64,000 nt of DNA from Deltaproteobacteria bacterium. Its GTDB lineage: Bacteria; Desulfobacterota; Dissulfuribacteria; Dissulfuribacterales; QOAL01. The DNA lies in assembly GCA_026992735.1 (NCBI GenBank), contig JALWYO010000017.1, positions 373-64,372 on the forward strand, in the 5' to 3' direction. Of this stretch, positions 1-64,000 are shown in pieces (positions within the stretch are counted from its first letter, which is position 1; each line of letters opens with the position of its first letter). A program made the translations under genes and the position numbers. The notes beneath the pieces are model-generated. The model made no database searches and was not told the DNA's origin. It saw only the letters and a program-made list of their open reading frames with translations.

Positions 1-349
1 AGCGCTTGTTCATATCCGTTCGGAGCTCGGCAAAACGCTTGTCCATCATTTCGAAGCGTTTGTTCATATCCATGCGGAGCTCCTCGAAGCGCTTGTTCAC
101 CTGCTCAAAGCGCTTGTTCATATCAATCCGAAATTCATCAAAACGCTTATCTACCTGATCAAAGCGCTTGTCTACCTGATCGAACCGTTTGTCTATCTGC
201 TCAAAGCGTTTGTCCACCTGGTTCAGGCGCTCGTCAATGCGAATAAGCAGTGCATGGTCCTTATCCGAAAGGCTGCCTGCCAGGGACAAGGCAGGAAACA
301 GCAAGCATACAGCAAGCATAACTGTGGAACATAGGCGAATTATATTCAT
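1..349 (-). CDS. Secreted heptad-repeat (D/NKRF) coiled-coil-like protein, N-terminal part only (gene runs off the window start)
   Basis: Absent from the ORF track because the window edge truncates it. Reverse-strand ATG at 349-347 follows GGAG. Translation is MNIIRLCSTVMLAVCLLFPALSLAGS (signal peptide), then LNQVDKRFEQIDKRFDQVDKRFDQVDKRFDEF..MNKRFEQVNKRFEEL..MNKRFEMMDKRF. These are 7-aa / 21-nt repeats. Confidence 0.7.
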   Translation of the reverse strand, partial: MNIIRLCSTVMLAVCLLFPALSLAGSLSDKDHALLIRIDERLNQVDKRFEQIDKRFDQVDKRFDQVDKRFDEFRIDMNKRFEQVNKRFEELRMDMNKRFEMMDKRFAELRTDMNKR

Positions 350-476
350 GAGAAATTCTCCGGTCCGGTCATATATATTTAAGTTTAATACGGATGGCCG
401 TTACGAACAAGCTGGAATGCCGGGACAGAAAAACCGCGACCCGATGCTCATTTTTCATGATCCCCGTTCAGGATGA

Positions 477-1151
477 TCAGCGTCTCAACAAGGTAGACAC
501 GAGGCCCCTGATCCTGCCCAGCCAACCGGGCTGACGGCCCCTTTTACCCGTGAGCCTGACATCACCCATGCTGCCAAGCCCCCCCCTGGACCCGGCAACC
601 CTCGCAGGCACTCCCCTCACCACGGCACAGGGCGGCACATCCCTGGTAACAACGGCTCCTGCAGCCACCACTGCGCCCTGCCCAACTGTTACACCCTGCA
701 AAATCATGGCGCCCGCAGCTATCCAGGCACCGTCTTCGATGACTATCCTGCCGTATGTCAGGCCATGGCGGTATATGGACAACGGCTCCCCGTCTATATC
801 ATGACCGGCGCTCAATATCTTTGCCCCAGGGCCTATAAGAACTTCATCCCCTACATCCAGTCCGCCTTCTCCTGACAGGTAGGCAAAGGCGTTTACCATC
901 GTCATGGAGCCTATCCTGATAAAGGCCTCGCCATTCTCGGCAAGATCGCCGAGGACAAGCCGGACATGATCAAACAACACGACCCGGTCACCCAGGAATA
1001 TGCCCCGTCCATCTTCAGATAGGCCAAGAGAACGGTAAGCCGTCACGCTGGAGGCAACACGCACGTTGCTGCCCGCTGAATCCAGCCATTCAGGAGACCG
1101 GACAGGATCGATTATGCCTGGCAGGCCAACAAACCTGCTTTCCCCTTTCAT
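477..1151 (-). CDS. Hexapeptide-repeat (left-handed beta-helix) acyl/acetyltransferase
   Basis: 224 aa. Imperfect hexapeptide repeats: IGPGAKILSAGHDIDG...IEDGAWIAAGAMILQGVTVGQGAVVAAGAVVTRDVPPCAVVRGVPARV. Lies directly downstream of wzt. Confidence 0.8.
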   Translation of the reverse strand: MKGESRFVGLPGIIDPVRSPEWLDSAGSNVRVASSVTAYRSLGLSEDGRGIFLGDRVVLFDHVRLVLGDLAENGEAFIRIGSMTMVNAFAYLSGEGGLDVGDEVLIGPGAKILSAGHDIDGEPLSIYRHGLTYGRIVIEDGAWIAAGAMILQGVTVGQGAVVAAGAVVTRDVPPCAVVRGVPARVAGSRGGLGSMGDVRLTGKRGRQPGWLGRIRGLVSTLLRR

Positions 1152-1164
1152 GCGTGGCAGCCCC

Positions 1165-2415
1165 TTAACTTTCCTCTATATGCCAATGGTGTTCCAGGGC
1201 CACTATGCCCATTTCCGACGGATCTGATCTCACTGAAAACCGGCACACACCCTCTGCCATGTCCAGGACCTGGATGCCGTGGTCATCCAGGAGGTAAACG
1301 AACAGGGAATATTCACCGGACAGTATCGGGAAACCGGGTATCTCCAGCAAGGCGTTAACCTTTCCCAGACCGATAACCGGTTCCAGGCCCTGCTGCATCG
1401 TGGTGGTAAAAAATATATTTATTCCGTCATCTCTCTGGATGACAACCGCAACGTGAAACGGCACATCCGTATCCAGCACATCCACGCTGATCTTCACTGC
1501 CGCATCCCGGTGGGACAACAGCCTGTTGACAGCCCTGCCCCTGGCATCAAGAATTTCTATACGGGTAATCTTGACAGGGGCAGGCTGTCCTGCAGCAGAA
1601 AGGGCCTTGTTCTCTACCGGAATATTTTCAGCCCCATTATCCTGCCTGAGGCTGCCCTCCTTTTTCCTCTGGTATGCCTCGTAGGCAGACACAACGTCCT
1701 CTGTTTCCCCGAATGCCTCGACACGGCCGTTTTTCAGCCACATGGCCCTTTGGCACAGGGTCCTGACCTGGTACATGTTATGGGAGCAGAACATGATGGT
1801 CCTGCCGGCCTCCCGAAAGCCCATGATCCTGTCCAGGCTCTTCTTCTGGAAATGTATATCCCCCACTGAAAGGGCCTCGTCCACCACCAGCACATCCGGT
1901 TCGACACAGGTGGCTATGGCAAAACCGAGACGGACAAACATGCCCGAGGAATACGTCTTGACGGGACGTTCAAGGATAGCGTCGTCAAGCTCTGAAAATT
2001 CCGCTATCTCACTGTAGCGTGCCCTTATCTCCCTTTCGGAAAGGCCCAGTATTGCAGCCTGCATGAATATGTTCTCCCTGCCGGAAAGCTCGGGATGAAA
2101 GGCAGCGCCAAGCTCCAGTAGAGCGGAAACCATTCCCCTGACCTCCACGGACCCTGAACTGGGCCTGGTTGTGCCTGCAACGATCTTGAGAAGCGTACTC
2201 TTGCCGGCGCCGTTTTCCCCTACAACGCCGAATGTTTCGGACTTTCTCAGAACAAGGTTGACATCCCGCAAGGCCCAGAAATTCCTGTGCAGGGTCTTCC
2301 TGAAAAGAATCTCCCTGATCCTGTCAACCGGCCTGCTGTACAGGCGGTACACCTTGGAGACATTCTTCAATGTGACAGGGTAGGCTGCTTTCTGGAAAAC
2401 AGAGACAGATTTCAT
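1165..2415 (-). CDS. wzt: Glycan (O-antigen/teichoic-acid type) ABC exporter, ATP-binding subunit with extended C-terminal domain
   Basis: Walker A GENGAGKST, signature YSSGMFVRLGFA, Walker B VLVVDEALSVGD. I trimmed the start to ATG at 2415-2413 (MKSVSVFQK...), which overlaps the wzm stop as ATGA. About 170 aa follow the NBD, which fits a Wzt-type carbohydrate-binding tail. Confidence 0.85.
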   Translation of the reverse strand: MKSVSVFQKAAYPVTLKNVSKVYRLYSRPVDRIREILFRKTLHRNFWALRDVNLVLRKSETFGVVGENGAGKSTLLKIVAGTTRPSSGSVEVRGMVSALLELGAAFHPELSGRENIFMQAAILGLSEREIRARYSEIAEFSELDDAILERPVKTYSSGMFVRLGFAIATCVEPDVLVVDEALSVGDIHFQKKSLDRIMGFREAGRTIMFCSHNMYQVRTLCQRAMWLKNGRVEAFGETEDVVSAYEAYQRKKEGSLRQDNGAENIPVENKALSAAGQPAPVKITRIEILDARGRAVNRLLSHRDAAVKISVDVLDTDVPFHVAVVIQRDDGINIFFTTTMQQGLEPVIGLGKVNALLEIPGFPILSGEYSLFVYLLDDHGIQVLDMAEGVCRFSVRSDPSEMGIVALEHHWHIEES

Positions 2416-3215
2416 ACCTGGTCGGCAAGGATCGGCGCCACAAGCTGGTAAAATGCCGGCCCGAGGAGAACGGCCAGCAAGGTCCAGGCCGCCATCATGC
2501 CCGGCATCCACTCTGGCATTGACATGCCTAAAAATGCCCACTGGTAGCACATGATGAACGGAGTAAGCGGATTGGACCAGATGATGAATGGCCTAAAAAA
2601 GGCCGGAACCATCTTCAGCGGGTAGAGTATGGGAGTCAGGTAAAACCAGAACTGGAGAATTATGCCAACTGCCTGGATGGAATCCCGAAATACAGCGCCA
2701 AGGGCTGCCAGCAAATAGGCCATGCCAAGCATTAGTAGGACCTGGCATGCCATGATACAGGGGACCCAGATGATCCTGCCGGGTTCCATCAGCCCGCTGA
2801 ATGCCAGCATAATGAAGTATGCCGAGAATCCCACAACCTGCGGAACCAGGGAGACTATCACCACTGTCGCGGGGATTATATCCATGGGGAAAACCATCTT
2901 CTGGACAAGGAAACCGTAGTCCACCAGGCAGGACGCGGAACGTCCAAGGGACTCGGATAGGGACATCCAAGGGATCAGCCCTGCCAGCAGGTAAAAGAAA
3001 TACCCGGATGAGCTGGCAAGGTCCGGTATCTTTATCTTCAGCACAAGGGAAAAAAAGACGTAATACAGGGCTATGGTACAGAGTGGCACAAGCACTGCCC
3101 ACACTGCTCCGGCGGCAGTGCCGGCATACCGCGCCCTGATCTCCCTCCTTGTCCATAGGAAAAGCAGGTAACGGTTCCTGAGGATGTTTTCAACCAATGT
3201 CTTAAGATAACGCAC
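2412..3215 (-). CDS. wzm: ABC-2 type glycan exporter permease
   Basis: 267 aa, about 6 hydrophobic segments. The N-terminus (RREIRARYAGTAAGAVWAVLVPL) is typical of ABC-2/Wzm permeases. Translationally coupled to wzt. Confidence 0.85.
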   Translation of the reverse strand: MRYLKTLVENILRNRYLLFLWTRREIRARYAGTAAGAVWAVLVPLCTIALYYVFFSLVLKIKIPDLASSSGYFFYLLAGLIPWMSLSESLGRSASCLVDYGFLVQKMVFPMDIIPATVVIVSLVPQVVGFSAYFIMLAFSGLMEPGRIIWVPCIMACQVLLMLGMAYLLAALGAVFRDSIQAVGIILQFWFYLTPILYPLKMVPAFFRPFIIWSNPLTPFIMCYQWAFLGMSMPEWMPGMMAAWTLLAVLLGPAFYQLVAPILADQV

Positions 3216-3254
3216 TTATATTCAAAAAATACAGAAGGAAGTATCCATAAAAAT

Positions 3255-3484
3255 TAATTACTCAAGTTTCTGACTTGGGCTAACCTATTGAAAATTAAGC
3301 AAAAATATTTATATCTGCTAAATTCTATTTTTTGTTGCAGTATTCAATAAGAATAGGTAACAATTAGTAGTAGTTTGTTGCTATATTATGCGTTTAATAT
3401 AGCAACATAAAGCGAATTCGGGCGTTGCATGAAAAAACTTTTTAATTACAGCATGATATATCAACTCCGAAACTTGAGTAATTA
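3255..3484. repeat. 16-bp perfect inverted repeat (TAATTACTCAAGTTTC) flanking a 198-bp AT-rich segment, just upstream of wzm
   Basis: 3255-3270 is the exact reverse complement of 3469-3484. An inner 11-bp hairpin GTTGCTATATT/AATATAGCAAC lies at about 3376-3405. No flanking direct repeat was found. Confidence 0.8.
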
Positions 3485-3487
3485 CTA

Positions 3488-3517
3488 AACCAAAACGGCG
3501 GCCCATAAGGGCCGCCG
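3488..3517 (-). terminator. Rho-independent terminator after the 3550-4710 gene
   Basis: Stem CGGCGGCCC (3496-3504) / GGGCCGCCG (3509-3517) with a 4-nt loop. On the minus strand it is followed by TTTTGG. Confidence 0.8.
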
Positions 3518-3549
3518 TACATTACTCACGCCGTAATAGGCAAGCGGTC

Positions 3550-4710
3550 TTAGCGTTGTCCTCCTCCTAAGCCCAAATCAATCCCGAGTTCGTCAGCAGC
3601 AGTCATATCAGCATAAAGCTGATTACACGCTTTCGTGTTACAAATATATTCCGCAGGCATCAGGGTCTGAGCGGCCCGCAAATGGTACTTGGCTGTCACG
3701 TAGGAGAAGCCGAAGGCACCGAAGGTCATATCGCCAGTATATATTTCGTTATATAACTGATCTGTATTGATCATCGGGAACATATAGGCCTTGGGTATGC
3801 GAAGGAATCCCTCGTTGAATCCCGGCCATGCACCGCCAAAGGAATCATTTGCAGGCACGAATGCATGCACCTCGCACTTGAACGGGATGCTGATGGAGTG
3901 GTAATGCTCATCAGCATCAAAGACCTTTACAGGGCACCACAGGATGTCAGGATTCTGGGATGCGGGATCCAGGTTGTCAAAAAAGCACTTGCCTGGAAGA
4001 GCGCCGCCTGGTGCAAGCCGCCAGAACTCGTTAATACATGAGGTTGTCCAGAGCTGTACATGAGTACATGCTTCGAAATCAGGATCAAACCAAAACCTGA
4101 AATCCACCCAGCCATGATCCTCCTTAAAGCCATTATACAATGCCTTGATAGACCTCTGGTTCATGGCAGTAAGATCCAAAAAACCAGCAGGATCCATGTT
4201 GTAATCACACAATTTGTCTGGATCTGCACAGATCAGGTTAAGAACCGGGATGAAAACCGCGTCATCGGCAGCTATATCAACCATGAATGCGTTAGCGGCC
4301 ATGCTGAAACCATCCACAAAATCATTGTCATTCATGGGGTCATTATTATTATTAGCCCTTCCATTCTTACTCAGGAAAGGATCGTCATTGGCCGTGAATA
4401 TCATATATCCATCCTTGTTGGATGATACATTTTGGTTCAGGGACCATAGCACCAAGTCATTGGCAGTACACTTGATCTGGCCATCTTCAACATGATGGCT
4501 GTAATTATCAAAATATACCCACCATATAATTTCCTTTTTCGGGCAGAGAATACCTACCACCGTATCTTTCTGCGCATGATCATGCACAGTAACCGGCACC
4601 AGGACACCCTTGCTATACTTACCAAATGTAGCTGCATTTGCATGGCTCGCAATGCCCAGCATCACGAACGCAAATGCCGTTGCCATTAATAAGGGCATAA
4701 GTTTCTTCAT
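3550..4710 (-). CDS. Secreted Cys-rich protein of unknown family (paralog A)
   Basis: 386 aa. Signal peptide MKKLMPLLMATAFAFVMLGIASHANA, strong SD (AAGGAGG). Clear paralogy to the 4820-6007 product. No motif I can assign. Confidence 0.85.
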   Translation of the reverse strand: MKKLMPLLMATAFAFVMLGIASHANAATFGKYSKGVLVPVTVHDHAQKDTVVGILCPKKEIIWWVYFDNYSHHVEDGQIKCTANDLVLWSLNQNVSSNKDGYMIFTANDDPFLSKNGRANNNNDPMNDNDFVDGFSMAANAFMVDIAADDAVFIPVLNLICADPDKLCDYNMDPAGFLDLTAMNQRSIKALYNGFKEDHGWVDFRFWFDPDFEACTHVQLWTTSCINEFWRLAPGGALPGKCFFDNLDPASQNPDILWCPVKVFDADEHYHSISIPFKCEVHAFVPANDSFGGAWPGFNEGFLRIPKAYMFPMINTDQLYNEIYTGDMTFGAFGFSYVTAKYHLRAAQTLMPAEYICNTKACNQLYADMTAADELGIDLGLGGGQR

Positions 4711-4819
4711 TTCTTAAAACCTCCTTTATGTAAACACAATTGCATTAATTCCCTTGACTACCGACAGATCACATCCCCATCTTGTTCAAACCTCGAAGGC
4801 ATGATGATCTACTCCAACC

Positions 4820-6007
4820 CTAATGAGTATAAGAAGGGCAATACGGACAAGGCCCGACATTCTCATGTTCGGGATTATCAGGTACATCCACCGGAGTGCC
4901 ATTGCAATCCTGCACCATTTCGGCTGCGAGGAGTGTCTGTGCTGCCTTCACATGCACCTTGGCAGTGATATACGAGAAGCCGAACGCACCATTCTTATAG
5001 TCACGCGAATACGTGGCGGTACCATTAACCGAACCATCTGGCGGGAATAAATAGGTTATAGGCATGCGGATAAAACCATCTGACCAGCCGGGCCAAGCAT
5101 CGCCAAAGGAATCATTTGCAGGCACAAACTGATGCAATTCGCACTTTAAAGGCAGAGAGAGAGACATCATGTGTTCCTCATCATCAAACACAAACACGGT
5201 GCACCAAAGAAGGTCCGGAGCCTGGGACTGAGGATTCAAGTTATCAAAAAAGCACGCGCCGTTCAGTACATCAAATGCCCTCTTCCACTGCTCATTAAGA
5301 CATGCGGTCGTCCATATGGTAACATGTGTGCATGCCTGGAACTCGGGATTGAACCAGTACCTGAAATCCACCCAGCCACAGTTGGATACCTGATCAGCCT
5401 CGGGATTAAAAGGATCAGAAAGAAAAGGCCCTGGTCCCCTGAAACCACTTACAAGACTTACGACGGAATTCTGATTCATCTTCTGGAGATTTGTGCCCGC
5501 AAGATAATCACTGACATCTATCATGGGCGTGGGCACGAAAATGGCGTCATCATCCTCAATGCTGGTGTAAAAGGCATTGCCTGCAATACCCTGGGTTCTG
5601 CACTGCTGATTGAGCATTGGGTCAACTTTCCAGGCCTTTCCTGTACACTGGCTTTTCTTTGTCTTATCATTCGCCATGTCACCGTTGGCGGTGAAGACCA
5701 TATAGCCGTCCTTGGTAGAATGAACTCTCTCGTTCATGGAAAACAAGATAAGGTCATTCTTGGAACAGGGAATATGACCATCTTCCACGTGATGACTGTA
5801 TTCATCAAAAAGGGTCCACCATATCATGGACTGCTCGCTACAGATAATTCCTATTACCGTGTCGTGATCACCATGATCATGAACAGTTGCCGGCACCAGA
5901 AGACCCTTGGCGTACATGCCAAGGTCAATAGCGCTTGCCTGGCGGGCAAAACCAACCATCGCAAACACAAATGCCGTTGCCATTAATAAGGGCATAAGTT
6001 TCTTCAT
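4820..6007 (-). CDS. Secreted Cys-rich protein of unknown family (paralog B)
   Basis: 395 aa. Signal peptide MKKLMPLLMATAFVFAMVGFARQASA and the same SD as paralog A. Shared blocks include GWVDFRYWFNPEFQACTHV, CFFDNLNP, FVPANDSFGDAWPG and GAFGFSYITAK. Confidence 0.85.
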   Translation of the reverse strand: MKKLMPLLMATAFVFAMVGFARQASAIDLGMYAKGLLVPATVHDHGDHDTVIGIICSEQSMIWWTLFDEYSHHVEDGHIPCSKNDLILFSMNERVHSTKDGYMVFTANGDMANDKTKKSQCTGKAWKVDPMLNQQCRTQGIAGNAFYTSIEDDDAIFVPTPMIDVSDYLAGTNLQKMNQNSVVSLVSGFRGPGPFLSDPFNPEADQVSNCGWVDFRYWFNPEFQACTHVTIWTTACLNEQWKRAFDVLNGACFFDNLNPQSQAPDLLWCTVFVFDDEEHMMSLSLPLKCELHQFVPANDSFGDAWPGWSDGFIRMPITYLFPPDGSVNGTATYSRDYKNGAFGFSYITAKVHVKAAQTLLAAEMVQDCNGTPVDVPDNPEHENVGPCPYCPSYTH

Positions 6008-6139
6008 TTCTTAAAACCTCCTTTTGTGTAAATAAATTCTTTATTGTTCCCTGAAATATCTATTAACCTAAAATTACCCTCCTTTCTCCATCACCCCCTT
6101 TCCACAGTTAGCTAAACATTAATTGTATAACTGTAAATC

Positions 6140-6676
6140 TCATATCTTTTCTGCATTGCTTTGCAGTTTTTCCTGCAGATTCTTTCCAACATGATGGTAC
6201 CAGTCTCCATCTATTTTGACCCATTCTTCATTACTGACTGCCTTCAGGACATGAGACGTACCAAAAGCTGGCAGAACATAGCCTATCTCCACCTTTACTA
6301 TAGCCTTCTCAGGACCTTTCTTGGTAATGCCAAGTATCTTGAAGGACTTGTATATCAGATTACCCTTACTCTGGACATAATCCGTAAGAGACACCTTTTT
6401 TAATTTGGCATCTTCTTCATAAGGATAGCATGCGACAAGGTCACCGGCAACCCTGGCCTTCCAAAAATTTTCAGCCCTTGCCTGCAACGCATCAGAATCA
6501 ATGGCAGTTTCCTTGCCGGAAGCAGTGGCCATACAGGCTGAAACCAGTACCAATGATAAAATACAAAAAGCCATAGTAATGCCAGTACATCTACGAATCC
6601 ACATCCTGGACAGAAAACAGCGGCGCACCATGCTACCTACCACACAATAATCCAGATCTTTCCTTTTCAATTCCAC
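6140..6676 (-). CDS. Small putative lipoprotein / exported protein, unknown function
   Basis: 178 aa. GTG start at 6676 lies 7 nt after AAGGAG. Hydrophobic stretch ends in a lipobox-like LVSAC. No family recognised. Confidence 0.6.
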   Translation of the reverse strand: MELKRKDLDYCVVGSMVRRCFLSRMWIRRCTGITMAFCILSLVLVSACMATASGKETAIDSDALQARAENFWKARVAGDLVACYPYEEDAKLKKVSLTDYVQSKGNLIYKSFKILGITKKGPEKAIVKVEIGYVLPAFGTSHVLKAVSNEEWVKIDGDWYHHVGKNLQEKLQSNAEKI

Positions 6677-6735
6677 TTTTTATCTCCTTATCGATTCAAC
6701 ATTCCAAAATTAATATCTATCCAGATGTATTTACT

Positions 6736-7761
6736 TTATTGCTGATTATTCAAAACCCATTTAACTGCTATGTCCTGCTTCAACGCCCCGTCCACAACAG
6801 AGACAGGTTGAAACGGAACCGTCTCATCGACCTGGAAACCGGGAGAGAAATGCCAGGCCCATTCTCCCGCTGCCACGGGCCTCTCAATACAGAAACGGCC
6901 TCTGCTGTACGTGCGGGCAACTACTGTACCATCCTGGCCGTCAAGTATTGCCATGCAGCTGATACCTTCACCCTGGTTCTTTACACCATTCTGATCTGTA
7001 TCCTGATAAACGTGGCCACACTGGACCACGCGGCCCTGAAAGGCCGAGAGCGGATGCTCAAGGACGATTACCAGCAGGTAGGCCCCCACACCTGTCCCGT
7101 CAGGTAAAGTCAACACCGCCGGCCTGAATGCGAGGCCAACGGCATCAAAACGCGGATCAGTAAACATGCTCACCTGGGGAACAGCCTTGCCGTCAGGAGA
7201 AACCAGCATGCGCTGCATCAACACAGACAGCGCGGTTAAAGGATCTTTATAATCATTTATCATTATACCAGCAACTATCTGGCTGCTGTTCGATGCAGGA
7301 TAGCCTGACTGTCTGATAAAATCGGTAAGAGAAAGGCCATCAGGAGAAACATAAAATACCGAACCGGTACTGGCCATCGTCTCCGCCCAGGCAGCAGCTT
7401 TCTCATCCAGGAAGGCAGAGCGCGCCAGGGGAAACATCTCGTTACCCATGAGAAAACAGCCATAGCAGCTACAGACCATTCTGGTTCCATCCTGGACCGT
7501 TATGGTTCCATTTACCCCGATCTCCTGCAGGGCGGTTTCAGGCTCCATCCTCATCCTGTTGATAAAGTCAAAGAGCCAAGCCTCGGCTGCCTCTACAGTC
7601 ACATTGTCAGAATACCCTGGCACAGGACAATACTCGGAAGCACCGGAGACAAAGGGCCAAGCAGTGATAACCAGGACTATTATTATGTTTAACAAAACAA
7701 ACCGTTTCAATAGATTAACTCCTGCCGCAAAACAAATGATTTGCACCCAATTTTTAAGCAT
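6736..7761 (-). CDS. Secreted protein, possibly CAP/SCP-like N-terminal region plus C-terminal beta-sandwich; function unknown
   Basis: 341 aa with an N-terminal hydrophobic signal/anchor. Weak resemblance to CAP/YkwD-type segments (FINRMRMEPETAL..., SPDGLSLTDFIRQSGYP) and an SdrD-B-like stretch (VYQDTDQNGVKNQGEGI). The domain calls are tentative. Confidence 0.55.
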   Translation of the reverse strand: MLKNWVQIICFAAGVNLLKRFVLLNIIIVLVITAWPFVSGASEYCPVPGYSDNVTVEAAEAWLFDFINRMRMEPETALQEIGVNGTITVQDGTRMVCSCYGCFLMGNEMFPLARSAFLDEKAAAWAETMASTGSVFYVSPDGLSLTDFIRQSGYPASNSSQIVAGIMINDYKDPLTALSVLMQRMLVSPDGKAVPQVSMFTDPRFDAVGLAFRPAVLTLPDGTGVGAYLLVIVLEHPLSAFQGRVVQCGHVYQDTDQNGVKNQGEGISCMAILDGQDGTVVARTYSRGRFCIERPVAAGEWAWHFSPGFQVDETVPFQPVSVVDGALKQDIAVKWVLNNQQ

Positions 7762-7902
7762 TTTGCGTGCCAGACTTACGAAAACATGAAAATCTCATGA
7801 TATCAAACAGATAATAAAAAGGGCATCCTGCTCCACTGGCCAGATATGACCCCTCATGGCCATGGGTGAATAAAATCAACCAGGCAAAGGACAACACTGC
7901 CG

Positions 7903-8165
7903 TAATCCCGGATTATGCAGCTCGCAAGTTTGCCGAAGATGCGAGGCAGAGGGCACGCAGACGTACTTTGGTACTTCAACTGCCCGATAACAAAGCAGAT
8001 TCGGCAAACTTGCGAGCCCCTTGCGGCTTCAAATGCCTGAGGATTTATCATGGATTGAACTTCACCTTCTGGGTGAAGACCCAACGGTAACAGATGCATG
8101 ATAACTATTTGATAATTCATATAAATTATTTTCTTCAGGCATTTGAAGTGCATAATCCGGGATTA
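7903..8165. repeat. Nested perfect inverted repeats (three stems) filling the GT / secreted-protein intergenic region
   Basis: A 7903-7919 pairs with A' 8149-8165 (17/17). B 7920-7937 pairs with B' 8000-8017 (18/18). C 8027-8042 pairs with C' 8133-8148 (14 contiguous). An inner hairpin CTTCACC/GGTGAAG lies at about 8060-8078. A' overlaps the stop codon of the 8163-9359 gene. Confidence 0.85.
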
Positions 8166-9359
8166 TCCCAATGCCGCAAGGGCCTCCGCCACACCACCAG
8201 CAATGGCCTGCCAGCTATACGGCCTTACTGCGTCAACCCGCTGCGTGACGGCATGGCTGTTCCCGGCATTTGCAAGCGCCCTGGAAATGGCAGCGGCAAA
8301 GGAAGCCGCCCCCCTTGCAAAGGCAACAACCTTGCTGAACTGCATGATATCAGGCAGGGGGATTGAGACAACCGGTTTTCCCATGGCAAGGTATTCGTAT
8401 ATCTTTACAGGGTTTACGGCCTGAACGGCGCTGTCTTCCCTGAAGGGCAGCCAGCACAGGTCAAATCCGCCGGCAATGCCCGGCAATTTTTCGTATGAAC
8501 TTGCCGGGATATGCAGGCAATTGTCAAGACAAAAGACTCGGTCCATCCTGCCGGCATCATCTCTTGGCCCAACAAACACAAATGTGCAGCCTGGAAGCAG
8601 CCGGGCCACCTGCTCCACCAGCCTGGCATCCATCCAGTGAGAAATGGTCCCGAAATACCCGACTACTGGCCGGCCCGGCGGCCAGGGCTGCCTGCCGCCA
8701 TGCCTGGGAAAAGACGCCCTGGCCCAGTGATCCAGGTCAACACCGTTCGGGGCCAGGGAGACCCCATACTCCCCTCTCAAGGCAACAGCCCTCTGGAACA
8801 GCCTTCCGGAACTGGCAAATACCAGGTCGGCCCTTTTCACCAGCCAGTCCTGCATCTCCACCACGGCCCGGGGAAGATGCCTGAACAGAGCATAGTCATC
8901 CATCCAGTCAAAGACCAGGAGGTCTGGCCTGGCGGCCCGGACAGCATGCCTCAGGAAAGGTGCGGGAGCACCTGTCCAGAGTATCCTTTTTCCTGGACAG
9001 GCTGCCGCCTTGCTGCGGAAAAAGCAGGAAAAAACGAGGCTGTTGTACTTCTCAACCGCTGCCAGGCCGTGAAAAGGCAGGAAAGGAAGGCGCTTGACAT
9101 GCAGGTTGCTGCCAGCCACACTGCGCCCCTGAGCATCTCGGCGCACGAAGAACAGGTTGCGCAACCTGGCCATATCCCTCAGGGCGGGATTCCTCAGGCC
9201 AGCAGGCTGGACATAGAAAAAGCTGCTGCACTGCCGCGCAAGATGGACGGCCAGGTGCTGGGGCCGCTGGAACAGCCCCTGCCATTCAACAGGGGGATAA
9301 TAGACTATCATCCCTGGAAAATCCCTTACAGGTGGCGAAGCATTACCGTCTTTCTGCAT
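8163..9359 (-). CDS. GT-B fold glycosyltransferase (GT1/GT4-like, TuaH-like)
   Basis: 398 aa. The C-terminal half has the typical pattern ...VGYFGTISHWMD...LPFREDSAVQAVNPVKIYEYLAMGKPVVS. Confidence 0.75.
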   Translation of the reverse strand: MQKDGNASPPVRDFPGMIVYYPPVEWQGLFQRPQHLAVHLARQCSSFFYVQPAGLRNPALRDMARLRNLFFVRRDAQGRSVAGSNLHVKRLPFLPFHGLAAVEKYNSLVFSCFFRSKAAACPGKRILWTGAPAPFLRHAVRAARPDLLVFDWMDDYALFRHLPRAVVEMQDWLVKRADLVFASSGRLFQRAVALRGEYGVSLAPNGVDLDHWARASFPRHGGRQPWPPGRPVVGYFGTISHWMDARLVEQVARLLPGCTFVFVGPRDDAGRMDRVFCLDNCLHIPASSYEKLPGIAGGFDLCWLPFREDSAVQAVNPVKIYEYLAMGKPVVSIPLPDIMQFSKVVAFARGAASFAAAISRALANAGNSHAVTQRVDAVRPYSWQAIAGGVAEALAALG

Positions 9360-9417
9360 TATTTAAACCTGGCCAAACCGTATCCAGCCCTGTATTTACT
9401 TGATATTCCTGTCTGCA

Positions 9418-11847
9418 ATGAGTACGTTTTCCATCCTGACAGCCAAGGTACGCAATCATCAACAGGACAAATACATCATACCTGAAATGATAAACGAGAG
9501 ACAGTTTAAAAACATGGTCCGCCGATCTCTCCAGGCAATGTTCGGACATGACAATGAACCTGTGATCAGGAACTGGTACCAGTTTTACTTCGACAGGTAT
9601 AAAAAGGCCAGGGATACACTGCGCCCGCCCGGCCTCGGCGGGTTAAAATGCCCATCTGTTCCAGGCCTGGTTTCCATTGTCCTGCCTGTTTATAATGGCG
9701 AGGCCCATCTCGCCGAGGCCATAGACAGCATACTTGCACAGACCTACCGCAATATCGAGCTCATCATTATAGATGATGGCTCAAGCGACTCCAGCCCTGA
9801 GATAATAGACAAATACGCAGGGGCAGACTCCAGGATAAAAGTCATACACCAGGAAAACCGCAAGCTGCCCCGAAGCCTGTCCCGCGGCTTCAGGCTTGCC
9901 AGGGGCGAATACCTCACCTGGACCAGCGATGACAACCGGCTAAAGCCGGAATGCATGGAACTCCTGGTGGACTGCCTGCGCAGGCATCCATCCTGGGACA
10001 TGGTTTATGCCAACATGGACATCATAGACGAAGATGGCATGCCCCTTCGCGACTCCGAATGGTACTGCAACTACCAGGTGCCTGCAGGAAGCGAGCACGT
10101 ACACCTTCCTGCAGACACGGCTGAGCTCAACACGTGGCCAAACCAGTATATCGGAGCAGCCTTTCTCTACAGGGACAGGGTGGGCGCGCTGCTGAGAGAC
10201 TACAGCAGGTGGAGATTTACCATTGAGGACTATGACTATTTCATGCAGATCAACGAGTTTTTCAGGATAAAGCACTCGGATTTCCCGGACACGGTCTATG
10301 AATACAGGCTCCACGGCCGCTCACTCACATCCAGGGAAAAGGAGCTGCAGATCCTTGAACAGCGTGAATTCCTCATGGTATTCGACGATTTCAGACGTGA
10401 TTTCAACCTTACGCCGGTACTGTGGATGATTGAGGGAACCGATGTTGCAGGCAGGCGGCTTGCAACAGACATGGAACAACAAATCCTTGATGCAGGAGAC
10501 CTGGCAATGTCTCCCGGCACGCTGCAGGGTGAAGGCCTGCCCCGCCTGTGGTTTCCCTGCTGTTATGTCCATGTGGCCGAGCGCTATTCGGAAGACCTTG
10601 TTCCTCCGCCAGCTACCATACCTGCAAATTCCGCAAAGATCCTGGTAATTGCTGCCGGAAAACTTCCCGGTCAGGTAAACGGGGACTGGGATATGTGCAT
10701 AACCCTGGATAAAGACATGGATCTCGTGACCTGCGGGAAACCTTGGCAGGGCTGGTACAGTGCCAGGGACTGCCGCACCGTGGCCGCCGCTGCCGAAATC
10801 CTGTGCAGGAAACTCCAGTTCCAGGCACTGGAAGACGAAATATTCTCCAGAAAACAGTCCGATATTCCCTATTCCGTGGTAATCTGCACCTACAGGCGCA
10901 CTCACATTCTGGAAAAGGCATTGCGCTGCGCTGCACGTCAGGATTTTGACCAGGATAAATACGAAGTGATTGTAGTAAATAATGATCCTGGATCACAATC
11001 CGGCGCAGAGGTGGAAGGCCTGGTAAAAAAAGTCCGCAGGAAAGAATTCCAGGGCAGGGAGGACCGCCTGCGCCTTGTAGTCTGCCCGTTCAAGGGCCTG
11101 TCCCATGCCAGAAACGCAGGCATCAGCGAGGCCAGGGGTGAGGTGATCTGTTTCCTGGACGACGATTCAGCGCCTGAAAAGGACTGGCTCTCTTTCATAC
11201 ATGAGGCATACAGTCAGGAACCAGGAGCCGGCGTCGTGGGAGGAAGGATACAGGTCGAAGTGCCCGAACCGAGGCCGGAATGGCTGGAGGACCAGGCACT
11301 GCCATACTGGAGCCACTTTGACCCCGGCTTTGACAGCCTGACCTGGACAGAAAACTGGTGGGAATTTCCCTGGGGCGCCAACTGGACGGCACGGCGGCAG
11401 GCGCTCCTGGAGATCGGCGGGTTCAGGTGCCGCTATGGCAGAAAGGGAAACGATTTCGGAGGCGGAGAAGAACTGCTTGCCGCCTGCCTGGTTCACCGCC
11501 TCGGCTACAAGATTGGCATCGCCCCTGCTGCACTGGTACGGCACATGGTGGACAAGAACAGGTTCACCAAAAAACACGTCTGCAAAACCATACGCTCGGC
11601 CCTGCTGGTCAACTACAGGCTCCAGACCGACCTCTACATGCCAAGGTGGCTTGGAGCCAGGGCTGCCGCTAAAAAAACTGGAAGTTGGCTGGGCGGCATT
11701 GCAGGATACCTGAAGCTTACCCCGTTCAAAAAACTGGAACTGCGCTGCAATATAGCCGCGCACATTGCCCTGCTCAAGCTAATGGCGCAGGACTACAGAA
11801 ACAGGCTAAAACTCGGAAACGGTAAGCCAGGTGAGAAAAATGACTGA
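9418..11847 (+). CDS. Two-domain family-2 glycosyltransferase (GT2-GT2)
   Basis: GT2 signature occurs twice: VSIVLPVYNGEAHLAEAIDSILAQTYRNIELIIIDDGSSD and YSVVICTYRRTHILEKALRCAARQDF..YEVIVVNNDPGS...FLDDDS. The ORF track starts at TTG 9400. I prefer ATG 9418, but the start is uncertain. Confidence 0.8.
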   Translation: MSTFSILTAKVRNHQQDKYIIPEMINERQFKNMVRRSLQAMFGHDNEPVIRNWYQFYFDRYKKARDTLRPPGLGGLKCPSVPGLVSIVLPVYNGEAHLAEAIDSILAQTYRNIELIIIDDGSSDSSPEIIDKYAGADSRIKVIHQENRKLPRSLSRGFRLARGEYLTWTSDDNRLKPECMELLVDCLRRHPSWDMVYANMDIIDEDGMPLRDSEWYCNYQVPAGSEHVHLPADTAELNTWPNQYIGAAFLYRDRVGALLRDYSRWRFTIEDYDYFMQINEFFRIKHSDFPDTVYEYRLHGRSLTSREKELQILEQREFLMVFDDFRRDFNLTPVLWMIEGTDVAGRRLATDMEQQILDAGDLAMSPGTLQGEGLPRLWFPCCYVHVAERYSEDLVPPPATIPANSAKILVIAAGKLPGQVNGDWDMCITLDKDMDLVTCGKPWQGWYSARDCRTVAAAAEILCRKLQFQALEDEIFSRKQSDIPYSVVICTYRRTHILEKALRCAARQDFDQDKYEVIVVNNDPGSQSGAEVEGLVKKVRRKEFQGREDRLRLVVCPFKGLSHARNAGISEARGEVICFLDDDSAPEKDWLSFIHEAYSQEPGAGVVGGRIQVEVPEPRPEWLEDQALPYWSHFDPGFDSLTWTENWWEFPWGANWTARRQALLEIGGFRCRYGRKGNDFGGGEELLAACLVHRLGYKIGIAPAALVRHMVDKNRFTKKHVCKTIRSALLVNYRLQTDLYMPRWLGARAAAKKTGSWLGGIAGYLKLTPFKKLELRCNIAAHIALLKLMAQDYRNRLKLGNGKPGEKND

Positions 11848-14359
11848 CAATTCCGCACACAGCACCATGGGAACGGGTGAGCATAAAGGCAACGGCAATG
11901 GGCCGCTGGTTACAATAGTAATTCCAGCCTATAATCACGAACGCTTTGTTGCCGACTCTGTTAAAAGCGTCCTGTCACAGGTCTATAAAAACTGGGAATT
12001 AATCATCATAGACGATGGTTCCACTGACAGAACAGGGAAGATAGTGGACGGCTTCTCTGGCCATGACAGGATAAAGATCATCCACCAGGAAAACCAGGGG
12101 CTAAGCCCTACACTTAACCAGGGCCTGGAGATGGCCCAGGGTGAATACTTTGGATTCCTGCCGTCCGATGACATGTTTTATCCTGAAAAACTCCTGCTGC
12201 AAGTGGACTTCCTTCAAAAACACACCGAACTCGCAGGAGTGGGAAGCCTCCAGACCCTGATAGATGCGGAAGGCAAACCCATCCATGATACTCACATGGA
12301 ACACTGGTTCTCCTATGAACCGCAATCCAGGGCGGACTTCCTGCTGAAACTCCTGGAACGAAACTTCGTGCCGGCCCCTTCCATGCTGCTTCGCACTGAC
12401 ATTGTGCGCTCATCCGGAGGTTTTGCTGAGAATATCACCTACATGCAGGATTATGACCTGTGGTTCAGAATACTCAAAAACCATGACATGAAGATCATGC
12501 CGCGCCAGCTCATATATTACAGGTGGCATGGCGGGAATCAGACCTACAAGGCCACGGAAGAAACCGAGGCTGAACGAGGCCTGGTCTTCGAAAGGGCTGC
12601 TAAACTCATAGACATCCCTGATCTTTATCCCAGCATGTGGGACGGCTGGAGACCTGAACTCATAGCCTTGGCCAGGGCAGACCTGTTCCAGCACCTGTCG
12701 GTTAATCCAACGCCAAACTTTGAGGAGATCCGGGGGATATTTGATGAAAAATTCACGCAGATATGGCGCCAGAGGAAACAGCTTGACATACCGGCACCGT
12801 TGCTGGAAAAGGTCAGCCCCTGCATACTGAACAGCGATCAGCCCCCTGCTGTTATGATAGAGGTCAACAGCCTGGATTCAGGCGGCCTTGAGCAGGTTGT
12901 CCACGACCTGGCACTATCACTTGCAGACATAGGCACCCCGGTAACTGTCACCTGTGTCGAAAAAGGCGGGCTCACAGCCGACAGGCTCATGAAAAAGGGC
13001 ATAAGGGTGGAAATTCTCCCGCCGAACGGCAAGGCAGATGCATACAGGAATATAATCAGAGACGCTGGCATAAGGCTCGTGAATGCCCACTATTCCGCCT
13101 TCGGGGCATCGATATGCCTGGAGCAGGCCATACCATTTGTATCCACCATCCACAATATATACTCATGGCTGCCCGCTGGCATTACGGAGGGTATCAGGGA
13201 AACCGACCCATTGGTCTCCCACTATATAGCAGTATCCACGGATGCCAGGGACTACCTGGTATCCAGGTTCAATATCAAGGCTGAAAAAATTACCGTGATC
13301 CCCAATGGCCTGGACGTGGCTGGCTGGCAAAAAAAACAGCAATCGGCCAGGGATATGAGAAAAGAGGCCGGGCTTTCCAGCCGGGATTATATTTACCTGT
13401 GTATCGCAAGCATCAGCCGGGTCAAGGGACAGGACCGCATTGTCAGGGCGATGCCTGAAGTATTAAAGCAATGCCCGCAGGCCAAGGCGATACTCGTTGG
13501 AGAAAAGGTGGACGAAGCCTTCTGTGCCTACCTTGACAATCTCATACATGACCGCGGGCTGGATCAAAACGTTATAATCAGGGAGTTTGATCCTGATCCA
13601 GCTTCCTGGTATTTCTCTGCAAATGCCTTTGTGTTGCCGTCTGTGATAGAAGGATGGAGCATCTCCATGATGGAGGCCATGTTCGCCGGACTTCCGCTGA
13701 TAATGACAGATCTGGCAGGAGCAAGGACGGTCATGGCACGCCAGAAACTGGGCATATTGCTGCCACGCCCGTTTGGAATGGTGCCTGAACTGGGCGGGGA
13801 CTTTATGGAAAGATACTGCATGATGGATGCTGACCCGATGATAACAGACCTTGCAAGTGCAATGCTGGCATTCTGTTCAGATCCCGAGAAGTGGCAAAAG
13901 GCTGGTATCACGGGCAGAAAACTCGTGCAAGAACAATTCAATGTGCAGAGGCAGGCCAAGGCCTGTAAAGACCTGTTCAACAGGGTCATGATGAATTTTT
14001 CCAGCAGGTTCGTGGAATTTTACAACCAGCGATTTCAAGATCTGAACAGGGCCCTGGAATCCTCGCAGAGGACCATAGAAAAACTGTATGAACAGCAGAG
14101 ACAGGGATACTGGCTCAACGAAGTTCACAGGGAACTCGAAAAGGCATTAGATGACAAACTGGCATTGACAGAAGCACTGGAACAGGAAAAGCGGGCAAGA
14201 CAACAGGAAAGGCAGGCACTGGAGAGCAGATTGGCCGATGCATTAAACCAAGTCCGGCAACTTCAACAAGAGCTGAACACCATTTACAATTCCAAAAGCT
14301 GGAAATTGATAAGCAGCTATAGAAAGCTCAGGGAAACATCCTTGAACAGAAACAAATAG
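11840..14359 (+). CDS. Three-module glycosyltransferase: GT2 + GT4-like (GT-B) + C-terminal coiled coil
   Basis: Module 1 is LVTIVIPAYNHERFVADSVKSVLSQVYKNWELIIIDDGSTD. Module 2 is VMIEVNSLDSGGLEQVVHDLA...FVLPSVIEGWSISMMEAMFAGLPLIMTD. The last ~110 aa are heptad-rich (EQEKRARQQERQALESRLADALNQVRQLQQELNTIYNSKSWKL). ATG 11840 overlaps the upstream stop (ATGACTGA). Confidence 0.8.
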   Translation: MTDNSAHSTMGTGEHKGNGNGPLVTIVIPAYNHERFVADSVKSVLSQVYKNWELIIIDDGSTDRTGKIVDGFSGHDRIKIIHQENQGLSPTLNQGLEMAQGEYFGFLPSDDMFYPEKLLLQVDFLQKHTELAGVGSLQTLIDAEGKPIHDTHMEHWFSYEPQSRADFLLKLLERNFVPAPSMLLRTDIVRSSGGFAENITYMQDYDLWFRILKNHDMKIMPRQLIYYRWHGGNQTYKATEETEAERGLVFERAAKLIDIPDLYPSMWDGWRPELIALARADLFQHLSVNPTPNFEEIRGIFDEKFTQIWRQRKQLDIPAPLLEKVSPCILNSDQPPAVMIEVNSLDSGGLEQVVHDLALSLADIGTPVTVTCVEKGGLTADRLMKKGIRVEILPPNGKADAYRNIIRDAGIRLVNAHYSAFGASICLEQAIPFVSTIHNIYSWLPAGITEGIRETDPLVSHYIAVSTDARDYLVSRFNIKAEKITVIPNGLDVAGWQKKQQSARDMRKEAGLSSRDYIYLCIASISRVKGQDRIVRAMPEVLKQCPQAKAILVGEKVDEAFCAYLDNLIHDRGLDQNVIIREFDPDPASWYFSANAFVLPSVIEGWSISMMEAMFAGLPLIMTDLAGARTVMARQKLGILLPRPFGMVPELGGDFMERYCMMDADPMITDLASAMLAFCSDPEKWQKAGITGRKLVQEQFNVQRQAKACKDLFNRVMMNFSSRFVEFYNQRFQDLNRALESSQRTIEKLYEQQRQGYWLNEVHRELEKALDDKLALTEALEQEKRARQQERQALESRLADALNQVRQLQQELNTIYNSKSWKLISSYRKLRETSLNRNK

Positions 14360-14616
14360 CCGAACATCTTTGTTTTACTTTCATTAATACGGTTTCATTT
14401 CCCTGGTTCTTAGCGCAAAAAGGAAAATCCATATAACCTTTTTAAATACTACCTGGATTCATAATCTCACTAAAAGATCAACACAACGGTAAGGCTAAAT
14501 AGCCGCCAATACAGCGGTGCAACCAACCTTCAAAATCCCTCTGAACCTGTTGCGGGGCATGGCCTTACAAAATGCGTCAAGCGGTTTGGCGGTCGGCTTG
14601 AGCCCATGGCTCGCTT

Positions 14617-15030
14617 CTATTTTCTACGGCTTACATACTGATCCAGAAAATTTCTGGGTTTTAAAATCTTAACTTCCTGATATTTCGCTATATTCAGCAA
14701 GTATTTGTCACCACTGACAATTATCTGGCAACCGCCAGCTATGGCACATTCCAGAAATTTGTCGTCATCTGGATCTTCACATTCCTTGATTTCAATTCCA
14801 TTTGTATCAACAATCTCAGAATTCAAGATGAACAGGTCTAAAATCTCAGCGATTTTAATCAGAGGAAACTTTCGACTGATCTCTTCTGCAACTCTCACAT
14901 ATTCAATGATTATCGGTTCCGAAATAACCGACAAAAAGGCCCGCTTCTTCCAATGATCTAATATTTTAGCAGGTAGTCCAGAAAAGAAAATGCCAGAGAT
15001 CAGGACATTGGTGTCAATGACCACCCTCAC
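14617..15030 (-). CDS. PIN-domain toxin (VapC-like)
   Basis: 137 aa. MRVVIDTNVLISGIFFSG... and acidic residues typical of PIN_3-type toxins. GTG start overlaps the antitoxin stop by 1 nt. Confidence 0.8.
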   Translation of the reverse strand: MRVVIDTNVLISGIFFSGLPAKILDHWKKRAFLSVISEPIIIEYVRVAEEISRKFPLIKIAEILDLFILNSEIVDTNGIEIKECEDPDDDKFLECAIAGGCQIIVSGDKYLLNIAKYQEVKILKPRNFLDQYVSRRK

Positions 15031-15308
15031 TATTGTGACCTTACTTTTCTTATGGCTCCCTCAATATCAGACTTTTTCAGGCCCACCTCCTTTGAAGATT
15101 GCCGAGCCTTGTTTATGAGATGATCAAATTCATCAATAGATGGAGGAGATATCTTTTTCAAAATTACGACATCTTTATCCCCGAGAACTACGAATTGGAC
15201 ACCTGTCTCAAGTTTTAACTTTTTTCTTATATTCTCAGGGATGACGACCTGCCCCTTTGATGATAATTTTGTAGTAGCTATATCTGCCATAATCATAACC
15301 TCGTCCAA
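15030..15308 (-). CDS. AbrB/SpoVT-family antitoxin
   Basis: 92 aa. TKLSSKGQVVIPENIRKKLKLETGVQFVVLGDKDVVILKKI is a swapped-hairpin AbrB/MazE-type DNA-binding motif. Lies immediately upstream of the PIN gene. Confidence 0.8.
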   Translation of the reverse strand: MDEVMIMADIATTKLSSKGQVVIPENIRKKLKLETGVQFVVLGDKDVVILKKISPPSIDEFDHLINKARQSSKEVGLKKSDIEGAIRKVRSQ

Positions 15309-15337
15309 TTTTGCCTTTTTGCAAATAAGACTGTATC

Positions 15338-15367
15338 AAAATCTGCGCGGATTTATTGAGAATTTAC
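15338..15367 (-). repeat. Solo copy (E) of the dispersed 30-nt module GTAAMTTCTCAATA...GCRAATT
   Basis: The reverse complement reads GTAAATTCTCAATAAATCCGCGCAGATTTT. Compare 44052-44081 and 50587-50616. Confidence 0.6.
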
Positions 15368-15384
15368 CCATTTTTACTTTGAAA

Positions 15385-17331
15385 TCACTTATCTGCAAGC
15401 GGGCATTCCAACAGCTGTCTCAATATTCGGCCGTGGGCGGTATCATTGCCTGCCATGCCACAGGTATCTTTTACCCTGTCCCAAAACGCTTTGTCAGCAG
15501 TACGGGCATGACAGGAAACACATGTGCCTATGCGGCGTATGCGCTGGAGCTCTTCCCTGCTAAAGGGACGGGCCCTGTCATGGCTTGTAGCCTGGATCTG
15601 GGTGCCGTTATCACTAACGATCCTCTCTAACTCAAACGTGATGCCGAGGCCGTTGGCCTTGGGCCTGTATATACCGGTGCCAAGCCCCAAGGCCTTGGGG
15701 TTTGCATGGCAGTCCTGGCATGACCTGGCCCTGGCGCTCACGGTGTGCGGCTGGATGGGATTGGTGGCTATCCCAGACAGGCCGTCATAGGTGGTAAAGA
15801 CCTTGTTGAGCGCCACTGTCCTGCCATCCGGCCCTATGCCTGTAAAAAAGACCTGACAGCCAGGTATAAACGGGGAAACTCTGCCCTCTGCATTGATACC
15901 CAGGGCCGGGCTCTCCCAGCGCAGGTAAGATCTGGTCTCTCGCCACTTACAGCAAGCCTTCTTTGCATTGACCGCTCTGCCCGCCATGGTTTCGTCCGGA
16001 ACATTATCATTCTGCAACCAGTCATGGGACCTCGTGGTACAGTCCTGCTGGGCATGACAGCCGTAACACTGGGGCGCCCACCTGGAATGACAGGCATAAC
16101 ACTCAAGCGCCTGCATGTGGCCGGAGATGCCCATTGCAGCCCTGGCTGAACCTGGGCCATTCTCGATTATTGTCTTTACCTGCGGCACCGGATGCCTCTC
16201 ACCCGTAACAGAAACAAGCACCACCTTTGAGCCTTCATGCTGCAAACGGTCAATGGGATTGCCCCAGGAAGTCTTCAGGGTTGTTGCACGGGTGGCAGTG
16301 CCATGGCAGTCCTGGCACTCTATTTCCACTGCCTGTTCTTTCTTGCTGTAGATGTTCCCGTCTCCATGACAGTCCTGCTCGGTGTGGCAATCCACGCAGT
16401 AAAGGCCCTTTTCAAAATGTACATCAGGCTGGAGATGATTGTAGTCTTTTCCATGCAGCTTTACAGCGCCTTTCTTACCTGGCCTGCCTGACCATGGAGA
16501 GCCATAACCATCTGATTCCATGGTACCTATGAAACTAACTCCCGTGCGCCCACCCCTGTTATGACAATGTATGCATTGCGCTGGGGGGATGATCCTGGTC
16601 AGCCTGTGCTTAATGGGCCATCCGCGCATGGAACCGGCAACTCTGCCATGCAGCGACACGGCCCTGTCATTGCCTTTGTACCTGCCATCATCGCCATAGG
16701 GCATGTGACATGCAGCGCAGCCGCTGGAGCGGAAATCCCCTGGGCGCTCCATGCCATAACTGTACAGGTGACACCTCAGGCATTCCTCTCTCAGGTAATC
16801 GTCAGCCGGGCTGTTAAATGGACCGGCAGAGACCGAAGGCCTATAGGAAGGCAGGCTGTCCAGGCGCGGCAGCGCACCGCGATCAGCAGGAACGTCTCCA
16901 TCCTTGTCTCTTACCGCATAATTTGCATAAAGTGCATTTTTTGTCTTCTGGGCAGCCCAAGTATAACGGGTTGCGCTGATTATGCCAGCGCTTGTGGCAT
17001 GGAGAGACTTGCGTGAACGGGCCAGTATCTCTGCATGACACTGCCCACAGGTCTTGTCAGCCACCCTGTAATCCGACGGATTTGCCCACATGCCACTGTG
17101 TGCATCCTCCCTGGAAGCGGCTTCAGGATGACCGCGGTGGCAGAACTGACATGCAAGTTCCTTCATGGGAGAAAGAGAAGAGATCGGCTCTATGCCTGCG
17201 TGACAGGAAAGGCATCCATGCCCTGCACGGCATATCCCTGGCCATGCAACAAGCACACACAGACATAACATTGCAGCCTGACATGACCAGATGCAGGCAT
17301 TACTGAAGAATGCTGTAATCAACCCTGCCAT
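15385..17331 (-). CDS. Dodecahaem c-type cytochrome
   Basis: 648 aa with 12 CxxCH motifs: CLSCH, CQFCH, CGQCH, CLRCH, CAACH, CIHCH, CVDCH, CQDCH, CYACH, CYGCH, CQDCH, CVSCH. Hydrophobic N-terminus. The first start overlaps the upstream moeA-PBP gene by 13 nt. An alternative start is M21 at 17271. Confidence 0.9.
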   Translation of the reverse strand: MAGLITAFFSNACIWSCQAAMLCLCVLVAWPGICRAGHGCLSCHAGIEPISSLSPMKELACQFCHRGHPEAASREDAHSGMWANPSDYRVADKTCGQCHAEILARSRKSLHATSAGIISATRYTWAAQKTKNALYANYAVRDKDGDVPADRGALPRLDSLPSYRPSVSAGPFNSPADDYLREECLRCHLYSYGMERPGDFRSSGCAACHMPYGDDGRYKGNDRAVSLHGRVAGSMRGWPIKHRLTRIIPPAQCIHCHNRGGRTGVSFIGTMESDGYGSPWSGRPGKKGAVKLHGKDYNHLQPDVHFEKGLYCVDCHTEQDCHGDGNIYSKKEQAVEIECQDCHGTATRATTLKTSWGNPIDRLQHEGSKVVLVSVTGERHPVPQVKTIIENGPGSARAAMGISGHMQALECYACHSRWAPQCYGCHAQQDCTTRSHDWLQNDNVPDETMAGRAVNAKKACCKWRETRSYLRWESPALGINAEGRVSPFIPGCQVFFTGIGPDGRTVALNKVFTTYDGLSGIATNPIQPHTVSARARSCQDCHANPKALGLGTGIYRPKANGLGITFELERIVSDNGTQIQATSHDRARPFSREELQRIRRIGTCVSCHARTADKAFWDRVKDTCGMAGNDTAHGRILRQLLECPLADK

Positions 17332-19247
17332 ACTACTCTGCCTGTCTCCCTGGTGCTGTACCCGCCCAGGGCCTCTACGTCTCTCTTGAAGTCCGCATGG
17401 CAGATGCAGTCCAGGGCCATGCTGACCACCGGATGGTCCTGGCAGTCACGCGGCACCAACAGATCATACCTCTCTTCGCAGACAGGGATAAAATCCAGGC
17501 CCAGGGCCCTGGCAGCCGACAGGATACCCAGGCCGGCATGGGCCTTTCCGCTGAGAACGCTGACAGCCACTGCCATGTGTGTGTACTCTTCATTTTCATA
17601 GCCGGATATATCACCTGGATCAATGCCTGCCTTTTGAAGTTCATAGTCCAGAAGCACCCTGGTTCCAGATCCTGGCTGCCGGTTCACAAAGACAAGGTCT
17701 GACCTGGCCAGATCTTCTATTGACTTGATATTCACAGGGTTTCCTGGGGCAACCATCAAGCCCTGCTGGCGAAAAACAAGATTTACAAGGAACACTTCTC
17801 TGCCTGTCACAAACCTCTCTACATAAGATTCATTGTATGTACCGTCTTCCGGGTCCAGAAGATGGGTGCCTGCCATGTGCGCAAGGCCCTTTGATACTGC
17901 AACCAGGCCTCCAAGGCTGCCAACATGGCTTGATGCCATCTGGAACGATGGAGACTGACGTTTGAACCTATCTGCTATCAGATCCAGGGTGAGATCATGG
18001 CTGCCTATGCATATCAAGGTCTTTTCCAGGTCCTGCTCCGGACGCAACAGCTCCAGCTCCACGGACCTGCCCTCCTCGAAGCCTTCTGATTCCAAGGGGA
18101 TACGCAAGATGGCATTCGCCTTTGTAACAGTAGATATGGAACCTGCACCCTTCTTTACAGGGCTGGCCACAAGCCTGTCTCCTATCTTGCCGGCAATGAC
18201 CCTGCGAAATTCCTCCATGCCTGCACGGGACGGCATTGCAGTCGCGAGCCTCGCCCTGACCTTGCGGGGTGAAGGCTCAGGCCTTGCCTGCAGCCTGCAG
18301 AGCAATGGCACAACAAGCTGTTCAAAGGCGACTATGGCAGAAACAGGGTAGCCCGGTATGCCGATCACCGGCTTTTCTGAAACGACACCGAGGATAACCG
18401 GCTTCCCCGGCATCATGGTGACGCCGTGCACCAGTACGGTGCCCAGCTCTTCCACCACCCGCACGGTAAAATCCGCGCTGCCTGCAGAGGAACCTGCATT
18501 CACCACGATGCAATGGACATCGCTGTTTACTGCATCCACAACTGCCTGTCTTATCTTTTCGTAGTCATCAGGCACTATTCCACGTACCCGTGCAACTGCC
18601 CCGGCTGCCCTGGACATGGCGGCAAGAATGGCGGAATTGGATTCAGAGACGGTGCCCCGTGACAACTGTTCCAGGTTCATCCCTTCCATGTCCACCAGCT
18701 CTGAGCCGGTAGGAATGATCTCCACAAGAGGCCTTTTCCATACCATGATCCTGGGATTGCCGCTTGCCAGCAGTGCGCCAAGATCATAGGGGGCGAGAAG
18801 ATGATTGCTGGGAAACACCTGTTCCGTGGCTACTATGTCCTCCCCGATCTTTCTGACATTCTGCCATGGAAACACAGGGGCCCGCAAAATAATGGTGTCG
18901 CCATTCTCCTCCACTACATGCTCCACCATTACCACTGCGTTCATGGCATCTGGAAGCGGCATGCCTGTATTAACGGGGAGGGCATGTGTCCCTATCTCCA
19001 ATCTCAGGGGACGGTCATCCCTGGCACTGAAAGTCTCTTCGGCCTTCAGGGCATAGCCGTCCATGGCAGCTGCATGAACACCCGGAGACGAAAGCCTGGC
19101 AATGACAGGCCGGGAAGTCACCCTGCCTGCCGCAGCCCTGCTTGCGATCTCTTCTTCTCCCAGCAGGTCTCCGGCCGGAAACAGGGAAAGAAGCGCTTTC
19201 CTTGCCTCGGGCAGGGTCTTCATTTTCAGATATACTTTTCTTTTCAT
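17319..19247 (-). CDS. moeA: Molybdopterin molybdenum/tungsten-transferase MoeA fused to a C-terminal PBP-like (oxyanion-binding-type) domain
   Basis: 642 aa. The N-terminal ~400 aa are MoeA-like (...HAAAMDGYALKAEETF..., ...NAGSSAGSADFT...). The C-terminal ~230 aa resemble periplasmic-binding-protein-like domains (VNRQPGSGTRVLLDYEL...). ATGA overlap with the upstream moeA. Confidence 0.85.
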   Translation of the reverse strand: MKRKVYLKMKTLPEARKALLSLFPAGDLLGEEEIASRAAAGRVTSRPVIARLSSPGVHAAAMDGYALKAEETFSARDDRPLRLEIGTHALPVNTGMPLPDAMNAVVMVEHVVEENGDTIILRAPVFPWQNVRKIGEDIVATEQVFPSNHLLAPYDLGALLASGNPRIMVWKRPLVEIIPTGSELVDMEGMNLEQLSRGTVSESNSAILAAMSRAAGAVARVRGIVPDDYEKIRQAVVDAVNSDVHCIVVNAGSSAGSADFTVRVVEELGTVLVHGVTMMPGKPVILGVVSEKPVIGIPGYPVSAIVAFEQLVVPLLCRLQARPEPSPRKVRARLATAMPSRAGMEEFRRVIAGKIGDRLVASPVKKGAGSISTVTKANAILRIPLESEGFEEGRSVELELLRPEQDLEKTLICIGSHDLTLDLIADRFKRQSPSFQMASSHVGSLGGLVAVSKGLAHMAGTHLLDPEDGTYNESYVERFVTGREVFLVNLVFRQQGLMVAPGNPVNIKSIEDLARSDLVFVNRQPGSGTRVLLDYELQKAGIDPGDISGYENEEYTHMAVAVSVLSGKAHAGLGILSAARALGLDFIPVCEERYDLLVPRDCQDHPVVSMALDCICHADFKRDVEALGGYSTRETGRVVWQG

Positions 19248-20503
19248 TGGAAGATGATAACCTCGGCATATTCTCCCCGATGCAACCCCTCGGAATCCCT
19301 GGGGATTACCAGAAGACCGTCTGATTTTACCAAGGTGGAAATCAGGCCGGACTTACCATGCACCGGCCTGGCCGCAGGACATGTAATGCCACTGCCACCT
19401 GTTTCAAAAGCAGAACGATCCAGGGCTACACGGACATAGTCCTCCCTGCCTGTTGCAGATGGGAATGGCTCAGCACATTGGGCCATAATACGCAGCGAGC
19501 CTTTTTCAGGGTCTGTGCCCTGAAGCACTGACAGCAGATAGCGCACAAAGACCTGGTAAACCACCATGGCTGATGCCACGTGACCGGGCAGGCCAAACAG
19601 TGCCCTGTTGCCAGTACGTGCCAACAGCGTGGGCTTCCCCGGCCTTACGGCAACACCATGGGCAAGCACCCGGCACCCGGCAATGGACTCGAAAACCCTG
19701 AGAGTAAAGTCTCTGTTTCCAACCGAGCTGCCTCCTGATACCAGGACAACATCGGCACCTTTATCCAGGGCCTGAGCACAGGCATTGAGCATGTGATCAA
19801 GGGAATCATCCACGATGCCCATTCTGACTACCCCGCAGCGATCCTCCTGCGCCAGGGCAGACAATGTGGTTGAATTTATGTCCCTTATCTTGCCGGGAGA
19901 AGGGGATTGTTCTATGGGAACCAGTTCATCTCCCGTGCTTATAATGGCCACCAGGGGACGCTTTCTAACCCGGACTTCCGTGATACCCAGGCCTGCCAGC
20001 ACCCCAAGCTCCTGGGGCCGCAACCTGCTCCCGGCCCTGACAACCAGGGCGTCTGCCTGGCAGTCCTGGCCTTTTTCTATGACATTCTCACCAGGGGCCA
20101 CGGCCCTGAAGGTCTCTATCACGCCGGGGGCAATCTCGCGCACGTATTCCAGCATCACCACTGCGTCTGCGCCAGGGGGCAGCATGCCTCCAGTCCATAT
20201 CCTGGCGGCCTGGCCAGGCCCTATGGCAAGGCCTTCTGGCACGGTGCCCATGCGGATATCCCCGATTACTGAAAGCAGGGATGGCTCCGATTCACTGGCA
20301 CCGAAACAGTCCCTGGCCCTGACGGCAAAACCGTCCATGGTGGAACGGGAAAAAGGCGGCAGATCTTCTGGAGCATGAATGTCTTCGGCAGCTACCCGAC
20401 AAAGGGCAGAATCCAGGGAGACATCTTCGGTACCCACAGGCTGAAAATCAAGAAGAAGTTCCTTGAACTGTCTGGAGGACAAGAGGTGAAAGAAACCCTT
20501 CAC
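19244..20503 (-). CDS. moeA: Molybdopterin molybdenumtransferase MoeA
   Basis: 419 aa. FSRSTMDGFAVRARD, ISTGDELV, SGGSSVGNRDFT. GTG start overlaps the upstream stop (GTGA). Confidence 0.9.
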   Translation of the reverse strand: MKGFFHLLSSRQFKELLLDFQPVGTEDVSLDSALCRVAAEDIHAPEDLPPFSRSTMDGFAVRARDCFGASESEPSLLSVIGDIRMGTVPEGLAIGPGQAARIWTGGMLPPGADAVVMLEYVREIAPGVIETFRAVAPGENVIEKGQDCQADALVVRAGSRLRPQELGVLAGLGITEVRVRKRPLVAIISTGDELVPIEQSPSPGKIRDINSTTLSALAQEDRCGVVRMGIVDDSLDHMLNACAQALDKGADVVLVSGGSSVGNRDFTLRVFESIAGCRVLAHGVAVRPGKPTLLARTGNRALFGLPGHVASAMVVYQVFVRYLLSVLQGTDPEKGSLRIMAQCAEPFPSATGREDYVRVALDRSAFETGGSGITCPAARPVHGKSGLISTLVKSDGLLVIPRDSEGLHRGEYAEVIIFQ

Positions 20504-22398
20504 GCGTTATCTCCAGTAAGCCTTGACAGTTTGCCGGAGCCTTTCCACCCTGCCTCCCTGACCATGTGAACCAGGCCAACAGGGACCTCCCACTTGTTCA
20601 GCGGGCTGATGATATAGAGACCGTCCACAAAAGACGCAACTCTCTCTATCAGTTCCCTGGTAATCTCAATACCGGCCTTCCTCTGGTCCTCCACCTTATC
20701 GTATCTGTGCAGCCTCTCCCTGATGGCAGCCGGGATGCTGATGCCAGGCAGCTCATGGTGCAGGAAATCTGCATTGCGAGCTGAAATAAGTGGAAAAAGC
20801 CCGGGCAGTATAAGAAGGTCCAGATGGGAGGTCAGCTCCATCATGGACTCGATAGCCCTTGCATCAAATACAGGCTGTGTCATGACAAAATGCGCGCCAA
20901 GGGAAGCCTTTTTTTCAAGCCTGCGCAACTGGAGCCCGGGATTCCTGGGCTTGAAACTGAAGGCGACTCCAATGGAAAAATCAGTGGCAGCCTTCATATC
21001 GCGGCCTGCCATGTTCACACCCCGGTTAAACCCGGATATCATCCTGACCAACCCGTATGAATTGATATCGAATACGCCGCCTGCCCCTGGCTGGTCACTG
21101 GAAGATGCAGGATCTCCGGTTATTGCAAGTATGCCTCTGATCCCGAGAAAATGGGCTCCCATAACCTGTGCCTGCAGCCCCAGGACGTTCCTGTCCCTGC
21201 ATGTAAGATGGAGCACTGTTTCAATGCCGAAACGCTCCTTGATAATGTGGGCCAGGGACAGATTGTCCGCCCTGAGCACTGCCAGGGGATTCTCGGCCAG
21301 AGTGATACAGCTTGCCCCTGCGCCTGCCAGTGTTTCTGCACCCTGGAGCACGTTCCCGATATCCAGATGAGGCGGTGGGTCCAGCTCCACGAACAATGGC
21401 AGCCTGTCCCTGGGCATGGAAGCCAGCAGGCCTCCCGGGCCTGCCGCAGCCCTGGGCGCAACAGCCTCCCTGCCGACCGAGGCACGTGGGCTGACCGGCC
21501 GTACTGATGAACGCTTCAGGTGCAGGCGCTTCTGGAATTCCTTTATATGAGCAGGCGTGGTTCCGCAACAGCCACCAACAAGCCGTACGCCTGCCTTTAC
21601 CATTTCTTCAACCTTCTCAGCCATATAGGAAGGCGGGGTTGAATATACCATGCGGCAGTCTATGACTTCAGGAATGCCTGCATTGGGAAAAGCGGAAATA
21701 GGCATCCGGCCGCGAATCTCTGAAAGCCGCTCAACCGCCTGCAGCATGGCCTTTACTCCTCTGCCACAGTTGCTGCCGAACACATCACAACCCTTTTCGC
21801 GGGCTGCCAGGGCACAGTCCACGGCATCAAGCCCGAGAGGGGTCTTGCCGTGCGCAGGAAAGAGCATCTGGGCAACTATGGGCACAGACTGGTCCAGCCC
21901 GCGTGCAGCCTCGATGGCCAGCAGAAGTTCGTCCAGATATGTAAAGGTCTCCAGGATAAAGAAATCCGCACCGCCTTCCAGAAGAGCGGACATCTGCTGC
22001 CTGAAGGCATCCTTCAGCAGACCGGGAGAGTATTCATCCGTATCCAGGGGGAAATCCACGCCAGACGGCCCAACAGACCCGGCCACGAAAATTTCCCTGC
22101 CTGCAGCCTTGGAGGCCAGGCGCGCCCCTTCGAAATTTATCTGATCTACGGAGATGTTCGATCCCAGTTCAGAAAGCCTGAACCTGCCGGCGCCAAAGGT
22201 GTTGGTCTCAATAACCTGGCTTCCCGCTCTTATATATTCCTCGTGCACAGAGTACACAAGATCGGGATCAGTGATATTCAGGAGGTCTGTCTTAGTACCG
22301 AAATCCACGCCTTTTTCATAAAAAAAGGTGCCCAGGGCACCGTCAGCCAAGACTACCTTTTCGTTAATAAGTTCCAGGAATCCCGATTTCATCATCAA
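20500..22398 (-). CDS. metF: Bifunctional homocysteine S-methyltransferase-domain / 5,10-methylenetetrahydrofolate reductase fusion
   Basis: 632 aa. The N-terminal Hcy-binding domain has LADGALGT and GGCCGTTPAHI. The C-terminal ~290 aa are MTHFR-like (FVELDPP..., ITGDP...). Confidence 0.85.
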   Translation of the reverse strand: MMMKSGFLELINEKVVLADGALGTFFYEKGVDFGTKTDLLNITDPDLVYSVHEEYIRAGSQVIETNTFGAGRFRLSELGSNISVDQINFEGARLASKAAGREIFVAGSVGPSGVDFPLDTDEYSPGLLKDAFRQQMSALLEGGADFFILETFTYLDELLLAIEAARGLDQSVPIVAQMLFPAHGKTPLGLDAVDCALAAREKGCDVFGSNCGRGVKAMLQAVERLSEIRGRMPISAFPNAGIPEVIDCRMVYSTPPSYMAEKVEEMVKAGVRLVGGCCGTTPAHIKEFQKRLHLKRSSVRPVSPRASVGREAVAPRAAAGPGGLLASMPRDRLPLFVELDPPPHLDIGNVLQGAETLAGAGASCITLAENPLAVLRADNLSLAHIIKERFGIETVLHLTCRDRNVLGLQAQVMGAHFLGIRGILAITGDPASSSDQPGAGGVFDINSYGLVRMISGFNRGVNMAGRDMKAATDFSIGVAFSFKPRNPGLQLRRLEKKASLGAHFVMTQPVFDARAIESMMELTSHLDLLILPGLFPLISARNADFLHHELPGISIPAAIRERLHRYDKVEDQRKAGIEITRELIERVASFVDGLYIISPLNKWEVPVGLVHMVREAGWKGSGKLSRLTGDNA

Positions 22399-22575
22399 AT
22401 AACCGATCTGAGATATGGCCCCGATAAGCGATCGGGACCATTACCTGATAAAAGATAAAAGACAACATCCATCAAAAAAACCACCCACTACGTCAATATC
22501 TCTCCCTGGCAGATTAGCAGGGCCTGGCTGCAAAATCCAGCTCAGGAGAACGCCTGCAATATCTTCCGGCATTCC

Positions 22576-23370
22576 CTACTGAGGAACCGCGACAGGGCAA
22601 ACAAAAGGTTCCAGGGATAGACTGCTGCTCACGCCGTCTATGACAAACTCGATATCAACAGGCGAGCCATGGCCCTGGCTGAAATCCACACTCACGGTAC
22701 CGGCCTTCCAGCTCCTGACAAGAGATCCATCCCAGGGATCTCCAGGCGGCGGCCCGGTAAATGCCATCACATCAAAAACAGTGGCTGAAGGGTCTCCGAT
22801 TGCTGTATACCATGTACAGTTGCCAACTGAATCGTAAACATACCAGACTATTCCAAGCTGATCCTGACCATAGAGATTGGTAAAATGAAAGCTGGACACA
22901 CCCTGCCCCTGCTTGTGAATATCCCACCAGAGCGTGGAGGCAAACTCACCGGAAGAAAACTTTACAAGAGACATGGTGCCTGCAATCCCGTCTATGGTGT
23001 AACTCATGTTCAATTGAGCAGAATCGCTAAAATCAATGCTCACTTCCCCGACCCTTTGACTGTAAATCTTTGTGTGATCCCAGGCATCTCCCATGGAAGG
23101 GCCGGTAAACCTGTAAAGCCCCGTGCTGAGCAGGTTGCCATTAAAAGAACCCATAAAGGTTACCCACTGGGGATTGCCCCTTTTATCATACAGATACCAG
23201 GAACCGCACACTGCACCTGTATCGGCATTTACAGCCAGGTAAATCCCCATGCCGGGCTTGCCCGGGTCCCACCACATGCCATTCATGTCTGCCACAGACG
23301 CAGCGGATATGCCTGCATTGAGCAGGAGCATCAGCAAGACAACCATTGTACTGAAAAATACGCATCTCAT
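22576..23370 (-). CDS. Secreted protein with two copies of an unassigned Trp-rich domain (WW..[PG].G.G)
   Basis: 264 aa with a signal peptide. Repeats are MNGMWWDPGKPGMGIYL...GSWYLYDKRGNPQWVTFMG...FTGPSMGDAWD and STLWWDIHKQGQGVS...IVWYVYDSVGNCTWYTAIG...FTGPPPGDPWDG. Confidence 0.75.
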   Translation of the reverse strand: MRCVFFSTMVVLLMLLLNAGISAASVADMNGMWWDPGKPGMGIYLAVNADTGAVCGSWYLYDKRGNPQWVTFMGSFNGNLLSTGLYRFTGPSMGDAWDHTKIYSQRVGEVSIDFSDSAQLNMSYTIDGIAGTMSLVKFSSGEFASTLWWDIHKQGQGVSSFHFTNLYGQDQLGIVWYVYDSVGNCTWYTAIGDPSATVFDVMAFTGPPPGDPWDGSLVRSWKAGTVSVDFSQGHGSPVDIEFVIDGVSSSLSLEPFVCPVAVPQ

Positions 23371-23425
23371 GATAGCACCTCGTTAGCTGCAAACTCTCTA
23401 TTAGTCTCTTCAGATTATAATTCTA

Positions 23426-23459
23426 AAACAAAAACGGGGCATTTGCAGCCCCGTTTTTG
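23426..23459 (-). terminator. Rho-independent terminator after the 23490-25829 gene
   Basis: AAAAACGGGGC-ATTTGCA-GCCCCGTTTTT. A 7-bp GC stem with A/T runs on both sides, so it could act in both directions. Confidence 0.85.
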
Positions 23460-23489
23460 AAGTCAATATCCATATTTATATAAAAAGCC

Positions 23490-25829
23490 TCAGAAACTGA
23501 ACCTCTCCAGGTGCACGGTTGTACCACCAACAGTCAGAACCGCGTGATCGGCATCCGTGAAGTTTATGGTCATATCACCGCCTTCACCAGGAAGCATAAC
23601 AGGGGCCTGGTAACTGCCGCCAGGAGCCTGGCCACCCTGCCAGCCATCGAGAGAACCGGCATAGCTGGTGCTACCATCGGCAAACGGGCCATTGGATGTC
23701 CACCACCTGGGGCTGTTATCAGCCCGGTAATTATACCATACCATGGCCATCTTGCCTCCGCGGGCATCAAGGAAAAATCCCATGCCGTCGTAATCCGAAT
23801 CCCACCACCATCCGGTCAGGTCCCTGGAATCCTTGTCGCCGGGAGCAAAATCTTTCATGAAACTGGTCATTGTGCCGCTGGCAGTTTTCCCGTTTACGCT
23901 TGCATTGAAGATAATGCTGTCATTGACAGCCTTGTTGAATATCAGGGTCATGGTGCCCACAACGCTACCTGTGGGGTGAACATAGGGCTCTCCCCATGGC
24001 CACCCGGTCCACTGCATCAAATTGCCAGTATAGGTGGTATCATTAGTCATTGGGCCACCTGATGCGTACCAGCAAGTGCGACCTGCTTCATCATACACAA
24101 ACCAGGCCACGAATATGTTGCTGCCCTTTATCTGGATGGCAAGCCCGGTACCTGGCTCAGCGGAATTATACCACCATCCGGTAAAACGCCTGGCAGTATC
24201 AGCCATGGGATCGTCTTCGGGCTGGGTTTCAAAACTGTTGTCATTCCCCCTGGTAAGCCCTCCGGAATTCTCGGCCACCAGCCTGAAGTAATAGGTGGTC
24301 TCCGGGTCAAGACCGTTGACATCCATGCTGACGGGAATCCCGGAAGAACCGTTTCCCGCGTTTACCCAGGGTGTATGAGATGTATAATTGGCGCTGTCCG
24401 TGCCGTAATCAAAATGGTACCGGGTATCTGCGCCTGAGGGGTTAACGGTTCCCCTGAGCTTTGCACTGTTTGCAGTTACATCATCTGCATTGCCTGTTAC
24501 CACAGAAGGAGCAATTATATTCACCTGCTCCGTGGTAAAGGTATTGTCCTGGCCGGTGGATGTGCCTGCCGGGCTGACAGCAACAAGCCTGTAGTGGTAG
24601 GTGGTTCCAGGATCAAGGTTGGTCAATCCCTCGCTTACATCCACAGAGGATGTCCCGGAGCCTGCGCTCTTGTCCGGCGTTACCCTGTTATAGGAAGTGG
24701 AAGTTCCCCAGTCAAAATGGTAGGTTGCAACCTGGCCGTTGGGATTTACCTTGCCGTTTATAGTGGCGGCATTCTGGGTTATGTTGTCGGCGGCAAGGGT
24801 TGAGACAGTGGGAGCCTTGGGCACATCCACTTCAGCATACTGGATTTCCCAATCATGGCCATCGTAATGCTGCCATATAATGGCACCATTATACAGCCTG
24901 GGATTCTTGTCATCCTGATCGTTGTTGGTGACCCTGATGATAGAGCTCCCGTTCCAGTAAAATATCTCCCAGCTCTTGGGCATCTTTCTCGCCCAGGCGA
25001 TCTTGCCATTGTAGAGGCTTGGAGATAAATCAGGGGTGCCATCCGTATCGTTGGTCAACTGGGTTATGGTGGTGCCGTCCCAGTAATATATCTCGTAATC
25101 ATCGCCATCAGAGCCCTGCCAGGCAATGGCTCCATCGTACAGGGAAGGATAACCATCAAGATTGTCATTGTTTGTTATCTTGTATATGTGATTCCCATCA
25201 TAGTAATATATATCGAAATCTCCATCCTCGTTCCCATGCCAGGCCACCGTATTGTCATACAGAGAGGGCCAGAAATCAAACGCTGAATTGTTGGTAAGAT
25301 TGGTTTCTGAAAAACCCTTTCTGACAATTATATCAAAACCGCCACTGCCAGCTAACTGGCTGTAGGCAATGGTATCGTCATAAAGTGACAATCCAATGGT
25401 ATTTTTCGCCACAAGTGATAAACCTTTTCCTTCTTTCCAGTAATAAGCAGTACCGAATCCAAAGGCCACTGCATTTCCGTAAGAGGATATAACACCCGAA
25501 GGGTTGCCTGTCGTCACCTTGGCGGCTGAAGAACCCGGCTTACTGGTATCCCACATGTATATTTCATCATTGGAGCCCTCGTGGTACCAGAAGGCATAGC
25601 CGTTATTAAGGGACGGATTAGTATCATCCACGTCGTTATCCGTGACATTCTGCACGATAATCGCCCCCTCCACCCAGGGATAGGGGTTTATCACTACCGG
25701 CTGAATACCGGGATCTATAATCACTGGCGGCGCCGCTGACACATTGACAACGCCACCTAACATCACTACCTGCACAAGACAGAAAACCAGGAACCATAAA
25801 CATTCCCGAAACATCCTTGCTGTTCTCAT
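23490..25829 (-). CDS. Large secreted multidomain protein: ~43-aa propeller-type repeats + two FN3/Ig-like domains + two Trp-rich domains
   Basis: 779 aa with a signal peptide. Repeats follow the pattern D..PSLYDG.IAWQG.DGDD.EIYYWDG...ITN. Two modules match ...ATINGKVNPNGQVATYHFDWGTSTSY...LDPGTTYHYRLVA. The C-terminal FTGWWYNSAEPGTGLAIQ... and LTGWWWDSDYDGMGFFLD... are homologous to the 22576-23370 product. Confidence 0.8.
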   Translation of the reverse strand: MRTARMFRECLWFLVFCLVQVVMLGGVVNVSAAPPVIIDPGIQPVVINPYPWVEGAIIVQNVTDNDVDDTNPSLNNGYAFWYHEGSNDEIYMWDTSKPGSSAAKVTTGNPSGVISSYGNAVAFGFGTAYYWKEGKGLSLVAKNTIGLSLYDDTIAYSQLAGSGGFDIIVRKGFSETNLTNNSAFDFWPSLYDNTVAWHGNEDGDFDIYYYDGNHIYKITNNDNLDGYPSLYDGAIAWQGSDGDDYEIYYWDGTTITQLTNDTDGTPDLSPSLYNGKIAWARKMPKSWEIFYWNGSSIIRVTNNDQDDKNPRLYNGAIIWQHYDGHDWEIQYAEVDVPKAPTVSTLAADNITQNAATINGKVNPNGQVATYHFDWGTSTSYNRVTPDKSAGSGTSSVDVSEGLTNLDPGTTYHYRLVAVSPAGTSTGQDNTFTTEQVNIIAPSVVTGNADDVTANSAKLRGTVNPSGADTRYHFDYGTDSANYTSHTPWVNAGNGSSGIPVSMDVNGLDPETTYYFRLVAENSGGLTRGNDNSFETQPEDDPMADTARRFTGWWYNSAEPGTGLAIQIKGSNIFVAWFVYDEAGRTCWYASGGPMTNDTTYTGNLMQWTGWPWGEPYVHPTGSVVGTMTLIFNKAVNDSIIFNASVNGKTASGTMTSFMKDFAPGDKDSRDLTGWWWDSDYDGMGFFLDARGGKMAMVWYNYRADNSPRWWTSNGPFADGSTSYAGSLDGWQGGQAPGGSYQAPVMLPGEGGDMTINFTDADHAVLTVGGTTVHLERFSF

Positions 25830-26017
25830 TGAGAACCCCTCCTTTTATTGTTTTTTTATTGTTTTTCCAAGCATATCACGAGTCTTATTTTAAATCAAAT
25901 TATTCACAAATCACAAGTCTAACCCTACTCTGCAGCAGTGACAAAAAAATCAAATTGTTCCGATTGGTTTATAGTAGTAGTCTGAACATAACCGATCCCG
26001 GAGCAGCAGCGCTGCCC

Positions 26018-26052
26018 ATTACTCTCAATAGTCAGCAATAACAGCAATTCTC
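26018..26052 (+). repeat. Possible degenerate copy (D) of the dispersed module
   Basis: ATTACTCTCAATAGTCAGCAATAACAGCAATTCTC compared with GTAACTTCTCAATAAGTCCGTGCAAATTCTC. The match is weak. Confidence 0.3.
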
Positions 26053-26075
26053 AGAAACTGGAGGAAGAACATACA

Positions 26076-27362
26076 ATGTCGGTAAGCTCGGTAGCAGTCG
26101 TCGGACTTGGATACGTTGGCCTGCCCCTGGCCGTGGCATTCGGGGAAAAGATGCCCTGTGTCGGCTTTGATATTTCTGGTGAAAAGATTGAGAATTTCAA
26201 GAAAGGCATTGATCCCACAGGAGAGGTGACGCCGGAGGAATTTTCCAGGGCAAAACACGTCAATTTTACAACAGATCCCCAGGAACTGGGACGTGCGAAC
26301 ATGATCATCGTGGCAGTGCCTACACCGATAAACAACAGCCACCTGCCGGATCTCAAGCACGTGGAATCCGCCAGCGAAATCGTTGGGCATTCTCTTGCTC
26401 CAGGCACCATCGTGGTTTACGAATCCACGGTTTATCCAGGTGTAACTGAAGATGTCTGCGTCCCCATTCTCGAACATGCCTCCGGGCTGAAATGCGGGCG
26501 CGATTTCAGGATCGGCTACTCTCCTGAGAGGATCAATCCAGGTGACAGGGAACATACGCTCAAGAAGATCGTGAAAGTAGTGGCAGCCCAGGACGAGCTG
26601 ACCCTGGAAGAGATCGCATCCACCTATGAAAAAGTCGTGGATGCAGGCACATACAGGGTAAAAAACATAAAGGTGGCTGAGGCTGCCAAGGTAATTGAAA
26701 ACACCCAGAGGGACCTGAACATAGCCCTGATGAACGAGCTTGCCATAATCTTTAATCGCCTGGGGATAGACACCAAGGCCGTTCTGGAGGCAGCCGGAAC
26801 CAAGTGGAACTTTCTCCCTTTCCGTCCGGGCCTGGTTGGGGGGCACTGCATCGGAGTCGATCCCTACTACCTGACATACTGCGCCCAACAGACAGGCTAC
26901 AGGCCCGAGGTCATCCTGGCAGGCCGGAGGATCAACGATTCCATGGGCGCATACATTGCCCAGAGGACCGTCAAGGAGATGATCCATGCCGGCATCAGGG
27001 TGCAGGGCGCAAGGGTCCTGATTTTAGGGCTCACCTTCAAGGAGAACTGCCCTGACATCAGAAATACCAGGGTGATAGACATCATCCACGAACTCAGGGA
27101 ATACGGGATAGACCCCCTGGTACACGATCCGGTGGCAGAGCCTGCTGAGGCACAGTCAGTTTACGGCATCAAGCTGCTATCGGAAGTTCCATCAAATTCA
27201 GATGCAGTGGTTTTGGCCGTGGCCCATGATGATTATATTGAAAAGGGACCTGAAATTGTGAAAAACATGCTTACCCCTGACAAGGGGGTGATCATTGACG
27301 TAAAAAGCATGTTCGCCAGGGAAGATTTCCCTGAACAGAATATCAGGTACTGGAGACTTTAA
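26076..27362 (+). CDS. Nucleotide-sugar 6-dehydrogenase (UDP-GlcNAc/GalNAc dehydrogenase-like, WbpA/WbpO/TviB family)
   Basis: 428 aa. NAD fold [18 protein letters not shown] and catalytic-Cys motif [14 protein letters not shown]. Confidence 0.85.
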
Positions 27363-27414
27363 AACCGGAATCAACCCAAGGTTGAACAAAATTCCGCGAT
27401 TCAGGAGGCAAGTC

Positions 27415-27975
27415 ATGGCCCTCAGCAGAGAAGAACGAATCACGCTTTTGAAGATAGCAAGGGCTTCCATTGAGGCTGCACTCAATGGAAAAGCCCTGGA
27501 GCTGCCCAGCATTTCAAGCCCAGCCCTCATGGAGAAAAGAGGAGCCTTTGTCACGTTGCACGAACACGGTCAACTAAGAGGATGCATAGGGAATTTCGTG
27601 TCCCAGAAGCCCCTTTATGAGACCGTTGCTGACATGGCACTGGCTGCGGCCTTCAACGATCCGCGCTTCCGTCCCCTTGAAGCCAGGGAGCTGTCTGAAA
27701 TAGACATCGAGATATCCGCCCTCACTCCCCTTGAGCCAATATCAAGCGTGGAGGAAATAGAGGTTGGTAAACACGGTATCTATATCATAAATGGACCCTA
27801 CCGGGGGGTGCTTTTACCACAGGTAGCCACTGAACATGGATGGGACAGATACACATTTCTGGACCAGACATGCCTCAAGGCTGGAATGATGCCCGGCTGC
27901 TGGAAGTCACCGGAGACCCAGATCCTGGTGTTCAGCGCCGAGGTCTTTGGAGAAAAGTCAGAGGGCCTGCTCTAA
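27415..27975 (+). CDS. AMMECR1-domain protein
   Basis: RGAFVTLHEHGQLRGCIGNF motif. ATG 27415 lies 7 nt after AGGAGG; the ORF track's 27382 start lacks an SD. Confidence 0.8.
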   Translation: MALSREERITLLKIARASIEAALNGKALELPSISSPALMEKRGAFVTLHEHGQLRGCIGNFVSQKPLYETVADMALAAAFNDPRFRPLEARELSEIDIEISALTPLEPISSVEEIEVGKHGIYIINGPYRGVLLPQVATEHGWDRYTFLDQTCLKAGMMPGCWKSPETQILVFSAEVFGEKSEGLL

Positions 27976-27999
27976 CTACAGACAGGACCCGGCCTTGCA

Positions 28000-28491
28000 T
28001 CAGGCACTATCAGGGAAAAATTTTTTCCTCATGGCCTCTTCCACATGCGGCGGCACCAGTCCATCCAGGCTGCCTCCAAACTGGGCCGCCTCTTTTACTA
28101 TAGTTGAGCTGATATATATCCACCTGAAGCCGGTCATGAGAAAGACTGTTTCTACGGTCCTGTCCAGTTTCCTGTTCATTATGGCCCGCTGAAGTTCGAA
28201 TTCAAAATCAGACACGGCCCTGAGCCCCCTCAAGATGGCGCAGGCGTTATGAGAACGGGCAAAATCCACCAGCAGGCAGTTAAAACTTTCGACTTCCACG
28301 TCCTTGTCTGACGAGATGGATTCCCTTATCATCTGGAGCCTTTCTTCAATGGAAAAAAGAGGGGCCTTTGCAGGATTCTGGCCAACGGCAACTATAACCT
28401 TGTCAAATATCCTCAATGCCCTGTTTATGAGATCCAGATGGCCATAGGTAACAGGGTCAAATGTACCTGGGTAGATTATTATTTTTGACAT
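28000..28491 (-). CDS. coaD: Phosphopantetheine adenylyltransferase
   Basis: 163 aa. IIYPGTFDPVTYGHLDLINRA. Conserved rsmD-coaD pairing. Confidence 0.93.
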   Translation of the reverse strand: MSKIIIYPGTFDPVTYGHLDLINRALRIFDKVIVAVGQNPAKAPLFSIEERLQMIRESISSDKDVEVESFNCLLVDFARSHNACAILRGLRAVSDFEFELQRAIMNRKLDRTVETVFLMTGFRWIYISSTIVKEAAQFGGSLDGLVPPHVEEAMRKKFFPDSA

Positions 28492-29117
28492 GACTGCCCT
28501 GGAGAATCCATAGAATACTCACCCGAACGTTTCCTGAAGAAATAGATGAACAAAGAAGTATCACCGTAAACCCTGACTTCCTTAAGTTCAAGATCCACCT
28601 CCCTGCCACGCAATGCGCTATCCAGCACAACATTCTTCCTGTCTTCCACCAGCAGCATGCCCTCCTGGGCAAGAAAGGAACCTTTGCTGGAAACGGCCTG
28701 CAGAAACCTGGCAGAAAGACCTTTTCCATAAGGAGGATCGGCAAACAGCAGTGTCACTGGTGGATACCCGGCCTTCCTGAACAGATCTCTGGCAATACCC
28801 TTGAACACATCACAGAGAAACAGGCTGGCCCTGTCTGCCAAGCCACATGTATCCACATTTTTCTTCAGCGTGGAAAAGACATTTCTATCAGATTCAACGA
28901 AGGCAGCCGCACATGCGCCTCTGGACAGGGCCTCGATACCCATGGCGCCTGAACCTGCAAAAAAATCCATTGCCACAACATCTTCCCACACCACTCCATA
29001 GCGCGACTGAAGACACTGAAACAGGGCCTCCCTGACCCTGTCCGATGTAGGACGCACCCGCCTTCCCCGCAGACAGGAAAGACGCCGGCCACGCAGACGC
29101 CCTGCTATAATTCTCAT
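28479..29117 (-). CDS. rsmD: 16S rRNA (guanine966-N2)-methyltransferase
   Basis: 212 aa. MRIIAGRLRGRRL...RPTSDRVREALF...DFFAGSGAMGIEALSRGA...ADPPY. Confidence 0.9.
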   Translation of the reverse strand: MRIIAGRLRGRRLSCLRGRRVRPTSDRVREALFQCLQSRYGVVWEDVVAMDFFAGSGAMGIEALSRGACAAAFVESDRNVFSTLKKNVDTCGLADRASLFLCDVFKGIARDLFRKAGYPPVTLLFADPPYGKGLSARFLQAVSSKGSFLAQEGMLLVEDRKNVVLDSALRGREVDLELKEVRVYGDTSLFIYFFRKRSGEYSMDSPGQSCQK

Positions 29118-29166
29118 TCTTCAGATGGTTAGGCTCTCATGCAGACAGGGGTACAAGCTGCATGGA

Positions 29167-30453
29167 CTAATCATCAAAATCACCGGATGGTCCCTTGGAC
29201 CTGGTGAATGCAGCTGCCTTCTGCCTTATCTTCTCCTCGGTCCATTCGTCAGGATCTTCAATTTTTGTGCCCTTAGGGGCTATATCATATGATCCGGCCT
29301 CGAGAACAGTCTCCACAGCAAGCTGAGCCGTGTCCCCGGCATTAAATACGCTGACAAGCAGCTCATAGACAAAATCTTCCACGGCCTTTGCCATTCGTTC
29401 CCTGATCTCCCTGGGCTGGCCCATGATCTTGTTCTCAAAGGGCAGGTTGAGTTTCTTATAGTTTCCGCCTTTCCAGCCCTGTTTCTCGGCATAGGCCTTC
29501 ATCTCGGCCCATAGCTCCTCTGTCACGCCATGGCCTTCCAGCTTTATGAATTCACCGTTGTCATCCACTTCGGCATTGCCGTAGTCATCTACCTTTACGC
29601 CCCACGAAATCATCTGGAGGGCAGTGGCTACATTGGCCTTGGTGGTCCTGGTCTTTTCGGCTATCTGTCTTAGCCTGTCAGAATTGTTTCCAGAAGTTCC
29701 ATGTTGGGCTCCTGATACCTTGTATGGGGCAAGGGCCTCGTGTATCTCAGCGGTAAGATCCACTTGGATACCCTGATCACTTGCCTGGATGCCATGGGTC
29801 GTGCCATTGTTCAGGGCTATCCAGTCCGGGAATATGCCGTGGGCATTCAGGCCCCTGATTAAAAACAGCGCCTCCTCCACTGTAGAAAGCCCCTCTTTGC
29901 CCTTGATCTCGCCCACCTCTGTCTCAAGGCCTGCCCAGCCTGGGATAAACGGATTGAGCTCCAGGTTTGCCAGGAGATTTTCATCATCAGGCAGGTGAGA
30001 GGCATCTATAGCGATAGATGTCATGCCCGCCTCAAATATCGTGGGGATTTCTACCTTGGCGGGGGCTATGTCTTCCTTCTTCTTTATGCCGTAATGGTCT
30101 GCATGTATGGCAACGGGCACAGTTATGCCCAGCTCGTTGCATACCTGGTCCACCTGCCTTGCAAGGTTCCAATAGCTGGTAGCACAATATGCATTAGCGC
30201 CACCTTCGGAACGTGCTATCTCCATGATTATGGCTGCATTGGCCCTCTGGGCAGCAGCCAGCACACCCCTCACGATGATATGATTTCTTGCATTAGCGGC
30301 AATAGTCATGGCCTTTCCTTTCTTGAGAAGTGCCCTGTCTATCACCTTTCCGCTCACTATGAGCGCCTTGGAGTTGGGGAAAAGTCTGGTTATGTTGGGA
30401 GGACGCCCGATTTCAAGGGCCTTTTCAAAATCCCTGGAATATTCTCTTTTCAT
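29167..30453 (-). CDS. fba: Class II fructose-bisphosphate aldolase (long form)
   Basis: 428 aa. Zn-aldolase blocks VAIHADHYG, IAIDASH, NNGTTHG, SGAQHGTSG. Confidence 0.8.
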   Translation of the reverse strand: MKREYSRDFEKALEIGRPPNITRLFPNSKALIVSGKVIDRALLKKGKAMTIAANARNHIIVRGVLAAAQRANAAIIMEIARSEGGANAYCATSYWNLARQVDQVCNELGITVPVAIHADHYGIKKKEDIAPAKVEIPTIFEAGMTSIAIDASHLPDDENLLANLELNPFIPGWAGLETEVGEIKGKEGLSTVEEALFLIRGLNAHGIFPDWIALNNGTTHGIQASDQGIQVDLTAEIHEALAPYKVSGAQHGTSGNNSDRLRQIAEKTRTTKANVATALQMISWGVKVDDYGNAEVDDNGEFIKLEGHGVTEELWAEMKAYAEKQGWKGGNYKKLNLPFENKIMGQPREIRERMAKAVEDFVYELLVSVFNAGDTAQLAVETVLEAGSYDIAPKGTKIEDPDEWTEEKIRQKAAAFTRSKGPSGDFDD

Positions 30454-30758
30454 TTTATTTTACCTCCTGAAAATTTTGCCAGGCAGCAAAAAATTTATAT
30501 GGCCTGTCTTTAATACTCGCCTGCAGTATCCTGCGGCAGTAGGCAGTTAGCGAAAAACAGAAGCGGTTTATCCCATGATTGATTATAGTTTCATGTTTAC
30601 ACCTCTGGCTGGAGAAAATATTATGACGACACATCCTGCATTTCAGGAGAAATTCTAATCACTGCACCTGATTTTAGCAAACTCATCTGCGTTGATATTT
30701 TTCTATATGCACACAAATTTATGACGATTGAAAGGTGACAGTCCACTGATGAAACATC

Positions 30759-31505
30759 ATGACAGCAGTCCGCAAAAACAATAACGATAACACCTTAACC
30801 TCCAGGCCGTTCCAGGATCTCGGGAAGATGATTTCTGCCCCGGGAAACAGGCACAGGGGCAGGGCAGAGAAAGCCCGGCATCAGGAGAAAACAGTCTCCG
30901 GTCATTCTGAAAATACCGTAATTGAAACAGAAATTGAAACAGATTCTATTCTCTTCCTGAAGGCCATGGAGGGAGTAAAACCCCTGGAAAATGAAAACCG
31001 TCTGCCCGCACCCAAACCAGGCATGAATGCATCCGCATCTTCTGCCTTGCAGGATGATGAAACCGCCGAGGCCATTCGGGAGCTGAACGAGCTTATCCAG
31101 GGCAAAAGGCCCCTGCCAGTGGAAAAGACACCGGAATACATGGATGGGCCACCCATAAATTCTGACAGGCGGCTGCTGAAAAGGCTCAGGTCCGGCGGCT
31201 TTGCGATCCAGGCATATTGTGAACTTCATGGTCTCACAGCAGACGAGGCCTTGAATGTATGCGATGGATTCATGGCAGATTCTATTATGAGCAACAGGCG
31301 ATGCATCGCATACATACATGGCAGGGGAAAGTCGTCTCCCGGGAAGCCCATCCTTAAGGAGACGGTTAAGCATTTTCTGAACAGAGGCAGATTTCGGCGC
31401 TATATCCTTGCCTACTGCAGTGCGCCGTCATGGGATGGAGGACCTGGCGTGACATATGTATTATTGAGAAAGAGGCCGGTTAAAAAGAAAAAGAAAAGAC
31501 AATGA
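30759..31505 (+). CDS. Smr-domain protein (MutS2-C/SmrB-like nuclease domain)
   Basis: C-terminal Smr domain: CELHGLTADEAL...IAYIHGRGKSSPGKPILKETV...GGPGVTYVLL. The start codon is uncertain. Confidence 0.75.
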   Translation: MTAVRKNNNDNTLTSRPFQDLGKMISAPGNRHRGRAEKARHQEKTVSGHSENTVIETEIETDSILFLKAMEGVKPLENENRLPAPKPGMNASASSALQDDETAEAIRELNELIQGKRPLPVEKTPEYMDGPPINSDRRLLKRLRSGGFAIQAYCELHGLTADEALNVCDGFMADSIMSNRRCIAYIHGRGKSSPGKPILKETVKHFLNRGRFRRYILAYCSAPSWDGGPGVTYVLLRKRPVKKKKKRQ

Positions 31506-32107
31506 GCAGAAAATATTCCGGACTTTTTGTAGTAGTTGAAGGCATTGACGGCACAGGCAAAAGCACCTTGGTCAGCAATATATACCGTGCTCTAAGAAAA
31601 AAAGGCATTGATACGATGTTGACATTTGAGCCCACGCATGGAGAATGGGGCATGAAACTCCGCAGGAGCTTTATGGACAGCAAGAGGGCAGAAGCGGAAG
31701 AAGAGCTCTCCATGTTCATGAAAGACAGGAAAGAACACCTGAGAGATGTCATAATTCCAGCCCTGCAAAACGGCCGGGTAGTGCTGTGTGACCGCTATTA
31801 TTTCTCCACCATTGCATACCAGGGCGCCCGTGGACTTGATCCTGAAAAGATCCAGGAAGAAAATGAAGAATTTGCTCTCAGGCCTGACATATGCTTTATC
31901 CTAGAGCTCAATCCTGAGAAGGCGGTCCGGCGGATAACCGAGGGCCGCATGGACAGAACCAATAATTTCGAGCAGACAGATTACCTGAAAAGGGTTGCAG
32001 AAATATTCTCTTCCCTTAAGGATGAATGTATCATAAGGCTTGATGCTGAATTATCTCCTGATAAACTGGCAGAAAAGGCAGTTGAAATCATCCTGGACAG
32101 GCTATAA
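31502..32107 (+). CDS. tmk: Thymidylate kinase
   Basis: 201 aa. P-loop VVVEGIDGTGKST and DRYYFSTIAYQG. Confidence 0.92.
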   Translation: MSRKYSGLFVVVEGIDGTGKSTLVSNIYRALRKKGIDTMLTFEPTHGEWGMKLRRSFMDSKRAEAEEELSMFMKDRKEHLRDVIIPALQNGRVVLCDRYYFSTIAYQGARGLDPEKIQEENEEFALRPDICFILELNPEKAVRRITEGRMDRTNNFEQTDYLKRVAEIFSSLKDECIIRLDAELSPDKLAEKAVEIILDRL

Positions 32108-32291
32108 CAGGGAAAATCTTTTACCTGCCCTTGAAAATCTCAAAGATCGTAACCATAGTTTTCCGTTGGTCAGGTCATAAAGCCTTCTTTTGTCACTTTG
32201 TGATCATCGGTTCTCAAAAAAATATCTATAACATGGCCCGCTAACATGAGATAAACCACATGGCATAACGACCAATTGGCTCAATACCTAA

Positions 32292-34319
32292 ATGAACACG
32301 GACAAGGAACAGAAAAATAAAAAAAAGGTTCTTTTTACAGCAGCATACTGGATAATAGGCCTTCTGGTGATCATGGTGCTCCCGCAGCTTCTGGTCAGTA
32401 TGCAGACCAAGCATATTCCCTATTCAGAATTCAAGGATCTTCTAAGACAGGGGCGCATACTGGAAGTTCGCCTTGGAGAAGACGAGATCAGGGGTATAAT
32501 GTTCAATGGCTCAGAAAAAGATCTTAAGGAACTCAAGAAAAAGATACAGGAGATAGAATCACGCCCCCCACCGCGGAAAAACCCTCTGGATTTTTTTAAT
32601 TCCTCCAGCGGCCAATCTCTTGAGCAGATACTGAAAACGCTTATGTCATCTTCCGGGCAGAAGGAAAACATCATATTGTTCCGCACTGTCAGAGTAAAGG
32701 ACGACAAGCTGGTAGATGAACTTGACGCCAGTGGTGTCGAATACTCAGGCGTCAAGGGCAGTATGATCGGAGAGATATTCTGGGGGACCATAGTGCCTAT
32801 CGCCTTCTGGATAGGCCTCTGGATATTCCTCATGAAAGGAATGGGCGCGCCAGGCAAGGGCCTGCTTTCCATAGGCAAATCCCGCGCCAAGGTGGCAGTA
32901 GAAAAGGACACGGGTGTAAGATTCGACGATGTTGCAGGCTGTGATGAAGCAAAGGAAGAACTCAAGGAAGTAGTAGATTTTCTCAAGGAACCACAGAAAT
33001 TCGAGGTCCTTGGAGCCAGGATTCCAAAGGGTGTTCTGCTGGTAGGGCCGCCTGGCACGGGAAAGACCCTCCTTGCCAGGGCCCTTGCAGGCGAAGCGGC
33101 AGTGCCGTTTTTCAGCATCTCCGGCTCTGGATTCGTAGAAATGTTTGTGGGTGTGGGTGCTGCAAGAGTCAGAGATATGTTTGAGCAGGCCAAGAAAAAC
33201 GCTCCATGCATCATTTTCGTGGACGAGATCGATGCCATAGGAAAATTCCGCGGGGCCGGGCTTGCAGGTGGCGGCCACGAGGAAAGAGAACAGACCCTTA
33301 ACCAGCTACTGGTTGAAATGGATGGTTTTGAGCCAAATATCGGGGTCATCCTGCTGGCTGCTACCAACAGGCCGGAAATACTGGATCCGGCCCTGTTGAG
33401 GCCAGGACGTTTTGACCGCCAGGTTTTGGTGGACGCCCCAGACGTATCCGGCAGGGAGGCCATCCTGAAAGTGCACTGCCGGGGCAAGCCGCTGGCAGAG
33501 GATGTGGATCTCAAGAGTATTGCCCTGAGGACCCCTGGTTTCTCAGGAGCTGACCTGGCCAATATAGTAAACGAAGCAGCCCTGCTGGCAGCAAAAGAGG
33601 GGGCAAAACAGATTACCCAGGTCCACCTTGAGGCAGCGGCAGAAAAGGTGTTCGCAGGCCCGGAGAGAAAAAGCAGGCGCCTTGGCAAAAAGGAAAGAAA
33701 ACGGGTGGCTTATCACGAATCAGGTCACGCCCTTGTTGCCTTCCACTGTCCAAATGCCGCCCCGGTTGCAAAGATTTCCATAATTCCCAGGGGAAAAGCC
33801 GCCCTGGGATATACCCTGCAGCTACCGGAAGAAGAACGCTACCTTATGACCGAGCACGAATTATTAGACAGGATATGCGTGTCTCTTGGCGGCAGGGCGG
33901 CTGAAGAAACAATCTTCAATGAGATAAGCTCCGGAGCCCAGAACGACCTGGAGGTAGCCACAGAGATGGCCAGAGGCATGGTATGCAGGTTTGGCATGAG
34001 TGACAAGATAGGCCCTGTTGCCCTGTCCAGGGAGACTTCCCCGTTTCTCAGGGTGCCGGGCATGCCGGAACAGCAACAAATGAGCCCCGCCCTGCAGGCA
34101 GAGGTTGACAACGAGGTCAGAAGGGTCTTAAGAGAACAATATGATCGGGCTCTTGAAATTGTCAGGGAACACAGGCCGGCCCTTGAGGCTGTTTCAAAAA
34201 GGCTCCTGATGGAAGAAGTGATGAGTGCAGACGAATTTAAGAAGCTTGCAGGAATAGATATTGATGACAAGCAGTTACACAATGATGACGACCAAACAGA
34301 CAAGGAGGATTCAAAATGA
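32292..34319 (+). CDS. ftsH: ATP-dependent zinc metalloprotease FtsH
   Basis: 675 aa. AAA Walker [12 protein letters not shown] region, Zn site HESGHALV. Confidence 0.97.
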
Positions 34320-35776
34320 ATATGCTCTATAAATCCATTAGTAAACAGATGGTTGCGCCTCTGATCTTGTTCATGATGTTTTTCATGGCTGCAGGGCAGG
34401 CAAATGCCAGGACAGAACAGCAGGATGAAAATATCGAATTGCTCTCCAGGACTTCAAAGGCAATTGCAGAGATAGTTAAGGAGGCCATGCCCGCCGTGGT
34501 CTTTGTCCAGGTAGAAAAGACAGTGGAACAGGGACCTTCGGCCTTTGGAGGTCAGGACCCGTTTGGAATGTTCAATGATCCGTTCTTCCAGAGATTTTTC
34601 GGGCCACAGCTCAGGCAGAGGCCAAGAAAATTTAAACAAAGAGGCCAGGGCTCCGGCTTTATAATAAGCAAGGACGGCTATATCCTGACCAATAATCACG
34701 TGGTTGGAGATGCGGACAGCATAACGGTAAAGCTGGCTGATGGCAGGAAATTCAAGGCAAAGGTCATTGGAAAGGACCCTCAGTCAGACGTTGCAGTGAT
34801 AAAGATCAAGGCCAAGAACCTGCCGGTGCTGCCTCTCGGCAACTCCGATGCCATACAGGTGGGCGAGTGGGTCATCGCAATAGGCAATCCCTTTGGCCTT
34901 ACCCAGACAGTTACCGTTGGCGTAATCAGCGCCAAGGGCAGGAGCAGGCTTGGCATAACAGACTACGAAGACTACATCCAGACTGATGCTGCCATCAATC
35001 CGGGCAACTCCGGCGGGCCACTTATCAATATCCATGGAGAGGCCATAGGAATAAATTCTGCCATATTCTCCAGGAGCGGTGGCTACATGGGCATTGGCTT
35101 TGCCATCCCGATAAACATGGCCAAGGCGGTGAAGAATCAGCTCATCAAAAACGGTAAGGTTGTCCGGGGCTGGCTTGGTGTCGTAATCCAGGAGGTTGAT
35201 GAAGAACTGGCCAAGTCCTTCGGCCTGAAAAAGACCGAGGGCGTGCTTATATCAGAAGTTGCCGGCAATTCACCGGCAAGCAAGGCAGGGCTCAAGAGCG
35301 GAGATATCATCCTCAAGATGAACGGCCATAAGGTTTCGGATATTGGCGAATTGAGAAACCACATTGCACTGACTCCTCCAGGAACAAAGATAAAATTCGA
35401 GATCCTGAGAGAAGGCAAAATCAAGACAGTAACCGTAACCATTGCCGAGAAACCGGGCGGAATGAGCGTTGCCATGAACAAGCATGAAATACTCAAGCAG
35501 CTTGGTATGGTAGTCCAGGAGCTCACACCCGACCTGGCACAGCAGTTTGGCTACCATGAAGGCCAGGGTGTCTTGGTTGCAGAAGTTGAACCAGGCAGCC
35601 TTGTAGCCAGCGTGGGGATACAGCCGGGACAGCTCATAGAAGAGGTAAACAGGGTCAAGGTCAGGACAGTGAAACAGTTCCTCAAGGCCCTCGCAAAATC
35701 GCGCAAGACCAAGAGAGTGCTATTCAAGGTGCGGGATGGCGATCTCAGCCGCTATGTGGCCCTCAGGCTTCCGTGA
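34316..35776 (+). CDS. htrA: Periplasmic serine endoprotease DegP/DegQ (HtrA family), two PDZ domains
   Basis: 486 aa. Signal peptide, TNNHVV, GNSGGPLIN, then two PDZ-like segments. Confidence 0.93.
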   Translation: MNMLYKSISKQMVAPLILFMMFFMAAGQANARTEQQDENIELLSRTSKAIAEIVKEAMPAVVFVQVEKTVEQGPSAFGGQDPFGMFNDPFFQRFFGPQLRQRPRKFKQRGQGSGFIISKDGYILTNNHVVGDADSITVKLADGRKFKAKVIGKDPQSDVAVIKIKAKNLPVLPLGNSDAIQVGEWVIAIGNPFGLTQTVTVGVISAKGRSRLGITDYEDYIQTDAAINPGNSGGPLINIHGEAIGINSAIFSRSGGYMGIGFAIPINMAKAVKNQLIKNGKVVRGWLGVVIQEVDEELAKSFGLKKTEGVLISEVAGNSPASKAGLKSGDIILKMNGHKVSDIGELRNHIALTPPGTKIKFEILREGKIKTVTVTIAEKPGGMSVAMNKHEILKQLGMVVQELTPDLAQQFGYHEGQGVLVAEVEPGSLVASVGIQPGQLIEEVNRVKVRTVKQFLKALAKSRKTKRVLFKVRDGDLSRYVALRLP

Positions 35777-35786
35777 TTGAGGCCCT

Positions 35787-37109
35787 ATGACAATGACGGA
35801 CTACATAATCAAACCCCTTGATGCAGAAAGCCCTCCCGGAAGGGAGGGCTTCTCCGCCCTCCTCAACAGGCAGTTTGAGATACCCAGGGAAATAGAGGCA
35901 TCGGTCATTGATATCCTGGCCCAGGTGAAAGCCATGGGCGATGAGGCGGTTGTGGATTTTACCCGGAAATTTGACTGCCGGGATTTTTCCGCATCCTTGC
36001 TCCCGGTTTCCAGCCAGGAGATATCAGATGCCTACAAATCCGTGGACAGCAAGATACTGTCCAGCATCAGAAAGGCACTGAAAAACATAGAAGAGTTTCA
36101 CAAAAAGCAGCTGCCATCATCCTGGTTCGAAACAAGGGAAGATGGCAGCATACTCGGGCAGATGGTCAGGCCTGTTGATGCTGCCGGCCTCTATGTGCCT
36201 GGCGGCACAGGCGGCTCTACGCCCCTGGTTTCCTCTGTGCTAATGAACGCCATACCAGCCAGGATTGCAGGCGTTGAGCGGCTGGTGCTCGCTACGCCGC
36301 CCGGCAAGGACGGCAAGGTCAGCCCCTATCTCCTGGTGGCAGCCAGAGAAGCTGGCGTCAGTGAAGTTTACAGGATGGGCAGCGCATGGGCCATTGCAGC
36401 AATGGCCTTTGGGACAGAGACTGTCCGGCCTGTTGATGTGATAGCTGGCCCAGGGAATATATTTGTCACGGTTGCCAAAAAACTTGTTTCAGGCACCGTG
36501 GGCATAGACATGATAGCAGGTCCCAGCGAGATACTCATAATTGCTGACCACACTGCTACTCCCGCATATGTGGCAGCAGACATGCTCTCCCAGGCAGAGC
36601 ACGATGCAATGGCCACCTCTGTACTGCTCACCACGTCTGTAGAGCTTGCCAAGCAGGTCTGCAGCCAGCTTACACAGCAGGCAAATGCCCTTGAAAGAAA
36701 AGACATCGCCTGCAAATCCATAAAATCCAACGGACTGGTGCTGATTGTCAGAGATCTGGAAAGTGCAGTCAAGATGGCCAATCAGGTTGGGCCTGAACAC
36801 ATGGAACTTCTGGTAGAAAGGCCGTGGGACCTGCTGCCGGGAATAAAGCACGCAGGCGCCATATTCATGGGTAATTTCAGCCCGGAACCAGTTGGTGACT
36901 ACATTGCCGGCCCGAATCACGTGCTTCCTACCATGGGAACCGCCCGTTTTTCTTCTGCACTTGGCGTAGAGACATTTCTCAAGCGGTCCAGCATCATTTC
37001 GTATTCAGAAAGGGCATTCATGCAAGATGCAGAAGACGTAATGGGCCTTGCAGAGATAGAAGGCCTGACCGCCCACAGGCATTCAGTTGCCGTAAGGCTG
37101 AAGCAATAA
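35787..37109 (+). CDS. hisD: Histidinol dehydrogenase
   Basis: 440 aa. ...IAGPSEILIIAD...SQAEHD...GPEHMEL... blocks. Confidence 0.93.
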   Translation: MTMTDYIIKPLDAESPPGREGFSALLNRQFEIPREIEASVIDILAQVKAMGDEAVVDFTRKFDCRDFSASLLPVSSQEISDAYKSVDSKILSSIRKALKNIEEFHKKQLPSSWFETREDGSILGQMVRPVDAAGLYVPGGTGGSTPLVSSVLMNAIPARIAGVERLVLATPPGKDGKVSPYLLVAAREAGVSEVYRMGSAWAIAAMAFGTETVRPVDVIAGPGNIFVTVAKKLVSGTVGIDMIAGPSEILIIADHTATPAYVAADMLSQAEHDAMATSVLLTTSVELAKQVCSQLTQQANALERKDIACKSIKSNGLVLIVRDLESAVKMANQVGPEHMELLVERPWDLLPGIKHAGAIFMGNFSPEPVGDYIAGPNHVLPTMGTARFSSALGVETFLKRSSIISYSERAFMQDAEDVMGLAEIEGLTAHRHSVAVRLKQ

Positions 37110-37126
37110 GGACAATGCAGATGCGG

Positions 37127-37852
37127 CTATTGCGCCATTTCTTCCAGGGCAAGGCCGATTTCATGCCTCATGGCACTGACAGCAGCAAGGGGATCATCCG
37201 CCTCCCTGATAGGCCGACCTATGACCAGGTAGTCAGATCCATTCAGTATGGCAGAATAAGGTGTTGCCGTACGCACCTGATCGTCAGGCATTGCATACCC
37301 TTTGCTTGAAGGCCGGATGCCGGGTGTTACAACAATCAGACTGTCTCCTGTTTTCTCCCTCACTGCCCGGACTTCCCTTGGAGAGCATACGACACCCGCA
37401 CATCCTGCCCTGCCAGCTGAAACAGCACGTTTCAGCACAAGCTCTTCTATAGACACAACAGCGCCAAGCTCCTTCAGTTCTTCTTCACCCATGCTGGTGA
37501 GAACAGTAACTGCGAGGATGCCCAGGCCGTTTACCGCCGAGGCAGCTGCCTCCATGATAGCCCTGTTGCCATGTACGGTTGCAAACGTGATGCCGTGTCC
37601 ATCAAGCTGCCTGACTGCCAGCTCAACCGTTTTGGGTATATCATAAAATTTCAGATCCAGCATTACCCGGTGTCCGCGCCCGATTATCCAGTCCACAATC
37701 CGGAAACCACCAGCAAGAAAGAGCTGAAGGCCAACTTTGAAAAAATTCACTTCAGGTTCCAGCATGGTCACCAGCTCCCTGGCCTCGTCTGGCCCGGGCA
37801 CGTCCAGGGCAAATATAATCCTCTCTTCCACAGGAATTTTTTTAGCTTGCAT
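37127..37852 (-). CDS. pyrF: Orotidine 5'-phosphate decarboxylase
   Basis: IIFALDV, FFKVGLQLF, MLDLKFYDIPKTV. ATG 37852 lies 6 nt after AAGAGG; the ORF-track start at 37888 is less likely. Confidence 0.9.
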   Translation of the reverse strand: MQAKKIPVEERIIFALDVPGPDEARELVTMLEPEVNFFKVGLQLFLAGGFRIVDWIIGRGHRVMLDLKFYDIPKTVELAVRQLDGHGITFATVHGNRAIMEAAASAVNGLGILAVTVLTSMGEEELKELGAVVSIEELVLKRAVSAGRAGCAGVVCSPREVRAVREKTGDSLIVVTPGIRPSSKGYAMPDDQVRTATPYSAILNGSDYLVIGRPIREADDPLAAVSAMRHEIGLALEEMAQ

Positions 37853-37926
37853 TTTCAACCTCTTTCTATGAAACTTAAAATCAGACAAAGAACCTTTGTC
37901 TTTCTTATAGCAGTGAGGAACCCCTT

Positions 37927-39021
37927 ATGAAAGAACAAACAGCCATAAGGATTAGACGGCTGAAAAAAAGCCTGTCGGCGCGCAGGATCGAGACAGCGCT
38001 AATAACCGCTCCAGAAAACCGGTTTTATCTCAGCGGATTTCTTGCAGAGGACATTGGGCTCACGGAATCTGCAGGCGCACTCCTGATCACCAGGCAGGAA
38101 TGCTTCCTGCTTACTGATGGAAGATATGAAGTACAGGCAAAACAGCAGGCCCCGGGGTTCAACACTGTAATCTATAAAAAGGGCCTGATCAGCAGCCTGA
38201 AGCCCATATTCCAGGACATGGAACTCCACAGCTGCGCATACGAGCCTGACTATATCTCCTGCAGAAGGTTTCATGAACTGAGAAACAGCATCCCCGGTAT
38301 TTCATGGCATGATATTGGCAATACTTGCGAGAAGATGCGCCTTATCAAGGACAATGAGGAATGTTCCCTGATAATCAAGGCCCAGCAGGCGGCTGAGGCT
38401 GTATTCAAAGACGTGCTGCCCATGATACAACCAGGGAAGACCGAGAAAGAAATCGCCTTTACGATCCTCCAGGGGCTATATACAAAGGCTGACGGACCCT
38501 CATTTCCACCCATAGTGGCATCCGGTCCCAACAGTGCCCTGCCCCATGCAGTTCCGGAAAACAGAAAAATCAGGAAGGGAGAGCCTGTCATTGTAGATAT
38601 GGGGGCACGCATTCAGGGCTACTGTTCCGACATGACCCGCACTGTATTCTGCGGCAGACCTTCAGCCAGATTCCAGGATATATACATGGTGGTCAAGGAG
38701 GCACAACGGACGGCTCAGGAGGCGATAAGACCAGGCATGACCAGGAAAGAGGCAGACTACATTGCCAGAAAGGTCATAGAAGATGCGGGTTTTGGCAACA
38801 GATTTGTCCACTCTCTGGGACACGGGGTGGGTATAGCGATCCACGAGCCCCCCATGCTCTCGACAAGGTCAAGAAAGAAACTCAGGACGGGCATGGTATT
38901 CACGGTAGAACCGGGCATATACCTGCCTGGCGAGGGTGGAGTCAGGCTTGAAAACATGGGAATTCTACAGGACAATGGCCTTGAAATCATGACTTCTAAC
39001 AAGTGGTTCTATGAATTCTGA
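37927..39021 (+). CDS. M24-family Xaa-Pro aminopeptidase/dipeptidase
   Basis: 364 aa. Creatinase-like N-domain plus metal ligands VDMGA...GYCSDMTRT, HSLGHGVGIAIHEPP, VFTVEPGIY, RLEN. Confidence 0.88.
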   Translation: MKEQTAIRIRRLKKSLSARRIETALITAPENRFYLSGFLAEDIGLTESAGALLITRQECFLLTDGRYEVQAKQQAPGFNTVIYKKGLISSLKPIFQDMELHSCAYEPDYISCRRFHELRNSIPGISWHDIGNTCEKMRLIKDNEECSLIIKAQQAAEAVFKDVLPMIQPGKTEKEIAFTILQGLYTKADGPSFPPIVASGPNSALPHAVPENRKIRKGEPVIVDMGARIQGYCSDMTRTVFCGRPSARFQDIYMVVKEAQRTAQEAIRPGMTRKEADYIARKVIEDAGFGNRFVHSLGHGVGIAIHEPPMLSTRSRKKLRTGMVFTVEPGIYLPGEGGVRLENMGILQDNGLEIMTSNKWFYEF

Positions 39022-39775
39022 GAGAGAAGACGGGCACAGTGAACAGGAGGTGGAACTAAGCCTCACCGAGCACCTTGCAGAGCTGCGCACCCGCCTTGTA
39101 AGGTCGGCAGGCGCTGTGGCAGTAGGCTTCTGTATATGTTATGCCTTCATAAAGCCGATATTCGATTTTCTTTCCCTTCCACTCCTGCAGGTGCTCCCAC
39201 CTGGCACTTCCCTGATATTCACGTCTTACCCGGAGGCATTTTTCACATACCTCAAACTTGCCCTGACTGCTGGATTGTTCCTGGCAAGCCCGTTTATCCT
39301 CCACGAAATATGGGCATTTATTGCGCCAGGGCTATATCCCCATGAAAGGAAATGGGCACTGCCTTTCATATTTTTTTCCAGCCTCTTCTTTATAGGCGGG
39401 GCTGTATTCGGCTATTTTGCCGTATTTCCGGCAGCCTTTAAATTTCTGGCAAGCTATGCAGGAGCAGATCTGAAACTCCTACCAAGTGTAAGCGAATACT
39501 TCAGCCTTACCATAAAACTGCTGCTCGGCTTTGGAGCCGCCTTTGAACTGCCGATATTCATGGTGTTCATGGCCCTGGTAGGCATCATAGACGCCCGGAT
39601 GCTCAGGGAAAACAGGAAGTACGCACTGCTCATCATCTTTATCATAGCGGCAGTACTGACGCCCACGCCTGATGTTGTGAACCAGTGCCTGCTGGCAGGA
39701 CCGTTGCTGGTGCTCTACGAAATAAGCATCATCCTTGTGGCCCTGATTGGCAAAAGGAGAGAACCTCGCCAATAA
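39011..39775 (+). CDS. tatC: Twin-arginine translocase subunit TatC
   Basis: 254 aa, six TM segments, LTEHLAELRTRL N-terminal motif. Confidence 0.92.
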   Translation: MNSEREDGHSEQEVELSLTEHLAELRTRLVRSAGAVAVGFCICYAFIKPIFDFLSLPLLQVLPPGTSLIFTSYPEAFFTYLKLALTAGLFLASPFILHEIWAFIAPGLYPHERKWALPFIFFSSLFFIGGAVFGYFAVFPAAFKFLASYAGADLKLLPSVSEYFSLTIKLLLGFGAAFELPIFMVFMALVGIIDARMLRENRKYALLIIFIIAAVLTPTPDVVNQCLLAGPLLVLYEISIILVALIGKRREPRQ

Positions 39776-40916
39776 CATCTTTGCTCCATGTTCCCCTGAC
39801 CCCCCAAATACCTGCCTGGAGTTCCGCATTTGCAGCTATCTTTTCATGTGCTGCCCTGTCGATACCCAAGTCTTCCAGGGATGCGGGGCAATTTATGGAC
39901 TTCAGCCAGGCATGAAAGGCTGAAGAGGTTTCAGCTGCGCAGCCTGGTTCATCATTATCCTGGCTGACAGACAGGCATTGCCTGCCAAACTGGCAGACCC
40001 TGTCAACGCCGCCATTTTCTGCCTTCCAGGCCATCCATCCAGGGAGCAGGGCAGCAAGCCCCGCGCCGTGGGGCACCCCGTAAATAGCGCTTATGGCGTG
40101 CTCTATCAGGTGAACGGGGAAGGGATGGTCTCCAACTCCGGCCCTGGTAAGCCCGTTCAAGGCCAGGGTGGCAGCCCACATCAGGGCGGCTCGCTGCTGA
40201 TAATCCCGGGGGGATGCCAGAGAGCCTTCGGTAGCCTTCATGATTGCCCTGATAAGCCCTTCGGTCAGCTCATCCTGCACTGGAGTAAAGTTGGAAAGAC
40301 GGTTGAAATATGGCTCCAGCAGGTGGCATATTGCATCCACTCCGCCATAGGCCGTATAGTCAGCAGGGACGCTGCAGGTGAGCTCCGGGGCCAGAAATGA
40401 TATCCTGGGATAGCAATGGGGTGAGCCAGCTGCCAGCTTAAACCCTGTATCCTGATTTGTTATGACCATGAATCCGTTCATCTCAGAGCCGGACGCGGCA
40501 AGCGTTGGCACGCAGATCACTGGCAGGGCAGCTCCTATCTCCAGTATGCCCTCGAATACTGCCCATATATCACCATCCAGAAGGACACCGGCTGCCACTG
40601 CCTTTGCCGTATCCATGACGCTTCCGCCTCCAAGGGCCACAATGAATTCTATATCATGGTCCCTTACAATTTCTATGCCTTCATACACCCTTGCAAGAAT
40701 AGGATTGGACTGAATACCGCCGAGATCATAGGCCCTAATGCCGGAAGCCTCCAGGCTTCCTCTGACAGCATCGTAGGCTCCTGTCTTCCTTGCGCTCTGC
40801 CTGCCTGTTACAAGAAGACAGTTTTTACCCAGAGACCTTGTCTCCGGGCCAATTCTGCCCAGAATATCCTTACCAAAGATTATCCTGGTAGGATTGCAGA
40901 ACTCAAAATTTTCCAT
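39729..40916 (-). CDS. Iron-containing (group III) alcohol dehydrogenase, YqhD/butanol-DH-like
   Basis: 395 aa. ...FIVALGGGSVMDTAKAVA..., His-rich metal site HLIEHAISAIYGVPHGAGLA. Confidence 0.88.
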   Translation of the reverse strand: MENFEFCNPTRIIFGKDILGRIGPETRSLGKNCLLVTGRQSARKTGAYDAVRGSLEASGIRAYDLGGIQSNPILARVYEGIEIVRDHDIEFIVALGGGSVMDTAKAVAAGVLLDGDIWAVFEGILEIGAALPVICVPTLAASGSEMNGFMVITNQDTGFKLAAGSPHCYPRISFLAPELTCSVPADYTAYGGVDAICHLLEPYFNRLSNFTPVQDELTEGLIRAIMKATEGSLASPRDYQQRAALMWAATLALNGLTRAGVGDHPFPVHLIEHAISAIYGVPHGAGLAALLPGWMAWKAENGGVDRVCQFGRQCLSVSQDNDEPGCAAETSSAFHAWLKSINCPASLEDLGIDRAAHEKIAANAELQAGIWGVRGTWSKDVIGEVLSFCQSGPQG

Positions 40917-40934
40917 GTTTTATCGCCTCCTCAA

Positions 40935-41115
40935 GTAACTTCTCAACAAATCTGCAAATTACAAGTTTCTGGACACAGATGAACACAGAAACACACAGAT
41001 TTTCTTTGTCTTTCATCTGTTTACGAAGCCTGCGTCTATCTGCGTCCTCAGTTTGCATCTGCGCCTACCTGTAAGCAGGTACAGAAGAATTTGCACGGGC
41101 CTATTGAGAAGTTAC
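40935..41115. mobile_element. MITE-like element A (181 bp) with terminal inverted repeats and an 8-bp target-site duplication
   Basis: TIRs are GTAACTTCTCAA (40935-) and TTGAGAAGTTAC (-41115). The direct repeat CTCCTCAA abuts both ends (40927-40934 and 41116-41123). The inner arms extend the match (..CTGCAAATT / AATTTGCAC..). No ORF. Sits 10 nt upstream of the adh SD. Confidence 0.75.
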
Positions 41116-41223
41116 CTCCTCAAAAACCAACAATTCTAAATCCCAGGCAAATAAATAAGGCGGCCTGGAGAAGAACAAGACCGCCTTGATAATCATTGCA
41201 ACGATAAGCATGGAATCTGTAGG

Positions 41224-43698
41224 TTACTTATCTATGCCCAGCTCCTTTTCCTTGTCAGCAACCAACAGCCTCGTCTTTACCGCAGTGTCAGGAGTAAGGC
41301 TCATGGAGTCAATCCCGCATTCTACCAGAAAGGCAGCAAAATCCGGGAAATCGCTCGGTGCCTGGCCACAGATACCGATCTTTCTCTTTTTTTCCTTGGC
41401 AGTATTGATAACCTGCCTGATGAGCCGCTTTACAGCCTCGTTTCTCTCATCATAAATATGGGATACCAGCTCTGAATCCCTGTCAAGCCCAAGGGTAAGC
41501 TGTGTAAGATCATTGGAGCCGATTGAAAAGCCGTCGAAGACCTCTGAAAACTCGTCTGCCAACACCACGTTGCTGGGGATCTCGCACATCACGTATATCT
41601 CAAGGCCGTTTTCGCCCTGCTTCAGCCCGTATTTTTCCATGATGCCGATAACCTTCTTGCCTTCCTCAACGGTGCGGCAGAAAGGAATCATGCTCTTCAC
41701 GTTGGAAAGCCCCATCTCATCCCTGGCCTTCTTGAATGCCCTGCACTCCAGGGCGAATGCCGGCTCAAAATTAGGGGCATAGTAACGTGATGCACCCCTC
41801 CAGCCTATCATGGGATTGTGTTCGTCAGGCTCATAGAGATTGCCACCAATCAGGTTTGCATATTCATTGCTCTTGAAATCTGACATGCGGACAATAACAT
41901 CCTTGGGATAGAAGCCTGCAGCAATCATGGCGATACCCTGGGCCAGCTTGTCCACGAAAAACTCTGCCTTGTCTTCGTATGCGGCAGTCTTTTCATCAAT
42001 GGCAGCCACGATTTCCCTGACATCAGGGGCATTGGCCGCAGGCTCAAGATCATACTTGTCCATGGTGTCAACAAGTTCCTTGAGCTTTTCGTAATTGAGC
42101 AGCGCCAGCGGATGTATGCCAATATGGGAATTTATTATAAACTCAAGCCTTGCAAGCCCTACCCCGTCATTTGGAATCTGTCCCTGTTCAAAGGCCTGCT
42201 CAGGGATACCAACATTCATCATTATCATTGTCTTGGTCTTGGGTACATTGGCGAAATCAATGCGGTCCACCTCGTACTTGAGAAGCCCGCGATAGACCTT
42301 TCCTTCCTCACCCTCAGAGCATGAAACTGTCACATCTTCCCCGGTGCTGATGGCCTCAGTGCCGTTTTCCGTACCGACAACGCATGGAATGCCCATCTCC
42401 CTGGAGATAATGGCTGCATGGCATGTCCTGCCGCCCCTGTTGGTTACAATTGCCGATGCGACCTTCATAATGGGTTCCCAGTCAGGATCGGTCATATCAG
42501 TAACAAGCACCTCTCCAGCATTGAACTGGGTAATCTCACTGACATCACGAATAACATGGGCGGTACCCTGGCCAATCTTGCTGCCTACAGCCTTGCCTAT
42601 AGCAAGGACTTCACCTTTTTCAAGGAGCCTGTAGGTCTCCATGTAATTAGTATCTTTCTGGGAATGAACGGTTTCCGGCCTTGCCTGCACGATGAAAAGA
42701 TCACCTGTTCCCACCTTTTCACCGTCACCATCCTTGGCCCACTCTATATCCATGGCCTTTTTATAATGTTCCTCGATAATACAGGCCCATTCAGCAAGCT
42801 TAAGTATCTCATCATCAGACAGGACATAGCGCCTCCTTTCTTCCGGGCTGGTCTCCACGTTCTTGACCGGCTCTTTGGGATCGGAGGTGTAGATCATGCG
42901 GTGCTGCTTGAGGCCAAGACGCTTGCTGACAATTGGGCGAAAGCCCTTCTTGAGAGTGGGTTTGAATACATAAAATTCATCCGGGTTGACTGCGCCCTGG
43001 ACAACGTTCTCACCAAGCCCCCAGGCACCTGTTATATAGACAACATCTTCGAAACCGCTTTCCGTGTCTATGGTGAACATAACCCCGGAACTTGCGCTGT
43101 CACTCCTGACCATCTTCTGAACTGCAATGGAAAGATAGACGTCGAAATGGCCAAAACCCTTGTCATGCCTGTAGGATATGGCCCTGTCGGTAAAAAGGCT
43201 TGCGAAACACTTATGACATGCCTCTATGAGAGCATCAGTGCCGGTGATGTTGAGAAAGGTTTCCTGCTGGCCTGCAAAAGACGCATCTGGAAGATCTTCC
43301 GCAGTTGCAGACGAGCGAACTGCCACGTCTACGTCTTGGTAATACTCCTTTTCCATCTGTGTATAGGCCTCGTTGATGGCCTCTTCCAGATCTTCGGGAA
43401 ACTTTGCATTGAGAATTATCTCTCTTACCTTCTTGCCCCTCTCCCTGAGATTGTTTATGTCGCTCGTATCCAGTCCTTCCAGAGCATCACGTATCGCCTG
43501 CTCTATGCCGGCATCCTTCAATAGATGCTTATAGGCCTCTGCCGTAATTGCAAACCCGTTGGGAACCTTTACGCCCTTGCTGGAAAGATGCTGATACATC
43601 TCTCCAAGAGATGCGTTTTTACCACCTACCAGCGGCACATCTTCAATTCCGATCTCCTTGAACCACAGAATGAATGGTTTATCACTCATCACCGACAA
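41224..43698 (-). CDS. ppsA: Phosphoenolpyruvate synthase (pyruvate, water dikinase)
   Basis: 824 aa. VGGKNASLGEMY, phosphohistidine region GGRTCHAAIISRE, C-terminal PEP-utilising TIM barrel. Confidence 0.93.
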   Translation of the reverse strand: MSVMSDKPFILWFKEIGIEDVPLVGGKNASLGEMYQHLSSKGVKVPNGFAITAEAYKHLLKDAGIEQAIRDALEGLDTSDINNLRERGKKVREIILNAKFPEDLEEAINEAYTQMEKEYYQDVDVAVRSSATAEDLPDASFAGQQETFLNITGTDALIEACHKCFASLFTDRAISYRHDKGFGHFDVYLSIAVQKMVRSDSASSGVMFTIDTESGFEDVVYITGAWGLGENVVQGAVNPDEFYVFKPTLKKGFRPIVSKRLGLKQHRMIYTSDPKEPVKNVETSPEERRRYVLSDDEILKLAEWACIIEEHYKKAMDIEWAKDGDGEKVGTGDLFIVQARPETVHSQKDTNYMETYRLLEKGEVLAIGKAVGSKIGQGTAHVIRDVSEITQFNAGEVLVTDMTDPDWEPIMKVASAIVTNRGGRTCHAAIISREMGIPCVVGTENGTEAISTGEDVTVSCSEGEEGKVYRGLLKYEVDRIDFANVPKTKTMIMMNVGIPEQAFEQGQIPNDGVGLARLEFIINSHIGIHPLALLNYEKLKELVDTMDKYDLEPAANAPDVREIVAAIDEKTAAYEDKAEFFVDKLAQGIAMIAAGFYPKDVIVRMSDFKSNEYANLIGGNLYEPDEHNPMIGWRGASRYYAPNFEPAFALECRAFKKARDEMGLSNVKSMIPFCRTVEEGKKVIGIMEKYGLKQGENGLEIYVMCEIPSNVVLADEFSEVFDGFSIGSNDLTQLTLGLDRDSELVSHIYDERNEAVKRLIRQVINTAKEKKRKIGICGQAPSDFPDFAAFLVECGIDSMSLTPDTAVKTRLLVADKEKELGIDK

Positions 43699-44051
43699 CC
43701 TCCTTGAATTTTACGTAGAGTGGACTTGAAAGCTTAAAACAAAAAAGACCGCAAAAATGCAGGCAAATTCTGCTGCACAGTGCGGCCAAGTTGCTGTTTG
43801 TCCTCTTGTTTTTATATGCGGTTGTTCCGCTTTGGAACAATGGTATTTCACGATTTCCCTCTTAGCACTTCCTGAGAGATACTACTCAGGCATCTCTGCC
43901 ATGCATGGCCTGATGCCAGTCAATATATAAAAAATACATCACAACACCTTTTATTTCTACATTAAAACCCGTACTGGACAGATAAAAATGTGCAGGTGTA
44001 TCCAAAAAAAACAATTTATTCAATAATAATCCGAAGTTATAATTAGAAAGT

Positions 44052-44193
44052 ATAACTTCTCAATAAATTCGTGCGAATTTTTCTGTATCTGCTTACAGGG
44101 TGTTGCAGATCAAGGCGGAGGACGCGCAGGCGTACTTCCTGTAGTTCAAGCGTCTGATCAACGCCGTAGATGCGGTACCTTGTGAGCAGATAC
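44052..44193. mobile_element. MITE-like element B (142 bp), same family as element A, with an 8-bp target-site duplication
   Basis: The left end ATAACTTCTCAATAAATTCGTGCGAATTTTTCTGTATCTGCTTACAGG aligns to the reverse complement of element A's right arm over ~100 nt. The right end TGAGCAGATAC is a degenerate TIR. TAGAAAGT is directly repeated at 44044-44051 and 44194-44201. Confidence 0.65.
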
Positions 44194-44426
44194 TAGAAAG
44201 TATGCTTGTCAGTGATAACCACTACACATATCATGAGCATCACCATCCGTGTCAGCCAGCCTAACCTATCAATGTTTTCATCCCTTGGCAAGCATGCATG
44301 CCTGACAGATACAGGCCTGCACCAAAGCCTGATAGCGCAGCAAATACAGTGCACTTTAACCAGCTCCAAAGCAGACAGCTATCCAGGAGGATATGTATTC
44401 AGCCATGTGAGCAAATCGGAGCCAGG

Positions 44427-45527
44427 TCACCGTTTCATGTTTCCCATGGGATATGAGCCAAGCCACTTTAGAAAGGTGCATCCTCCGCGTATGGATTCCA
44501 CTCCGGCCTTGACGTGCTCATCCTCTATATGCCCTGCTATATCCACATAAAACAGGTAACGCCATGGCTCATCTTTCACCGGCCTGGACTGAATCTTTGT
44601 AAGGTTTATGCCCTTGGTGGCCAAGGGCTCCAGCAGCTTGAACAGGGAACCAGGCCTGTCCTCCAGGCTTAGCAGCAAAGAAGTCTTGTCCATGCCGCTC
44701 GGCCTTGGGCATTCATGGCCAAGCACCATGAAACGGGTGGTATTGCCTGCAAAATCCTCTATCCTCTTGGCCACAGCATAAAGACCGTAGGTCCTTGCTG
44801 CCAGAGGGCTGGCTATGGCTGCAACGGATTCGTCCACTGCTGCCCACCTCGCGGCCTGGGCAGTGCTGACTACCTCCTCGGTAGGCACGGCAGGAAGGTT
44901 TCTCTGGAGCCAGAGCCTGCACTGGGCCAAGGCATGGGGATGGGAAAGAATACGTCGAATCTTGTCTTTCCTGCCGCTCTTGCTGATGAGGTCATGAGAT
45001 ATGGGCATATAGACCTCGCCGCAGATCTCTATTTGGTAATCACACAGTCCGTCCAAGGTCAGGGCGACTGTACCTTCTACAGAATTTTCCACAGGGACAA
45101 CGCCAAAATCAATGCGTTTCCTCTCCACCTCCTCAAACACCTCGGTAATATTACTTTCAGCTATAAAATCAGGGGCATGGCCAAAAAATTCTGCCGCTGC
45201 CATATGGGTAAAGGTGGTTTCAGGGCCAAGATAACCCACCCTGGCCGGACGCTGAGCATTTCTGCAGGCGGAGATGATCTCGCTAAAGATGACCTGCAGG
45301 CCATCGGCTGGAAATCTTCCCTTGTTGTATTCAAGGATATGGTCAATAACCTCTTTTTCCCTGACCGTATCCAGTGGCTGGGCCAGGGATTTTGCCTTGG
45401 TCCTTCCTATCTCCTCAGCAACAGCAAGTCGTTCCTGGAGCAGGGCCACCAGTTCCCTGTCTATGCCGTCTATCCTGGAACGCAGCTCCAGCAGCTTTAC
45501 CGCCTGGTCTTCATCAAGTTTACGCAT
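44427..45527 (-). CDS. pheA: Bifunctional chorismate mutase / prephenate dehydratase (P-protein)
   Basis: 366 aa. CM helix LRSRIDGIDRELVALLQERL, PDT VGYLGPETTFTHMAA, C-terminal ACT domain. Confidence 0.92.
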   Translation of the reverse strand: MRKLDEDQAVKLLELRSRIDGIDRELVALLQERLAVAEEIGRTKAKSLAQPLDTVREKEVIDHILEYNKGRFPADGLQVIFSEIISACRNAQRPARVGYLGPETTFTHMAAAEFFGHAPDFIAESNITEVFEEVERKRIDFGVVPVENSVEGTVALTLDGLCDYQIEICGEVYMPISHDLISKSGRKDKIRRILSHPHALAQCRLWLQRNLPAVPTEEVVSTAQAARWAAVDESVAAIASPLAARTYGLYAVAKRIEDFAGNTTRFMVLGHECPRPSGMDKTSLLLSLEDRPGSLFKLLEPLATKGINLTKIQSRPVKDEPWRYLFYVDIAGHIEDEHVKAGVESIRGGCTFLKWLGSYPMGNMKR

Positions 45528-45647
45528 AATATTATTTCTGACCTCTACACGCCCCAGCCTTATGGCTGAAGCCGCAACAATCCAGACAAATCAGATAGTT
45601 ATGACACCTATTCACAACTTACCCTGCAGTGAACTACAATGCAGGAC

Positions 45648-45998
45648 CTATGATAAAAGAATCTGCCTGATCTCTGAAAGCTCCCTCCTTATCTCTTCCA
45701 GGATCTGACATTTGCTATCTGCCCCGGTCTGCCCAGAACCTACACGGGCTTGCCTGCTGCGCTGCAGGCTTTCCAGCTGCTTTCTTGCTCCGGCAATGGT
45801 AAAACCCTCATTATAGAGAAGCTGTTTTATGAGTTGAATGGTTTCCAGATCCTGCTTGCGATAGAGACGCTGCCCAGAAACCCGTCTGGGACGTATCTGC
45901 TTGAATTCTTTTTCCCAGAATCTCAGGACATGGGATTCAACTCCCACTATCCTGCTGACTTCTCCTATCCGGTAATATTTGCGGTCTTTTTTCAGCAT
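45648..45998 (-). CDS. MerR-family transcriptional regulator
   Basis: 116 aa. YYRIGEVSRIVGVESHVLRFWEKEF...RRVSGQRLYRKQDL. This is a winged-HTH MerR N-domain. Confidence 0.85.
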   Translation of the reverse strand: MLKKDRKYYRIGEVSRIVGVESHVLRFWEKEFKQIRPRRVSGQRLYRKQDLETIQLIKQLLYNEGFTIAGARKQLESLQRSRQARVGSGQTGADSKCQILEEIRRELSEIRQILLS

Positions 45999-46281
45999 TG
46001 ACCATCTTTTTCAGTAAAGGACTCGGCCGGAATGAAACAGTATTCCTGGCAGGGATGACAATAGCATCCCCTGTTGTTGGATTAATCCCTTTTCTGGCTT
46101 GTTTAAACAAGGGACAAAATGTACCAAACCGTACTATCTTGAGAGATTCTCCTGAAAGCAGGATATCGATCATATGGCTGAACATGGCATCTACCAGTTT
46201 TTTGCTGGACCGGACCGAAAACCCGAGTTCTTCGCTGATTTTCTCGGCAAGCTCAAGTTTTGTGACAGCACCGTCTCCCAT
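45937..46281 (-). CDS. ihfA: Integration host factor subunit alpha (HU/IHF family)
   Basis: 114 aa. TKLELAEKISEELGFSVRSSKKLVDAMF...FGTF...ARKGINPTTGDAIVIPARNTVSFRPS. Sits after pheT as in the classical thrS-infC-rpmI-rplT-pheST-ihfA cluster. Confidence 0.88.
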   Translation of the reverse strand: MGDGAVTKLELAEKISEELGFSVRSSKKLVDAMFSHMIDILLSGESLKIVRFGTFCPLFKQARKGINPTTGDAIVIPARNTVSFRPSPLLKKMVNAEKRPQILPDRRSQQDSGS

Positions 46282-46282
46282 G

Positions 46283-48700
46283 TCAGCTCCTCATTTCTGC
46301 ATGAAACTCCTCAAGAAGCGCATCGACAAGGGGCTCATGGACTGCCATAACCTCAACCTCTGAAAGAGTATGGTCTTCTGCCCTGTAAATCAGCCTGAAG
46401 GCCAGGCTTTTCCTGCCTTTGGGCACTGGCTTTCCCCTGTAAACATCGAATATTGACACGTCCTCAAGCAGCCCTCCAGCCTTTTCCCTTATAAAATGGA
46501 GCACGTCTTCTGCCCTGACAGAGTCATTCAGAATGATGGCAAGATCCAAATCCATGGCAGGGAAACGGGCCAGCGGCTTGAACTGCTTTTCTCCAGAGAC
46601 GGCATTTTTAAGGGCCGACAGACTGAAATCCGCCAGGAAAACAGGACTGGAAATCTTATAGCGCGACTGCACACCTGCAGATATCTGGCCAAGGGTACCC
46701 AAAGCAATGCCATTGCCTGACACCACTGACATACAGGTACCTGGAACATAAAAAACTTCAGGAGCAGAAGATGCCTTAAAAGCGCTCCCCCTGACGTTAA
46801 GTTGATACAACAAATTTTCAACCACACCCTTGAGATCGAAGAAATCCACCTCCCTGTCCTGCCAGGCCCATGTCTGTGGAAATCTCCTGCCTGTCATGGC
46901 AATACAAAGCCTGTGCTCTTCGTCAGGCAGCACTCCCTGACCGTTATCTATAAAAACAGCCCCTGCTTCAAAAAGAGCAAGATCCATATTTCTCTTCTTG
47001 TGGTTCCTGGAGATTGCAGAAAGCATGGAACAGACCAGGCTTGTCCTCATGACGGACTGATCTTCAGCCAAGGGGTTTTTCAGCCTGACAAATCTGTTTC
47101 TCCTGTCGTCCTCGTCAAATCCCAATGCCTTTATCTCATCAGGAGAAATGAAGCTGTATGAAATAATCTCTGAACAGCCCTGACCTGCAAGACCAGTCTT
47201 TATATTGTCCTCAAAAGCCTTGTCAGAAGCAACTGCCTGGACTATCAGTTCCCCCACAGGCGATGCAGTTGCAATATTGGCGAACCCATGAAGCCTGGCA
47301 ATCTCTTCTACCAGGTCTATCTCCTCCTTGATGTCCGGCCTGAATGAAGGAACCAGGATCTCCACCGTCTCCCGGTCGGCCTTTTTCACCTTTATATCTA
47401 TAGATTCCAAGATGTTGGCCATGGCCCTGGCATCCAGATCAGTTCCAAGCAGGCTGTTGGTACGCTCAGGCTTCATGACAACAGATCTGGGCACATACGG
47501 CCTTGGATTTTCATCCTTGAGTCCCTCGATGACACCACCAGCCAACTCTGACAACAGATCCGAAGCACGCTGAGCCGCCCTTAACTGACCATCGAAATCC
47601 ACACCCCGTTCAAACCTGTACGATGCTTCAGAAGGAAGCTTGAGCATCTTGGCAGTGCGTCTTATGCTCCAGGGTGCAAACCATGCGCTTTCCAAAAGAA
47701 CAGAGCTGGTCTTATCCGTTACCTCTGTATCAAGGCCGCCCATTACGCCAGCTACTGCCACAGGTCTTTTCATATCGCAGATCAACAGGACTCCAGCCGA
47801 CAATTTACGCTCCTTACCATCAAGCGTGACTATGGTATCTCCTTCTTCCGAGACCCTGACTACTATAGCTCTACCCTTCAAGGTATCGAGATCAAAGGCA
47901 TGCAGAGGCTGGCCTGTCTCCATGAGGATGTAATTGGTAATATCTACGACATTGTTTATAGGCCTTATACCGCTGGCAACAAGCCTTCTTGCCATCCATC
48001 CCGGTGAGCTCGCTACCTTAACATTTTTTAAAGTAACTCCGACGTACCTATGACAGAGTTCTGTATCCTGAATCTCGATGGAAACATCGCCATCGCCAAC
48101 ATTGGAAAACACATTCCGGGATTCCGGCAGCCGGAGCGGTACCCTGAAAATGGCCGAAACCTCCCTCGCCACGCCTGTCATACTCAGGCAGTCAGGCCTG
48201 TTGGGAGTTATGCCTATCTCGAAAACAGTGTCCTCCATGCCCAAAAGGGATGAGATAGAATGACCTACCCTTGCATCTGGAAAAGCCTTTGAGATATCAA
48301 ATATGCCGCTGGCATCACCTTCCAGCATAATTTCCCGCATGGAACAGAGCATCCCTGTAGAGAGGTGGCCGTAAATCTGTGCTTCCCTGATCTCGCTGCC
48401 ATCAGGCATTTCAGTGCCAGGCGGCACGTATGCCGTAAGCATTCCTTCTCTAACATTGGGTGCCCCACAGATGACACCGACCTCATCTGAACCGATCTCG
48501 ACGGTACACAGGGTGACATGCTTCTCCTTATTGACAGGCTCCACCCTGGAGATACGCGCAACCACGGCCCTATCCATCCAGGGATAAGCGGGCTCCATTG
48601 CCTCCACTTCCAAACCTGCCAAAGTCAGCCTCTCGGCAACTTCGGCGTAATCAGCCTCAAAAGGCGCTATCTCTCTGAGCCACGATGCCAGTACCAACAT
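46283..48700 (-). CDS. pheT: Phenylalanine--tRNA ligase beta subunit
   Basis: 805 aa. tRNA-binding, B3/4, B5 and FDX-ACB domain order. Context follows pheS. Confidence 0.95.
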   Translation of the reverse strand: MLVLASWLREIAPFEADYAEVAERLTLAGLEVEAMEPAYPWMDRAVVARISRVEPVNKEKHVTLCTVEIGSDEVGVICGAPNVREGMLTAYVPPGTEMPDGSEIREAQIYGHLSTGMLCSMREIMLEGDASGIFDISKAFPDARVGHSISSLLGMEDTVFEIGITPNRPDCLSMTGVAREVSAIFRVPLRLPESRNVFSNVGDGDVSIEIQDTELCHRYVGVTLKNVKVASSPGWMARRLVASGIRPINNVVDITNYILMETGQPLHAFDLDTLKGRAIVVRVSEEGDTIVTLDGKERKLSAGVLLICDMKRPVAVAGVMGGLDTEVTDKTSSVLLESAWFAPWSIRRTAKMLKLPSEASYRFERGVDFDGQLRAAQRASDLLSELAGGVIEGLKDENPRPYVPRSVVMKPERTNSLLGTDLDARAMANILESIDIKVKKADRETVEILVPSFRPDIKEEIDLVEEIARLHGFANIATASPVGELIVQAVASDKAFEDNIKTGLAGQGCSEIISYSFISPDEIKALGFDEDDRRNRFVRLKNPLAEDQSVMRTSLVCSMLSAISRNHKKRNMDLALFEAGAVFIDNGQGVLPDEEHRLCIAMTGRRFPQTWAWQDREVDFFDLKGVVENLLYQLNVRGSAFKASSAPEVFYVPGTCMSVVSGNGIALGTLGQISAGVQSRYKISSPVFLADFSLSALKNAVSGEKQFKPLARFPAMDLDLAIILNDSVRAEDVLHFIREKAGGLLEDVSIFDVYRGKPVPKGRKSLAFRLIYRAEDHTLSEVEVMAVHEPLVDALLEEFHAEMRS

Positions 48701-48710
48701 AAATATTATC

Positions 48711-49724
48711 TCAAAACTGATTTAGAAAACGGAGATCATTATCGTAAAACAGCCTTATATCGTTGATGCCATACCGGAGCATGGCAATTCTCTCGATACC
48801 AAGGCCAAAGGCAAATCCACTGTATATCTGCGGATCTATACCCACGTGCCTGAATACAGCCGGATGCACAAGACCAGCACCCAGGACTTCAAGCCAGCCC
48901 GTATAAGAACAGACCCTGCAGCCATCGCCTCTGCACATAACGCACTGGATATCTATTTCTGCACTCGGTTCCGTAAACGGAAAAAAACTGGGTCTGAACC
49001 TGACAGCCGTATCTTTATGGAAGATTTCCTGGGCAAAATGCGTGAGAATGCCCTTAAGATGGGAGAAAGAGACATCCCTGTCCACCATGAGGCCTTCCAC
49101 CTGATGAAACATGGGGGTATGGGTAACATCGGAATCGCACCTGTACACCTTGCCAGGGGCGATAATCCGTATAGGCGGGGGCATCTTTTCCATAGTGCGG
49201 ACCTGGATAGGAGAAGTATGTGTCCTGAGAAGAACCTTCTCATCGACATAGAAGGTGTCCTGCATGTCGCGCGCAGGATGGTCCGGTGGTATGTTCAAGG
49301 CCTCGAAATTGTAGAAATCCAGCTCTATCTCAGGGCCTTGTGCTACAGAAAAACCCATCTTTTCAAAAACCTGGCAGACCTCGTTCAGAACCTGAGTGAT
49401 GGGATGCAGATGCCCTCTGGGAAGCCTGCGGCCAGGAAGAGTCGGATCAAAACCCTTTATAAGCTCAGGGCCCTGCCGCCCGGCCTCAAGCGCCTGAAGA
49501 CGATCCTTCAAGGCCTCTTCTATACGCACCTTAACCTGGTTGGACAATTTGCCTACCAGGGGACGCTGCTCTTTGGGAAGGGTTCCAAGGCTTTTCAGGA
49601 TAGAAGTCAAACGACTTTTCCTGCCAAGGAATATCACCTTCAGCTCTTCAAGGGCCTTCTTGTCTGCAGCCTTTTCAACTGCCTCTATGGCCTCTCTTTC
49701 TATCTCCCTGAGCTGATCTTCCAT
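48711..49724 (-). CDS. pheS: Phenylalanine--tRNA ligase alpha subunit
   Basis: 337 aa. Class II motifs [43 protein letters not shown]. Confidence 0.96.
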
Positions 49725-49732
49725 TTTCCCGG

Positions 49733-50086
49733 CTATAAAGCGGCCTTTGCCTTTTCCACCAAAGTGCTGAATACACCAGGTTCTGTAACAGCAAGATTGG
49801 CCAGTATCTTTCTATCCAGTCCAATCTTTGCCTTGGAAAGTCCGCCCATGAACTTGCTGTATGAGATATCATTGAGACGGCATGCAGCATTAATCCTGGT
49901 TATCCATAGACGCCTGTAAGAACGCTTTTTGGCTCTCCTGTCCCTGTATGCATAACGCAGGGCCTTTTCCACGCTGTCCTTCGCCTGGCGATAGCAGCGG
50001 CTCCTTGCGCCCCTGAAACCCTTGGCAAGCTTCAGGATCTTCTTGCGCCTCCTCCTTGCCTTAAAACCTCTTTTTACCCTGGGCAT
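49733..50086 (-). CDS. rplT: 50S ribosomal protein L20
   Basis: 117 aa. [28 protein letters not shown]. Confidence 0.97.
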
Positions 50087-50106
50087 ATCTGAATACTCCT
50101 TAAAAT

Positions 50107-50304
50107 TTATACAAAAGGAAGCATACGCTTGATATGCTTCGTCATTGTATCTGAAATAACCTTGTCCTTTTTCATATTCCTCTTGCGCTTTCTGCTCTTC
50201 TTGGTGAGGATATGACTGTGACCCGGTTTATTAAACACGAACTTACCACTGCCGCTCTTATTAAACCTCTTGGCGGCGGATCTCTTTGTCTTTAATTTTG
50301 GCAT
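50107..50304 (-). CDS. rpmI: 50S ribosomal protein L35
   Basis: 65 aa. [14 protein letters not shown]. Confidence 0.95.
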
Positions 50305-50586
50305 AATACATAACCCCGCAAAAAAAATTTAAACAGCTGCCTTCTGAAACAAGGCGCTGATACTGCCGACAAAAAAATTATTAAGCAGCCCACATATCTG
50401 CAAACAACAGCCCAGCATCACAACATTAGAGCCCTGTTGCAAAATGGGCACAGCACAAATGCGGATTTTTAACCCTAAAAAACCCGAAGGTCAATCGCTG
50501 AACTCAATAAAAATAAAGAAAGTCGCCTTGCAACATAATTTTCAGCCCACACAAACAGGAAAATCAGACAGTAATTCCCAGCAGCC

Positions 50587-50616
50587 GTAACTTCTCAATA
50601 AGTCCGTGCAAATTCT
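50587..50616 (+). repeat. Solo copy (C) of the dispersed 30-nt module
   Basis: GTAACTTCTCAATAAGTCCGTGCAAATTCT. It matches the terminal module of MITE-like elements A and B. Confidence 0.7.
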
Positions 50617-50643
50617 CCCGGGGCTACAATAAATGACCGGGGC

Positions 50644-51162
50644 TCAGGCCTTTCTGGGGGCGAGTATCATGCTCATCACACGCCCTTCCATGTTGGGCAT
50701 GTGTTCAACTACTGCTATATCGGCCATCTCGCCTGCTATCTTCTTCAGCATCCCAAAACCGATATCCGGATGCACAATCTCCCTGCCCCTGAAAGTCACT
50801 GTGACCTTCACCTTGTTGCCCTGGTTCAGGAACTTGACGATCTTCTTTCTCTTGACATTCAGGTCATGAACGTCTGTCCTGGGCCTCATCTTGATTTCCT
50901 TGACCTGAATAACAGTCTGACGTTTCTTTGCCTCCTGAGCCTTCTTGCTCTGCTCATAGCGGTACTTGCCGTAGTCCATGAGCCTGCAGACAGGAGGCCG
51001 TGCATTGGCTGCCACCTCAACCAGGTCAAGGCCGACATCCCTAGCCCTTCTCAGGGCATCCTCCAGAGGAACTACCCCGAGCTGCGATCCATCCTCTCCT
51101 ATGAGGCGTACTTCAGACGCCCTTATCCTGTCATTAACCCTTACTCTCTGCTCTCTGGCGAT
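50644..51162 (-). CDS. infC: Translation initiation factor IF-3 with a non-canonical (ATC) start codon
   Basis: The ORF track starts at an internal GTG (51015). The in-frame upstream sequence reads IAREQRVRVNDRIRASEVRLIGEDGSQLGVVPLEDALRRARDVGLDLVEV, which is the conserved IF3 N-domain. GGGAGG lies 6 nt upstream of ATC 51162-51160. No ATG/GTG/TTG is available there. Confidence 0.75.
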   Translation of the reverse strand: MAREQRVRVNDRIRASEVRLIGEDGSQLGVVPLEDALRRARDVGLDLVEVAANARPPVCRLMDYGKYRYEQSKKAQEAKKRQTVIQVKEIKMRPRTDVHDLNVKRKKIVKFLNQGNKVKVTVTFRGREIVHPDIGFGMLKKIAGEMADIAVVEHMPNMEGRVMSMILAPRKA

Positions 51163-53096
51163 ATTGCACCTCCCGTTTTCTGCCGTTCTATCTCTGGCAG
51201 AACTCTATCGATGAAGGATGCCACAGTCATGGCATCCAACTGCTCTCCTCTCCTGGTCCTGGGACTGACCGTCCTGTCGCTCACCTCCTGGTCTCCCACT
51301 ACCAGCATATAAGGTATCTTCTCTACCTGGGCCTCCCTTATCTTCTTGCCCAGTTTCTCGTTCCTCAAATCCAGATCAGCCCTGATGCCTGCCTTCCTGA
51401 GCTGCATAAAGACTTCACGCGCCCATTCATCCTGCCTGTCCGTTATGGTCAGGACCCTGGCCTGCACCGGGGCCAGCCATAGAGGAAAGGCACCGGCGTA
51501 ATGTTCTATCAATACCCCGAAAAACCTTTCAAGGGAACCAAGAAGCGCCCTGTGCACCATTATGGGGGCATGAGGCTGTCCGTCCTGGCCGGTAAATTTT
51601 ACGTTAAACCGCTCAGGCAGGTTGAAATCCACCTGGATGGTTGAGCATTGCCAGGAACGGTCCAGACAGTCCTTAATCTTTATGTCTATTTTCGGACCGT
51701 AAAATACCCCCTCTCCCGGGTCTATCTCATATTCCAGCCCCTGGCCCTCCAGGGCGTGTTTCAGGGCATTTGTGGATAAATCCCAATGCTCATCGCTTCC
51801 AACATACTTATCAGGCCTGGTGGAAAGGTATATATCGTAACGATCAAATCCAAAGACCTTCAACATATACAAGGTCATGTCCAGGATTTCACTTATCTCG
51901 GAATCAAGCTGATCCGGCCGGCAAAATATGTGCGCATCATCCTGTGTAAAGCCCCTCACCCTCATTAGGCCATGAAGCGTGCCTGTCCTCTCATAGCGGT
52001 ACACTGTGCCAAGTTCACACCATCTCAGAGGAAACTCCCGGTAACTCCTCTTTCTGGAATTGTAGATGGCTATATGAAAAGGACAGTTCATGGGCTTGAT
52101 CTGATAACTGACATCGTCTATGTCCATGGGGGCATACATGTTCTCGGCATAGAAATCCAGGTGTCCGCTGGTATTCCAGAGATCTCTCTTGGCAATATGG
52201 GGAGTAAAAAGGAGATCGTATCCTCTTTTTATATGCTCCTCCCGCCAGAAATCCTCCATGAGCTTCCTTATCATGGCCCCCTTGGGGTGCCACAGTATAA
52301 GCCCCGGCCCTATTTCATCCTGGATTGAGAACAGGTCAAGCTGTTTGCCAAGTTTTCTGTGATCCCTCTTTTTGGCCTCTTCCAGCTTGCGCAGATGTTC
52401 TGCAAGTTCTTTCTTGGTAAAGAATGCCGTGCCGTAGATTCTTTGTAGCATGGGCCTGGTCTCATCGCCCTTCCAAAAGGCACCTGCTACATTGACCAGC
52501 TTGAACGCAGGAATCCTGCCGGTATCCGGAAGATGAGGACCCCTGCAGAGGTCTGTGAACTCACCCTGCCTGTAAACAGACACCCTGTCTTCCCCCTGGG
52601 AGCGCAGATCGTTCAAGAGTTCCACCTTATATGTCTCTCCCATCTTTTCGAACATTGCCAGGGCGTCATCCAGGGACATTTCCTCATGCTCCACAGGCAC
52701 GGCCCTGCCTGCAATCTCCCGCATGCGTGATTCTATCTTCTCTATGTCTTCAGGGGAAAATGGTGTCGGGGTATCAAAATCGTAATAGAAACCGCTCTCT
52801 ATGGCCGGGCCTATAGCCAGTTTGGCATCAGGATAAAGTTCCTTCACAGCCTGGGCCATGAGATGCGACGTGGAATGACGCAACACATCCATGGCATCTG
52901 GATCTCTTGCAAAAACAGGTTCTACCTCGGAATCCTCAGTCAGGGGAAAGGACAGGTCTCTCAGCTCTCCGTTTACCCTGGCCAGAATAAGATTCTTGCG
53001 TTTTTTCTTGCTGAGGTTGGCAGAAAGTACCTCACCGGCGGTTACACCCGGCTCTGCCTCTACAGCCTCCCCATCCTTTATCTTTATCGTTATCAT
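51141..53096 (-). CDS. thrS: Threonine--tRNA ligase
   Basis: TGS-domain start MITIKIKDGEAVEAEPGVTAGEVL at ATG 53096; the TTG at 53153 adds 19 atypical residues. Editing and class II catalytic motifs are present, plus the anticodon-binding domain. Confidence 0.93.
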   Translation of the reverse strand: MITIKIKDGEAVEAEPGVTAGEVLSANLSKKKRKNLILARVNGELRDLSFPLTEDSEVEPVFARDPDAMDVLRHSTSHLMAQAVKELYPDAKLAIGPAIESGFYYDFDTPTPFSPEDIEKIESRMREIAGRAVPVEHEEMSLDDALAMFEKMGETYKVELLNDLRSQGEDRVSVYRQGEFTDLCRGPHLPDTGRIPAFKLVNVAGAFWKGDETRPMLQRIYGTAFFTKKELAEHLRKLEEAKKRDHRKLGKQLDLFSIQDEIGPGLILWHPKGAMIRKLMEDFWREEHIKRGYDLLFTPHIAKRDLWNTSGHLDFYAENMYAPMDIDDVSYQIKPMNCPFHIAIYNSRKRSYREFPLRWCELGTVYRYERTGTLHGLMRVRGFTQDDAHIFCRPDQLDSEISEILDMTLYMLKVFGFDRYDIYLSTRPDKYVGSDEHWDLSTNALKHALEGQGLEYEIDPGEGVFYGPKIDIKIKDCLDRSWQCSTIQVDFNLPERFNVKFTGQDGQPHAPIMVHRALLGSLERFFGVLIEHYAGAFPLWLAPVQARVLTITDRQDEWAREVFMQLRKAGIRADLDLRNEKLGKKIREAQVEKIPYMLVVGDQEVSDRTVSPRTRRGEQLDAMTVASFIDRVLPEIERQKTGGAISPESRE

Positions 53097-53185
53097 GTTA
53101 CTTATATATCTCCAGGTATCCGTTCCATATCTTATGCAGGCTGAAGCTGGCAAAGAGCTTCCTGCAGCAAGCCTCTATCCAGAAA

Positions 53186-53231
53186 CGATAAAAGGCATCT
53201 GATGCCTCCAAACGGAGTAACAGATGCCTTC
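53186..53231 (-). terminator. 10-bp perfect hairpin plus T-run between tRNA-Val and thrS
   Basis: AAGGCATCTG (53193-53202) pairs with CAGATGCCTT (53222-53231). On the minus strand it is followed by TTTTATCGTTTC. Either the tRNA terminator or a thrS leader attenuator. Confidence 0.6.
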
Positions 53232-53449
53232 TTTACTTACAAATATTGATGGACAAAGTAAATTAAAAAAGCCAAAATTTTCATCATGATTCCATTTCTG
53301 ACGAGCATTGCCAGTCGGGACACAGGCTATAGAGTATTTTGTAAACTGCAAGGCAAATTTATGCTTCTGTTGAGCCTGCTCCCCGGTATACACCCTGGAA
53401 TGAAAACCCGGACCCGACACGATGCCGTGTTCGTGGTAAATAGAGAAGA

Positions 53450-53524
53450 TGGTAGGCGCGGGCGGGATCGAACCGCCGACTTCTACCGCGTCAAGGTAGC
53501 GCTCTCCCCCTGAGCTACGCGCCT
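53450..53524 (-). tRNA. tRNA-Val (anticodon GAC), CCA encoded
   Basis: Reverse complement folds as a cloverleaf: AGGCGCG TA GCTC AGGGGGA GAGC G CTACC TTGACGC GGTAG AAGTC GGCGG TTCGATC CCGCC CGCGCCT A CCA. Confidence 0.92.
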
Positions 53525-53615
53525 GTTCCAGCGTGGATGGTTTATGCCAGTAACGGAGTTGTTCAAATAACAGGATTTACGTTTCCTGTCAAGCAGGTGA
53601 AGGAGAAATGACAAC

Positions 53616-54824
53616 ATGATTAACGGACAGTTGATTTCCAGGATATTCGAGGCTGCCAGCATACAGAGATGGAATGACCATGTACGCCCTGTAGAATTCA
53701 CTGAACTGGACAAACAGGCACATAAGATGATCATTGCCTATGTGCTTGGCCGGTTCCAGGAACACAGCAGCCCCTTGAACTGGGCGAGGCTGATAGAAGG
53801 AGGTATTTTTGAATTTCTCCAGAGGGTGGTGCTGACCGATCTCAAACCACCTGTATTCCACTATCTGATGAAAAAGGCCGGGGCCAGCCTGAATAAATAT
53901 GTCCTCTCGCAGGTAAAGGAAGAACTATCAGACATCGAAAGCCCCTGGACCGGACAGCCACTCCTGCAGGAAATGGCCGATTTTCTGGATGGACGATGGG
54001 AAGGCAAAGCGGAGAGACGCATCCTGAATGCAGCGCACTATCTTGCCACAAAATGGGAATTTGAACTGGTGTATCATGCATTTCCCAAGATGTACGGCAT
54101 AGATGATACCAAAAAGGAGATAGACGACAAAATCGAGGACTACTTTGAACTTCCAGGGGTCCAGAAGATACTTCTGGGAGGAAAATCACACCACTTCATT
54201 GACCTGTGCAGCCAGCTCAAGTTTCAAAAACGCTGGTCCCGCACTCCCAGGATCCCCCAGACCAGCGTGCTGGGGCACATGCTGGTTGTTGCAATCCTTG
54301 CATATCTGCTTACAGGCCAGCTCGTGGACAACCCATGCGACAAAAGGCTGTATAACAACTATTTCTCCGCATTATTCCATGACCTTCCAGAAGTATTTAC
54401 CAGAGACATCATTTCCCCTATAAAACGCGAAGTTCCCGGCCTGGATACTGCCATTGAAGAATATGAACGCAGAAAGATCGAGGAAAAGATACTTCCCCTG
54501 CTGCCAGAAACATGGCACACTGAAATCTTGTATCTCCTGGAAAATCAGTTTGAAAACAGGATAATGGAAAACGGGGAAACATTGCCCGTGCCTGAAATAG
54601 ACAATGACATGAACAGAGACAGCCTTTCACCAACAGATGGAGCAATAGTTAAAATCGCTGACGAACTGGCGGCATTCTGGGAGGCAGGCATATCCCTGGC
54701 GCATGGCATCAGATCCCCCAATCTCAGGCAGGCAGTAACAAACCTGCAGGCCAAATATGCGGGCAGGACAAGGCTTTCCAGCCTGTTCACACAGGCTCAG
54801 TTTGACAAGCTTGCGGCATCATGA
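53616..54824 (+). CDS. HD-domain phosphohydrolase-family protein, function unknown
   Basis: 402 aa. His...HD metal-site pattern (VLGHMLVVAILAY ... FSALFHDLPEVFTRD). Confidence 0.7.
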   Translation: MINGQLISRIFEAASIQRWNDHVRPVEFTELDKQAHKMIIAYVLGRFQEHSSPLNWARLIEGGIFEFLQRVVLTDLKPPVFHYLMKKAGASLNKYVLSQVKEELSDIESPWTGQPLLQEMADFLDGRWEGKAERRILNAAHYLATKWEFELVYHAFPKMYGIDDTKKEIDDKIEDYFELPGVQKILLGGKSHHFIDLCSQLKFQKRWSRTPRIPQTSVLGHMLVVAILAYLLTGQLVDNPCDKRLYNNYFSALFHDLPEVFTRDIISPIKREVPGLDTAIEEYERRKIEEKILPLLPETWHTEILYLLENQFENRIMENGETLPVPEIDNDMNRDSLSPTDGAIVKIADELAAFWEAGISLAHGIRSPNLRQAVTNLQAKYAGRTRLSSLFTQAQFDKLAAS

Positions 54825-54882
54825 GGATGTACAGCCATAATGGAACGGATAATATCTTTCTGCCTCCCTGACTATGCTCCTG

Positions 54883-57051
54883 TTAAACTCCCGGTCCTGT
54901 GTAGCTGTCTGCCTTTACCTTCCATATCTGATAGGAAGGAGAATGCAGGCTGACAGGTTCAAAATAATGGCCTGGATTATGCCTCACGAACAGCTTGTTA
55001 AATACTGACTCCGCCATATTTCCATCCATTACCGCACCAAATCCGGCACTGGGCACTATCTCCAGGTTGAGCCCCCCCTCCCTGTGATAGTTCCTGATGC
55101 TCACCTTGTTGGGCAATCTCATAACCAGCCTGTTCAAGGGGAGCTGCTTGCCCCTGAACAGCATAATTCCTTCTCTGCGGGAGGCCTTCATGGGAAACCT
55201 GTCTCCGGAAACTCCTGTAATCTGATCGCCTTTCATGGTGACCCCGTACAATGCCACGTAATTAGGGTGAATGCCATCGTGCGTTACCGGGTTCCAGGAG
55301 CCCAGCCAGTACCACCAGTAAGAAGTAATGGTTAGCCTCCAGTCCAAGAACAGGAAAACCGGGCGGGAACTGCCTGGGAAAAAGAACCTGAGCCAGTCCT
55401 CGGTTGTCTTTATGTCTCCCTGGGGTTCCAGGCTGGCCTTGGTTATTATGTCCCGGGCCTTTTCCGGGCCTGCAGCCAGGACCTCCTTTATCAGGGCAAA
55501 GCCCTTCTTCACATCCCCGCCACAGGCCTTATAGACCTTGTGGGTCCCGTTATTGATGCCCCTTTCCACAAAAAACTGCATCATGTTTGCCGAAAGCCTG
55601 TAGTTATCCGTGGTAAAGGGTATGCCGTTAAACACGGAACGCTCTCCTGCGTGAACCTGGCCGTCATTTACAGTCGCCCTTCTGGCCCAGTAGATCATGG
55701 GATAGCCATGATCCCACCATGCCCATATCACTGAATCTGCAGGCGTTTTCTCGGATGCATCCACCATCCCCTGTATCAAGAAAGGGGGCTCCTTGGGCCA
55801 GAATGTCTTGAGCATGCCCTTCTGAAAAGACGGAATCACGAATATAAGGGCGATGAGTGGGGCTGCCACTGTACAGACCCTGAAACGCGCCTTCATGCGC
55901 CAGATCTCGCTGATTAGAAAACCTGCCCCCAACGCGAGCGTAGGCGCAAGGAATATCATGAACCTCTTTGCAAAGAAAAATGACAGGCAGGCCAGTATGG
56001 CAGGTACTGCTATGTATATCCCCCTTGTCCTGAAACGCCAGAACAGGAACAGAAGGCCTGCAATGGAAAGCAAAAACGTGCCTATGTTATCCGTGGTCTT
56101 GGCTGCAATCTCGCTTACGGAGGGCACAACCTGCTCGGAAATAGTCACCCCTATGTTTGGAAAATCACCCTGCACCTGCTTTGATATGTACTTGTAGGAG
56201 CTTAGAATCCCCTCCATTGTCCTGATGGGTAGCTTCATGCCCTTCAGGACCATGACCGCTACTGCTCCCGCGCACAGGACACCCAGGAAGATCATGGCTT
56301 CACGCCTGCCGGGCCTGTAAAAAAAGACTATGCTTGCAGCAAGGGGCAGCAGGGCGACTGCAGTGGTAACCTGCGGTGTCTGGTCCCACCACCATAGGAA
56401 CAGAAGATAATTGACAATAGCCCCTGCAAACCACAGGTATCTCCTGCGGTCCGCAGTCTCTCCAAACTTCATGGCAAGATATACGGCCATCATGGCAAAC
56501 GTGACATTCATGCAGTCTGTATCAAACCAGCCGAGACAGCTCCGGTACACATAGTAGAAAGACATGATGGCAAACAAGCCTGAGGACAGGCCCATAAACG
56601 ATCCCCCATAGAAACGCCCTATGCCGTAAACCGGGAAAAAGAGAAGGATACCCAGGAGCGCAGGGGTAACGGCTCCTATCCAGTTAAACGATACAGAACT
56701 TAAACTGTGGACTGCATTCCCTATCCATGAAAGAAGAGGTGGAGGCATGGGCCTCGGAGGACAGTCCGGAACAGCCCTGGTCTCGTCAATGGGTTTATAA
56801 TTGTTCTCAGCAAGATCTCTGGACAGCCTCAGGTAATAATAGCCGTCAAAGGTGGTAAGCAAGGGCTCTCCCTGGTACAGGGCCCTGTCAGGATTGGCCT
56901 CCCAGTCCCTGATATCCTCCAAACGAACCAACAATCCCAGGCAAAGAATTACCAGGATCAAAACAGGCTCTATCCACCTTGCGTTCCTTGTCAATGTTCT
57001 GTCCTCCTGTGTGTCATCACCATATCGATGCAGCCAATGATAAACAATCAC
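54883..57051 (-). CDS. pglB: STT3/PglB-family oligosaccharyltransferase
   Basis: 722 aa. About 13 N-terminal TM segments with TTFDGYYYLRLSRD (first periplasmic-loop acidic motif). The periplasmic domain carries WAWWDHGYPMIYWARRATVNDG, matching the WWDYGY catalytic signature of PglB/AglB/STT3. Confidence 0.85.
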   Translation of the reverse strand: MIVYHWLHRYGDDTQEDRTLTRNARWIEPVLILVILCLGLLVRLEDIRDWEANPDRALYQGEPLLTTFDGYYYLRLSRDLAENNYKPIDETRAVPDCPPRPMPPPLLSWIGNAVHSLSSVSFNWIGAVTPALLGILLFFPVYGIGRFYGGSFMGLSSGLFAIMSFYYVYRSCLGWFDTDCMNVTFAMMAVYLAMKFGETADRRRYLWFAGAIVNYLLFLWWWDQTPQVTTAVALLPLAASIVFFYRPGRREAMIFLGVLCAGAVAVMVLKGMKLPIRTMEGILSSYKYISKQVQGDFPNIGVTISEQVVPSVSEIAAKTTDNIGTFLLSIAGLLFLFWRFRTRGIYIAVPAILACLSFFFAKRFMIFLAPTLALGAGFLISEIWRMKARFRVCTVAAPLIALIFVIPSFQKGMLKTFWPKEPPFLIQGMVDASEKTPADSVIWAWWDHGYPMIYWARRATVNDGQVHAGERSVFNGIPFTTDNYRLSANMMQFFVERGINNGTHKVYKACGGDVKKGFALIKEVLAAGPEKARDIITKASLEPQGDIKTTEDWLRFFFPGSSRPVFLFLDWRLTITSYWWYWLGSWNPVTHDGIHPNYVALYGVTMKGDQITGVSGDRFPMKASRREGIMLFRGKQLPLNRLVMRLPNKVSIRNYHREGGLNLEIVPSAGFGAVMDGNMAESVFNKLFVRHNPGHYFEPVSLHSPSYQIWKVKADSYTGPGV

Positions 57052-57056
57052 AATTC

Positions 57057-60014
57057 TTACTGCACAGCTACCACCTGGCTGAATATTTCTTCTACCCTGG
57101 CCCTTGTTTCTCTAAAGGCGTTGGCATCCACCCTGGCGCTCTTCATGTCCAATGTCCGATGATTTATGGCTTTCGCATAATGCCTGTAGGCCTGAGACAA
57201 GTCATGTGCCTGCGCCTGAGACAGCAGGCCCAGATCACCAAGTATCTGCAGAAGGTCCAGGCAGCCGGTGAACCTGACAAGCTCCTCATGTATGCGGGCA
57301 TGACAAAGCACCAGGTACTGCACCAGGAATTCTATATCCATTACTCCCCCTGGATGCTTTTTTATGTGGAAAAAGGACGAATTGCCTGTTGCAGCCTTCC
57401 AGATCTTCTTCCTCATGGCATGGATGCCTTCCGCTACCTCTACTGCCTTTCTTTTCGTCATGAGGCAGTCTTTTCTTATGTCTTCAAAGGTCTTTTTTAC
57501 CACTTTATCACCAGCAACCGCCCTGGCCCTGACCAGCGCCTGATGTTCCCACAGCCAGGCCCTGGCCCTCTGATATTCGGCAAAACTCTCCAGGCTGCTC
57601 ACAAGAATACCCTGTGAACCATTGGGACGGAGGCGGGTATCTATCTGGTACAGCCTGCCCTGGCTTGTCCTTGTGGTAATGAGAAATATCAGCCTCTGCA
57701 CCATGCGAGAAAAATAATAGCCTGCATCCCCGGCAGTTACCTGTCCGTCCTGGCTGAGTGCTGCCGGATCGTACAGAAATACGAGATCCAGATCTGATGC
57801 ATAACCCATCTCCCTGCCGCCCATCTTGCCGTAAGCCACGACTGCCATTCCACAGTGCTCTGGAACAGAAAAACCCGGGTAAAACGGCTCTTCTTTATTA
57901 CAAGCCACATGCTTAATGGCGCTTTCAAGGCATTTATCCACGAGTATGCACGCAAGACCTGTCAAAGAAGCTCCCACCTCTCTGACATCAATGAGATTAT
58001 CCAGGTCGCAGGCAGCCACCCGCAGCGTACTGCCCTTCCTGAAACGCCTTAATTCATCCATAAACAGCTCCAGATCACTGCCGGGAATGGAGGCTGTCAT
58101 TGCGTCCAGCTGTTTTCTGAACTCCCTGTCTGCAAGGGGATTGAAAAGGGCAGATGCATCAATCAATTCATCGAGAAGTATAGGCTGCCTTGAAAGAATC
58201 TCGGCTATCCATATGCTTCTGGAGCATAGATAGACCAGATGCCTGAGGGCCTGGGGATATTCCAGCAGCAGCACCAGGTAGTTGCCTCTTCTGAGCACTG
58301 CATCTATTACCTTCAGGCTGCCTTCCAGGGCCTTGTCAGAGTCAGGCACAGCAGTGCATACCGCAATCAGCTTGGGGATAAGCCTGTCCAGGACATCTCT
58401 GGTCCTGCTTGGCATCAGTGCAATCTGCCGGGAATTTCTAAGAGACAGGAGCCTTGAGGCCGCCTCTTCCGAAAAACCCATGGCAAGCATCTGCTGCCTT
58501 GCAGAACGATCTTCCGGAGCCTCCCATATGAGCAGGTATTCCCCCTCGCTGACATCAGGCAGTATGCAGTCCACATGTTGACCGCCGCTTTCACTGCCGG
58601 CATCTGTAGTGCAGATTTGAACGTCTGTCTGTTGCTGCTTTTCGTCAAACAGCTCTCCAAATATACGATGAGCAGCTTGCATGTGCCCTTTCAGCACAGG
58701 GTAAAACCTCTCCCAGGAAGAAAAACCCATGGCAACCGCAAGCCTCAGCTGCATCTCGGAGTCCTCCGGCAGGAAATGCACCTGCTGATCAGCAAATTCC
58801 TGGAGCCTGTTTTCCGTCATCCTGAGAAATATGTAGGCCTCTCTCAGGAGCCTGCATGTCCCGCTGTCCAGAAGGGAAAGGGATTCCAGGTGCCTCAGCA
58901 CCCTGAGCAGATACCTCTCTTGCAGGGCAGGCATACGCCCACCTTTCAGCAGCTGAAAGGCCTGACATATAAATTCTATGTCCCTGATACCGCCGGGGCC
59001 AAGTTTGATATCGCGCTCCAGCGCCTTCCGGTCCTGCTCGGCCAGGATCATGGCCTTCATCTGCCTCATGGCGTCTACGGCGGAATAATCCAGGTATTTT
59101 CTGTACACAAAGGGCCTGAGCGCCTTCAAAAGCCTTTCACCTGCAAGGATGTCCCCTGCAGCGGCCCTGGCCTTGACCATGGCATACCGTTCCCACTGCC
59201 GCCCATAGTTCTCATAATATTCCTCTACTGCACTTGCAGGAAGCACCAATGGACCAGAGTCGCCAAATGGTCTCAGCCTGGTATCCACCCGGAAGACCAT
59301 GCCCTCCTCCGTGGTCAGGGAAAGCGCCCTGCAGAGCCTTCGCGCCAGCCGGGTAAAAAACTCCTCGTTGGAAAGGCCAGCGCCGGCACCTGTTGTGCTG
59401 CCCTGCAAAGGGTATGCAAAGATCAAATCTATATCGGATGAAAAATTCAGCTCACCTGCCCCAAGTTTGCCCATGGCCAGAACTATGAGGCCCTGAACAT
59501 GGCCATCTGGATAAACAGGACTGCCAAAGGCCTGTGCCTGCTCATTATTCAGCCAGCCAAGCGCAGCCTCTATGCACTGGTCTGCCAGAAATGTCAGATC
59601 GGACAGGATCTCTTCAAGATCGGCAGTGCCTGACAAATCCCTCCAGGCTATCCTGAACATCTTACGGTTGCGGAACCTGCGCAGCACAGACAAAAGATCA
59701 TCCTCACAGGAGACGTTTTTCATGGCATCATGCATACGCTTCAGGAATTTCCGCCTGTCCATACTGCTGGACAATTCCCCGGACAGGGCCATCTCTGGAA
59801 GCAGGCCGGGATATTTTCTCAGGATTAACTGGAGAAACCTGCTGAGGGGAAGCACCAGTGCCGCCTGGCCGGCAAGTACAGGGCCGATTGCGGCCTGGCC
59901 CCTGCGCCCCACGAGTTCATTCAGAAGCCGCAGCCCTTCCTCGCGTAGATCTGCTGGATAATGTTTCTGCAACTGCTTGATATTATTAATTGACCTGGTT
60001 GGATAGAATGTCAT
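57057..60014 (-). CDS. glnE: Bifunctional glutamine synthetase adenylyltransferase / adenylyl-removing enzyme
   Basis: 985 aa. Two nucleotidyltransferase modules (GKLGAGELNFSSDIDLIF and GKMGGREMGYASDLDLVF), each followed by a GlnE helical domain. Confidence 0.93.
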   Translation of the reverse strand: MTFYPTRSINNIKQLQKHYPADLREEGLRLLNELVGRRGQAAIGPVLAGQAALVLPLSRFLQLILRKYPGLLPEMALSGELSSSMDRRKFLKRMHDAMKNVSCEDDLLSVLRRFRNRKMFRIAWRDLSGTADLEEILSDLTFLADQCIEAALGWLNNEQAQAFGSPVYPDGHVQGLIVLAMGKLGAGELNFSSDIDLIFAYPLQGSTTGAGAGLSNEEFFTRLARRLCRALSLTTEEGMVFRVDTRLRPFGDSGPLVLPASAVEEYYENYGRQWERYAMVKARAAAGDILAGERLLKALRPFVYRKYLDYSAVDAMRQMKAMILAEQDRKALERDIKLGPGGIRDIEFICQAFQLLKGGRMPALQERYLLRVLRHLESLSLLDSGTCRLLREAYIFLRMTENRLQEFADQQVHFLPEDSEMQLRLAVAMGFSSWERFYPVLKGHMQAAHRIFGELFDEKQQQTDVQICTTDAGSESGGQHVDCILPDVSEGEYLLIWEAPEDRSARQQMLAMGFSEEAASRLLSLRNSRQIALMPSRTRDVLDRLIPKLIAVCTAVPDSDKALEGSLKVIDAVLRRGNYLVLLLEYPQALRHLVYLCSRSIWIAEILSRQPILLDELIDASALFNPLADREFRKQLDAMTASIPGSDLELFMDELRRFRKGSTLRVAACDLDNLIDVREVGASLTGLACILVDKCLESAIKHVACNKEEPFYPGFSVPEHCGMAVVAYGKMGGREMGYASDLDLVFLYDPAALSQDGQVTAGDAGYYFSRMVQRLIFLITTRTSQGRLYQIDTRLRPNGSQGILVSSLESFAEYQRARAWLWEHQALVRARAVAGDKVVKKTFEDIRKDCLMTKRKAVEVAEGIHAMRKKIWKAATGNSSFFHIKKHPGGVMDIEFLVQYLVLCHARIHEELVRFTGCLDLLQILGDLGLLSQAQAHDLSQAYRHYAKAINHRTLDMKSARVDANAFRETRARVEEIFSQVVAVQ

Positions 60015-60182
60015 TTCATATTAACATGCCAGGATAACTTCGGGATACATACAGAAAGCAAGGACATTTCGAGGCCTGACAACTTGGATAGCAGTCGAAT
60101 TTTTTGTTGTTCAACATGGCACATCTTCTTATATTGTGTTGCATTGCACAAAATCAATTACTCTCTGGAGGGGGAGGTACGG

Positions 60183-62096
60183 GTGAACAAAAAATGTCTT
60201 ATACTGTCCATTGTCCTGGTCTTTTCATCCCTTCAGGCCCACGCAAGACCACTGGGGAAAGAGGCCCTGCTATTTGAAAACATTCCCAAGGTCGTAACTG
60301 CATCCAGGCAGGTGGTCACAGTGCTGGAATCTCCTGCCACAGCCACAATAATTACAAGGCAGGACATTGTCCACAGCGGTTACAACAGCGTCACCCAGCT
60401 ATTGAGATATGTTGCGGGTGTTGACTTTTTCAAGACTACCGGTGCCGGTTTTAATATAGGCATGAGGGGAGTCAACGGGCTCCATGCCAACAATGTGCTT
60501 ATCCTCGTAGACGGCAGGCCCATATATTCCCCTGTCAGGAACACCAATCAATGTGCTCTTATACCAGAAGTCCCTGACGACATAGAAAGGATCGAGGTAA
60601 TAAGGGGGCCGGGCTCTGTTCTCTATGGCTCAAATGCCTTCTCCGGCGTCATAAATATCATCACCAGGTCACCAGAGGCCATTAACGGCATCCAGATCAC
60701 TGGCTCTGCAGGCACGTTCAGCGATGAACTCTACAGTCTTACTGCGGGAAAACGGTTTGGGAACTGGTCATATAAGCTGGTGAGTGCATGGACACAGAAA
60801 AACTCTACCGCAGACCACGATAAACAGATCAAGGGCCTGTGGAAAATGTCAGGAGAACTCAACTATGAAAAGATGCCGGGTAACAATTACAACCTGTCCT
60901 TCGGCTTTGCAAAGGGCAAATTATTGGTAGTCCCTGCCAGGCCTGTCACCCCGTTTGACCAGGATGGATTTGACGGCTTTCTGCGCAGCAGGATGAACTG
61001 GGACGACTTGAAGCTGGATCTATGGTGGCGCCACTTTGACAACTCTGGCGATGCCATGCCTTCAAGTAAGCTCCACTGGAGATTTGACCATATAGACATG
61101 CTTCTCCAGAACCAGTACATCCTTGGAGATCATACTGTTATTGGCGGCATAGAAGGACGGGTCTGCAGCCTGGGAGCCACCACATACGATAAGTGGCACA
61201 ATCAATTCATAGGGAGCGTCTTTGGGGAAGACCATTGGAAACTTACCCATAGGCTCGATGTATTTACAGGATTGCGGATGGATTACCAGACAGAGGCACA
61301 TGCTGCGCTTTCACCGCGGCTGAGCATTGTGTATTCCCTCTTACACAACCAGTCCATCAGGTTCACTGCGTCCCAAGCCTTTAAATATCCGTCATATTTG
61401 CAAAATTATATAGACATGAATGTTCCCGGGTTCGAGCATCAGGGCAACCAGGGCCTTGACCCGGAAAGACTGAGCAGCATGGAACTTGCCTACCAGATGG
61501 TAAACCCCTCCCGCCTTTCCCTGTCTGCGTCTATCTTCTACAACTACTATGACAATATAATAGACCTAGATTATACAGCTAAAAACCAAGGTGTGTACAT
61601 CACATACGAAAACCTCTATGACATATATCAGTACGGAGGTGAAATAGGCTTCCAGTACCGCTATTCACTTAATCTGCTACTTAGAGGCAACTACAGCTAT
61701 GTATGGAAACAGAAAAAGGATGGCATAACATTCGGGCCAGTGCCCACAAACCAAATCAATGGCGAATTCAGATATGATTTTGACCTGGGGCTGTGGGTAG
61801 ACATGAGAATACACTGGCAAGACCATTCAGACTACTCTATCGGGCTTTTAGCGCCGTTATCCTGGGAAACATACGGATCGCCCGGCGATTTCCAGGACAT
61901 TACACCTCTGCCAGGCGAGTGGCAGGAGCTTTCAGGATTCACCCTCGCGGACCTGTCCATGGGATTCATATCTCCTGACAGAAAATGGAACATAGCGGCT
62001 GCTGTTCACAATCTCTTTCACAGCACACACCAGGAAACCCCTGATGGCAACGATGCCGGCACCACCTTTACTGCCAGGCTTTCATTGATGTTTTAG
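60183..62096 (+). CDS. TonB-dependent outer-membrane receptor
   Basis: GTG 60183 follows GGAGGGGGAGG. Signal peptide, plug domain (IERIEVIRGPGSVLYGSNAFSGVINIITR), long beta-barrel ending in ...ARLSLMF. Confidence 0.88.
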   Translation: MNKKCLILSIVLVFSSLQAHARPLGKEALLFENIPKVVTASRQVVTVLESPATATIITRQDIVHSGYNSVTQLLRYVAGVDFFKTTGAGFNIGMRGVNGLHANNVLILVDGRPIYSPVRNTNQCALIPEVPDDIERIEVIRGPGSVLYGSNAFSGVINIITRSPEAINGIQITGSAGTFSDELYSLTAGKRFGNWSYKLVSAWTQKNSTADHDKQIKGLWKMSGELNYEKMPGNNYNLSFGFAKGKLLVVPARPVTPFDQDGFDGFLRSRMNWDDLKLDLWWRHFDNSGDAMPSSKLHWRFDHIDMLLQNQYILGDHTVIGGIEGRVCSLGATTYDKWHNQFIGSVFGEDHWKLTHRLDVFTGLRMDYQTEAHAALSPRLSIVYSLLHNQSIRFTASQAFKYPSYLQNYIDMNVPGFEHQGNQGLDPERLSSMELAYQMVNPSRLSLSASIFYNYYDNIIDLDYTAKNQGVYITYENLYDIYQYGGEIGFQYRYSLNLLLRGNYSYVWKQKKDGITFGPVPTNQINGEFRYDFDLGLWVDMRIHWQDHSDYSIGLLAPLSWETYGSPGDFQDITPLPGEWQELSGFTLADLSMGFISPDRKWNIAAAVHNLFHSTHQETPDGNDAGTTFTARLSLMF

Positions 62097-62098
62097 AT

Positions 62099-63046
62099 AT
62101 GGCTAAACCTGCGGCTTATTTATATTGGCTGACAGCCTTCATAATCATGGCAACACTGCATGTAGTATTGCCGCGGCCTGTCATGGCAGCCTGCCCGCAG
62201 GATGATGTAATGATACTGCTTTCATCAGACTTCTGGCCTTATGTCACAGCAGCAGATTCGCTTGAACAAGAACTTAAAACCCGCTGTCCGGCCATACACA
62301 TCAGAAGGCTTTACCTGGACCAGTTAAAAACTGTCACTCAAAAGGCCGAACGCCGCCAAACAGCCCCTTCCCTGGTATTCCCAATAGGTACCGAGGCTGT
62401 AGTTGCGGCCCAAAAACGGTTTCCTGCCATTCCCATAGTCTTCTCAATGGTGCTAGACCCTTCGCCGTCACTCCTTGCAGGCCAGAATATATACGGCGTG
62501 GTATTGGATATTCCATGCCAGGAGATATGGAAACAATTGAAATCCATTGCCCCGCATGTATCCAGGCCGGGCATACTATACACGGACGATTCATGGGGAA
62601 CTGCCCGCAACATGGCCAACATTCTGAGGGAAAACGGCATTAACCCGGTACTGATAAAAATCGATTCCAGTGAACAGATACAACATGGCATTGAAGATAT
62701 ACTGCGCCTTTCAGATGCCCTGATTGCAATACCTGACACCAATATCTATAATAAAATCGTTGCACCAAGGATAATTTTCGAGGCAATACGTCACAGGAAA
62801 CCCTTTGTCGGGCTTTCGAAAAATTTCACCGAGTCAGGCGCCCTGCTCTCGGTGGACAGCGACTACGAAGACATAGGGATACAGGCTGCAGATATGGGTC
62901 TTGATATCCTGTCGGGAAACGTACCGGCCTCCAGGATACAATTCCCTCGCAAATTCAGCACCAGCCTTAATCTTCATACCGCCCGTCTGATAGGACTTGT
63001 GCCAGGAAGTGAGACGATCAAGGCTTTCAACATAGTGGCATACTGA
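62099..63046 (+). CDS. ABC_sub_bind-type periplasmic binding protein (no cognate permease or ATPase nearby)
   Basis: 315 aa with a signal/anchor. VFPIGTEAVVAAQKRFPAIPIVFSMVLDP resembles the PF04392-type family. Confidence 0.7.
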   Translation: MAKPAAYLYWLTAFIIMATLHVVLPRPVMAACPQDDVMILLSSDFWPYVTAADSLEQELKTRCPAIHIRRLYLDQLKTVTQKAERRQTAPSLVFPIGTEAVVAAQKRFPAIPIVFSMVLDPSPSLLAGQNIYGVVLDIPCQEIWKQLKSIAPHVSRPGILYTDDSWGTARNMANILRENGINPVLIKIDSSEQIQHGIEDILRLSDALIAIPDTNIYNKIVAPRIIFEAIRHRKPFVGLSKNFTESGALLSVDSDYEDIGIQAADMGLDILSGNVPASRIQFPRKFSTSLNLHTARLIGLVPGSETIKAFNIVAY

Positions 63047-63057
63047 GACCTGCCAGC

Positions 63058-64000
63058 ATGAAAGCGAAACTCGCATTCAAATTTGCCATATTCACTGCAT
63101 GCATACTGGCATTCAGTTTTTGGGCTCTCGGGATCTTTTTCATAACAACTCAGAGATCTGTAGTAATTCACGACCTTGAACAGATGGCATCAGCTCTGGC
63201 CACCAATCTTGCCGCAAACAGCGCATACGGCCTGGTAACCCGTGACAGAAGCCAGCTAAAGACACTGCTGGCATCCCTTGCCAGTGTCAGAGACATCAAA
63301 TTTTCATGGATAGAAGATCAAAACGGCAAGTTGCTGGCTAGTTTCGGGGATATTCCTCTTGAACTTTTGCAGGAAATACACATAAAACTCCACGCAAACC
63401 ATAAGGGCTATCATAACGGAACAAATGCAAGCACTGAGACCTATAGGCCGGGGGAAATGAACATTATCCTGAAATCCACGGCATTCCCCAGACTTATCAT
63501 AGCAAGTGCCAGGGTAATAGAACCGGCGCCGGAGAACAAAGAGGCCCTGGTCCTTGGCTCGCATCCGGACAGAGGCAAAAGGGTAATCCTGGGACGCGTG
63601 GTGGTGGCAATGTCTCTGAACAGGGCTGAAAAGGATATCACCTCGGCCAAGGAAAAATCCCTTGCCATCATATCCATAGTTGCCATCCTGTCCATGCTCC
63701 TGACAATTGCAATGGTCCATGTTATTACCCGGCCGCTTTCCAAGTTAAAGATAGCTGCGGAAGAAATCATGGTCGGTCTCACGCCCAGGTTTGTAACTGT
63801 AAAATCCAGTGACGAGATAGGAGAACTCGCTGATGCGTTCAACGAGATGGTGCGTGAACTGATGTCACGCAAGAAGGCCCTTGAAAAGGCCTATGCCGAG
63901 CTGGAAAACGTAAATATCAGCCTTGAGGAAAAAGTTGCCCAGAGGACCAAAGTACTCCAGGAAACTGTCGAGCAGCTCACCTGTGCCAGGGACGCCCTGG
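63058..64000 (+). CDS. Membrane sensor protein with periplasmic loop and HAMP domain (N-terminal part; output domain beyond the window)
   Basis: Not in the ORF track because it is truncated by the window end. ATG 63058. TM1 AIFTACILAFSFWALGIFFI, TM2 LAIISIVAILSMLLTIAMVHVI, then HAMP (TRPLSKLKIAAEEI...DEIGELADAFNEMVREL) and a coiled-coil linker. Confidence 0.8.
   Translation, partial: MKAKLAFKFAIFTACILAFSFWALGIFFITTQRSVVIHDLEQMASALATNLAANSAYGLVTRDRSQLKTLLASLASVRDIKFSWIEDQNGKLLASFGDIPLELLQEIHIKLHANHKGYHNGTNASTETYRPGEMNIILKSTAFPRLIIASARVIEPAPENKEALVLGSHPDRGKRVILGRVVVAMSLNRAEKDITSAKEKSLAIISIVAILSMLLTIAMVHVITRPLSKLKIAAEEIMVGLTPRFVTVKSSDEIGELADAFNEMVRELMSRKKALEKAYAELENVNISLEEKVAQRTKVLQETVEQLTCARDAL

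Follow-up and report, generated by a model that had tools for sequence, protein, structure and literature searches.

An inverton-like inverted repeat upstream of wzm-wzt very probably marks a miniature derivative of an ISPepr1-type IS4-family insertion sequence

What is the short AT-rich segment that lies between two perfect inverted repeats directly in front of a wzm-wzt operon? In the 64,000-nt stretch of DNA analysed here (referred to as the window), the plus strand carries TAATTACTCAAGTTTC at 3255–3270 and the exact reverse complement at 3469–3484, with 198 bp in between and 39 nt from the repeat to the GTG start of wzm. The initial annotation had described a perfect 16-bp inverted repeat, an interior far more AT-rich than its surroundings and a position just upstream of wzm, and on these three points it was borne out (the GC content is 0.26–0.29 over 3201–3500 versus about 0.52 in the flanks). 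It read the arrangement as a possible invertible promoter, caught by the assembly in the OFF state, or alternatively as a non-autonomous element.

Invertible promoters of surface polysaccharides, such as the Bacteroides-type invertons, and fimS of E. coli are found in both orientations in populations; their segments are flipped by a cognate serine or tyrosine recombinase and contain a mapped promoter. The window locus resembles them in that short inverted repeats enclose a segment in the range of about 200–300 bp directly upstream of a surface-structure operon. In contrast to them, it shows a single orientation in assemblies, no recombinase in 64 kb and no promoter by scan, as detailed below.

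The genes at the wzm locus are all on the minus strand (Table 1). After wzm follow wzt, whose product has ABC_tran and Wzt_C domains, and a gene for a hexapeptide transferase. The N-terminus of Wzm aligns with the N-termini of its relatives; no Shine-Dalgarno-like purine run was found in the 39 nt between the repeat-bounded segment and the GTG. The 386-aa protein encoded on the other side has three homologues that we could find, which makes it useless for locating orthologous loci. The best named homologues of PheS come from a Thermodesulfobacteria bacterium MAG (83% identity) and from Dissulfuribacterales or Dissulfurirhabdus (69%). Judged by PheS, the lineage appears to sit near Thermodesulfobacteria and Dissulfuribacterales, so that sigma-70-type promoter rules should apply. 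A multihaem cytochrome is also encoded in the window.

Table 1. Features of the wzm upstream region (positions are those of the window)
Feature	Position	Strand	Description
wzm (ABC-2 permease, ABC2_membrane)	2412..3215	-	GTG start, 39 nt downstream of the repeat-bounded segment
Probable target-site duplication TAATTA, wzm-proximal	3255..3260	.	Outer 6 bp of the 16-bp repeat arm
MITE-like element body	3261..3478	-	218 bp, 30% GC, no ORF
Terminal inverted repeat, wzm-proximal, CTCAAGTTTCTGACTTGG	3261..3278	+	Same type as the right end of the full-length L174 IS
Central perfect 13-bp hairpin	3376..3407	.	TGTTGCTATATTA, 6-nt loop, TAATATAGCAACA
Terminal inverted repeat, wzm-distal, CTCAAGTTTCGGAGTTGA	3461..3478	-	Left-end type of L174 and L147
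Probable target-site duplication TAATTA, distal	3479..3484	.	From direct-repeat comparison
Intrinsic terminator of the 386-aa gene	3495..3518	-	Strong; 10-bp GC-rich stem, then TTTTGGTTT
Upstream gene, 386-aa secreted protein, nearly orphan	3550..4710	-	No Pfam match

The 16-bp inverted repeat is real and far beyond chance. Sequences simulated from a first-order Markov model of the window contain, per 64 kb, 0.007 perfect inverted repeats that are 16 bp or longer and lie within 400 bp, and when a 334-nt sequence with the local AT-rich composition was simulated, the probability of such a repeat was about 1e-4. The repeat can be extended imperfectly up to 44 nt at 73%, and the whole 230 bp (3255–3484) are 66% identical to their own reverse complement.

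The same ends could also be observed on elements in other genomes. The initial annotation had suggested a genome-wide search for the 16-mer. A scan of one genome per species (genome_contigs) gave at least 119 loci, some of which bound transposase-bearing insertion sequences, but no second copy of the window element was found among them, all of them being from genomes other than the host. In more than half of the matches listed, the 16-mer continues as GCAxx or GGAxx; many of the matches lie at contig ends, and several loci among those listed carry two inverted copies. A degenerate 22-mer that covers both ends and leaves the outer bases free was run on metagenome_contigs (JGI) and returned 28 matches. 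In these 28, as well as in about 70 genome matches among those listed, conservation ends just outside ACTCAAGTTTC, and the flanks beyond this point are variable and AT-rich.

For example, a Nitrincola MAG (L023) harbors two perfect copies of the 16-mer that bound a 1.65-kb element encoding a 492-aa DDE transposase. This protein scores 273.6 bits on NCBIfam NF049925 (IS4 family; cutoff 250), also matches Pfam DDE_5 and DDE_Tnp_1, and displays the YREK motif (Y-2-R-3-E-6-K) as YALRWGIEVYFKEAK. Altogether, at least seven transposase-bearing elements have these ends (L023, L055, L129, L147, L162, L166, L174). Apart from L023, they are full-length elements of 1535–1587 bp that encode homologues of the L023 transposase, although these proteins are only 22–29% identical to it; the four that were scanned (L174, L147, L166, L055) score 369–559 bits on NF049925. 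With L023 included, the full-length relatives span 1535–1651 bp. The end CTCAAGTTTC is common to IS4-family elements from Bacteroidota, Desulfobacterota-like lineages and Gammaproteobacteria.

The similarity extends beyond these ten bases. The two ends of the window element, whose paired form is CTCAAGTTTC / GAAACTTGAG, read CTCAAGTTTC-G-GA-G-TTG and CTCAAGTTTC-T-GA-C-TTG, i.e. they differ from each other past base 10. The 1553-bp insertion sequence of L174, with CTCAAGTTTCTGACTTGATC as its right end, has left and right ends that differ at the same two positions, 11 (G/T) and 14 (G/C). At the wzm-distal end, similarity to insertion sequence ends reaches inward to about 3443, with 94% identity over 34 nt (L161, L164) and 84–89% over 37 nt (L155, L163, L167). 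The GGAGTTG end adjoins the transposase start in L174 and L147 and the transposase stop in L161, L164, L155, L163 and L167; given this conflict, we make no claim of a transposase promoter directed at wzm.

A comparison of direct repeats places the end of the element at 5'-CT. With this boundary, exact direct repeats of 6–8 bp flank at least 14 elements with these ends, the window included. The repeat is the 7-bp TTAATTA in five of them (L117, L064, L067, L055, L129), the 7-bp TAATTAA in two (L101, L134), the 8-bp TTATATAA in L033, the 6-bp TCACAA in L132, and the 6-bp TAATTA in L023, L028, L046, L127 and the window element. Of these, TTAATTA, TAATTAA and TCACAA are not palindromes. L160 has a 7-bp direct repeat with one mismatch. 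An end at ACTCAAG with a 4–5-bp duplication was also considered and dropped, since 5'-CT ends with 6–8 bp give an exact fit in a larger number of elements and are in line with the subgroup as published.

The 16-bp repeat of the window is thus composed of a 10-bp terminal inverted repeat, CTCAAGTTTC, and the 6-bp palindrome TAATTA. Because TAATTA is palindromic, its duplication stretches the 10-bp terminal repeat into an apparently perfect 16-bp repeat, and because the duplication is merged into the repeat, no separate direct repeats are visible. In a single copy, such a 6-bp flank is indistinguishable from an extension of the inverted repeat. The absence of flanking direct repeats noted in the initial annotation therefore holds outside the 16-mer, but the outer 6 bp of each arm are themselves a direct repeat.

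To which group do these ends belong? The ISPepr1 subgroup of the IS4 family comprises insertion sequences of 1500–1600 bp with ends of the form YT-AA-YTT---A, preferentially 5'-CT; its members prefer AT-rich targets and generate direct repeats of 7–8 bp (De Palmenaer, Siguier and Mahillon 2008, PMC2266710, Table 1). Both ends of the window element, CTCAAGTTTCGGA and CTCAAGTTTCTGA (CTCAAGTTTC-GGA and CTCAAGTTTC-TGA), agree with this consensus at 8/8 specified positions. The full-length relatives with the same ends likewise match the description, with a YREK DDE transposase (274–559 bits in the five scanned), 5'-CT ends and AT-rich duplications of 6–8 bp; the assignment is by published consensus string and size range, not by alignment to ISfinder reference entries. 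The window element shares with the subgroup the end consensus with 5'-CT and the AT-rich target. It differs in being 218 bp long and devoid of a transposase, whereas the subgroup members bear one in 1500–1600 bp, and its 6-bp duplication is shorter than the published 7–8 bp. At this size and without a transposase, it is a derivative and not an insertion sequence. The segment 3261–3478 is thus very probably a miniature, transposase-less (MITE-like) derivative of an ISPepr1-type IS4-family insertion sequence. The non-autonomous element that the initial annotation had offered as its alternative is supported by these ends, which are those of ISPepr1-type insertion sequences elsewhere.

The interior of the element has little in common with any other sequence that we inspected. 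Its longest stop-free stretch is 31 aa, a tblastn query with the L023 transposase found no match in the window, and the interior itself is without a match elsewhere in the window and among some 150 loci that were fetched. Rfam gave no match within the element, whether gathering thresholds were applied or E-values as high as 1 were allowed. The 218 bp are strongly self-complementary and fold far better than shuffled controls (z-score of –4.4 for the DNA fold and –6.4 for the RNA fold), and in the RNA fold, at –88 kcal/mol, the terminal repeats are paired. The internal hairpin described in the initial annotation is present, but its perfect stem has 13 bp (3376–3388 / 3395–3407) instead of 11. 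It is not a terminator, because no T-run follows it on either strand. A resemblance that had been pointed out to another repeat of the window, the 'MITE-like element A', comes down to a chance 10-nt match, CAAGTTTCTG (E = 16); element A has a 12-bp inverted repeat of its own that is unrelated to the one at 3255–3484.

Short elements of this type are not confined to the window. Elements of 100–432 bp that lack a transposase, share these ends and differ entirely in their interiors were found in at least about 12 other genomes, most of them with exact 6–8-bp duplications, and one Flavobacteriaceae MAG has two 81%-identical transposase-less copies on different contigs. The presence of short same-ended elements in about a dozen genomes suggests that this group of insertion sequences has repeatedly spawned miniature derivatives. 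A search of the literature full text for the end sequence retrieved unrelated primers only.

Two described bacterial MITEs invite comparison. Chunjie of Geobacter uraniireducens Rf4 was described by Chen et al. 2008 and is summarised in PMC3184786 and PMC10969869. According to these summaries, it is similar to the window element in size (178–235 bp) and in its deltaproteobacterial-type host, is A+T-rich, has terminal inverted repeats and direct repeats, forms a very stable RNA hairpin, and is found in intergenic regions and also inside operons. As summarised there, it differs in its 21-bp terminal repeats, its 9-bp direct repeats and its dozens of copies, compared with the one found here; the different repeat lengths suggest another parent element. 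The Correia elements of Neisseria are also short, bound by terminal inverted repeats and located directly upstream of genes, and in them a palindromic TA duplication blends into the inverted repeat, just as TAATTA does here. Unlike the window element, they measure 100–157 bp and have 26-bp terminal repeats, hundreds of copies, experimentally mapped promoters and an IHF site. Correia elements are reviewed as carrying promoters, as giving rise to an RNA hairpin that is cleaved, and as undergoing inversion (PMC10969869). In kind, the window element is a bacterial MITE like Chunjie or Correia, from a different parent family (IS4, ISPepr1-type).

The element was found once. The 64-kb window holds no second copy, the JGI metagenome scan for both ends met this element only at the same wzm locus (L152), and three Logan contigs pass through it unbroken. 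The sequences covered here thus contain this one copy of the element, whereas a high copy number is a usual attribute of MITEs. In eight fetched wzm loci from relatives (seven of them distinct; Wzm 76–84% identical), the element is absent and the upstream regions, of 175–370 nt and with a terminator, have a normal GC content. These relatives share a GTGGTAAAA(A/G) motif 55–80 nt before the wzm start codon, and this motif is absent upstream of wzm in the window. The element thus appears not to be ancestral to the wzm locus. The insertion model predicts CGTTTTGGTTTAGTAATTAATTTTTATGGATAC as the empty site; since the upstream regions and genes of the relatives differ, there is no alignable empty site among the eight fetched loci.

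Hydrothermal-vent metagenomes from the same series of samples also contain related full-length insertion sequences, among them a multi-copy one with a closely related end that is present at eight or more contig ends in Ga0256840. Two of these contigs (L170, L172) carry genes whose proteins are 38–58% identical to those of the window, and the Ga0256840 contigs had no match to the window at the DNA level. With protein identity this low and no DNA match, the Ga0256840 insertion sequence contigs appear to come from a different organism.

These comparisons suggest the following history. An ISPepr1-type transposase acting in trans would have inserted the 218-bp element (3261–3478) at an AT-rich TAATTA and duplicated this target. 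The insertion would have hit the stretch that separates the start of wzm from the intrinsic terminator of the 386-aa gene, and it fills the entire intergenic space. In every available assembly of this uncultured hydrothermal lineage, the element has the same site and orientation and an identical sequence. It would now be a passive relic, probably immobile unless a cognate transposase is encoded elsewhere in the genome, and its orientation would not switch to any appreciable extent. Given that only 10 nt separate the terminator end from the distal TAATTA, that 39 nt remain before the GTG, and that the motif of the relatives is absent, transcription would have to proceed via a promoter of the element or by read-through. 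The operon wzm-wzt may accordingly use a weak promoter located within the element or at its edge; alternatively, its transcripts may come from polymerases that read through the terminator, and the RNA of the element would then fold into a long hairpin.

How do other explanations compare? If the segment were an inverton, a recombinase would flip the 198 bp and thereby switch wzm-wzt, and the assembly would represent the OFF state. The geometry of repeat, about 200 bp, repeat and surface-glycan export operon fits, and with the GTGGTAAAA motif, possibly the promoter of the relatives, missing in the window, a promoter must come from somewhere else; for the Correia MITEs, both promoters and inversion have been reported (PMC10969869). 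However, the available assemblies point in the other direction. Exact-protein look-ups with Wzm and the 386-aa protein gave 19 loci of the same species from at least 14 ENA, NCBI and Logan assemblies; along about 10 kb, their identity with the window is 97.6–100%. All 18 loci with a complete intergenic region have it in the same orientation and with identical sequence, although these are consensus assemblies, in which a rare inversion would go unseen. The 31-mer of the inverted junction, GGTTTAGTAATTACTCAAGTTTCTGACTTGG, had 0 matches in genome_contigs and metagenome_contigs. Two contigs end inside the element, at about 3354 (L007) and about 3330 (L152); their sequence is native, and their ends are far away from the boundaries of the repeats, which is where an inversion would split the assembly graph. 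The statement of the initial annotation that the window has no recombinase gene was confirmed, as no Phage_integrase, Resolvase or Recombinase domain was detected in ORFs of at least 150 aa across the 64 kb. There is no strong sigma-70 promoter on either strand, either. A scan of 3255–3484 returned no site on either strand, and in a relaxed scan the best matches agreed at 8/12 positions; scans of this consensus type carry little weight, be it for or against a promoter. The promoter proposed earlier as TTGAAA-N18-TATATC (TTGAAA at 3288–3293, TATATC at 3310–3315) in fact has a 16-nt spacer and a –10 hexamer that lacks the final T, and both scans were silent on it. Moreover, the end of a transposon together with the duplication of a palindromic target accounts for the repeat itself. 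An invertible promoter in the OFF state is therefore highly improbable. We consider it even less probable that this is an ordinary AT-rich promoter region without mobile origin, in which the repeat arose by chance or is a palindrome for a regulator. The segment is indeed intergenic, upstream of an operon and single-copy in all data examined, but a repeat of this kind has a probability of only about 1e-4 in the local composition, the same ends with 34–37 nt of subterminal similarity are found on transposase-bearing insertion sequences in other phyla, and the element is missing from the wzm loci of relatives.

A miniature insertion sequence derivative could also have acquired a function. In this case, the transposon-derived element would now be a regulatory module of wzm-wzt, acting via a promoter in its interior or at its edge or via the stability or processing of its RNA hairpin. 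The narrow spaces left for a promoter on either side of the element (10 nt and 39 nt) and the missing upstream motif that is conserved in the relatives would be in line with this, as would the RNA fold (–88 kcal/mol, z = –6.4, terminal repeats paired). With Wzm 100% conserved from strain to strain, expression of the operon can be presumed. Other MITEs are documented as carriers of promoters, and RNases are documented to cleave transcripts that contain such elements (PMC10969869); a model for such processing is the RNase III cleavage of Correia-containing transcripts. On the other hand, the best candidates on the sense strand are weak (TTGATA-16-AAAAGT, and TATCAT with a poor –35), and the first promoter scan found none. 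The lack of SNPs in the element is uninformative as to its conservation, since the surrounding 5 kb have at most about 1 SNP per kb. Co-option as a regulatory module is thus possible, but we would sooner bet against it. Less likely still is the fuller version, in which the relic would control O-antigen export through wzm-wzt, as sole promoter or as an RNA hairpin that gates read-through from the glycan genes upstream, and perhaps flip at low frequency as a MITE-based phase switch. For a MITE-based switch at wzm-wzt as such, our estimates range from this same low level down to highly improbable.

We conclude that the element is very probably a commonplace relic of bacterial mobile DNA and not an invertible promoter. 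This has a practical consequence for inverton-finding programs, whose search signature is a pair of short inverted repeats spaced by about 200 bp in front of a surface-glycan operon. A MITE that has landed in a palindromic target mimics this signature exactly, as its target duplication is hidden inside the repeat, and such cases call for caution.

Relatives carry putative expression signals at their wzm loci (L139-L146, L175 and L176). Common to them is a motif, GTGGTAAAA(A/G), situated 55–80 nt 5' of wzm, which by its sequence looks like an extended -10 element, and the gene is preceded by purine-rich ribosome-binding sites. Neither the GTGGTAAAA(A/G) motif nor a purine-rich ribosome-binding site is present in positions 3216-3254 of the window, where wzm starts with a GTG codon preceded by TTTTTTGAATATAA.

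Inverted repeats were also found elsewhere in the window. Three perfect ones of at least 16 bp (arms within 400 bp) compare with 0.007 expected per 64 kb in first-order Markov simulations, and all of them come from the 16-bp repeat upstream of wzm and from the region 7903-8165. The latter holds interlocking inverted repeats, clustered in and around a 99-aa ORF without a Pfam match. The initial annotation had likened the wzm repeat to part of a second MITE-like element, element A, which lies between an Fe-ADH gene and a PPDK gene. The resemblance is a 10-nt chance match, and element A has a perfect 12-bp inverted repeat of its own, GTAACTTCTCAA, that is unrelated to the ends shared by the wzm-proximal element and full-length IS. 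Coordinates of these and other features are listed in the table.

Positions of features in the window and of related elements in other genomes
Feature	Position	Remark
Inverted repeat, 23 nt, 91%	7920-7942 / 7995-8017	cluster at 7903-8165
Inverted repeat, 17 nt, 94%	8027-8043 / 8132-8148	cluster at 7903-8165
Inverted repeat, 38 nt, 74%	7903-7940 / 8128-8165	cluster at 7903-8165
ORF, 99 aa	7854-8153 (-)	
Element A	40917-41223	intergenic
Inverted repeat of element A, 12 bp	40935-40946 / 41104-41115	
Secreted protein, 386 aa	3550-4710	
Secreted protein, 395 aa	4820-6007	
Multihaem cytochrome c gene, 648 aa	15385-17331	
tRNA gene	53453-53524	
STT3/PglB-type oligosaccharyltransferase gene	54883-57051	
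Transposase-less elements, ~385 bp	L058 4737-5123; L067 948-1331	different contigs, same Flavobacteriaceae MAG
Paired IS ends	L033 642-2990	
Ga0256840 contigs ending in IS	L148, L153, L159, L165, L168, L170, L171, L172	

Related IS and short derivatives occur in other genomes. Two transposase-less elements share the ends of the window element and are 81% identical to each other. At one further locus (L033), a single left end has two right-end partners, one 100 bp and the other 2349 bp away; an 8-bp duplication brackets the outer pair. Eight contigs of the JGI metagenome Ga0256840, a hydrothermal sample, stop 97–126 nt inside an identical IS end (CTCAAGTTTCTGACTTGATCTATTC...); the organism they come from has a GC content of about 45%. 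Such breaks are characteristic of a multi-copy ISPepr1-type IS disrupting the assembly.

The two adjacent secreted proteins upstream of wzm are paralogues (50% identical), and neither matches a Pfam family. Among 5.8 billion proteins searched there were just three hits, namely the query, its paralogue in the window and one distant JGI protein.

Strain differences pile up at positions 1-1000 of the window (39–82 of the 41–144 differences per locus), a stretch that spans the hexapeptide transferase gene and sequence 3' of it. Downstream, gene content varies by strain (198-aa versus 212-aa genes). Together, the concentrated differences and the strain-variable downstream genes suggest that the glycan cluster has a recombination boundary.
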